Shown: positions 1-32,796 of the stretch, in pieces
How positions within the stretch are numbered: the first letter of the stretch is position 1
Layout: every line of letters begins with the position of its first letter
Assembly: GCA_964581145.1 (NCBI GenBank)
Contig: CAZONU010000005.1
Location: 1-32,796, forward strand
From: an uncultured Planctomycetia bacterium
GTDB lineage: Bacteria; Planctomycetota; SZUA-567; JAKLDR01
Length of the DNA stretch: 32,796 nucleotides
Direction: 5' to 3'
Program-made: the position numbers and the translations under genes
Notes under the pieces: model-generated
What the model was told of the DNA's origin: nothing
The model's input: only the letters and a program-made list of their open reading frames with translations
The model's database searches: none

Positions 1-966
1 CACGTACAAGGCGCGGTCCCAGACCCGTGAATCGTGTCTTTCGCCGTTCCTGAGCACGGCGACCACAGCGGACGCGGCGGCCGGATTTCCTTGGCCCAGC
101 TTCGCCAGAGCATGGGCGGCCTCAACGCGGACCCGAGGTGCCTTGTCGCCAAGGAGTTTCTCAAGCGCGCGGATCGTGGCGGGCTGCTTCGCCTTGACCT
201 CGCCCAACGACCAAGCCGAGGTTGCTCGAACGCTAGCTGACTCGTCGGCCAGCGCTAAGGTCAGGGCCGGAGTCGCACCTTTGGCGACCGGGGCGAGTTT
301 ACCCAGCGTCCAGGCTGCCAGCTCGCGCGACTCCGGATTCTTGTGCTTGAGCGTGGTGATCAGCGCGGGGACCGCCGCCGCGGCCTGCGGCCCGAGCCAG
401 CTGATCGCATCCCCCGCGTCCTGCCGAATGTTGATGTCCTGGTCCGTGAGAGCCCGGGCAAGCTCGGGTACGCCCTCGTTCGCGTACCAGGTGTTGGCGA
501 GACGAAGAGCGGCGCGCCGTCGCACGGTCTGGTTTTCGTCCGCAAGCGCGGCCCTCAGCGCGCACAAGGCGACCTCTTGATCCTCTGAGCCCCACCCCCC
601 AAGGTTGTCGACGGCGGCGGCCCTGACTGCCGGGTCCTCGTCCCTGCTCGCCCTGACCAGCGCGTGGAGCGCCGGTGGCCCGCACTTCTGCAGCAACCTT
701 ATGACGCACAGCCTTTCGTTGACGGACTGGCCGGGTACGCGCAGGTAAAACGAGAGAGATCGAGCGGCCCGTTCTTCACCTCCCAGCCGCTGGACGGCGC
801 GCTTCTCGTCCAGCTCGTACGCCAGTTCGTCCGCGGCGAGTTCGCGTACCACGGCCTGGGTCTGGCGGAAGGCCATTGCTGTAGACGTGGCGAACCACGC
901 CAGCGCCAGCGCGGCGAACATCCCCGCGGTCCAGCCGATGATGGCCCGCCGGGAGGGAGAGCCCAT
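1..966 (-). CDS. HEAT-repeat protein with N-terminal membrane anchor; C-terminus lies beyond the window edge
   Basis: Not in the supplied ORF track because it has no stop inside the window. The reverse complement from ATG (964-966) is open to position 1 (322 codons). It reads MGSPSRRAIIGWTAGMFAALALAWFATST..., then HEAT-like units (DPAVRAAAVDNLG, NQTVRRRAALRLA, DINIRQDAGDAISWLGPQAAAAVPALI, PESRELAAWTLGKL, SASVRATSAWSLGEV, APRVRVEAAHALAKLG). Same architecture as the upstream paralog. Confidence 0.8.
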   Translation of the reverse strand, partial: MGSPSRRAIIGWTAGMFAALALAWFATSTAMAFRQTQAVVRELAADELAYELDEKRAVQRLGGEERAARSLSFYLRVPGQSVNERLCVIRLLQKCGPPALHALVRASRDEDPAVRAAAVDNLGGWGSEDQEVALCALRAALADENQTVRRRAALRLANTWYANEGVPELARALTDQDINIRQDAGDAISWLGPQAAAAVPALITTLKHKNPESRELAAWTLGKLAPVAKGATPALTLALADESASVRATSAWSLGEVKAKQPATIRALEKLLGDKAPRVRVEAAHALAKLGQGNPAAASAVVAVLRNGERHDSRVWDRALYV

Positions 967-1086
967 TTCGGATTTCGGACTTGGGATTTCGGAGCCGCTC
1001 AAGCGCCCGCCCCCCTCATTCCGCAATCCTTGGCCGCCGTAGCTCGTCGGAGCGAAGGAGGCCGCAATCCCCAATCCGCAATCGGG
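967..1086. repeat. Heptanucleotide-periodic inverted repeat (long imperfect hairpin) filling the spacer between the two HEAT genes
   Basis: Arms at 971-992 (gatttcggacttgggatttcgg) and 1062-1083 (ccgcaatccccaatccgcaatc). By hand they give 18 Watson-Crick pairs and 1 G-U out of 22, with mismatches every 7 nt. An extra partial unit (tccgcaatcc) lies at 1020-1029. Confidence 0.7.
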
Positions 1087-1090
1087 TCGC

Positions 1091-2056
1091 TCACTTCTCG
1101 CCCTTCACTGCGACCTTGATTCTTTCCAGCGCCTCGCGGGCGGCCTGGCGGACACTCTCCTCCTTGTCCTTCAGGGCCTTCTCCAGCACCGGCCGGGCGG
1201 CGGGACCTATCCTGCGCAGCGCCCAGACCGCCGAGCGGCGAACCCCGGGCCTGGAATCGCCCAGTATCCCGGCCAGCGCGGGGACCGCCTGCTCCGCGCC
1301 GGGGCCCAGCCGCAGCCAGTTGAAGGCGAAGACCGCCTCGGCCCGGACTATTTCTTCCTTGTCGGCCAGCGCCCGGATGACCGCCGGCGCTGCCGCCTTG
1401 GCCTTGGGTCCGATGCCGGCGAGGCCCGTAGCGGCGCAGGCGCGCACCACCGGATTCCGGTGGCCCAGAGCTTTGGCGAGTCCGGGAGCCGCTGCGGGGC
1501 CGATGCTGCTCATCGCCCAAGTATGGCTCTCGATCAGCATGAGCTTTTCCCACTTCATCTTGTCGGCGTTGCGGAGGTCGATCTCCGCCCGGTCCAGGGA
1601 CTCGATCAGCGCGGGCAGGGCGGAGCTCGCCCCGGGGCCGATGCAGCCCAGCGCGGCGGCGGCGCTGGTGCGCAGCGGCGGTTCCTCTTCCCGCAGGGTC
1701 CGGGCCAGCACCGGGACCGCCGGCGGGCCGCAGTCGGCCAGCAGGCTGACCGCGTCGCGCCGGGCGGTCGTCGCCCAGCGCGGCAGGCGGAGGTAGAAGG
1801 CGATCTTGGGGACGGCTTCCTCCAGGCCGCCCAGCCGCTCCAGGGCTCTTTCCACCGGAGCCGCCCCGGTCAGCATGTTCCACTTGTAGGCGCGCGAGCA
1901 TGATCGAAGCTCGCCGAGCGCCCAACGTACTTGCAGACAGGGTGCGACCACGAACCAGGATAGCAGCCTCAGAGCCAGCAGCAAGGAGAGCGCGACGCCC
2001 CACAGGACGTAAATGCGCCGGGAACGGCTTCTCTGTACCCGCTCATTCTCGCCCAT
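1091..2056 (-). CDS. HEAT-repeat protein with N-terminal membrane anchor (paralog of 1-966)
   Basis: ORF track gives 1091-2128. My preferred start is ATG 2056 (MGENERVQRSRSRRIYVLWGVALSLLLALRLL), giving a short tail plus TM helix like the paralog. HEAT units are present: PVVRACAATGLAGIGPKAKAAAPAVIRAL, PGVRRSAVWALRRIGPAARPVLEKAL, ESVRQAAREALERI. The alternative start is 2128. Confidence 0.85.
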   Translation of the reverse strand: MGENERVQRSRSRRIYVLWGVALSLLLALRLLSWFVVAPCLQVRWALGELRSCSRAYKWNMLTGAAPVERALERLGGLEEAVPKIAFYLRLPRWATTARRDAVSLLADCGPPAVPVLARTLREEEPPLRTSAAAALGCIGPGASSALPALIESLDRAEIDLRNADKMKWEKLMLIESHTWAMSSIGPAAAPGLAKALGHRNPVVRACAATGLAGIGPKAKAAAPAVIRALADKEEIVRAEAVFAFNWLRLGPGAEQAVPALAGILGDSRPGVRRSAVWALRRIGPAARPVLEKALKDKEESVRQAAREALERIKVAVKGEK

Positions 2057-2104
2057 ATATATGGTAACGCGGGAAACCGCCCGGGGTTCACTGGGGCCGG
2101 GCGC

Positions 2105-2133
2105 TTGCCGCCCCCGCCGCGGCGGCATACAAT
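2105..2133 (+). promoter_or_regulatory. Candidate sigma70-type promoter for 2170-4836
   Basis: TTGCCG (2105-2110), a 17-nt spacer, then TACAAT (2128-2133). AGGAGG lies at 2151-2156 downstream. Confidence 0.4.
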
Positions 2134-2169
2134 GCGAGACGGGCGCAAGGAGGCCGGGGCTCGCAGAGC

Positions 2170-4836
2170 ATGGCGGTTCTCAGCAGAAGGACAAGGTTCC
2201 TGGGGGTGGCAGTCCTGGTCACCGCCGCGGCCGGCGGAGCGCTGCTGTGGACCCGGACCCGGGGCCGCCGGGCGCCACCCGCGCCCCCGCCCCCCGGCCG
2301 GGAGAAAGGGCGCACGGTCCTGGGGCTGGGCAGCTGCTGGCGGGGCCTGGCCGTGACCCGGGAAATGGTCGTGCCCCTCGATCTCCTCAGGGAAGTGAAG
2401 CCCGGCGCCGCCGGACCCCGCTCGCTCATGGAGGCCTTCGGCGGGCCGCTGAGGGCCGTTCCCCCGCCCCGGGGCTGGACCGCCGTGGACTTCGACGACT
2501 CCGACTGGGCCCGCTCGCCCGGGCCCTTCAGGGGCGGGATACTGTTCACCTCCGCGGGGCGCTACCAGTTCTACCTGGACGTGTCCGGCCTGCTCTGCCT
2601 GCGCGGCAAGTTCAGAGTGGAGAACCCCGCCGCGGTCCGCAAGCTGACCCTGAGCCTGGAGTACCGCGGCGGCGTGGTCGCCTGCCTCAACGGCCGGGAG
2701 GTGCTCCGCCGGCACCTGCCCGGGGGGAAGATCGAGGCCGGCACCCCCGGGGCCGCCTATCCCCGGGAGGCCTACGCCCGCCCGGCGGGGAGCGCGCGCG
2801 ACCGCAGGGCCGGTCCCCGAGAGCTGCCCGCCGGGCTGCTGCGCAGGGGCATCAACGTGCTGGCCCTCGAGCTGCACCGCAGCGACTTCCGCCCGGAGGC
2901 GCTCAAGTGGAAGCGCTGGTACGCGGGCTACCGCGACGGCTGGCCCCACGTGGGGCTGAGCTCCCTGCGGCTGGCCGCGGAGAGCGCCCCGGGCGCGATC
3001 GTTCCCAACCTCTCCCGGCCCGCGGGGGTCCGGGTCTGGAACCAGGACGTGCACCGCGTCTTCTCCGCCGCCGAGTACGGCGACCCCTGTGAGCGGCTCC
3101 GGCCGGTGCGTCTGGTCGGCGCGCGGGGCGGCAGCTACTCCGGGCAGGTGGTGGTGGGCAGCACCTCGAAGCTGGCCGGGCTCAAGGCCGCGGCGGGCGG
3201 CCTCGTCCGGGCCGGGGGCGGCGGGGAGATTCCCGCCGCGGCGGTGCGCGTCCGCTACCCGCGTCTCTCGCGCTGCGGCATGTCCGCCGCGCGCCCCGGC
3301 CTGAGCCGCGGGGGGCAGAAGGAGTTGCGGGCCTTCTCGGCGCTGGAGGCCGCGCCGCCCGCCGGCGCCGAGCCGCTGGCCTTCGAGACCGATCCCGGCG
3401 CGCGGGCCCGTCTGGACCTGCCGGCCGAAGCCGTCCCCGGCGCGGTCCAGCCCGTGTGGGTGACCGTCGCCGTCCCGCGGGGAATCCCCGCCGGGAAGTA
3501 CGCCGGGACGCTGCGCGTCTCGGCGGGGGGCCGGCCCCTCTGCGCGGTGCCCCTGGAGCTGGAGGTCGTCGACTGGACGCTGCCCCCCGCGCGGGACTTC
3601 GGCACCTTCATGGGCGTCTACCAGTCGCCGGAGTCGCTCGCCGTCCAATATGGTGTGCCCTTGTGGTCGGAGAAGCACTGGAAGCTGGTGGAGGAGTCCC
3701 TGCGCCTCGCCGGACAGCTGGGCAACGGGCTGGTGGTGGTGCCCCTGCTAAACCGCACCCAGTTCGGCAACGACCGGAGCATGGTCGCCTGGGTCGCGCG
3801 CAAGGACGGGAGCTACGCCTACGACTGGCAGATACACGACCGCTACCTGGCGCTGGCCGCCAAGCACGGCCGGCCCCGGGTGATCTCCTACCAGGTCTGG
3901 AGTCCGGCGGCGGTGTGGCAGGCCGCGCCGGAGGCGGCGCCCCGGTTCGTCACCGTCATCGACGGGGCCACCGGCAGGCGCGGGGCGCTGAAGCTGCCGC
4001 GCTGCGGGACCCGGGCCGCGAAGAGGCTCTGGACGCCGCTGCTGCGCGAAGTCGAGGCGCGCCTGAAGAAGCTGGGGCTGGAGGACGCCCTGGTCCTGGG
4101 CATCCACAGCGACGCGGCGGTGCCCGACGCCGTGGCCGCGACCTTCCGGGGCGTCTTTCCCCGGGCCGGCTGGCATCGCGTGTCCCACCCGGCGGGCCCA
4201 ACGAGCTGGTCGACCAGGGTCGGGGGCGCGCGTGTCTCCTGCGCCTACGCCTACCGGGAGTACCTGCTGACGCCCCGCACCGTGCCCCCGCCGGGCGGGA
4301 AGCGCCGACCGGTCCCCGCCGGGAAGCGCCTGCTGGCCATGAGCCAGCGGACCTGGCTCGACCTCCAGCAGCCCCTGAGGGTCAGGACCATGCCTGAGCG
4401 GGCGCTGCTGGTCGGCGCCAGCGGCGTCGGCAGGCTGGGCATCGACTACTGGCCGGTGGCGGGCAGCACGGCCTCCACCCGGTCGCTGTTCGCCCGCTGG
4501 CCGGACTCGGACGTGGGCCAGACCTGCCCGCGGATTCCCTTCCTGGCCGCCCCCGGGCGCGACGGGCCGGTGGCCACGGTCAGGCTGGAGGCCCTGCGCG
4601 AGGGGCTGCAGGAGGCCGAAGCCCGCATCTTCATCGAGAAGGCCCTGGCCGCGGGGAAGCTCGACGGCGCGCTGGCCCGCAAGTGCCGCGCCCTCCTCGA
4701 CCGGCGGGTGACCCTGTGCAGGATAAAGCACGAGGACCGCTCGCCGACCAGATTCACCTTCGGCCGCGGCTGGCGGGAGCGCTCGGCCGGGCTCTACCGG
4801 CTGGCCGCGGAGGTGGCTGCCGCGCTGCGGGACTAG
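2170..4836 (+). CDS. Large membrane-anchored hypothetical protein, possibly glycosidase-related
   Basis: 888-aa ORF with an N-terminal hydrophobic anchor (FLGVAVLVTAAAGGALLW) and consistent GC3 bias. WTAVDFDDSDWARSPGPF resembles the opening motif of galactose-binding-like domains of glycosidases. The remainder is unrecognised; it could be DUF4091/GH123-like, which I cannot verify here. Confidence 0.7.
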   Translation: MAVLSRRTRFLGVAVLVTAAAGGALLWTRTRGRRAPPAPPPPGREKGRTVLGLGSCWRGLAVTREMVVPLDLLREVKPGAAGPRSLMEAFGGPLRAVPPPRGWTAVDFDDSDWARSPGPFRGGILFTSAGRYQFYLDVSGLLCLRGKFRVENPAAVRKLTLSLEYRGGVVACLNGREVLRRHLPGGKIEAGTPGAAYPREAYARPAGSARDRRAGPRELPAGLLRRGINVLALELHRSDFRPEALKWKRWYAGYRDGWPHVGLSSLRLAAESAPGAIVPNLSRPAGVRVWNQDVHRVFSAAEYGDPCERLRPVRLVGARGGSYSGQVVVGSTSKLAGLKAAAGGLVRAGGGGEIPAAAVRVRYPRLSRCGMSAARPGLSRGGQKELRAFSALEAAPPAGAEPLAFETDPGARARLDLPAEAVPGAVQPVWVTVAVPRGIPAGKYAGTLRVSAGGRPLCAVPLELEVVDWTLPPARDFGTFMGVYQSPESLAVQYGVPLWSEKHWKLVEESLRLAGQLGNGLVVVPLLNRTQFGNDRSMVAWVARKDGSYAYDWQIHDRYLALAAKHGRPRVISYQVWSPAAVWQAAPEAAPRFVTVIDGATGRRGALKLPRCGTRAAKRLWTPLLREVEARLKKLGLEDALVLGIHSDAAVPDAVAATFRGVFPRAGWHRVSHPAGPTSWSTRVGGARVSCAYAYREYLLTPRTVPPPGGKRRPVPAGKRLLAMSQRTWLDLQQPLRVRTMPERALLVGASGVGRLGIDYWPVAGSTASTRSLFARWPDSDVGQTCPRIPFLAAPGRDGPVATVRLEALREGLQEAEARIFIEKALAAGKLDGALARKCRALLDRRVTLCRIKHEDRSPTRFTFGRGWRERSAGLYRLAAEVAAALRD

Positions 4837-4851
4837 CGCCGTCAGCCCTTC

Positions 4852-7449
4852 CTATCGCTTCACCTGATAGTAGTAAGACCGGTGGGTGCCGTCGATGGTG
4901 AAGGAATTGCCCTCGACCTTGACCTTCCGCCCGGTGGGCACGCCGAAGAAGTCCAGGACGTTGACATCCCCGGGCGCCGCGCCCTTGAGGGTTATCTTCG
5001 CCCGGACCGGCTCCATCAGCAGCGGCGGGCCGCCGACGGCCTTGAGCGTCTTGCCCTCCGGGCCGTAGACCGTGCCGGTCTGCCTGTCCCGGGCCATGGC
5101 GGTAATCAGAACGTGCCTGCTTTTCGCGAGCTCAACGTCGTCCAGAGGCGTGAGGATGATGGAAACGAACTTCGTCTTGATCTCGACGCTCGCGCCCGGC
5201 AGGTCGAACTTCCTGCCTCCCGCGAAACCGATCACCGCCTGTGTCTTGGGACCGCGCAGGGTGACAACACGTGTTTTCATATCCCAGACCAGCTCCCCGG
5301 TCATGGAGCGGACGACGCCCTTCTCCTTGTCCCAGTATTTGGACCAGTCCGCGCGCGCGGGCGCCTTGCCGCCAAAAGAGACCGTGACCCGCCCGATGGC
5401 CAGCACTTCGGGAGGCGTCTCCAGCGTGCCCTTGAGCGTCTTGTGGTCCCAGCCCCCGCCGGTGAAGTCCTGCTTGAGGGGGTCCAGGCCGGTGAAGAGG
5501 CTTTCCACCTTCAGCCGCCGCGCGGCGGCGGGCGGCGCCTGTTTCACGTGGCCCTTGTGAATCGCGAAGGCCAGCGCGGGGAACTGCCCGATGTAGTGCG
5601 GGGTGTCCGTCGAGTAGCTGCGGTTGCCCGGCCAGCCGTCGCCCATGCGCGGGTGGCTGTTGAGGAAGTGGTAGCTGGCGTCCCAGCCCTGCAACCCCAT
5701 CCCGTAAAAGGCGAAAAGAGGCGCGATCTCCGCTTTCCATTGATTGGGCGGCGACTGGGTCCACTCGGTCATGGCGAAGGGCCGGCTTTCGACTTGATAC
5801 AGCCCGCTGGACAGTATCCCCGAGCCCGCGCGGGCCAGGTGGGTCGCGCCCCGGAGCTTCCCGACCGCGACGTTGTGGCGCCCGGCGCCCCCGCCGAAGT
5901 AGTTGTGGCGGTCGATCATGTCCGCGGCCGCGTCGCAGTACAGATTGGCCGCGCCGGCCGCGGGGCCGCCGGCCCGCCACGCTGTCGTGACCGTGACGCC
6001 CCTGAAGCCCAGCGCGCGGTACTCCTTTTCGCGACGTTGAAAGAAGCCGCGCTGGGTATCGGTCAGGAAACGAACAAAGTCGCCCATGCGCCGGTCGCGC
6101 CTCCCGCCCTTCATCTGCCAGGCGCCGTAGACGCCGAGCTCGCCGCCGGCCAGCGAGTCGCGCGTGCCCCAGGCCTTGCGGAGCGCGGCGTCAGAGCCGT
6201 ATTTCTTTTTCGCCCAGGCGCAGAACATCTTGCGCAGCACCGCGGCGTGCCGGGGTTTCTTGGGCCTGGGGCCCGAAAGCAGATTGAGCGGGTTGTGGAA
6301 GAAGACGCAGTCCTCGTTGTGGACCTCCAGCACGGCCAGCGCGGGGTCGTCCCTGTAAGCCAGACCGGTGTAGGGGTTCTTGTGCGCGAGGAGCTCTTTG
6401 ACGTAAGCCAGCTGCAAATCCTGTAACAGACGCGAGAAGTTGACCATCCCGTAAGTGCGGCCCCCCTCCAGCTCCGCGAAGAGCTCCGGCGGGTAGCCGT
6501 CGCCCTTGGAGACTATCAGTGGATAAAAGACCGACCACGTTGAGTAAACCCCGTGCTTCTTGAGCTCGGCGAACCACCAGTCCAGGGCGTCGAGCTTCTT
6601 CGCGTCAAGCTTCCCGCCGCGCATCGGCCCCAGGAAGCCGAAGACGGGGTGCTGGCGGATCATGTTAACGCCGTGCTTGGCCATGAACCTCACGCGCTGC
6701 GTCTGCGCCGCGCGGCTGAGCTTGTCGTCCACATTGGCCCCGCAGCCCCAGAACTTGACGCGCCCGGCGGCCTTCTCGAACCTGAGGCCGTCTTTGTCAC
6801 GTTTCAAGAACCCCAGCTTCCCGGCGGGCCTGTGCAGCAGGCCGGACATGTCTATCACCGACTCCTTGGAAAAAGCATCGTCGTCGAGCACCACCGGGAA
6901 CCAGTCCGCGGGCCCCGCGGGCCCCGGCTTGCCGGGCCTGCTCGCGCCGGAGGGCACGAAGGGGAAGTCCACCAGGCAGACCGCGTCGATGCCCCCGTGG
7001 TTGGCGAGCTTGCTCGTGATCCTGAACTCCAGGGAGTGCTTCCCGGCGGCCAGCTTCAGCTTGGCCACCTTGACCCAGCCCAGGAAGCGGTGGTCGGGCC
7101 GCGGGGAGATCATCAGCTTGTCGCGCGCGGCGGATAGGTCCACCGCCCCCCACTTGCCGCCGGCCTTTCTCCATTCCATCCTGGCGCGGAAGTAGTTGCA
7201 GCGCAGCCATAACGTGTAATCGCCGGCGGCCTTGACCGCGAAGTCGTAGCGGGCCTGGCCGGCGCGGGCCTTGTCGTAGTGGCTGAGCCAGTCGCCGCCG
7301 GACATGACCTTCTTGTTGACCCGGTCGTACCAGCCGTGCTTGCGGAAGCTGCTTTTGGCTGGCTTCTCGCCCTCGATCCACACCGACTCGGCGGGCGCCG
7401 CCGACGCGGCCAGGGCGGCCAGGACGCAGGCCGAGAGGCGGGCTCTCAT
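4852..7449 (-). CDS. Secreted glycoside hydrolase, clan GH-A (beta/alpha)8 type, with N-terminal CBM-like domain
   Basis: 865-aa ORF with signal peptide MRARLSACVLAALAASAAPA and GGAGGGAAG just upstream of the ATG. HGVNMIRQH, LEVHNEDCVFF (Asn-Glu acid/base) and FAMTEW (nucleophile Glu) fit clan GH-A. The family number is not assignable by eye. Confidence 0.8.
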   Translation of the reverse strand: MRARLSACVLAALAASAAPAESVWIEGEKPAKSSFRKHGWYDRVNKKVMSGGDWLSHYDKARAGQARYDFAVKAAGDYTLWLRCNYFRARMEWRKAGGKWGAVDLSAARDKLMISPRPDHRFLGWVKVAKLKLAAGKHSLEFRITSKLANHGGIDAVCLVDFPFVPSGASRPGKPGPAGPADWFPVVLDDDAFSKESVIDMSGLLHRPAGKLGFLKRDKDGLRFEKAAGRVKFWGCGANVDDKLSRAAQTQRVRFMAKHGVNMIRQHPVFGFLGPMRGGKLDAKKLDALDWWFAELKKHGVYSTWSVFYPLIVSKGDGYPPELFAELEGGRTYGMVNFSRLLQDLQLAYVKELLAHKNPYTGLAYRDDPALAVLEVHNEDCVFFHNPLNLLSGPRPKKPRHAAVLRKMFCAWAKKKYGSDAALRKAWGTRDSLAGGELGVYGAWQMKGGRRDRRMGDFVRFLTDTQRGFFQRREKEYRALGFRGVTVTTAWRAGGPAAGAANLYCDAAADMIDRHNYFGGGAGRHNVAVGKLRGATHLARAGSGILSSGLYQVESRPFAMTEWTQSPPNQWKAEIAPLFAFYGMGLQGWDASYHFLNSHPRMGDGWPGNRSYSTDTPHYIGQFPALAFAIHKGHVKQAPPAAARRLKVESLFTGLDPLKQDFTGGGWDHKTLKGTLETPPEVLAIGRVTVSFGGKAPARADWSKYWDKEKGVVRSMTGELVWDMKTRVVTLRGPKTQAVIGFAGGRKFDLPGASVEIKTKFVSIILTPLDDVELAKSRHVLITAMARDRQTGTVYGPEGKTLKAVGGPPLLMEPVRAKITLKGAAPGDVNVLDFFGVPTGRKVKVEGNSFTIDGTHRSYYYQVKR

Positions 7450-7474
7450 GGCGCTTCCCTCCCGGAGGACGAGT

Positions 7475-7828
7475 TCAGCCGCGCCGCGCGGCGCGGGCCA
7501 GGAGCGGCGCTGCGGTCTCCACCACCTTGGCCAGTGCGTAGATCAGAACGGCGATGACAATCTGCACCACGCCGCTGAAGACAATGAGCGCCACGAGCGG
7601 CGTGAGGGCGCTCACGGAAGCGACTGCCACGGCGATGCCCAGCACGGCCAGCAGGACCAGCCCCCCGCCCAGCATCTGGAGCATGCGCACCAGGCGCGCG
7701 GCCGACTCCAGGAACTCCGGGACCTGCTCGTCGACCGGCCGGCCGTAAGGGTTGGTCACCCAGGCGGGCCTCTCACCGGCCTTCCGGGGCGGGGGCTTCT
7801 TCTCGTCGTTGTTCGCTTCCGGCGTCAT
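7475..7828 (-). CDS. Small integral membrane protein, unknown function
   Basis: 117 aa. A GGAGG RBS lies 7 nt upstream of ATG 7828. Two or three hydrophobic helices are visible (GGGLVLLAVLGIAVAVASV, LVALIVFSGVVQIVIAVLIYALA). Confidence 0.7.
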   Translation of the reverse strand: MTPEANNDEKKPPPRKAGERPAWVTNPYGRPVDEQVPEFLESAARLVRMLQMLGGGLVLLAVLGIAVAVASVSALTPLVALIVFSGVVQIVIAVLIYALAKVVETAAPLLARAARRG

Positions 7829-8001
7829 GGCGCGGCCTCCTCTTTCAATGATCGGGCGCGCGCCAGCATATCCGCGGCGCGCGGGGGAATCAACACTCGG
7901 GCGGCGGGGTCGCGCGTTACAGAACCCGGCCGGGTTTGTAATGGCAGGGGCCTCCCCCGCCGGCTAGAATGCCGCCGGGATTCACCGAAAGGAGAGACGC
8001 C

Positions 8002-9618
8002 ATGGTCCGCAGTATCGCGAGAGTCGCCGCCGCCGCGCTGGTCCTGGCCGCCGGCTGCCAGAAGGTCCGCGACGAGTACACCCTCAACCCCGACGGCTCC
8101 GGCAAGGTGGCCGTGCGCCGCCTGGCGCCGGCCCAACCTAACTTGACGGGCGGCGGGGAGCTCGACCCGCAGGCCGAGTCGGCCAAGGCCGCCAGGAAGC
8201 TCGTCGAGGGCAGCAAGGGCGTCGAGGCCTGGAAGGACCTGACCTGGAAGGTGGCCGCCGACGGCCGCATCTTGCTGGTCGGCACCGCCTACTTCAAGAA
8301 CGTCGCCGGGCTCAAGCTGGAGGGCTGGCGGGTGCAAGTCGCCAGGACCCCCGCGGGCGGGCTGGTCCTGGGCTTCGTCAAGTCCGGGAAGAAGGCCGCC
8401 AAGGCCCCGCCCCGCAAGCTGGCCGGCAAGGACCTTGAGCGCCGCGTACTCCAGGAAAAGATGAAGTGGCAGCAGGGCCGCGGCATGATGGTCGCGATGC
8501 TCTCTGGCCTGGAGTTCGAGACCGTGGTGCACCTGCCCGGGAAGGTCGGGGAGGCCTCCTGCTTCAAGAAGCTGCCCGACGGCAAGTCGGTGCGCCTCGT
8601 CCTCAAGGGCGACGACTTCCTGAAGCTCATGGACCAGCAGGCCGCCCGGGAGGAGTTCTGGAAGAAGCAGGCCACCGAGGGCCGCGGCCGGCTGGACGAG
8701 ATGGAAGTGCCCGAGGTCATGGAGAAGCTCTTCGGCAGCAGGGAGCCCCCCCGGGCGGTGGTCGAGAAGGTCGGGAAGCCGCTGTTCGACTACGCCAAGG
8801 AGGTCGCCGCGGCCCGGGCCGCGGACGCGGCGCTCAGGAAGAAGCTGGGCGCCGGCGCGGGAGGGGGCGCGCCGGCCGGTCCCGGGCCCTCAGTCGCGGC
8901 CCCCAAGGCCGGGGCGGGCTTCAAGAAGCTGTGGGTCAAGCAGGTCCAGCACCAGCCCGAGCTGGACCTCCCCAAGGACCGCGGCCTCTTCCCGGCGCGG
9001 GCCGGCTGCCAGGTCCAGCTTATCGGCGAGCTGCCCGGCCCGGTGCTGAAGGTCGAGAACGGCGCGGTCGAGCGCGCGGTGGCCGACACCGGGGCGGACC
9101 TCCTGCCCGCGACGGAGTTCCAGCGCAAGACCCAGGGCGCCTACCTCACCGGCAAGAACAAGGGCTTCGCGCAGTTCACCGTAGGGCTGGCCCCCCTGCC
9201 CGCCGGGGCCAGGGGTCTCAAAGAAATCTCCGGCCACATTACTTACGTGGTGGGCACCGGCAGCAAGCAGGTGGATCTCGGCGAGATAGAGATCAAAAAG
9301 GGCGCGGAGGGCAAGGCCCTGGGCGCCAAGGTCCGCTCGATCAACCCGGGCTTCAAGAGCTTCGATCTGCAATTGAAAGTCGACTCGCCGAGCGCCGTCA
9401 GGAGCTTCAAGTTCGCCGGCGCGGACGGCAAGCAGCTGGATGTTAACAGATCGGGATACCGCGGATGGAAGGGGAAGTACACCTTCAGCTTCCGCTGCAA
9501 GGCGGCGCCGCCCGCCAAGGCCAAGGTGACCGTGGAGCTCTACGAGAAGACCGAGAAGCGCAAGCTGCCCTTCAGCATCAGGAACCTCTCGCTGCGCGGG
9601 GAACCGCTGGCAAAGTGA
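8002..9618 (+). CDS. Lipoprotein, unknown function
   Basis: The start is moved to ATG 8002, which is preceded by aaaggagag. MVRSIARVAAAALVLAAGC is a lipobox-type signal. The ORF track extends it to 7969. Confidence 0.8.
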   Translation: MVRSIARVAAAALVLAAGCQKVRDEYTLNPDGSGKVAVRRLAPAQPNLTGGGELDPQAESAKAARKLVEGSKGVEAWKDLTWKVAADGRILLVGTAYFKNVAGLKLEGWRVQVARTPAGGLVLGFVKSGKKAAKAPPRKLAGKDLERRVLQEKMKWQQGRGMMVAMLSGLEFETVVHLPGKVGEASCFKKLPDGKSVRLVLKGDDFLKLMDQQAAREEFWKKQATEGRGRLDEMEVPEVMEKLFGSREPPRAVVEKVGKPLFDYAKEVAAARAADAALRKKLGAGAGGGAPAGPGPSVAAPKAGAGFKKLWVKQVQHQPELDLPKDRGLFPARAGCQVQLIGELPGPVLKVENGAVERAVADTGADLLPATEFQRKTQGAYLTGKNKGFAQFTVGLAPLPAGARGLKEISGHITYVVGTGSKQVDLGEIEIKKGAEGKALGAKVRSINPGFKSFDLQLKVDSPSAVRSFKFAGADGKQLDVNRSGYRGWKGKYTFSFRCKAAPPAKAKVTVELYEKTEKRKLPFSIRNLSLRGEPLAK

Positions 9619-9636
9619 GCCGGCGTTCCCGCCCGG

Positions 9637-10308
9637 CTACTTCACCCGTACCCAGCCGCTCTTTGCCGGGTTCCGGGGGCGCAGCTTCATGAAGGCGGCC
9701 TTGCCCAGGTCCTTGGCCCAGACCGTGCCGCTGGTCGAGATTATGAAGGTCAGCTTGGTCTCGACGCCGTACTTGGCCGGCGTTGCGCACAGGGCGTAGT
9801 CGTCGATCCAGTTGATCTTGACGCCGGCGATCGCGGCCATGTCCTGGAAGAGGTAGCCGTCCTTGGCCTTGCCCTTGGCCCCGGCGGCCGCGGCCATGGC
9901 CTTGTCGATCAGCTCGATGGGTTTGCCGTCCTGGCTCTTGGTGGTGGCCAGCGCGGTGAAGGGCGTGGCGTATTCGAGAACGCCGTCCTTGTCCCAGTCA
10001 TAGCGGTGGTACACGATCTGCCCGGAGCAGTATGTCCGCAGGGACTTGACCACGGCCCTCTCCTTGGCGCCGAGCTTGTATTCCTCCCCGCTGGCCAGCT
10101 CGCGGACGATCACGATCCGGGGTTTCTCCAGCTTCTTGACGCGGCGCTGGAGGCTATCGAGCGCGGAGCGGAGCATACGGATCTGAATCTTGAGACTGGC
10201 GACCTCGGCCTTGAGCCTGGTGATCTCCTTCTTGTTCTCGGCCTCTCCCGCGCGGGCCAGAGCCGGCAGGAAGGCGCAGAGCATCAGGACTGCCATGCGG
10301 CGCTTCAT
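9637..10308 (-). CDS. Secreted DUF2950-like protein with N-terminal coiled coil
   Basis: The real start is ATG 10308, preceded by GGAGG (ggaaaaggaggccgaaccATG). It has signal peptide MKRRMAVLMLCAFLPALARA. The C-terminal block DGYLFQDMAAIAGVKINWIDDYALCATPAKYGVETKLTFIISTSGTVWAKDLG matches my memory of the DUF2950 core. The 458-aa track ORF is an artefactual 5' extension. Confidence 0.75.
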   Translation of the reverse strand: MKRRMAVLMLCAFLPALARAGEAENKKEITRLKAEVASLKIQIRMLRSALDSLQRRVKKLEKPRIVIVRELASGEEYKLGAKERAVVKSLRTYCSGQIVYHRYDWDKDGVLEYATPFTALATTKSQDGKPIELIDKAMAAAAGAKGKAKDGYLFQDMAAIAGVKINWIDDYALCATPAKYGVETKLTFIISTSGTVWAKDLGKAAFMKLRPRNPAKSGWVRVK

Positions 10309-10540
10309 GGTTCGGCCTCCTTTTCCAGTCATTGGGCGAGCCCCCATGTTACCCGCCCGCCGCCGGGCCTCAAGGGCATAAGCGTCCCCAACACCCCCAA
10401 TATCCCGCGAAAACCCGCCGGGAAAGCCTCTGCACAAGTGAATGTCGGCCCCTTTCGGAGAATTCGCGAAACCGCCGGCGCGGCGCGGAGTCAAAGCGGC
10501 TGATGACGGACAACTCAACCAGGAAGAAAGGGGAAAAGAG

Positions 10541-10792
10541 ATGAAACGTTTCCTGACACTCGCTGCGGTCATGGCTCTGGCAGGCCTCTTCTCGCTGGCG
10601 ACGGCGGGGGAGCCCAAGAAGCGCAAGAGCATCTTCCCGAAGACGACTCCCGGCGCGGTGGGCGGGGCCATGGGCCAGCTTCTGAAGGCGACGCCCATAC
10701 CCGTCCAGGCCGAAAAGCCCAAGCCCATCAAGGGCAAGCCGGTCAAGGCCCCGGCCAAGACCAAGACGAAGACCAAGTCCAACAAGAAGTAA
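10541..10792 (+). CDS. Small exported Lys/Pro-rich protein (83 aa)
   Basis: ATG 10541 follows gaaaggggaaaagag. It has signal peptide MKRFLTLAAVMALAGLFSLATA and a basic tail KPKPIKGKPVKAPAKTKTKTKSNKK. It is followed by a hairpin terminator. Confidence 0.65.
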   Translation: MKRFLTLAAVMALAGLFSLATAGEPKKRKSIFPKTTPGAVGGAMGQLLKATPIPVQAEKPKPIKGKPVKAPAKTKTKTKSNKK

Positions 10793-10826
10793 TCAGGCGC
10801 CCGATCAGGGCGAAGCATCACGGTGG

Positions 10827-10857
10827 CCGGGCGCCCCTCGGGGCGCCCGGTTCGGTT
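10827..10857 (+). terminator. Hairpin terminator, conserved module shared with 16870-16901
   Basis: ccgggcgcccc / ggggcgcccgg stem followed by ttcggttcgg. The wider module 10808-10863 is homologous to 16851-16907. Confidence 0.6.
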
Positions 10858-10892
10858 CGGGGGAATTAGGTGTTGTGGGGCCGGAGCTATTG

Positions 10893-10941
10893 AGGTGCCG
10901 GTTGTCGGTTGTCGGTGGTCAGTAGTCAGTAACCTCTGACC
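10893..10941. repeat. Tandem heptanucleotide array (about 7 units)
   Basis: aggtgcc ggttgtc ggttgtc ggtggtc agtagtc agtaacc tctgacc, read directly. No complementary arm is nearby. Confidence 0.7.
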
Positions 10942-11079
10942 CACAGCCGGGTTGCTTGGCGGGTGCCGCAAGCACCTGAGAATCAGGGGCTTGAGTTTTG
11001 TGACTGCGCGCATCCCCTTGGATGGGAGTATTTTATGTGTAGTTATCCTGACACCGCTATTATTTTCTCGCTTTTCATC

Positions 11080-11108
11080 TTGACATTCCCCGCAATCGGC
11101 GATATATT
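11080..11108 (+). promoter_or_regulatory. Sigma70-type promoter for 11156-12160
   Basis: TTGACA (11080-11085), a 17-nt spacer, then TATATT (11103-11108), in a locally AT-rich stretch. Confidence 0.6.
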
Positions 11109-11138
11109 ACATATAGCAAGGCATTACAAGGTGCGATT

Positions 11139-11156
11139 ATGGATGAACGACCGTGA
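11139..11156 (+). other. Five-codon upstream ORF (MDERP) whose stop overlaps the main start (TGATG)
   Basis: AAGGTG (11128-11133) lies 5 nt before ATG 11139. The uORF reads atg gat gaa cga ccg tga, and the TGA (11154-11156) overlaps ATG 11156. Confidence 0.3.
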
Positions 11157-12160
11157 TGCGTGACCCGGCCAGGAAATCGCCCTCCGGGCGGAAGCCCGCG
11201 CCGGCCCAGCCGGCGATACCGACTACCGGCAACCAGCAACCGGCTGCCGAAGTTCTCATCAGCGCGGCGCGCCAGCGCGCCCGGGGGGTATCGTGGGCGC
11301 TTATCGCGGAAGAGACGCCGTACTCCGAGGGCGATCTTCTTACGTTCGCGTTGGACCACCCCGAGATCTGGGGGCCGCTTTACGCCCGCGCCGAGAAGCT
11401 CAGGTTGCAGGAGACCGCCGGCGGGACCCTCGCGCACCTCACCGCGCTGCTCAAAGGCGACGACAGCGAGGCTTCCGAAAAAGCCGCGAGAGAGCTCTTG
11501 ATTCATCGCAGACACGTGGAACGCCGCAGGCGGGGAGGATGCAGCCGCGCGAAGCCTCGTGATTTGGGATTTCGGAATTCGGAATGCGGAACGGCTCAAT
11601 CCGCAATCCGCGATCCGCAATCCGCAATGGCTGCGGAGGGGACTCCGCAATACCCCGAATGGCTGGTTGAGGAACCCGCTCCCGCGGAACTGGGAAAGCG
11701 TATAACCTACGCTGCCAACCGCGTGGCCCACGGCGAGCCCTACGCCTCCATCGCCGGGGAGGTCGGTCGCGATGCCGAAGACGTCGCTCGCTGGGCGTTC
11801 ATCTATCCCCGGGCCTGGGACCGGGTTTATCCGCAAGCGCGGCTGGCCGCCGCGCAGTTCGCCGCCGCGCTGGCGATCAACAGACTCCTGGACCTCGCCG
11901 CGGGGCCTGACGCCGCTCTCGCCGCCCGCGCGGCCCGGACGCTGCTGGTTCACAGGCGCCACATGCACTGGGCGCGCCTTGATCAACCACAGAGACACAG
12001 AGATTTACCCGCCGTGGCGGGCACCGAGGAAGATGTGAGTCTGGACGCGGCGGGGACCTCCAGCAGGACGGACGTGCTCCTCCGCGACCAGGAGAGAATC
12101 TCTGTGCCTCAGTGCCTCTGTGGTGAAAGCAGTTGTAGAATCCGCGACGGGCCCGGCTAG
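11156..12160 (+). CDS. Hypothetical protein made of two tandem HTH-like modules; contains two translated repeat elements
   Basis: Module 1 is ISAARQRARGVSWALIAEETPYSEGDLLTFALDHPEIWGPLYARAE...ARELLIHRRH. Module 2 is ITYAANRVAHGEPYASIAGEVGRDAEDVARWAFIYPRAWDRVYPQAR...ARTLLVHRRH. The true 3' end is uncertain because the last ~60 codons cross a TIR element. Confidence 0.6.
   Translation: MRDPARKSPSGRKPAPAQPAIPTTGNQQPAAEVLISAARQRARGVSWALIAEETPYSEGDLLTFALDHPEIWGPLYARAEKLRLQETAGGTLAHLTALLKGDDSEASEKAARELLIHRRHVERRRRGGCSRAKPRDLGFRNSECGTAQSAIRDPQSAMAAEGTPQYPEWLVEEPAPAELGKRITYAANRVAHGEPYASIAGEVGRDAEDVARWAFIYPRAWDRVYPQARLAAAQFAAALAINRLLDLAAGPDAALAARAARTLLVHRRHMHWARLDQPQRHRDLPAVAGTEEDVSLDAAGTSSRTDVLLRDQERISVPQCLCGESSCRIRDGPG
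11561..11630. repeat. Heptanucleotide-periodic hairpin, same family as 967-1086, inside the ORF
   Basis: The left arm is gatttgg gatttcg gaattcg gaatgcg ga. The right arm is aatccgc aatccgc gatccgc aatccgc aatgg. By hand this gives about 22 Watson-Crick pairs and 1 G-U out of 29, with a 9-nt loop. Confidence 0.75.
11987..12123. repeat. 137-bp element bounded by imperfect terminal inverted repeats
   Basis: ccacagagacacagagatt (11987-12005) pairs with aatctctgtgcctcagtgcctctgtgg (12097-12123). There is an internal cccgcc gt ggcggg hairpin. Confidence 0.65.
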
Positions 12161-12168
12161 CGCGGCGG

Positions 12169-15100
12169 CTAACCGTGTGAGCGCAGCGCGGCCTCGACCT
12201 TGAGCTTGAGCACCTCGTAGGGCCAGGCGAAGCTCTTCTCCTCGCCGGTGATGATCGCGTAGGCCCGGCTGAGGTGGCCGTTCCTGGCGGGCGCGTCCCC
12301 GGCCAGCGAGGCGTTCGCGGCCAGGACCAGCTCGACCTCCGAGCGGGAGACCTTCAGCCGGGAGGCCTGCTTGCGGAAGGCCTCGGCGTCCAGCTTGCCC
12401 TTCTGGAGCACCGCCGCGGCGATGGCCCTGGCCCGCGAGTTCTTGGCGGCCAGCCTGGCGGCCTCGGCCAGCAGGCGCTCGGCCTCCTTGTGCTCGCCGC
12501 GCCCGCTGCCCAGCGCCCGGAAGAGGCCCCGGCGCAGGCGGGCCTCCACGGCCAGCTCGCGGGGCGCGCCGGACTTCTTGCCCCAGACGCGCTCGTAGGT
12601 CGCCAGCGCCTCGCGGACCCCGCCGGCCATGAGGTGATAGCGGGCCAGCTCCAGGCGCCAGGCGGCCAGCTCCGCGGGGCTGGCCGCCAGCGCCGGCTCC
12701 ACCGCGGCGAGCTGCTGCATGAAGGCCGCCAGGTCCTCGTCGCGCGGGGGGCTCTCGGTCAGGAGGCGCACCACCTCGGCCAGGCGCGCGTCCGGGCCCA
12801 GCTGCGCGCGGGCGTAGGCGAAGAGCTCCCCGGCCTGGTCGTAGCGCGGCTTGGCCAGCAGGCTCTCGAAGGCGGTCACGAAGTTGGCCAGGTGCAGCCG
12901 CGAGGGGTAGGCCGCGTGGGCCTCGCGGACCAGCCGGTGGTCGCCCTCGTTGCGGCACTCGGCGTACTTGGCGCCGATCTCCTCGGCGGCCAGGCGGGCC
13001 AGCCCGGCGTGGCCCGCGCCGAAGTTGCGGCGGGCCTCGCGCAAGAGCTCCAGGGCCCTGGCCACCGGCGCGTCGGAGTCGTGCACCGCGCGGACCGCCT
13101 TGACGTACACGGCGGCCAGGCCCTTGGCCGGGTAGGCCCGGTGGACCTGGCCCAGGCTGGCGTAGGCCCCCGCGCCGCAGAAGGCCTCGCCCAGCCGGCA
13201 GGCGCGCTCGGCGATCTCCGCGTCGGCCTTCCAGTGCCCGCGGGCGAAGGCCAGAAGGTTCAGGGCCTGGGCCCGTCCGGCGCGGCCGCGCATCTTGAGG
13301 GTTTCGTCCAGGGCCTCGAGGTAGGCCTTCTTCAGCCCGCTGACCCCCGCGGCGGCGATCACCCGGGGCACCTGGGCGAACTCGCGGCGCCGGCTGAAGG
13401 CCGCGCAGGCCTCGTCGGCGTGGTAGACCAGCTCGCGGTTGCCGGGCTTGAGGCGCCGGGCGGCCGCGCGGAAGAGCCGGGCGCAGTTCTCGGCGTCGCC
13501 GGCCTCGGCCGCCAGCCGCGCCCAGTCCAGGAGCGGCGCGGGGGTCGGACCCAGGCGCCCGACCCAGGCGGCCACCAGGCGCTCGAGGTCGCCGGCGCGC
13601 TTGTCGCGCACCAGGGCCCAGCCGACCTCCTTGAGGTTGCGGCCCAGCACCGCCGAGCCCCCCGGGGCCGACAGCCGCGCGGCCAGGTCCCGGGCCAGGC
13701 GCACCTGGTCCCGGCGCCCGGCCAGCTCGGCGACCAGCGCGCCCATGTCCCACACCCAGGGCCCGCGGAGCTCCCCGCCGGCGCCCTCTTCCAGCTCGGG
13801 CAGCAGGCTGAAGACCCGGCCGGCCTGGCCGCTGCGCCCGGCCACCGCCATCTCGCACAGCAGGGCCTCGGCGCGCGCGGAGCGCAGGAGCTCGTCGGCC
13901 TCGCCCCCGGCGGCCTGCCCGGCCAGCTTGCGGGCCAGCTCGTAGTGGCCCAGGGCCTCGTCGGGGTGCTTCTTGATCTCGTGGTAGAGGCCCAGGCGGC
14001 AGTGGGCCACGGCCTGCTCGGCGAGGCTGGGCGGGGCCCCGCCCCCCTCGGTGGGGTTGACTATCGCGTTGTACTCCTCGATGGCCCCGTTGTAGTCGCC
14101 GCGGAAGAACATGCTGTCGGCGCCCACCAGCGCGCTGGCCAGCCGCGGCAGGAGCAGCCGCTCGACGACCAGCAGCCGGGGGCGGAGCACCTCCCGCCCG
14201 CCGCGCAGCACCACGTTGAGGTTCTTGTAGCGCCAGTGGGAGAGGTTGAGGTGCGCGTAGGTCAGCTCGGTGATCTCGGCGGCCTCGCCGGAAGCGGAGA
14301 CTTCCTCCAGCCGGAAGCGCAGCACCATCCCGCGGCGCTCGGCGGTGGCCCGGTAGGTCTTGCCCACGGTCAGGGGGGGCATCCGCCGGTCGGCGACCAC
14401 CTTGGGGCCGACCGAGGTGCCGTCCGGGGCGGTGGTGGCGGCCAGCTCCAGCCGGCCGGGCGAGAGCCGGAAGACGCCGGTCACGCGGTCGCCGCCGAAG
14501 CCCAGCCCCAGGGGCCGCCCCCCCAGCGGCGCGGCCAGCTCGAAGGTCAGCACCGCGCGGGTGCTGCCGTAGATCAGCTTGCGGGAGACCAGCTCGCGGT
14601 CCGGGACCACCGCACGGCGCTGCAGCGCGGAGACCGGATCGAGGTAGGCGTCCTGGTAGGAGCCGCGGACCGCCTGCCAGTCGGCGGCCCGGGGCCCGGC
14701 GGCGAAGTCGCAGCGGTCGACCTCCTTCCACTGCGGCTTGCTGCCCTCGACCCGCTCGATCTCCTGCTGCTGGAGGATGTAGGTGACGTAGCCGTAGGCG
14801 GCCGCGGCGACGAGCAGCACGGTGGCGGCCATGGTCAGGGCCACCCAGTGCTTGCGGAGCTTCTTGCGAGCCCGGTAGAGGAAGCTGGGCGGCTGGGCGC
14901 GGATGGGCTCGCCGCTCTGGTAGCGGCGGATCTCCTCGCGCAGCTCGCCGGCGGTGTGGTAGCGCCGGGCGGGATCCTTCTCCATGCACTTGACCACGAT
15001 GATCTCGAGCTCGCGGGGCAGCCGGGGGCTGACGCTGCGGGGCGGGGGGGGGTCCTCGTTGATCACCGCCAGGACGATCTCCAGGAGGTTGGTGCCCCCG

Positions 15101-15894
15101 AAGGGCGGCCGCCCGGTGAGCATCTCGTAGAGCACCGCGCCCATGGAGTAGAGGTCCGAGCGCTCGTCGACCCGGGAGATGTCCCCCTTGGCCTGCTCGG
15201 GGGGCATGTAGGCGGGCGTGCCGATGGTGGTGCCGTCGCGGGTGTGCTTGGTCTCCGCGCCGGAGCTCTTGGCCAGGCCGAAGTCCATGATGTGCACGCC
15301 GCCGTCGGAGTCCAGCATGATGTTGCTGGGCTTGATGTCCCGGTGGATGACCCCGCGGGTGTGGGCCGCGGCCACCGCGTCGGCGACCTGGGAGATGATG
15401 TGCAGCGCCTCGGTGACGGTCAGCTGGCGCTCGGAGAGCACCCGGCTGAGGGTCTGGCCCTCGACGAAGTCCATGGTGAAGAAGTGCCGGCCGCCGACCT
15501 CGCCGATGTCGTAGATGGGCACGATGTTGGGGTGCTTGAGGCGGGCCAGGGCCTGGGCCTCGCGGGTGAAGCGGCGGACCTCGGCGTCGGAGGCGTGCTC
15601 GCCGGCCAGCAGCACCTTGAGGGCCACCTCGCGGCCCAGGCGCTTCTGCTCGGCGCGGTAGACGATGCCCATGGCCCCGCGGGCCACCTCGGAGATGATG
15701 CGGTACTCGCCGAACTCCTGGCCGCGCAGCGAGGTGGTCTCGGACGGCCGGGGCCGCTTGGGCCCCGGGTCCGCCGGCGCGGGCGCCGGCTCCGAACCGG
15801 GCTCGGACTCGACGGTCTCCGCGCCGGGGTCCACCGGCGCGGGGTCCCGGGTGAGGTCCGGCTGGCGCTCTTCCGGGCGCTCTTGGTCAGCCAA
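12169..15894 (-). CDS. Membrane-spanning Ser/Thr protein kinase with large TPR-like extracytoplasmic region
   Basis: Hanks kinase motifs are present: GAMGIVYRA, VALK, HRDIKPSNIML, DFGLAK, GTPAYMPPE. A TM helix (WVALTMAATVLLVAAAAYGYV) is followed by more than 800 aa that look helical-repeat. The start is set to in-frame TTG 15894, preceded by GGGAGAG at 7 nt. The track start 16149 (also TTG) lies inside a palindromic repeat and reads as an R/S-rich non-protein-like peptide. Confidence 0.9.
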   Translation of the reverse strand: MADQERPEERQPDLTRDPAPVDPGAETVESEPGSEPAPAPADPGPKRPRPSETTSLRGQEFGEYRIISEVARGAMGIVYRAEQKRLGREVALKVLLAGEHASDAEVRRFTREAQALARLKHPNIVPIYDIGEVGGRHFFTMDFVEGQTLSRVLSERQLTVTEALHIISQVADAVAAAHTRGVIHRDIKPSNIMLDSDGGVHIMDFGLAKSSGAETKHTRDGTTIGTPAYMPPEQAKGDISRVDERSDLYSMGAVLYEMLTGRPPFGGTNLLEIVLAVINEDPPPPRSVSPRLPRELEIIVVKCMEKDPARRYHTAGELREEIRRYQSGEPIRAQPPSFLYRARKKLRKHWVALTMAATVLLVAAAAYGYVTYILQQQEIERVEGSKPQWKEVDRCDFAAGPRAADWQAVRGSYQDAYLDPVSALQRRAVVPDRELVSRKLIYGSTRAVLTFELAAPLGGRPLGLGFGGDRVTGVFRLSPGRLELAATTAPDGTSVGPKVVADRRMPPLTVGKTYRATAERRGMVLRFRLEEVSASGEAAEITELTYAHLNLSHWRYKNLNVVLRGGREVLRPRLLVVERLLLPRLASALVGADSMFFRGDYNGAIEEYNAIVNPTEGGGAPPSLAEQAVAHCRLGLYHEIKKHPDEALGHYELARKLAGQAAGGEADELLRSARAEALLCEMAVAGRSGQAGRVFSLLPELEEGAGGELRGPWVWDMGALVAELAGRRDQVRLARDLAARLSAPGGSAVLGRNLKEVGWALVRDKRAGDLERLVAAWVGRLGPTPAPLLDWARLAAEAGDAENCARLFRAAARRLKPGNRELVYHADEACAAFSRRREFAQVPRVIAAAGVSGLKKAYLEALDETLKMRGRAGRAQALNLLAFARGHWKADAEIAERACRLGEAFCGAGAYASLGQVHRAYPAKGLAAVYVKAVRAVHDSDAPVARALELLREARRNFGAGHAGLARLAAEEIGAKYAECRNEGDHRLVREAHAAYPSRLHLANFVTAFESLLAKPRYDQAGELFAYARAQLGPDARLAEVVRLLTESPPRDEDLAAFMQQLAAVEPALAASPAELAAWRLELARYHLMAGGVREALATYERVWGKKSGAPRELAVEARLRRGLFRALGSGRGEHKEAERLLAEAARLAAKNSRARAIAAAVLQKGKLDAEAFRKQASRLKVSRSEVELVLAANASLAGDAPARNGHLSRAYAIITGEEKSFAWPYEVLKLKVEAALRSHG

Positions 15895-15905
15895 GGGCGG
15901 GCTCT

Positions 15906-16184
15906 CCCTAGCAGTCCGTTGAAAAATGGAGCGCCGTGACGGCAGGCGCTCCCGAGCGATGCGAGGCCCGAGGGTGAGCGCGATGCCTCTGGCATCGGGC
16001 GAATCCCGAGAACGAAGCAGCGCGACGGGACCGCCTGCCGCCCTTCGGGTTGGGCCGTAACGGTCCGTCTTCTTCGTCGAGGACCCGAAGACGATGCTTG
16101 GGCATCGACTTCGGGACCTCTCCTCGAATCTGAACCATTCTGTCTCCAATCACGGCCGCCCCATTTTTCAACGGCCTGCTAGGG
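15906..16184. repeat. 279-bp MITE-like palindromic element in the kinase 5' leader
   Basis: Terminal inverted repeats ccctagcagtccgttgaaaaatgg (15906-15929) and ccatttttcaacggcctgctaggg (16161-16184) match at 23 of 24 positions, extending to about 35 bp with one gap. Both arms carry a similar local hairpin (gatgcc tctg gcatc / gatgc ttggg catc). Confidence 0.7.
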
Positions 16185-16235
16185 CCGGTCCGCGGCCGGG
16201 GGCAGCTCCGCGAACATAACCCCCTGTATTTTAAC

Positions 16236-16264
16236 ATTCTACGCGAAGAGGGGGCCAAAGTCAA
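16236..16264 (-). promoter_or_regulatory. Sigma70-type promoter directing transcription toward the kinase gene
   Basis: The minus strand reads TTGACT ttggccccctcttcgcg TAGAAT, with a 17-nt spacer. Confidence 0.6.
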
Positions 16265-16546
16265 AAGCAGCGGGGAACGCCCCGCCCCGGCCCCGGCCGG
16301 CGGGGGCCTCCTGGACCTCCCCCGAGGTATTAGACGCGGCGCGCGCGCCAAGGTTTTGGAAATTCGGGACTTAAATACCCGGGGCCGGGCACGGCCCGGT
16401 TCGTTCGGGGGGCGCACCTTTGGACGGACCTGAGTCACTGAGCGCCAGCGGTTTGCGAACCCTGAAAAAAAATAAGCGGCCCCGGCCCCCCAAGCCCATC
16501 GGGCCGTGCGGGCCGTGCTTCCTGCGCTGAAAAGGAGGAGAACGAG

Positions 16547-16825
16547 ATGAAACGTTTGATTGCGATGGCGGCGGCGGTTGCGCTGCTGGCGACCGGCGCG
16601 ATGGCCCGGGCCGAGATGCGCCCGGGGAAGGAGCCGGTGCTGGGACCCCTGGTGATCGTGGTCAGGAAGCCCAAGCCCAAGAAGTGCTCCAAGTGCGGGG
16701 GCACCGGGTTCACCACGGGCAAGTGCGGCATGTGCGGGGGCACCGGGACGAGCCACGGCAAGAAATGCCGGACCTGCGCCGGCACCGGCCGGACCGAGAA
16801 GCTCTGCTCCTGCGGCGGCAGGTAA
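16547..16825 (+). CDS. Small exported protein with DnaJ-type CxxCxGxG zinc-finger repeats (92 aa)
   Basis: AAAGGAGGAG lies 6 nt before the ATG. It has signal peptide MKRLIAMAAAVALLATGAMARA. The mature part carries CSKCGGTG, CGMCGGTG, CRTCAGTG and a degenerate CSCGG. Confidence 0.75.
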   Translation: MKRLIAMAAAVALLATGAMARAEMRPGKEPVLGPLVIVVRKPKPKKCSKCGGTGFTTGKCGMCGGTGTSHGKKCRTCAGTGRTEKLCSCGGR

Positions 16826-16869
16826 CGAACGAGATGCAGTCGCCCCACGCGGGCGAGGCATCACGGCGG

Positions 16870-16901
16870 CCGGGCGTCCCCCAGGGACGCCCGGTTCTAT
16901 T
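16870..16901 (+). terminator. Rho-independent-type terminator (conserved module)
   Basis: An 11-bp stem ccgggcgtccc / gggacgcccgg with loop cca and tail ttctatt. Confidence 0.65.
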
Positions 16902-16940
16902 GGGGGGAGCAGAGGGCCAGATCTGCTTTCCATATCATAC

Positions 16941-16963
16941 TGTGCTACAACATGTTATGCACA
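16941..16963. promoter_or_regulatory. Palindromic motifs in the AT-rich region upstream of the regulator gene (candidate operator)
   Basis: TGTGC (16941-45) pairs with GCACA (16959-63) around the palindrome AACATGTT (16949-56). The symmetry centres are offset by half a base, so this is weak. Confidence 0.25.
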
Positions 16964-17022
16964 ATCACTGAAATCCATGAACCATTAAGCCTCTGCAGTG
17001 TATAGACCGCTAGGAGTCCGTA

Positions 17023-18117
17023 ATGAATACCGCCGCTATACCGCTCATAGGCGCTGGCAACGGCCCCGCCTCCAGCGGTCTGGCCGCTTTCTTGCGCGCG
17101 GAAATCGCCAGCGGAGATTATCCCGGCGGCTCCTTCATACCCGGGGAACGGGAACTCGCCAGGACGCACTCCGTCGCGCGAATGACCGCGCGCCGGGCAC
17201 TCAAGGCCCTCGAGAGCGAGGGACTGGTCTCCGCGCGGCCCGGAAAGGGCTACCAGGTGATGGCTCGCGCCGGCGACCCGTCTCTTGGCTGCCCGGTGGC
17301 CTTCCTGCTGTCGCGCGAGAGCATCATCGGCGGCTGGGACTTTCTGTACCGCGCGCTGGGGGACAATCTCCAGCGCTGCGCCGAGGAACGCGGCTGGGAA
17401 CTGTTAAGTCTGCTCTCCACCCGTGACCGCATCGGCAAGGTGCTGACTCAGATCAAAGAGACTCGCGCGTGGGGCCTGGTTATCGACTCGGCCTATCCGG
17501 AAGTCCTGAGCGCCGCGACCAGCGCGGGCATGCCGGTTGTGGCGATAGACAGCTGGGATCAGAACGCGGGCTACGACGCGGTTGTCCAGGACAACTTCGC
17601 CGGAGGCGCGCTGGCCGCCGATTATCTCATTGAGAAGGGGCACGAGAGAATCGCCTGGCTGGGATCGGGCTATCGGACGTATCACGCCAACTCGCGGTAC
17701 GGCGGAGCGGCCTCGGTTCTGGCCAGGAAGGGACTGACGTTCTCCCACACAATCTACGAGTCGCTCGCGAGCGACGACCTTCTGGCCCACGCCAGGAAGC
17801 TCCTCTCCGGGAAGAATCGGGCCACCGGCCTCCTCGCGCTCTGGCGACCGCTCGCCGCCGCGGTGCACCAGGCGGCCCGGGACCTGGGCCTGAAGCCGGG
17901 CAAGGATTTCGATTTCGTCGGCTGGTGCGCCCAGGAAGTCTACGAGAAGCAGTTCAAACCGATCTTCAACGGCGGCTACGTCCCCCCGACGGTAACCTGG
18001 AGCGCCGCCGCCATGGCGGAAACGGCCATCAACCGGCTGGAACAGCGCCGCACCAGACCGGACATGACGCCGGCACGGATCACCGTGCCGGCGAGATTGG
18101 TGAAAGGTAAGGCGTGA
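17023..18117 (+). CDS. AraR-type transcriptional regulator (GntR-family wHTH plus LacI/PBP1-type sugar-binding domain)
   Basis: The N-terminus GSFIPGERELARTHSVARMTARRALKALESEGLVSARPGKGYQV is a GntR-type HTH. The rest (GLVIDSAYPE..., MPVVAIDSW..., DAVVQDNFAGGALAADYLIEKGHERIAWLG) is LacI/GalR periplasmic-binding-like. A GGAG RBS lies 7 nt upstream. Confidence 0.85.
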   Translation: MNTAAIPLIGAGNGPASSGLAAFLRAEIASGDYPGGSFIPGERELARTHSVARMTARRALKALESEGLVSARPGKGYQVMARAGDPSLGCPVAFLLSRESIIGGWDFLYRALGDNLQRCAEERGWELLSLLSTRDRIGKVLTQIKETRAWGLVIDSAYPEVLSAATSAGMPVVAIDSWDQNAGYDAVVQDNFAGGALAADYLIEKGHERIAWLGSGYRTYHANSRYGGAASVLARKGLTFSHTIYESLASDDLLAHARKLLSGKNRATGLLALWRPLAAAVHQAARDLGLKPGKDFDFVGWCAQEVYEKQFKPIFNGGYVPPTVTWSAAAMAETAINRLEQRRTRPDMTPARITVPARLVKGKA

Positions 18118-18223
18118 GATGGCAGGCGCGCGAAGCGCGGTCGATCTCGGCGGGGCCCCAAGGGGTCGCGATGAGATCGAGGTCTTAGTCAAGACTCCGC
18201 CACGGATGGCGGAATCTCGACGA

Positions 18224-18240
18224 TTCGACAGGATGTCGAA
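18224..18240. promoter_or_regulatory. 17-bp perfect-arm palindrome, candidate operator upstream of 18262
   Basis: TTCGACA gga TGTCGAA, ending 21 nt before ATG 18262. Confidence 0.4.
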
Positions 18241-18261
18241 ATTGATCATTCGGGGGTAACA

Positions 18262-20871
18262 ATGAATCTGAAGATACGTGCGGCTGTGACGCTGGCGTTC
18301 CTGTCATCCATCGCTCTGGCCGGCGAGGTGAAGTTCGCCTCCCCGCCGACGGCAACCAGAGTCAACGGCAAGACCAAGATATCCTTCGCGGCTTCATCTC
18401 CGACCGACATCGAGGTGAGCATCCTCGACGCCAAGGGCAAGATCATCAGGCACCTCGCCGCCGGAGTCCTGGGCGGAAAGGGGGCCCCGCCCGCGCCGCT
18501 CAAGAGGGGCCTTAGGCAGGAGATCGAGTGGGACCTGCGCAACGACGCGGGGAAGCCGGCGAGCGGCGGGCCCTTCAAGTTGCGGGTGCGCCTGGGAATG
18601 AACGTCGAACTGGACGGCTTCGTCGGCGAGGACCGCTATTACGTCGGCGCGCTGCGGGGCATGGCCACCGATCCGAAGGGCAACCTCTACGTCTACTCGT
18701 CGTCGGCCGGGAACAGCGGCAAGCCCGGTCGCGGATCCTACCTGCAAGTGTTCGATCGCAAGGGCGAGTACCGGCGCACGCTGATCCCCACGCCCGCCAA
18801 CCTGCCCGGGGGCAAGGTCAAGGCTTTCAACATGGTTGAGGCCCCGGGCAAGCACCTGGTCCCGCGCAACACCGACGGCGTCTGGCCGGTGCTGCGCGGT
18901 GCGCCTGGAGGCAGGATAGCTTCGCGAATCGGGAGCGACGGCATCCTCCACTTCGCGGGCGGCAGCTCTCTGGGACGCCTCGGCCCGGACGGCGGCGTCG
19001 CCGGCGACTGGATCTCCCGCCCGTTCTGGACCAAGGCCAACCGGCCGCACATCACCCTCTACAAGTGGCACATGGTCAGGAACTCGTTCCTGACCCTCTC
19101 GCCGGACGGGAAGCACGCCTACGTCACCGGGATCTACCAGAAGAACCCCTGGCCCAAGGGCAGCCCCGTCAAGTACCCCAAGGGGCGCGTCTACCGCATG
19201 AACCTCCGCGCCGGCGGGGGCATCGAGAAGTTCGCCGACATCAAGGGAGCCAAGAGCACCGGGGCCAGCGCCTTCGACAAGGACGGCAATCTCCTGGTTT
19301 GCGACACCGGCGGGAGCCGCGTGGTGGCTCTGAGCCCCGACGGCAAGCAACTCGGCGAGCTCAAGGTGAAGTCCCCCAAGTACCTGGCGGTTCACAGGAA
19401 GACCGGCGCCGTCTACGTCATGAGCGTCGCCAAGAGCGGCTACCACCAGGCCTACAAGAGCGTGGCCAAGTTCGCCGGCTGGAAGAACGGCGGCAAGGAA
19501 CTGTGGCGACTGAATCTCCGCGGCGCGGGGTACGAAGCGGTCTTCGCCCTCGATGATGGTGCCGCGGTCCCGGTCCTCTGGGTGGGCTTGAGCCGCTCGG
19601 CGGGAGGCTGGAACATCGACAAGCCCTCCCAGATACTCCGCCTGGAGGACCGCGACGGCAAGTGCGCCGAGACGCCCCACGGGATCACCGGGGACAACAC
19701 CCACGCTGGCGTCGTAACCCGCCTGGCGGTCCACCCCGAGAACGACCTGGTTGTGAGCCGTGCAGAATTCTCCGCGGCGGCCGGATACCAGGGGCTAAGT
19801 GGCAAGCGCGTCAAGTTGCCGTTCAAGAACGCGACCGACATGGGAGTGGGTCTGGACGGCAACTGGTACATCAACGTCACCAGAAGCTTCAACGGACCGA
19901 TCCTCAAGTTCGGCAGGGACCTCAAGCCACTGCCCCTGCCCGGACGCGGCGGCAACGGAAAGGGCCCGGCCAACACCGCCGGTTTCGCCTGGGGTCGCTG
20001 GGGAGCGGGCTTCGGCACCGCGGGGATTACCGCGGACCCGACCGGCCGCGTGTATTCCCTGCAGATGATCAACGTCCACGTCAACGTGCCCACCGGCGTG
20101 GTGGTCTTCGGGCCGGACGGCAGGCCCGAGGATCACAAGTACCTCAAGAACGACCCGCGCATGACCAAGAAGCACAAGTACTTCTCCAGCGTGCTCTTTG
20201 ACAGCGCCGGCCCGAACCTGTGTAACGCCGGCGGGATCGGGCTCGACTGGCAGGGAAACATCTACGTGGGGCTGCGCGGCAAGCCCGCCGGCCACAAGCC
20301 ACCGGCCGGCTTCGAAAAGGACCCGGCATACACGGCGGTGGTCGGCAGCGTGGTCAAGGTCAGCCCGCAGGGCGGGGCGGTGCACCTCCTGGGCGGCAAG
20401 GGTTCCCGTCCGCCCAGAGCCGAGAAGAAGGTTTCCGCGGGCATGAAGGGCCTGAGGCTCAGGCACGAGGGGACCTATCCCTGCATGGGGAACATGTTCG
20501 TCGAGAACGCCACCAAGGCCTATCCCGGCCTGGGCAGCATGAGCGGCGTCTTCGGTAGTGCCTGTTACTGCCGCCAGCCGATGTTCCAAGTCGACGGTTG
20601 GGGGCGGCTCTACATCCCCAACGCGATCACCTTCTCGGTGCAGGTGGTGGACAACGAGGGCAACCGGATTCTCAAGTTCGGCCACTACGGCAACACTGAC
20701 TCGCGCGGCTCGGGAGAAGCGAGCCCGATCAAGACGCCCGAGATCCCGCTCGGCTGGCCCCTGGCGGTGGGTGCCAGCTACAAGGCGATCTACGTGGCGG
20801 ATGTCCTGAACAGACGCATCGTGAGACTCAGGAAGACATACCAGGCAACGGAGAGTTGCGCTCTCCGCTGA
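18262..20871 (+). CDS. Secreted NHL-repeat beta-propeller protein with N-terminal FlgD-Ig-like domain
   Basis: It has signal peptide MNLKIRAAVTLAFLSSIALA. The FlgD-Ig-like segment is KISFAASSPTDIEVSILDAKGKIIRHL...EIEWDLRNDAGKPASGGPFKLRVRL. NHL-like units are DGNLLVCDTGGSRVVALSPDGK and AIYVADVLNRRIVRL. Confidence 0.8.
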   Translation: MNLKIRAAVTLAFLSSIALAGEVKFASPPTATRVNGKTKISFAASSPTDIEVSILDAKGKIIRHLAAGVLGGKGAPPAPLKRGLRQEIEWDLRNDAGKPASGGPFKLRVRLGMNVELDGFVGEDRYYVGALRGMATDPKGNLYVYSSSAGNSGKPGRGSYLQVFDRKGEYRRTLIPTPANLPGGKVKAFNMVEAPGKHLVPRNTDGVWPVLRGAPGGRIASRIGSDGILHFAGGSSLGRLGPDGGVAGDWISRPFWTKANRPHITLYKWHMVRNSFLTLSPDGKHAYVTGIYQKNPWPKGSPVKYPKGRVYRMNLRAGGGIEKFADIKGAKSTGASAFDKDGNLLVCDTGGSRVVALSPDGKQLGELKVKSPKYLAVHRKTGAVYVMSVAKSGYHQAYKSVAKFAGWKNGGKELWRLNLRGAGYEAVFALDDGAAVPVLWVGLSRSAGGWNIDKPSQILRLEDRDGKCAETPHGITGDNTHAGVVTRLAVHPENDLVVSRAEFSAAAGYQGLSGKRVKLPFKNATDMGVGLDGNWYINVTRSFNGPILKFGRDLKPLPLPGRGGNGKGPANTAGFAWGRWGAGFGTAGITADPTGRVYSLQMINVHVNVPTGVVVFGPDGRPEDHKYLKNDPRMTKKHKYFSSVLFDSAGPNLCNAGGIGLDWQGNIYVGLRGKPAGHKPPAGFEKDPAYTAVVGSVVKVSPQGGAVHLLGGKGSRPPRAEKKVSAGMKGLRLRHEGTYPCMGNMFVENATKAYPGLGSMSGVFGSACYCRQPMFQVDGWGRLYIPNAITFSVQVVDNEGNRILKFGHYGNTDSRGSGEASPIKTPEIPLGWPLAVGASYKAIYVADVLNRRIVRLRKTYQATESCALR

Positions 20872-20910
20872 TGGCTAACAACTGATGATAGGTCCATAGC
20901 TGGAGGCAGC

Positions 20911-22281
20911 ATGAAGATCCGACTCCTGGCCGTCCTGTGTGCATGGGCTTGTCCGGTCCTGTCCGGCGAGAAGGACTTCCCCCAGCCCTACAAGGACGAT
21001 TCCAAGGTTATCGCCAAGCTGAAGGGCGTGGGCGCGCGCACCGGGCTGATGCTCGGCAAGTTCAAGGTGATGCCCGCCGACGCCGGCAAGTATCACAGCA
21101 CTCTGAAGAATGGGCCGGGCGTGCGCAACTTCTGCAACAAGATGGTCTATGCCCCCGACCGGGGTGCGGCCATGTACTGCGGCGCCAATCACGGGGTTCC
21201 CCACCTCTTGAACGACGTTTGGGAGTATCACCTCGGCAGCAACACCTGGCACATGATCTGCCCGCCCGGCAACGACTACCGCGTTTTCAGGAAGCTCCAG
21301 GAACGGGCCAAGAAGGACGCCGCCTTCCGCGAGAAGGAGTTCTCGAAGCGGGCCAGGAAGTGGTGGGAGACCTGTGAGGTGAAGGATGGGTACCTCGGGG
21401 CCAAGAAGAACGGCGGCCCGGTCTTCCCGCGGCACACCTGGGACGGAGTGACCTACGACGAACGCACCAAACAACTCTATTGGGCGGTCCTCGACGGGCC
21501 GTTCCTCAAGAGCAAGACCAAGTGGTACGCCAAGTACACCGGGCGGGACGAGGCCAAGCTCCTCGCCCAGCTCAAGCCGGGTTCGACCATGTACATATAT
21601 GATGACACGAAGAAGCGCTGGCGTCTCCAGCAGAACGAGGGGCCCGCCCCGGTGATGCGCGGCATGGGCGGGACACTGGTCTACCTGCCTGACGTCAGGA
21701 AGACCATCTGGTACGTCTCTGCGACCAACCGCGTGCCCCAGGACCACGCGATGTGGTCCTACGACGCCAAGACCAACAAGTGGGAGCGGCTGATGTCCTC
21801 CAGCAAGGTCCGCAGCCTGGCCATGAAGGCCAAGCCCCAGCAGGCGCCGCGCTCGGAGGTGCAAGCCGCTTACAGCATGAAGCACAAGAAGATCGTCGCG
21901 GTGCAGGCCAAGGGAACCTACATCTACGACGTGACCGCCAACACCTGGAAGCGCGGGGCGGACACCCCCGGCTACGGCCACGACGCCCACAGCGTCTTCG
22001 CCTACGACAGCAACGCCGACGCCTTCCTGCTCTACTCCAAGGCGCACTGGCGCAGGAAGGGCAAGTGGAACGTCTACGCCTACGACCTCGCCAAGGACAA
22101 GTGGGAGACCGTCAAGGTCCAGGGCAAGGCGCCTCCCGACGACACCAAGACCGGCTGGCGCGGCTACGGGTACGCCGGCTACTACGACCCCGGGCACAAC
22201 GCGCTGGTCCTCTACCAGGAAGGCATCGCCCCCGGAATCTACGTCTACCGCCACGCAGCGAAGAAGGAACCATTCCGGTGA
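20911..22281 (+). CDS. Secreted Kelch-type beta-propeller protein
   Basis: GGAGG RBS and signal peptide MKIRLLAVLCAWACPVLSG. Kelch-like units are present (AAMYCGANHGVPHLLNDVWEYHLGSNTWHMI, repeated W-containing blades). Confidence 0.8.
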   Translation: MKIRLLAVLCAWACPVLSGEKDFPQPYKDDSKVIAKLKGVGARTGLMLGKFKVMPADAGKYHSTLKNGPGVRNFCNKMVYAPDRGAAMYCGANHGVPHLLNDVWEYHLGSNTWHMICPPGNDYRVFRKLQERAKKDAAFREKEFSKRARKWWETCEVKDGYLGAKKNGGPVFPRHTWDGVTYDERTKQLYWAVLDGPFLKSKTKWYAKYTGRDEAKLLAQLKPGSTMYIYDDTKKRWRLQQNEGPAPVMRGMGGTLVYLPDVRKTIWYVSATNRVPQDHAMWSYDAKTNKWERLMSSSKVRSLAMKAKPQQAPRSEVQAAYSMKHKKIVAVQAKGTYIYDVTANTWKRGADTPGYGHDAHSVFAYDSNADAFLLYSKAHWRRKGKWNVYAYDLAKDKWETVKVQGKAPPDDTKTGWRGYGYAGYYDPGHNALVLYQEGIAPGIYVYRHAAKKEPFR

Positions 22282-22313
22282 CACCCACCGTTATGAACCA
22301 TTCCGGTGACACC
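22267..22313 (+). repeat. Perfect 19-bp direct repeat duplicating the last codons and stop of the Kelch gene
   Basis: gaaccattccggtgacacc occurs at 22267-22285 and 22295-22313, separated by caccgttat. ccaccgttat recurs at 22468-22477. Confidence 0.9.
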
Positions 22314-22467
22314 GGGCCTGCTGAAAAAGCTTCCGGGGGAGCACCGAACGCGGGAGTTGACGCAGGGCCGCTTTCGTATCCCCCCAATTCGCGCCGGGTG
22401 CAGCGCTGTCCGATTCTGCCCCCTGCTCCAAACACATGCGCACCGGACTTTTTCAACAGCTCCACAG
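22314..22467. repeat. 154-bp insert-like segment with subterminal inverted repeats (ctgctgaaaaag core)
   Basis: cctgctgaaaaagcttccgg (22317-22336) pairs with ccggactttttcaacagc (22443-22460), about 16 of 19 with one gap. The core resembles the TIR of the 15906-16184 element (ccgttgaaaaatgg). Confidence 0.5.
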
Positions 22468-22480
22468 CCACCGTTATTAC

Positions 22481-22509
22481 TTGACTTCCTGTCCCGTTTA
22501 GTGTAAATA
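22481..22509 (+). promoter_or_regulatory. Sigma70-type promoter of the LexA-TnpA-like gene
   Basis: TTGACT (22481-22486), a 17-nt spacer, then TAAATA (22504-22509). Confidence 0.6.
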
Positions 22510-22533
22510 TATACAGTGATGTACGCATTTACA
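22503..22533. promoter_or_regulatory. Nested 31-bp palindrome (candidate operator or hairpin) spanning the -10 box to the RBS
   Basis: TGTAAAT ata TACA gtga TGTA cgc ATTTACA. The outer 7-bp arms and inner 4-bp arms share one symmetry centre at 22518. Confidence 0.55.
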
Positions 22534-22543
22534 GGATGAGCCC

Positions 22544-23194
22544 ATGACCGATGAACTCACCGACCGCCAGCAGCGCGTGCTCCTGGCCATTCGCGATCAC
22601 GCCGTCGAGCACGGCTACCCGCCGACGCTGGCCGAGTTGGGCGAGCGCCTGGGCATCCGCAACCCCAACGGGGTGCGCGGGCACGTTCTGGCCCTGGAGA
22701 GGAAGGGATATCTGGAACGCGCCCGCGGGGCCAGCCGGGGCATCGCCATCCGGGGCTGGACCAGGGTGCTCGACGCGACCCTGGGTCGGCTGCGCGGGCG
22801 GCACCGCTCGGGCGCCGCGGGGGTCCTGGGGCGGGTGACCTACCACTTGGCCTGGGCCACGCGCGGCGCGGAGCCGCTCCTCGCCGGCGAGGCCGCCGGG
22901 GCGCTGGAGGAGTGCATCCGGCAGGTGGCCGCCGAGCACGGCTGGGAGGTGCTCGAAGTCGAGGTCCGCCCGGAGCTGGTGCGCCTGGTCCTGACCGTCG
23001 ACCCGGAGCACTCCGCCGGCGCGGTGGTCAATCACATACGCTGGTACGCGACGCTGCTGCGCTTCGGCAAGCTGCGCGGCCTGGGGGCGGGGCGCGCCTG
23101 GGCGCCCGGCTACGCGGCGGCAGGGAGCGCCGGGGAGCTGGCCGGGCTGATCCCCGCGCTGCTCAAGAGGCGAAGGAAGAGGAAGAGAGGGTAG
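22544..23194 (+). CDS. LexA N-terminal DNA-binding domain fused to an inactivated IS200/IS605 TnpA (Y1/HUH)-like domain
   Basis: Residues 1-70 (LTDRQQRVLLAIRDHAVEHGYPPTLAELGERLGIRNPNGVRGHVLALERKGYLER..GASRGIAI) match the LexA wHTH. Residues ~97-205 (VTYHLAWATRG...AAEHGWEVLEVEVRPELVRLVLTVDPEHSAGAVV...AWAPGYAAAGSAGELAGLIPALL) match the TnpA layout, with the HUH motif and Tyr replaced. A basic tail KRRRKRKRG follows. AGGA RBS lies 7 nt before the ATG. Confidence 0.85.
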   Translation: MTDELTDRQQRVLLAIRDHAVEHGYPPTLAELGERLGIRNPNGVRGHVLALERKGYLERARGASRGIAIRGWTRVLDATLGRLRGRHRSGAAGVLGRVTYHLAWATRGAEPLLAGEAAGALEECIRQVAAEHGWEVLEVEVRPELVRLVLTVDPEHSAGAVVNHIRWYATLLRFGKLRGLGAGRAWAPGYAAAGSAGELAGLIPALLKRRRKRKRG

Positions 23195-23213
23195 GAGGGG
23201 AGGGAGAAGAACG

Positions 23214-24386
23214 ATGAACAAGTTCGGCTCACGGGTCTTCTGGGGTTTCTCACTGCTGGCGGCCGCGGGCCTCGCGGCAATCGGGTGCTACTCTCAGACT
23301 GGGTATTCCGGAGCGGCCAAGGCCGATCCCCGACCGGTCGCAGCCGGGTCCGCCGCCCCCAGGGGCGGAGGTAAACGCGGTGCCCCCGTCAAGGCGCCCA
23401 GGCTCGATGCGGACCGCAGCAAGCGGCTGGTGGTTTACAACGCCTCCCTGTACATGGTCGTCGAGAAGATCGCGGACTCGCTGGAGCGCATTCGCGGCCA
23501 GGCCGCGGCGGCGGGCGGCTACCTCCAGGAGATGGACGCGAGTTCGATCACCGTCAAGGTCCCGGCCGGCAAGTTTCTGGACACCGTCGCCAAGGTCGAG
23601 AAGCTCGGCCAGGTCGTCAAGAGGGAGATCAAAGGAACGGACGAGACCGAGAAGATGCGCGACCTGCGCGCGCGCCTCAAGAACGCCGAAGCGATCCACG
23701 GGCGGCTGCTCAAACTGCTTGACAGGGCCGCCAAGATGGAGGACACCCTCAAGATCGAGAGGGAAATAGAGCGCCTGACCGAGAAGATCGAGCTCTTGAA
23801 GGGCCGGATCCGCTACCTGGAGAACAGCTCGGCCTTCTCGGCGCTGACGGTGCATCTCAACTCTCCCCTTCCGCAGAAGCGGATCGCCACGGAAATACCG
23901 TTCCCCTGGGTGCTGCGCCTGGGGGCCGACCTGACCCACGGCAGAGCCACCGAGACCTTCTACGGCGGCAGGGGCCGGCGGCGGGGCGTCAGGTTCGTCC
24001 TGCCCAAGGCCTACATCAAGTACTACGAGAGGGACCACGTCGTCCGGGCCATGTCCGCGGACGGCGTACTGCTGCGCCTCCAGCGGCACGGGAACTACGA
24101 GGGCGGGAAAGCGGAGTTCTGGTCCCGCTTGATCCGGCGGGTGCTCGTCGAGCGTCGGGCCTTCGCCCTGCGGCCCGAGGCGAAACTGAGGCTCCAGACC
24201 GGGGCCGAGGCCCGCGTGCAGGCCGGCAGCAAGGAGATCGGCGGAAAGGACTACGGCTACCTCATCGCGGTGGTCGCCGAGAAACACTACGTCTACACCT
24301 TCGAGGCCTGGGGGCCGCGGGCCGGACTCACCGCGGACCGCAAGAAGATAGAGGAGGCCGTCCGCTCGCTGCGGATCAGGCCGTAG
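23214..24386 (+). CDS. DUF4349-type lipoprotein with an extra C-terminal domain
   Basis: It has a lipobox (LAAAGLAAIGC). The DUF4349-like core is LVVYNASLYMVVEKIADSLERIRGQAAAAGGYLQEMDASSITVKVPAGKFLDTVAKVEKLG...coiled coil...SAFSALTVHL. The start lies 19 nt after the upstream stop, preceded by GGAGGGGAGGGAG. Confidence 0.8.
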   Translation: MNKFGSRVFWGFSLLAAAGLAAIGCYSQTGYSGAAKADPRPVAAGSAAPRGGGKRGAPVKAPRLDADRSKRLVVYNASLYMVVEKIADSLERIRGQAAAAGGYLQEMDASSITVKVPAGKFLDTVAKVEKLGQVVKREIKGTDETEKMRDLRARLKNAEAIHGRLLKLLDRAAKMEDTLKIEREIERLTEKIELLKGRIRYLENSSAFSALTVHLNSPLPQKRIATEIPFPWVLRLGADLTHGRATETFYGGRGRRRGVRFVLPKAYIKYYERDHVVRAMSADGVLLRLQRHGNYEGGKAEFWSRLIRRVLVERRAFALRPEAKLRLQTGAEARVQAGSKEIGGKDYGYLIAVVAEKHYVYTFEAWGPRAGLTADRKKIEEAVRSLRIRP

Positions 24387-24391
24387 GCGGC

Positions 24392-25360
24392 CTACTCCTT
24401 CGTCCAGATGCGGGTGTTGAGGTCCAGGTCCTGGACGATGCCCAGAGCCAGGGTCAGGTCCAGGTAGTACTCCCGGATCATGTGGAAGTCGAGCAGGCTG
24501 CGAAAGAACCGCGGCTCGAGCATGTTCCGCCTCAGGGGCACGGCCACGTTCACCCGGGCGTTCGCGAAGGAGACGAGGATCCGGTCGCCGGTCTCGGGCC
24601 GCTCGCGGAACTCCACCAGGCGCCGCATCAGGCTGGGGGTCAGGATGTAGCGGGCCTCAACTTGATCGTCGGCGTAGACCGCGAAGTACTTCTCGAAGTC
24701 GGGGTCCTCCAGCTTGACCAGCTCGCCCGTGCGCATGAAGTTCCTGTTCTGAAGCAGCCTGCCCAGCCAGCCGCCGAACGCTCGCTCGGCGAGGTCGGGA
24801 ACCACCACGGTGGTGCCCTTGAACTTCTTGTTGAACTCCGCAGTGAGGAAGAGTCCCTTGAACAGGGGGCGGTATCCGCTTCCACTCTCGCTGTTTCGGG
24901 TTTCGTGCCCGGCGTGGACCTCGGAGAACCGGACCTTGGTCTTCCCAAGCCTGCCGCTGACGAAGTCCTCGCCCCGGTAGCGGTCGACGCTGTACTCGAA
25001 GAGGTGGCTGGCGCTGAATTGTCTCCGGGGCACGCAGCCCCTCGCGCGGTAGTACAGCTTCGGGTTGATGAACTCCACCACGCGGCGCACCACCTCGTCC
25101 TTGAAGCCCCGCTTGTAGCCGCGCAGTGAGAGACCGCCGACGATGGCCACTACCGAGTGAGCGGCAAACAGCACGCCGATGACGCCGAAGAACCCCAGGC
25201 GATCGGCGAGGAGCAGCAGGGCAGTCGCGGACAGGGCCAGCATGATCACGGCGGCGATGCCGATGCGCAGCAGCGTCTTCTTGCGCTGCCGTTCGAAGGG
25301 CCCTATCGCGGAGACCAGTTCCCGGTCGTAGAACTCCCTGAACTCGGCCAGAGTCTTCAC
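24392..25360 (-). CDS. DUF3137 family membrane protein (paralog 1)
   Basis: GTG start at 25360 with GGAGG upstream. It has two TM helices, then FKDEVVRRVVEFINP...DRYRGEDFVSGRLGKTKVRFSEVHA...FKGLFLTAEFNKKFKGTTVVVPD...LEDPDFEKYFAVYADDQVEARYILTPSLM...LDLNTRIWTK. Confidence 0.8.
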   Translation of the reverse strand: MKTLAEFREFYDRELVSAIGPFERQRKKTLLRIGIAAVIMLALSATALLLLADRLGFFGVIGVLFAAHSVVAIVGGLSLRGYKRGFKDEVVRRVVEFINPKLYYRARGCVPRRQFSASHLFEYSVDRYRGEDFVSGRLGKTKVRFSEVHAGHETRNSESGSGYRPLFKGLFLTAEFNKKFKGTTVVVPDLAERAFGGWLGRLLQNRNFMRTGELVKLEDPDFEKYFAVYADDQVEARYILTPSLMRRLVEFRERPETGDRILVSFANARVNVAVPLRRNMLEPRFFRSLLDFHMIREYYLDLTLALGIVQDLDLNTRIWTKE

Positions 25361-25379
25361 GGCGCTCGGCCCTCCGGCC

Positions 25380-26354
25380 TCAGTCCTTCGTCCAGATCCG
25401 GGTGTTGAGGTCCAGATCCTGGACGATGCCCGCGGCCAGGGTCAGGTCCAGGTAGTACTCCCGGACCACCGCGAAGTCCAGCAGCGTGCCGAAGTAGCGC
25501 GGCTCGAACAGGTCCCGCTCCAGGGGCACGGCCACGTGCACCCGGGAGTGCGCAAAGGATATGAAAACCCGGTCGCCGGTCTCGGGCCGCTCGCGGAACT
25601 CGACCAGGCGCTCCATCAGGCTGGGGGTCAGGATGTAGCGGGCCTCGACCTGATCGTCGGCGTAGACCGCGAAGCGCCTCTCGAACGCCGGGTCCTCCAG
25701 CTTGACCAGCTCGCCCGTGCGCGTGAAGTTCATGCTCTGGAGCAGCCGGCCCAGCCAGCCGCCCAGCACCCGCTCGGCGACGTCGGGGGCCACTACGGTC
25801 GTGCCGCTGAACTCCTTGTTGAAGTCCGCGGTGAAGAAGAGTCCCTTGAAGAGCGTGTTCCACTGGCTCTTGCTGCCCTTGCCGCTGCTGCTGCTCTTGT
25901 ACTGGGCGTGGACCTCGGAGAAGCGGACCTCGGTGCCGCCCAGCCGGCCCTCCACGGAGTCCTCCCCGCGGTAGCGGTCGATGCGGTGCTCGAAGAGCCG
26001 GCTGGCGCGGAAGACGCTCTCGGGCACGCGGCCGGCGGGGCTGTAGCTCAAGCCCGGGTCGAGGAACCTCACCACCCGGCCGATCACCTCGCGCTTGAAG
26101 CCCCGCTTGTAGCCGCGCAGCGACAGGTAGGCCACCAGCACCACCACCGCGCCGCTGACGGCCAGCACAATGATGACCCCTATGGGACCGAAGCCCGCGA
26201 CCCCGAAGGCCAGGGCGGCGGCGGCGAAGACCAGCATGACCGCCGCGGCGATGCCGGTGCGCACGAGCGCCCTCTTGCGCTGGCGTTCGAAGGGTTTGAT
26301 GGCGGGGACCAGCTCCCGCTCGTAGAAGTCGCGCAGCTCGGCGAGGGTCTTCAC
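25380..26354 (-). CDS. DUF3137 family membrane protein (paralog 2)
   Basis: GTG start at 26354. It has the same motif series as paralog 1 and long identical nucleotide runs with it. Confidence 0.8.
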   Translation of the reverse strand: MKTLAELRDFYERELVPAIKPFERQRKRALVRTGIAAAVMLVFAAAALAFGVAGFGPIGVIIVLAVSGAVVVLVAYLSLRGYKRGFKREVIGRVVRFLDPGLSYSPAGRVPESVFRASRLFEHRIDRYRGEDSVEGRLGGTEVRFSEVHAQYKSSSSGKGSKSQWNTLFKGLFFTADFNKEFSGTTVVAPDVAERVLGGWLGRLLQSMNFTRTGELVKLEDPAFERRFAVYADDQVEARYILTPSLMERLVEFRERPETGDRVFISFAHSRVHVAVPLERDLFEPRYFGTLLDFAVVREYYLDLTLAAGIVQDLDLNTRIWTKD

Positions 26355-26363
26355 TGCCGCGGA

Positions 26364-26933
26364 TTAGCTCTCGAACATGTCCCCGACGTCGGGCCGCTCG
26401 CGCTCGGCCGCCTCGACTTCGAACAGCGTCCGGCGGCGGTAGCTCATCATCCCCGCGACCAGGTTGGTGGGGAACATCTCCACGGCGTTGTTGAAGTCGG
26501 TGACCGCGGCGTTGTAGGTGCGCCGCGCGGCGGCCAGCTGGGCCTCGACCTCGTTGAGCGCGCGCTGCAGCTGCATGAAGTTCTCGTTGGCCTTGAGCTC
26601 GGGGTAGTCCTCCACCTGGACCATCAGCCCGCGGAGCAGGCCGCCGATCTGGTCGCTGAGGCGGATCTGCTCGTCGCCGCCGGTGGCCGGGTCCACCGCC
26701 CTGGCGCGCAGCTGGGCGATTTTGGTAAGGGTCTCGGACTCATGCTTCATGTAGTTCTTGACGGTGCTGACCAGGTTGGGGATCAGGTCGTAGCGCTTCT
26801 TGAGCATCACGTCGATGGTCGCAAAGGCCTGCTCTACGAGGTTCTTCTTGCCGATCAGGCTGTTGTAGATCACGATGAGTACAATGAGCACCAGGCCCAG
26901 GACCGCCCCGGCGCCGATAAGGACTGGCAGCAT
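26364..26933 (-). CDS. lemA: LemA family protein
   Basis: The start is moved to ATG 26933, which has a GGAGGAG RBS. An N-terminal TM helix is followed by IYNSLIGKKNLVEQAFATIDVMLKKRYDLIPNLV...ENFMQLQRALNEVEAQLAAARRTYNAAVTDFNNAVEMFPTNLVA, the LemA signature. Confidence 0.9.
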   Translation of the reverse strand: MLPVLIGAGAVLGLVLIVLIVIYNSLIGKKNLVEQAFATIDVMLKKRYDLIPNLVSTVKNYMKHESETLTKIAQLRARAVDPATGGDEQIRLSDQIGGLLRGLMVQVEDYPELKANENFMQLQRALNEVEAQLAAARRTYNAAVTDFNNAVEMFPTNLVAGMMSYRRRTLFEVEAAERERPDVGDMFES

Positions 26934-27163
26934 CTTCGCTCCTCCTTCCGGGCTCCGCGAACCCCGCCCCGACCCGGGCGGACCGCGCGGCCTCCCTGAT
27001 ATAGGATACCGCCGAAGACCGGCCGGGTCCAATTACAAAAGAGGGCCTTTTTTGGAAGGGCGCCCCCACAGCCGAATAACCGGCTAAAGGGCGCCGTCGC
27101 TTATTCGTTGTACCGGGGGGAGGCCCGCCGGTTTATAATGGAGCGGGGGAGGAGGAGTGCGCC

Positions 27164-28288
27164 TTGAGCGGAGGCATCAAGTGGCTCGTGCCGGTCCTGC
27201 TGCTGGCCGCCGGGGCGGCGGCCGGGGCGGAGCGCGTGGGCGACCCCAAGACCGAGAAGCCACTGATCATCGTCTACCCCTTCGTCAGCAAGTTCGACGA
27301 GGGCGCGCTGGGCGCCAAGGTCCGCGAGTGCATCCGCGGCCACGCGCTGAGGAGCAAGAAAGTCACCTGCTTCGACCAGCTCTCCGAGGGGGAGCTCCTG
27401 GCCGCCAGCCCCTTCAAGCCCGGCCCGGAGGTCAAACCCGGGAAGGTCGCCGACCACGCCCGGGAGACCTTCAAGGCCCGCTACGCCGTCTGGGGCGAGA
27501 TATCCAAAGCAAAGAAGGGCTACACCCTGCGGGTCCTGGGCGCGGGCGTCGGGAAGGTCAAGAAGAAGGGGGCGGCGGGCGCCGCGCTCCTGGCCGACGA
27601 GACCTACGCCTGCCCCACTGTCCACCACATCCCCCAGCACGCCGAGACCTTCCTGGCCAAGCTGCTGAAAAAAGAGCGCCGCCACCTGGAGCGCAAGTTC
27701 GGCGAGGTGGTCAAAGTCCTCGAGACGATTCCCATCAACGGGGACTTCGCCAGGGGCAACTCAAAAAAGGACTGGCCGGCGGGCTGGAACCTGGTGCGGC
27801 CGGACCTCGTGTCGCAGGTTTCCTGGGCGGCACGGCCCGGCGGCAAGAAGGGCGACAAGTGCCTGGCCTACAATATGAACAAGAAGACCGCGGCCAACGA
27901 GGGCATCATGGCCGCAAGCCGTTACGTCCCGATCAGGAAGGGCGCTTACTACCAGGCCAGCGTCGAGATCATGTCCAGGAAGCCCAAGGTGATTTTCTGG
28001 GTCAAGGGCTACACCGACGTCGACGGCGAGAAGCGCGAGACCTACCGCCATCAGGTGCGTTTCTACCCGGAGAAGAAGGGCCGGGCCTTCGAGCGCCTGA
28101 CCACCAAACCCTTCCGGCCGCGCAATCCCCTGGTGAAGGTCGAGTACCTCCGCCTGATGCTCTACGCCTACCACCCGGCGGGCAAGGTCTGGTTCGACAA
28201 CGCCTGGCTCAAGCGCGTCGAGGTCAGGGGCGACAAGGAGCCGGGCCCGGCTTTTGTCAAAGAGGGCGGCGGTGAGAAGCTCAAGTAG
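27164..28288 (+). CDS. Secreted hypothetical protein with C-terminal jelly-roll/CBM-like domain
   Basis: TTG start lies 7 nt after GGAGGAGGAG. It has signal peptide WLVPVLLLAAGAAAGA and consistent GC3 bias. The function is unrecognised. Confidence 0.7.
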   Translation: MSGGIKWLVPVLLLAAGAAAGAERVGDPKTEKPLIIVYPFVSKFDEGALGAKVRECIRGHALRSKKVTCFDQLSEGELLAASPFKPGPEVKPGKVADHARETFKARYAVWGEISKAKKGYTLRVLGAGVGKVKKKGAAGAALLADETYACPTVHHIPQHAETFLAKLLKKERRHLERKFGEVVKVLETIPINGDFARGNSKKDWPAGWNLVRPDLVSQVSWAARPGGKKGDKCLAYNMNKKTAANEGIMAASRYVPIRKGAYYQASVEIMSRKPKVIFWVKGYTDVDGEKRETYRHQVRFYPEKKGRAFERLTTKPFRPRNPLVKVEYLRLMLYAYHPAGKVWFDNAWLKRVEVRGDKEPGPAFVKEGGGEKLK

Positions 28289-28760
28289 GCGCGAGTACCG
28301 TCTTAAAACCCGTCTGGGAAATTTCCTGGCCGCCTTCGAGGACGGCAGGCTGGCCGCGCTGCGCCTGCCGGGCACCTGGCGGCGCGCGGAGAAGCCGCCG
28401 CTCTTGAAGGCGCAAGAGGACATCGCCGGAAAGAGACTCCTCCGCGAGCTGGCCGCGTATCTCGCCGGGAAGCGCGTGAGGTTCACCGTGCCGATCGCGC
28501 CCGAGGGCACCGCCTTCCAGAAGCGGGTCTGGTCGGCGATGCGGCGCATCCCCTGGGGCCGGACCGCCAGCTACGCCGAGCTGGCCCGCATGGCCGGCTC
28601 CGCCCGCGCCGCGCGGGCGACCGGTCGTGCGTGCGGGAGGAACTCCATCATAATCATCAACCCCTGTCACCGGGTGGTGGCCGCCGGGGGGCTGGGCGGT
28701 TTCGGCTCGGGGCTGGCCTGGAAACGGCGGCTGCTGGGCCTTGAGGGCCACGACCTCTAA
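28272..28760 (+). CDS. ogt: Methylated-DNA--protein-cysteine methyltransferase (Ogt/MGMT)
   Basis: Motifs FQKRVWSAMRRIPWGRTASYAELA, the active-site NPCHRVV and GGLGGFGSGLAWKRRLL are present. My preferred start is GTG 28272 (AGAGGG 5 nt upstream). The track start is TTG 28254. It overlaps the end of the upstream gene. Confidence 0.85.
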   Translation: MRSSSRREYRLKTRLGNFLAAFEDGRLAALRLPGTWRRAEKPPLLKAQEDIAGKRLLRELAAYLAGKRVRFTVPIAPEGTAFQKRVWSAMRRIPWGRTASYAELARMAGSARAARATGRACGRNSIIIINPCHRVVAAGGLGGFGSGLAWKRRLLGLEGHDL

Positions 28761-28781
28761 GGCACTGCGCAGAGCAAAGCC

Positions 28782-29381
28782 ATGACCGCCCCCGGCCCTT
28801 CGCCAGCTTCCCCGCAGGAAGCGCCGGGTGCGGATGAGCCGGTGCGAAGGAAGACACGCACCCTGTGGTGGCTTTTGGGCGTGCTTGTCGCTGGCCTGCT
28901 TCTTGCCGCGGGAGGGTCCGTAGGTATCAATTGGTGGCAGCGGATTTCGCGCAACGAGAGCGGCGCAATTGGCTCCTGCCGGGCTTATGCCGAGGCCCAG
29001 ATCATGTCCCGTAGCGAAAGATACCATGGATTGACAGTCTTCCGGTACGTCACTCCCTACTCACGTCTCAGGACTCTCAAGGAACCTGACGGCCAACCTG
29101 CATGTCTCATTTCTCAACCATTCACAGCGGCAGAGGGCCCGGAGGGTGTTCCCCATCACGGTTACCTCTTCTGGGATCTCAAGACCATCGGTGGCAAGCC
29201 CATAGACTGGGTGGACGATTACGGCCTGTGCGCCACGCCAGCGAAGTACGGAGTCACTGGTCGGAGGACCTTCATCGTGGATAGTAGGGGTACCGTCTGG
29301 GGCAAGGACCTGGGCGAAAGCAGATTCGTCACTGACTATCCCCTAGACCCAAAAGCTGCAGGATGGGAGTACGCAGATTGA
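28782..29381 (+). CDS. Membrane-anchored DUF2950-like protein (paralog of 9637-10308), lower GC
   Basis: A TM helix (LWWLLGVLVAGLLLAAGG) is followed by NESGAIGSCRAYAEAQ and the C-terminal block HGYLFWDLKTIGGKPIDWVDDYGLCATPAKYGVTGRRTFIVDSRGTVWGKDLG, matching the other paralog. Confidence 0.75.
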   Translation: MTAPGPSPASPQEAPGADEPVRRKTRTLWWLLGVLVAGLLLAAGGSVGINWWQRISRNESGAIGSCRAYAEAQIMSRSERYHGLTVFRYVTPYSRLRTLKEPDGQPACLISQPFTAAEGPEGVPHHGYLFWDLKTIGGKPIDWVDDYGLCATPAKYGVTGRRTFIVDSRGTVWGKDLGESRFVTDYPLDPKAAGWEYAD

Positions 29382-29462
29382 CCACCCCCGGCCTTTCCCC
29401 AGCTTCCCTAGACTGTTCACACGGGGGGCTGACTGTTAGAGCAAAGCCCCGCCTGCAGACGG

Positions 29463-29491
29463 TGGACTTCGGGCCGACCGGCGGGTATAAT
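29463..29491 (+). promoter_or_regulatory. Candidate promoter for tRNA-Pro
   Basis: TGGACT (29463-68), a 17-nt spacer, then TATAAT (29486-91), 15 nt upstream of the tRNA 5' end. Confidence 0.55.
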
Positions 29492-29506
29492 CGCCCGTCC
29501 TTGGGT

Positions 29507-29584
29507 CGGGGCGTAGCTCAGCCTGGCTAGAGCGCGTGGTTTGGGTCCACGAGGTCGCTGGTTCAAATCCAGTCGCCCCGACCA
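29507..29584 (+). tRNA. tRNA-Pro (anticodon UGG), CCA encoded
   Basis: Folded by hand. The acceptor stem is CGGGGCG/CGCCCCG, the D stem GCTC/GAGC and the anticodon stem CGTGG/CCACG. The anticodon loop is TT-TGG-GT (G37), the variable loop is 5 nt, the T stem is GCTGG/CCAGT and the T loop TTCAAAT. The discriminator is A, followed by CCA. Confidence 0.95.
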
Positions 29585-29596
29585 GCCAAGACACCG

Positions 29597-29629
29597 AAGC
29601 CCTGGTGCTTGTGCCGGGGCTTTGCTCTT
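29597..29629 (+). terminator. Hairpin terminator after tRNA-Pro
   Basis: aagccctgg / ccggggctt stem with one G-U, an 8-nt loop and tail tgctctt. Confidence 0.5.
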
Positions 29630-29692
29630 GGGGACGTGACGGGAAGCGGTGCCCAACAGTTGCGCCATGCTGCGCGGGAAAGGAGAGGTCTC

Positions 29693-29830
29693 ATGTGTGG
29701 AGAGAAAAAGGAGTGCTAGAAGCCCGAGGAGCTCGTCGGCAAGCCCGAGGAGTGTTCCCCTGAGCAGGTCAAGAAGTGCCACGGGGACGCGAAGGAGCCC
29801 CCCTGCGTCGAAAAGGACTCCAAGAAGTAG
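29693..29830 (+). pseudogene. Cys/His-rich mini-ORF interrupted by an in-frame TAG at codon 9 (recoding, sequencing error or pseudogene)
   Basis: AGGAGAGG RBS lies before ATG 29693. The reading is MCGEKKEC-TAG(29717-29719)-KPEELVGKPEECSPEQVKKCHGDAKEPPCVEKDSKK-TAG. 33 of the 36 post-TAG codons end in G/C, and there is no in-frame start after the TAG. Confidence 0.5.
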
Positions 29831-29837
29831 GAGGCTG

Positions 29838-30794
29838 GTGACGAACGGATCCGACAGCGTCATTGAAGTCCGGGGGCTCTCCAAGAGCTACGGGCAGACC
29901 CGGGCACTGGAGGGCATGAGCTTCGCCCTGCGCCGGGGCGAGGCCTTCGCCTACCTCGGTCCCAACGGCGCGGGCAAGACCACCACTATCAACATCCTCT
30001 GCGGCCTGCTGCGGCGCGACGCCGGCGAGGTGCGCATCTGCGGCCTGGACATCGACCGCGACCCGGTCGCCGTCAAGGGGCTGATCGGCGTTGTCCCGGA
30101 GGAGTCCAACCTCTATCCCGAGCTCACCTGCCGCAGAAACCTGGAATACCTTGGCGAGCTCTACGGCCTCGACCGCCGCTCGCGGAGAACGAGAGCCGGC
30201 GAGCTCCTGGAGAGCTTCGACCTGGCCGGCAAAGCGGAGGCTCCTTTCCGGGCGCTGTCCCGCGGGATGAAGCGCCGGCTGACCGTGGCCGCGGCCCTGA
30301 TCCATGCGCCGGAGGTCGTCTTCCTGGACGAGCCCACCGCCGGCCTGGACGTGCCCAGCGCCCGGGCGCTGCGTTCCTTCATCGGCGAGATCCGCCGCGA
30401 CGGGACCACCGTGTTCCTGACCACACACAACATGGCGGAGGCGGAAGCCCTCTGCGACCGGGTGCTCATACTGGTCAAGGGACGAACCGTTGCCGAAGGC
30501 ACCGCGGCCGAGATCCGGCAGCGCGTGGAAAGGGCCAGTGCCCTTTCCGTGAAGCTGTCCGGCGACGTGGGAGAAGCGGAGCTATCCCAGGCATGCCCGG
30601 CGGTCCGGTCAGCGACCCGCACGGACAGCGCGTGGCGGCTTGAGGTGAGCGACGCGCACACCGCCGTGGCAGAGATCGTGTCCTTGGCAGAGGAACGGGG
30701 GCTCCGAATCTTGGAGATCGCCACGGTCGCCCCGACCCTTGAAGACGCCTTCATGACCATCATCGGCAACAGCGCCGGGGAGACGGGACCATGA
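29838..30794 (+). CDS. ABC transporter ATP-binding protein (ABC-2/DrrA-like)
   Basis: It has Walker A GPNGAGKTT, the signature LSRGMKRRL and Walker B VVFLDEPTAGLD. The start is set to GTG 29838, right after AGGAGG (short spacing, so the start is uncertain). The track extension to 29649 is R/S-rich off-frame sequence. Confidence 0.85.
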   Translation: MTNGSDSVIEVRGLSKSYGQTRALEGMSFALRRGEAFAYLGPNGAGKTTTINILCGLLRRDAGEVRICGLDIDRDPVAVKGLIGVVPEESNLYPELTCRRNLEYLGELYGLDRRSRRTRAGELLESFDLAGKAEAPFRALSRGMKRRLTVAAALIHAPEVVFLDEPTAGLDVPSARALRSFIGEIRRDGTTVFLTTHNMAEAEALCDRVLILVKGRTVAEGTAAEIRQRVERASALSVKLSGDVGEAELSQACPAVRSATRTDSAWRLEVSDAHTAVAEIVSLAEERGLRILEIATVAPTLEDAFMTIIGNSAGETGP

Positions 30795-31522
30795 GCCAGC
30801 TGGCCCGCGCGCTCTTCATCAGCCGCAAGGACGTGGAGAGCTACTACGGCAAGCCTCCGCTGGTGACCTGGGGGCTGCTCTTCCCGACCGTGCTCATGCT
30901 CGCGGTGTACCTGAAGGATCCGGCGGGCTACTTGAGCATAGCCCCGGGGATCATCGCCATGACCCTGCTCTTTGGCAACACCTCGATGGCCGCCATCGTG
31001 GTCACCTTCGAGAAGCGCTCCGGGACGTTCCAGCGCCTGCTGCTTGCGCCGGTGGCAATCCGCACCATCCTCCTGGGCAAGGCGCTCAGCGCCACCGCCT
31101 ACGGCATGGCCACGTCACTGGTCTTGACCCTGGGGCTCACGCTTCTGCTGGGGATGCCCGTGGTCAACCCGCTGGCCTTTGCCGCGGGGCTGCTCCTGGG
31201 AGCGGGCATCTTCTCCCTGCTGGGGCTGATCGCGGCGGTCATGGTCAAGGAGGTCTTCGAGGCCATGACCCTGCTGAACTTCTTCCGGTTTCCGATACTC
31301 TTCATCAGCGGCGTCTTCATGCCCCTGGAATCCCTGCCGATATGGCTCAAACCGGTGGCCATGGCCTCGCCGCTGACGCACGTGGCGGAACTCCTGCGAT
31401 TCGGGGTCAGCGGCCGCTCTTTCTTCCCTGCGCCCTGGATCCCCGGGATCGCAGCCATGGGCTTCCTTTGCATCAGTTGGGTTGCAGCCGGCGCCTCGTT
31501 CAGGCGGTACGCGAACAGATAG
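30791..31522 (+). CDS. ABC-2 type transporter permease
   Basis: ATGA overlap with the ATPase stop. It has about 6 hydrophobic helices and is 243 aa. Confidence 0.85.
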   Translation: MSQLARALFISRKDVESYYGKPPLVTWGLLFPTVLMLAVYLKDPAGYLSIAPGIIAMTLLFGNTSMAAIVVTFEKRSGTFQRLLLAPVAIRTILLGKALSATAYGMATSLVLTLGLTLLLGMPVVNPLAFAAGLLLGAGIFSLLGLIAAVMVKEVFEAMTLLNFFRFPILFISGVFMPLESLPIWLKPVAMASPLTHVAELLRFGVSGRSFFPAPWIPGIAAMGFLCISWVAAGASFRRYANR

Positions 31523-31672
31523 CCGAATCAGGAAGAGCTCCTCACAAACACCCCCTCGACCGACACCCGCCTTTCGATGAGCGCCTTGGCGAGATCCTCG
31601 AGCCGAACGAGATATGAGCGTGTCCTTGGGAGGCGCCGGAGCGGCTCCGGGCAAGCCGGCTGAAAAATCATA

Positions 31673-31709
31673 ATTCGCCCTTGCGAATATATTGAGCGGC
31701 GCATATAGT
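31673..31709 (+). promoter_or_regulatory. ArsR gene promoter with overlapping inverted repeat (candidate autoregulatory operator)
   Basis: ATTCGC cctt GCGAAT lies at 31673-31688 and overlaps the -35 TTGCGA (31681-86). A 17-nt spacer precedes the -10 TATAGT (31704-09). Confidence 0.5.
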
Positions 31710-31735
31710 AGCATCGGGTGGGAGGGGGAAAATCA

Positions 31736-32122
31736 ATGGAAACCGAGAGGATATCCGGTTACGCCCGCCTGCTGAGGGTCGTCGCTCATCCGACCCGGCT
31801 GATGGTGCTGGCCGACCTCATGAAGGGAACGAAGTGCGTCAACGACATCCGGGACCTGCTGGATGTTCCCCAGCCCAACGTGTCGCAGCACCTGGCGGTG
31901 CTCAAGGAGAACGGGCTTGTGGCCTCGCACAAGGAGGGCGTATCCCGCTGCTACCGCCTCGCGCGGCCTCGATTCATCAAGGACCTGCTGATGAATCTAA
32001 GGCGTGAACGTGCGGAGACCTTACCCCGCAGTTCAAGCTCTCGCCGCCTTAGAAAAGCGAAAGTGCCCCGGCTGCCCAAGCCTGAAAACAGGGCCGCTGG
32101 CCGGGAATCCCACGCCGACTGA
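31736..32122 (+). CDS. ArsR/SmtB family transcriptional regulator
   Basis: ATG 31736 lies 7 nt after GGAGGGGG. LLRVVAHPTRLMVLADLMKGTKCVNDIRDLLDVPQPNVSQHLAVLKENGLV is the ArsR wHTH. The basic C-terminal tail is of uncertain reality. Confidence 0.85.
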   Translation: METERISGYARLLRVVAHPTRLMVLADLMKGTKCVNDIRDLLDVPQPNVSQHLAVLKENGLVASHKEGVSRCYRLARPRFIKDLLMNLRRERAETLPRSSSSRRLRKAKVPRLPKPENRAAGRESHAD

Positions 32123-32146
32123 ACGAACAGAGGGAAAGGAGCGACG

Positions 32147-32796
32147 ATGCACGCCACCATTCAAAAGCCGTTGGATGAGATTCTCGGCTTCCTGGGCGAA
32201 GGGGAGAAAGTCTTCGTCGTCGGATGCAGCAACTGCGCTGAGAAGTGCAAGTCGGGTGGAGAAACCGAAACCCGCACAATGCAAGAGCGCCTGGAGGCCA
32301 GGGGAGTGAAAGTGACAGGCTGGGCTGTGCCTCCCGACGGCGGCTCCCTCTGCAAGCTCTCCGCGACCAAGGAACTTCTCGGCGGGGGCCGCAAAGAACA
32401 GGCGGCGGCGGCGGATTCTTTCCTTGTTCTGGCCTGCGGCCAGGGGATCCATACGGTGATAGATGCCACCGACGGCGGCCGTGTGCACCCGGGTTGCGAC
32501 ACCATATTCGGCGGCGAGACCATCTCCGATGACTTCATAACTGAATACTGCTCGCTGTGCGGCGAGTGCATCGTGGAGCAGACTGGGGGGCTCTGCCCGC
32601 TGACGCTGTGCGCCAAGGGACTGCTCAACGGACCCTGTGGCGGGGCCAGCGAGGGCAAGTGCGAAGTCTCCAAGGACCGCGACTGCGGCTGGCACCTGAT
32701 CTACGAAAGGCTGAAGGCGCTCGGCAGGCTCGACCTCATGCGCGCCTACCGAGCCCCCAAGAACCATCTGAGATCCGGCAGCCCGCGCAGCCTGAC
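32147..32796 (+). CDS. MetV-like protein (methylenetetrahydrofolate reductase C-terminal domain family), 3' end beyond the window
   Basis: Not in the ORF track because it has no stop in the window. AAAGGAG RBS precedes ATG 32147. It reads MHATIQKPLDEILGFLGEGEKVFVVGCSNCAEKCKSGGE...CSLCGECIVEQTGGLCPLTLCAKGLLNGPCGGASEGKCEVSKDRDCGWHLIYERLKALGRLD. Confidence 0.8.
   Translation, partial: MHATIQKPLDEILGFLGEGEKVFVVGCSNCAEKCKSGGETETRTMQERLEARGVKVTGWAVPPDGGSLCKLSATKELLGGGRKEQAAAADSFLVLACGQGIHTVIDATDGGRVHPGCDTIFGGETISDDFITEYCSLCGECIVEQTGGLCPLTLCAKGLLNGPCGGASEGKCEVSKDRDCGWHLIYERLKALGRLDLMRAYRAPKNHLRSGSPRSL

Follow-up and report, generated by a model that had tools for sequence, protein, structure and literature searches.

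A LexA-type regulator with a transposase-derived C-terminal domain

The gene at positions 22544 to 23194 (forward strand) of the 32,796-nucleotide stretch of planctomycete DNA analysed here, which we call the window, encodes a 216-residue regulator in which a LexA-type winged helix-turn-helix (wHTH) is followed, in place of the S24 autoprotease, by a catalytically dead IS200/IS605 TnpA-like domain. The protein is one divergent member of a family, termed here LexA-Y1, and we consider it probable that it acts as a chromosomal, autoregulated, non-cleavable local repressor with a conserved basic linker helix and the dead TnpA domain as an exapted module.

Residues 4-66 (22553 to 22741, forward strand) match the Pfam family LexA_DNA_bind (PF01726; E 5.1e-21, 74.7 bits against a cutoff of 23.7) and carry the recognition helix N40-P-N-G-V-R-G-H47. 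They are 52% identical over 65 residues to the N-terminal domain (NTD) of Escherichia coli LexA, whose structure 1lea was matched in a PDB sequence search (E 2.4e-15). An Arg/Gly-rich linker (residues 67-96; 22742 to 22831, forward strand) leads into the TnpA-like (Y1 HUH) domain, residues 97-205 (22832 to 23158, forward strand), of which residues 98-193 match Pfam Y1_Tnp (PF01797; E 2.5e-9, 37.8 bits against a cutoff of 23) and for which the PDB sequence search returned ISDra2 TnpA (2xo6/2xm3; E 4e-11 to 7e-11). No Pfam match to Peptidase_S24 (PF00717) was found in the protein even at E ≤ 10, and the LexA equivalog model TIGR00498 reaches 65.8 bits, below its cutoff of 110.95, with a match limited to residues 4-72. 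An earlier note on this DNA, made from the letters alone, had assigned both domains and reported the peptidase missing, and these searches bear it out. It had also stated that there is no Ala-Gly hinge, which needs correcting: the linker does contain the dipeptide A92-G93. On sequence grounds the dipeptide has no cleavage role, since it is unconserved in the family (the main clade has E-G at that position) and the protein lacks a protease domain that could act on it. A PADLOC search with the protein returned no defence-system match.

The predicted structure agrees with this division. An AF2 model built from 121 homologues has a mean pLDDT of 81, with values of 90-97 across the Y1 domain and of 46-54 at a predicted linker helix (residues 74-87). 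The top 29 PDB matches of this model in Foldseek are all IS200/IS605 TnpA proteins (ISDra2/IS200/IS608), the best being 2fyx_A (E 9e-9, TM 0.79, rmsd 3.5 Å). LexA NTDs rank after them, with 1lea, 1jhh and 3jso aligning at an rmsd of about 2 Å. The likeness to the transposases of ISDra2, IS608 and the Sulfolobus tokodaii IS200 extends to the whole fold (TM 0.6-0.79), including the C-terminal helix that bears the Tyr in those enzymes, to a sequence identity of 24-25%, and to the shared motifs Y-H-L-x-W, P-x-H-S and W-x-x-G-Y.

A low-complexity, Arg/Gly-rich linker is the kind of segment that might betray an assembly chimera or a frameshift fusing two unrelated ORFs, yet we regard such an artefact as exceedingly improbable. 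Hundreds of independent assemblies (JGI, ENA, NCBI, Logan) contain this two-domain ORF, linker included, and the motif S-R-x-K-R-K-L-H-E-x-x-R-T-D-E-G-V is conserved in the linker of the main clade. GC3 lies between 0.89 and 0.96 in all three segments of the ORF at 22544-23194, and hence a single frame is coding throughout. The linker is, moreover, the most conserved segment in comparison with an 82%-identical relative (locus L001), against which dN/dS is 0.35 for the whole protein, 0.33 for the NTD, 0.08 for the linker and 0.43 for the Y1 domain. All three segments are under purifying selection.

Loss of the transposase active site

In the HMMER alignment, the ISDra2 segment MPDHVHLLLSATPQQA is placed against RPELVRLVLTVDPEHS of the 216-residue protein (PDHVHLL against PELVRLV), so that L145 and R147 stand where the two HUH histidines would be. 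What is left of the motif is E144-L-V-R-L-V149 (22973 to 22990, forward strand), where TnpA has D-H-V-H-L-L. Column counts over 121 aligned family members extend the point: the second HUH His is present in 0/121, and the first is retained by 109 of the 121, the 216-residue protein having Leu. No catalytic Tyr is found in the C-terminal helix, columns 196-210 of the family alignment being Tyr-less in all 121 members, and the column that best aligns with the catalytic Tyr holds Leu in 94, Phe in 16 and Met in 7, in a helix register that was set by eye because the HMMER alignments stop at about residue 192. Two genuine TnpAs retrieved in the same way (L028 and L029) served as positive controls and keep both PDHVHLF and Y...Q. 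The substitution of the His and Tyr residues had been read correctly from the sequence alone, as had its corollary that the protein, with HUH, Tyr and S24 all absent, is neither an active transposase nor a self-cleaving LexA.

In the main clade the D-H of HUH survives, as do many polar residues surrounding the former active centre. The sub-clade of the 216-residue protein has lost the first HUH His together with the W-P-N-H-S and T-T motifs, all of which are conserved in the main clade, and these losses make a conserved ligand pocket at the old active site doubtful for this member.

Some family members are named 'transposase' or 'RayT' in databases, and the NCBIfam IS200 model NF033573 scores 45.4 bits on the 216-residue protein, so that one might see here a decaying or unusual IS200/IS605 transposase with an N-terminal HTH, whether pseudogene or still mobile. 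That score falls below the model's cutoff of 55, however, and an intact HUH and Tyr occur in none of the 121 members, whereas the genuine TnpAs retain theirs. The gene is single-copy, has conserved neighbours and shows the dN/dS of a host gene under purifying selection; no TnpB, IS ends (end hairpins included) or second copies were seen in the window or in 27 related loci. Fusion to a wHTH of the type that binds double-stranded DNA is a further departure from IS200/IS605 TnpA. We consider the transposase reading very improbable and, for practical purposes, refuted.

The comparison with RAYT (TnpA_REP) proteins deserves separate mention, as these, too, are relatives of IS200 TnpA that the host has retained in single copy. 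In RAYTs, HUH and Tyr are intact and the substrates are flanking REP hairpins. The 216-residue protein, in contrast, has neither motif, no REPs accompany it, and the RAYT structure 4er8 is a weaker Foldseek match (E 1e-3, TM 0.46); family members labelled 'RayT' at JGI are therefore mis-annotated. More broadly, LexA-Y1 proteins are systematically mis-annotated as 'transposase' or 'RayT', and otherwise carry generic names such as 'LexA family protein'.

Distribution of the family

The earlier note had treated the protein as a singular oddity, a view that gave way once relatives were sought: the LexA-Y1 architecture occurs in at least 373 protein clusters at 90% identity, mostly from Planctomycetota metagenome-assembled genomes (mainly Phycisphaerae and Sedimentisphaerales), and in about 20 clusters at 50% identity. 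A GTDB scan with the C-terminal alignment of the protein's own sub-clade (A3) gave 136 pattern matches, 0 of them confirmed, and the successful GTDB scan used the main-clade alignment (A4). In a metagenome scan, A3 recovered one further family member (L030) and the two genuine active IS200 TnpAs that served as controls above. Collections of 72,556 plasmids and 50,697 phages yielded no full-length homologue (at least 80% query coverage), and an origin from either kind of element was accordingly rejected.

The suggestion that the architecture is undescribed has held up: we found no description in the literature of a LexA wHTH fused to a dead IS200/IS605 TnpA domain, and neither a LexA fusion nor an inactive class appears in a 2018 survey of Y1 HUH proteins (PMC6006769). 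Here a disabled IS200/IS605 TnpA core serves as the C-terminal module of a LexA-type repressor across hundreds of Planctomycetota lineages.

A palindromic operator at the regulator's own promoter

A palindromic box at its own promoter is a hallmark of LexA, and predicted sites of this kind are present at 22502-22533. A putative sigma70-type promoter (22481 to 22509, forward strand) consists of a -35 element TTGACT (22481-22486), a 17-nt spacer and a weak -10 element TAAATA (22504-22509). Candidate box 1, TGTAAATATATACA (22502 to 22515), is a TGTA-N6-TACA palindrome with the core of the E. coli-type SOS box and overlaps the -10; candidate box 2, TGTACGCATTTACA (22520 to 22533), is in the 5' leader, 18 bp after box 1, and abuts an AGGA Shine-Dalgarno sequence. 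A sigma70 consensus scan of 22200-24600 found no promoter, the site at 22481-22509 having been missed because its -10 lacks the final T, and the assignment is thus a purely comparative one: relatives in L002, L003, L004 and L009 are preceded by the same arrangement of TTGAC[AGT], 17 nt, and TATAGT, TACAAT or TACACT, and a shared layout of this kind encloses the boxes.

The boxes themselves stand out from background. The looser TGT-N8-ACA pattern would be expected 1.4 times in the whole 32.8 kb, and two boxes fall within 22502-22533. Among the 350,462 bases of the window and 27 related loci, all 20 copies of the strict TGTA-N6-TACA motif lie 24-56 nt upstream of the ATG of a family member, and tandem boxes also occur in L002, L003, L004, L008, L009, L011 and L030. 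Where the recognition helix begins with N-x-N, TGT..ACA boxes accompany the gene in 14 of 17 loci; where it begins with N-x-S, they do so in 0 of 6, and TAGTAT/GGTATA-type repeats are present instead. At the level of sequence, a residue of the recognition helix, N42 in the 216-residue protein, covaries with operator type, a pattern that favours recognition of the family's own boxes over control by a distinct LexA.

The operator has the core of the E. coli-type SOS box, and this leaves room for control by, or competition with, a canonical LexA. The family might then be an antagonist or shadow of LexA, an uncleavable paralogue that shares its box at promoters of the true SOS regulon and either competes there or adds damage-insensitive repression. 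Identity between the NTD and those of canonical LexA proteins, among them P0005 of the planctomycete Novipirellula, is indeed 49-52%, and the boxes fit the CTGT-N8-ACAG class, which is E. coli-type and may not be the LexA box of the Planctomycetota. We nevertheless think this quite unlikely, as operator type follows the recognition helix of the LexA-Y1 family itself and a canonical lexA is found in none of the related loci retrieved.

Neighbouring genes and the question of SOS control

Twenty nucleotides downstream of the regulator, and probably co-transcribed with it, lies a gene for a predicted DUF4349 lipoprotein of 390 residues (23214 to 24386, forward strand; PF14257, E 3.5e-35), with a lipobox at its N-terminus (...LAAIGC); a DUF4349 neighbour also follows the 82%-identical relative in L001. 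The LexA-Y1 gene is always first and co-directional with a downstream gene or operon, at gaps of -4 to about 100 nt in most loci. The commonest downstream neighbour, in nine loci, is an unusual lipid cluster of the form FabA/FabZ-KS-KS-ACP-KR-radical SAM, and others include VIT-VWA genes (five loci), DUF2339, beta-helix and DUF4349 genes. Elsewhere in the window, the ABC ATPase has an 85%-identical relative in L031, which is not syntenic and lacks a LexA-Y1 gene within 10 kb, and Rfam reports only a tRNA.

These neighbourhoods bear on the proposal, already present in the earlier note, that the protein is a non-cleavable SOS-type repressor whose former transposase domain senses single-stranded DNA or hairpins directly, and hence DNA damage or replication stress, without RecA. 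Several observations speak for it. The operator shares its core with the gamma-proteobacterial SOS box, and a perfect CTGT-N8-ACAG is found at several relatives (L012, L013, L015 and L024); the closest folds are ISDra2 and IS608 TnpA, which bind single-stranded DNA hairpins; and the main clade keeps the D-H of HUH and polar active-site residues. Yet neither the window nor the related loci examined showed a DNA-repair, mutagenesis or SOS gene adjoining the regulator; envelope or lipid functions lie downstream instead, and throughout the 350 kb the strict motif occurs at the regulators' own promoters only. The 216-residue member, for its part, is without even a residual His. The hairpins of the window, said to be unusually abundant, lend it no support: counting only perfect hairpins whose stems reach 9 bp, there is in fact an excess (14 raw, 9 distinct, against 2.7 ± 1.9 in shuffles), but their GC-rich sequences all differ and do not make up a repeat family, and a search of the window for a REP-like family found none. 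We take the SOS-type reading to be unlikely.

A working model and its relation to known systems

Under the model of a local, autoregulated repressor, we posit that the wHTH binds both boxes at 22502-22533, one overlapping the -10 and the other lying in the leader, and that this binding would repress the regulator gene and the DUF4349 lipoprotein gene behind it. The dead TnpA domain would stand in for S24 as the dimerisation module, because TnpA of IS200/IS605 elements dimerises obligately and palindromic operators require a dimer; dimerisation by this domain would accordingly fit the form of the operators. Without an S24 Ser/Lys peptidase or a functional Ala-Gly site, RecA-stimulated self-cleavage is impossible and cannot free the protein from DNA. 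Release would then depend on some other trigger, the most plausible being a ligand or partner that the former transposase domain detects, in a manner that would resemble the ferredoxin-like RAM domain of Lrp/AsnC. The LexA-Y1 family would, on this model, consist of local regulators of envelope and lipid genes rather than of SOS master regulators, and it offers candidate regulators of lipid and envelope operons that are still poorly understood in Phycisphaerae and their relatives. The predicted TGTA-N6-TACA operator and the specificity-switch residue make the family directly testable by EMSA and reporter assays.

A more far-reaching proposal, that the dead TnpA domain is more than a dimerisation scaffold and acts as a sensor of structured single-stranded nucleic acid or of a small molecule at the old centre, and that the main clade is the dedicated regulator of unusual anaerobic FASII/radical-SAM lipid clusters, strikes us as rather unlikely. 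If it were true, it would amount to RecA-independent, cleavage-independent switching of a LexA-type repressor. Clusters of the Kuenenia/Desulfotalea type are associated with polyunsaturated hydrocarbon or ladderane-like lipids, and no FabR/FadR-type regulator is known for them (PMC2649909).

With E. coli LexA, the 216-residue protein shares the winged HTH, the TGTA-N6-TACA core of the SOS-box consensus, two tandem boxes at its own promoter, as at E. coli lexA, a length of about 200 residues and a flexible linker. It differs in its unrelated, presumptive dimerisation domain and in the absence of SOS genes seen nearby. The architecture shows that the DNA-reading head of LexA is separable from the RecA/self-cleavage logic and can be attached to a different effector domain. 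The resemblance to Lrp/AsnC (FFRP) proteins is one of function only. These are likewise small, autoregulated proteins with a wHTH, a linker and a beta-alpha-beta-beta-alpha-beta domain, the C-terminal RAM domain serving both oligomerisation and ligand sensing, but there is no sequence relationship to LexA-Y1, whose C-terminal domain is transposase-derived and not RAM/ACT; in Foldseek, the Lrp-like structure 2ia0 gives a weak echo.

To our knowledge, few cases of bacterial transposases turned host regulators have been documented, RAYTs being catalytic and TldR being derived from TnpB. TldR is an inactivated IS200/IS605-encoded protein exapted as a bacterial transcription repressor (PMC10705468); unlike LexA-Y1, it descends from TnpB rather than TnpA, and it is RNA-guided. 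Domain replacement in LexA-like repressors has a precedent of its own in the non-canonical LexA of Bacteroidetes (PMC8565304), where the swap is the opposite one, S24 being kept and the DNA-binding head replaced.

Domain architecture and loss of the transposase active site

The reading frame at 22544..23194 (+ strand, 216 aa), located exactly as in the earlier note, encodes a protein with two significant Pfam domains, LexA_DNA_bind (aa 4-66, E 5.1e-21, 74.7 bits) and Y1_Tnp (aa 98-193, E 2.5e-9, 37.8 bits against a curated cutoff of 23), and Peptidase_S24 gives no Pfam match in it, even at E<=10. The NCBIfam lexA model covers the N-terminal third only (65.8 bits; cutoff 110.95), and the IS200 model remains below threshold (45.4 bits vs 55). 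A PDB sequence search pairs the N-terminal part with E. coli LexA (1lea, E 2.4e-15, 52% identity) and the C-terminal part with the ISDra2 transposase of Deinococcus (2xo6/2xm3, E about 5e-11). An AlphaFold2 model based on 121 homologues has a mean pLDDT of 81, with 90-97 in the transposase-like domain, and Foldseek places 29 IS200/IS605 TnpA structures at the top of its PDB matches (best 2fyx_A: E 9e-9, TM 0.79, rmsd 3.5 A, 126 columns); LexA N-terminal domains rank after these, and the REP-associated transposase 4er8 is a far weaker match. Pfam, the PDB sequence search and Foldseek hence agree on a LexA head joined to a TnpA-like domain without S24, as first read from the sequence.

HMMER pairs ISDra2 'MPDHVHLLLSATPQQA' with 'RPELVRLVLTVDPEHS' of the window protein, so that Leu145 and Arg147 take the place of both HUH histidines, whose substitution the earlier note had also called. 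In a 121-sequence alignment the first HUH column is His in 109/121 and Leu in the window protein, while the second is never His (V77, I21, A7, R6, L5, T2). The helix column that holds the catalytic Tyr in TnpA is likewise never Tyr (L94, F16, M7), which bears out the claim that an active transposase is impossible. Two genuine IS200 transposases recovered with the same retrieval patterns (L028, L029) keep both PDHVHLF and the Y..HQ motif. Third-position GC is 0.89-0.96 across all three segments of the frame, and dN/dS against an 82%-identical relative (locus L001) is 0.35 overall, with segment values of 0.33 (wHTH), 0.08 (linker) and 0.43 (Y1 domain). Taken with the recurrence and breadth of the family and the column counts, these values rule out that the gene is a pseudogene or encodes an active transposase, and that its frame arose by chimeric assembly or a frameshift.

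The window protein therefore combines one domain from LexA and one from an IS200/IS605 transposase and is neither. It is not a LexA, since it has no S24 domain and no usable cleavage site, and it is not an IS200/IS605 transposase or RAYT, since HUH, Tyr, element ends and REPs are all missing.

Family size, distribution and novelty

A word-indexed search for the architecture returned four proteins only. Searching 1.84 billion representatives exhaustively with HMMER gave about 20 full-length-matching clusters at 50% identity, and a profile search found at least 373 family clusters at 90% identity (E<=1e-20), nearly all of 210-235 aa with both PF01726 and PF01797, so that the same two-domain architecture does recur elsewhere. 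The named source organisms are metagenome-assembled Planctomycetota genomes (Phycisphaerae, Sedimentisphaerales), and the databases give the proteins either generic or incorrect names ("LexA family protein", "transposase", "REP element-mobilizing transposase RayT"). Within the family, the window protein falls in a small sub-clade that branches deeply (P0001-P0003), with about 35% identity to the main clade and an old active site more degenerate than is found there.

Scanning GTDB at one genome per species yielded 17 family loci, 15 titled as Planctomycetota lineages and two as Deltaproteobacteria MAGs (L023 and L025; DeMMO6_18 and Olavius-associated Delta 1). The latter may have acquired the gene horizontally, along with the lipid cluster described below, or be mis-binned; one of the two members adjoins a radical-SAM/HMPTM gene. 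Many short proteins among the HMMER matches (e.g., P0024, P0029, P0033, P0050) have LexA_DNA_bind twice in tandem and lack S24, some of them extended by long unrelated tails. Such pairing is another route to a "dimeric" LexA head that has no protease domain.

Open-access papers and bioRxiv contained no description of a LexA/Y1 fusion or of an inactivated Y1 class, and neither is described in a 2018 phylogenomic survey of Y1 HUH proteins (PMC6006769), in keeping with the earlier note, which did not recognize the architecture as a described one. We rate the family as a new group of transcription factors arising by exaptation of a transposase catalytic domain, and not as a categorically new mechanism. 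It should be unexpected and immediately testable for specialists in transposon domestication and LexA; the window example is one divergent member beside a gene of unknown function.

Predicted operator and promoter

Two 14-bp palindromes lie just upstream of the ATG, box 1 (TGTAAATATATACA, 22502-22515) and box 2 (TGTACGCATTTACA, 22520-22533); by chance, the entire window should contain about 1.4 matches to TGT-N8-ACA. The motif of the boxes, TGTA-N6-TACA, forms the core of the SOS-box consensus of E. coli, CTGTATATATATACAG; several relatives have perfect CTGT-N8-ACAG boxes. Across the window and 27 related loci (350,462 bases), strict TGTA-N6-TACA occurs 20 times, always 24-56 nt upstream of a family start codon and never elsewhere. 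The boxes fall within or right after a conserved TTGAC[AGT]-17 nt-(-10) layout, and comparison with relatives suggests a putative promoter with -35 TTGACT at 22481-22486 and -10 TAAATA at 22504-22509, where a consensus promoter scanner makes no call. Box 1 would thus cover the predicted -10 and box 2 the leader. Cross-talk with a canonical LexA using the same box is possible; by tblastn, neither a canonical lexA nor a second family copy is present in the window or any related locus examined.

Box type also covaries with the recognition helix. TGT..ACA boxes accompany helices starting N-x-N in 14/17 loci and helices starting N-x-S in 0/6, an association inflated by sequence kinship; the motif is N40-P-N42 in the window protein, with N41 in E. 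coli LexA. Even so, such covariation would be predicted if TGT..ACA boxes are read by the wHTH. The N-x-S loci have TAGTAT/GGTATA-type repeats at the same position. In the 100 nt surveyed upstream of the Ser-for-Asn members (N-[VI]-S-A-V-R-G-H; L006, L017, L018, L021, L026, L027), these repeats are direct or inverted and recall the Xanthomonas-type TTAGTA..TACTAA LexA box, and the third position, Asn or Ser, may act as a specificity switch in nature.

Genomic context

The window is a stretch of ordinary chromosome, with genes for a Ser/Thr kinase, a GntR-PBP regulator, Kelch and NHL beta-propellers, GH123, tandem DUF3137 proteins, LemA and an ABC-2 transporter, a tRNA, and no mobile-element genes. 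The window and the related loci examined showed no recA, uvr, imu, din, TnpB or canonical lexA gene, plasmid and phage collections gave no match covering at least 80% of the query, and PADLOC gave none for the window protein. A 390-aa DUF4349 lipoprotein gene starts 20 nt after the regulator gene, a pairing also found in L001. In every related locus the regulator comes first and is co-directional with its neighbor, at a gap of -4 to about 100 nt in most loci and up to 276 nt in L019. Downstream lie a FabA/FabZ-like dehydratase, two ketosynthases, ACP, a ketoreductase and several radical-SAM enzymes (9 loci), VIT-VWA proteins (5), DUF2339 membrane proteins (2-3), secreted beta-helix proteins (2) or a radical-SAM enzyme (1). 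On a neighbor-joining tree the FabZ-KS context is scattered over the main clade, which suggests that this association is old, and the window clade, with its DUF4349 link, branches as a deep sister.

This lipid cluster, the commonest headed by main-clade members (L006 10661-20639; L009 5795-15777; L011, L016, L017, L021, L022, L026, L027), comprises a FabA/ApeI-like dehydratase, two ketosynthases, ACP, an SDR ketoreductase, a second FabA-like dehydratase, three or four radical-SAM enzymes (some with an HMPTM zinc ribbon) and a rhodanese. It resembles the FASII and radical-SAM clusters of Kuenenia and Desulfotalea, which were proposed to make polyunsaturated hydrocarbon or ladderane lipids and for which no regulator is listed (PMC2649909).

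Proposed mechanism

The best-supported reading is that the window protein is an autoregulated repressor. We infer that two LexA-type heads would read the tandem palindromes over the regulator's own promoter, and that occupancy of the boxes would control the regulator together with the downstream gene or operon. Palindromic boxes call for a dimer, and the S24 dimerization domain is gone; most simply, dimerization would have passed to the dead transposase domain. IS200/IS605 TnpAs are obligate dimers in which the C-terminal helix reaches into the partner (IS608 and ISDra2 structures), and the family keeps this helix with a conserved L-x-x-L-D-E-L-V-x-x-L-L pattern.

Without a protease, derepression by RecA and self-cleavage is impossible. 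Derepression might instead follow when a ligand or a partner is sensed through the ex-transposase domain, for which the Lrp/AsnC RAM domain is an architectural analogue, or the system may be one of simple homeostatic autoregulation. The earlier note suggested that the domain may sense single-stranded DNA or hairpins, and described the window as rich in hairpin repeats. Such sensing is conceivable, since hairpin-binding proteins share this fold, but nothing supports it: the window protein has no residual active-site residues, and the hairpins are unrelated GC-rich sequences rather than a repeat family, although they are modestly enriched (14 raw and 9 distinct perfect hairpins vs 2.7 +/- 1.9 in shuffles).

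Other features of the window

The sole Rfam family match in the window is the tRNA gene at 29507-29581 (+ strand; RF00005, 63 bits). Tandem paralogous DUF3137 genes at 24392-26354 (- strand), with 26364-27032, share 73-87% nucleotide identity at an offset of about 990 nt, and the pair lies directly downstream of the LemA gene and convergent with the DUF4349 gene. A 37-nt inverted repeat, CTAGCAG(T/G)CCGTTGAAAAATGG(A/G)GCG (15897-15933 / 16157-16193, 84% complementary, arms about 220 nt apart), has its inner arm within the 5' end of the 1,325-aa Ser/Thr kinase frame as listed (end 16149) and its outer arm just upstream. Finally, a composite repeat, ATTTCGGATTTCGGA(C/A)TT(G/C)GGA..GCTCAA followed by several CCGCAATCC units, is present in two copies (965-1090 and 11562-11680) whose cores are 82% identical, and may represent either a regulatory element or a small dispersed repeat.
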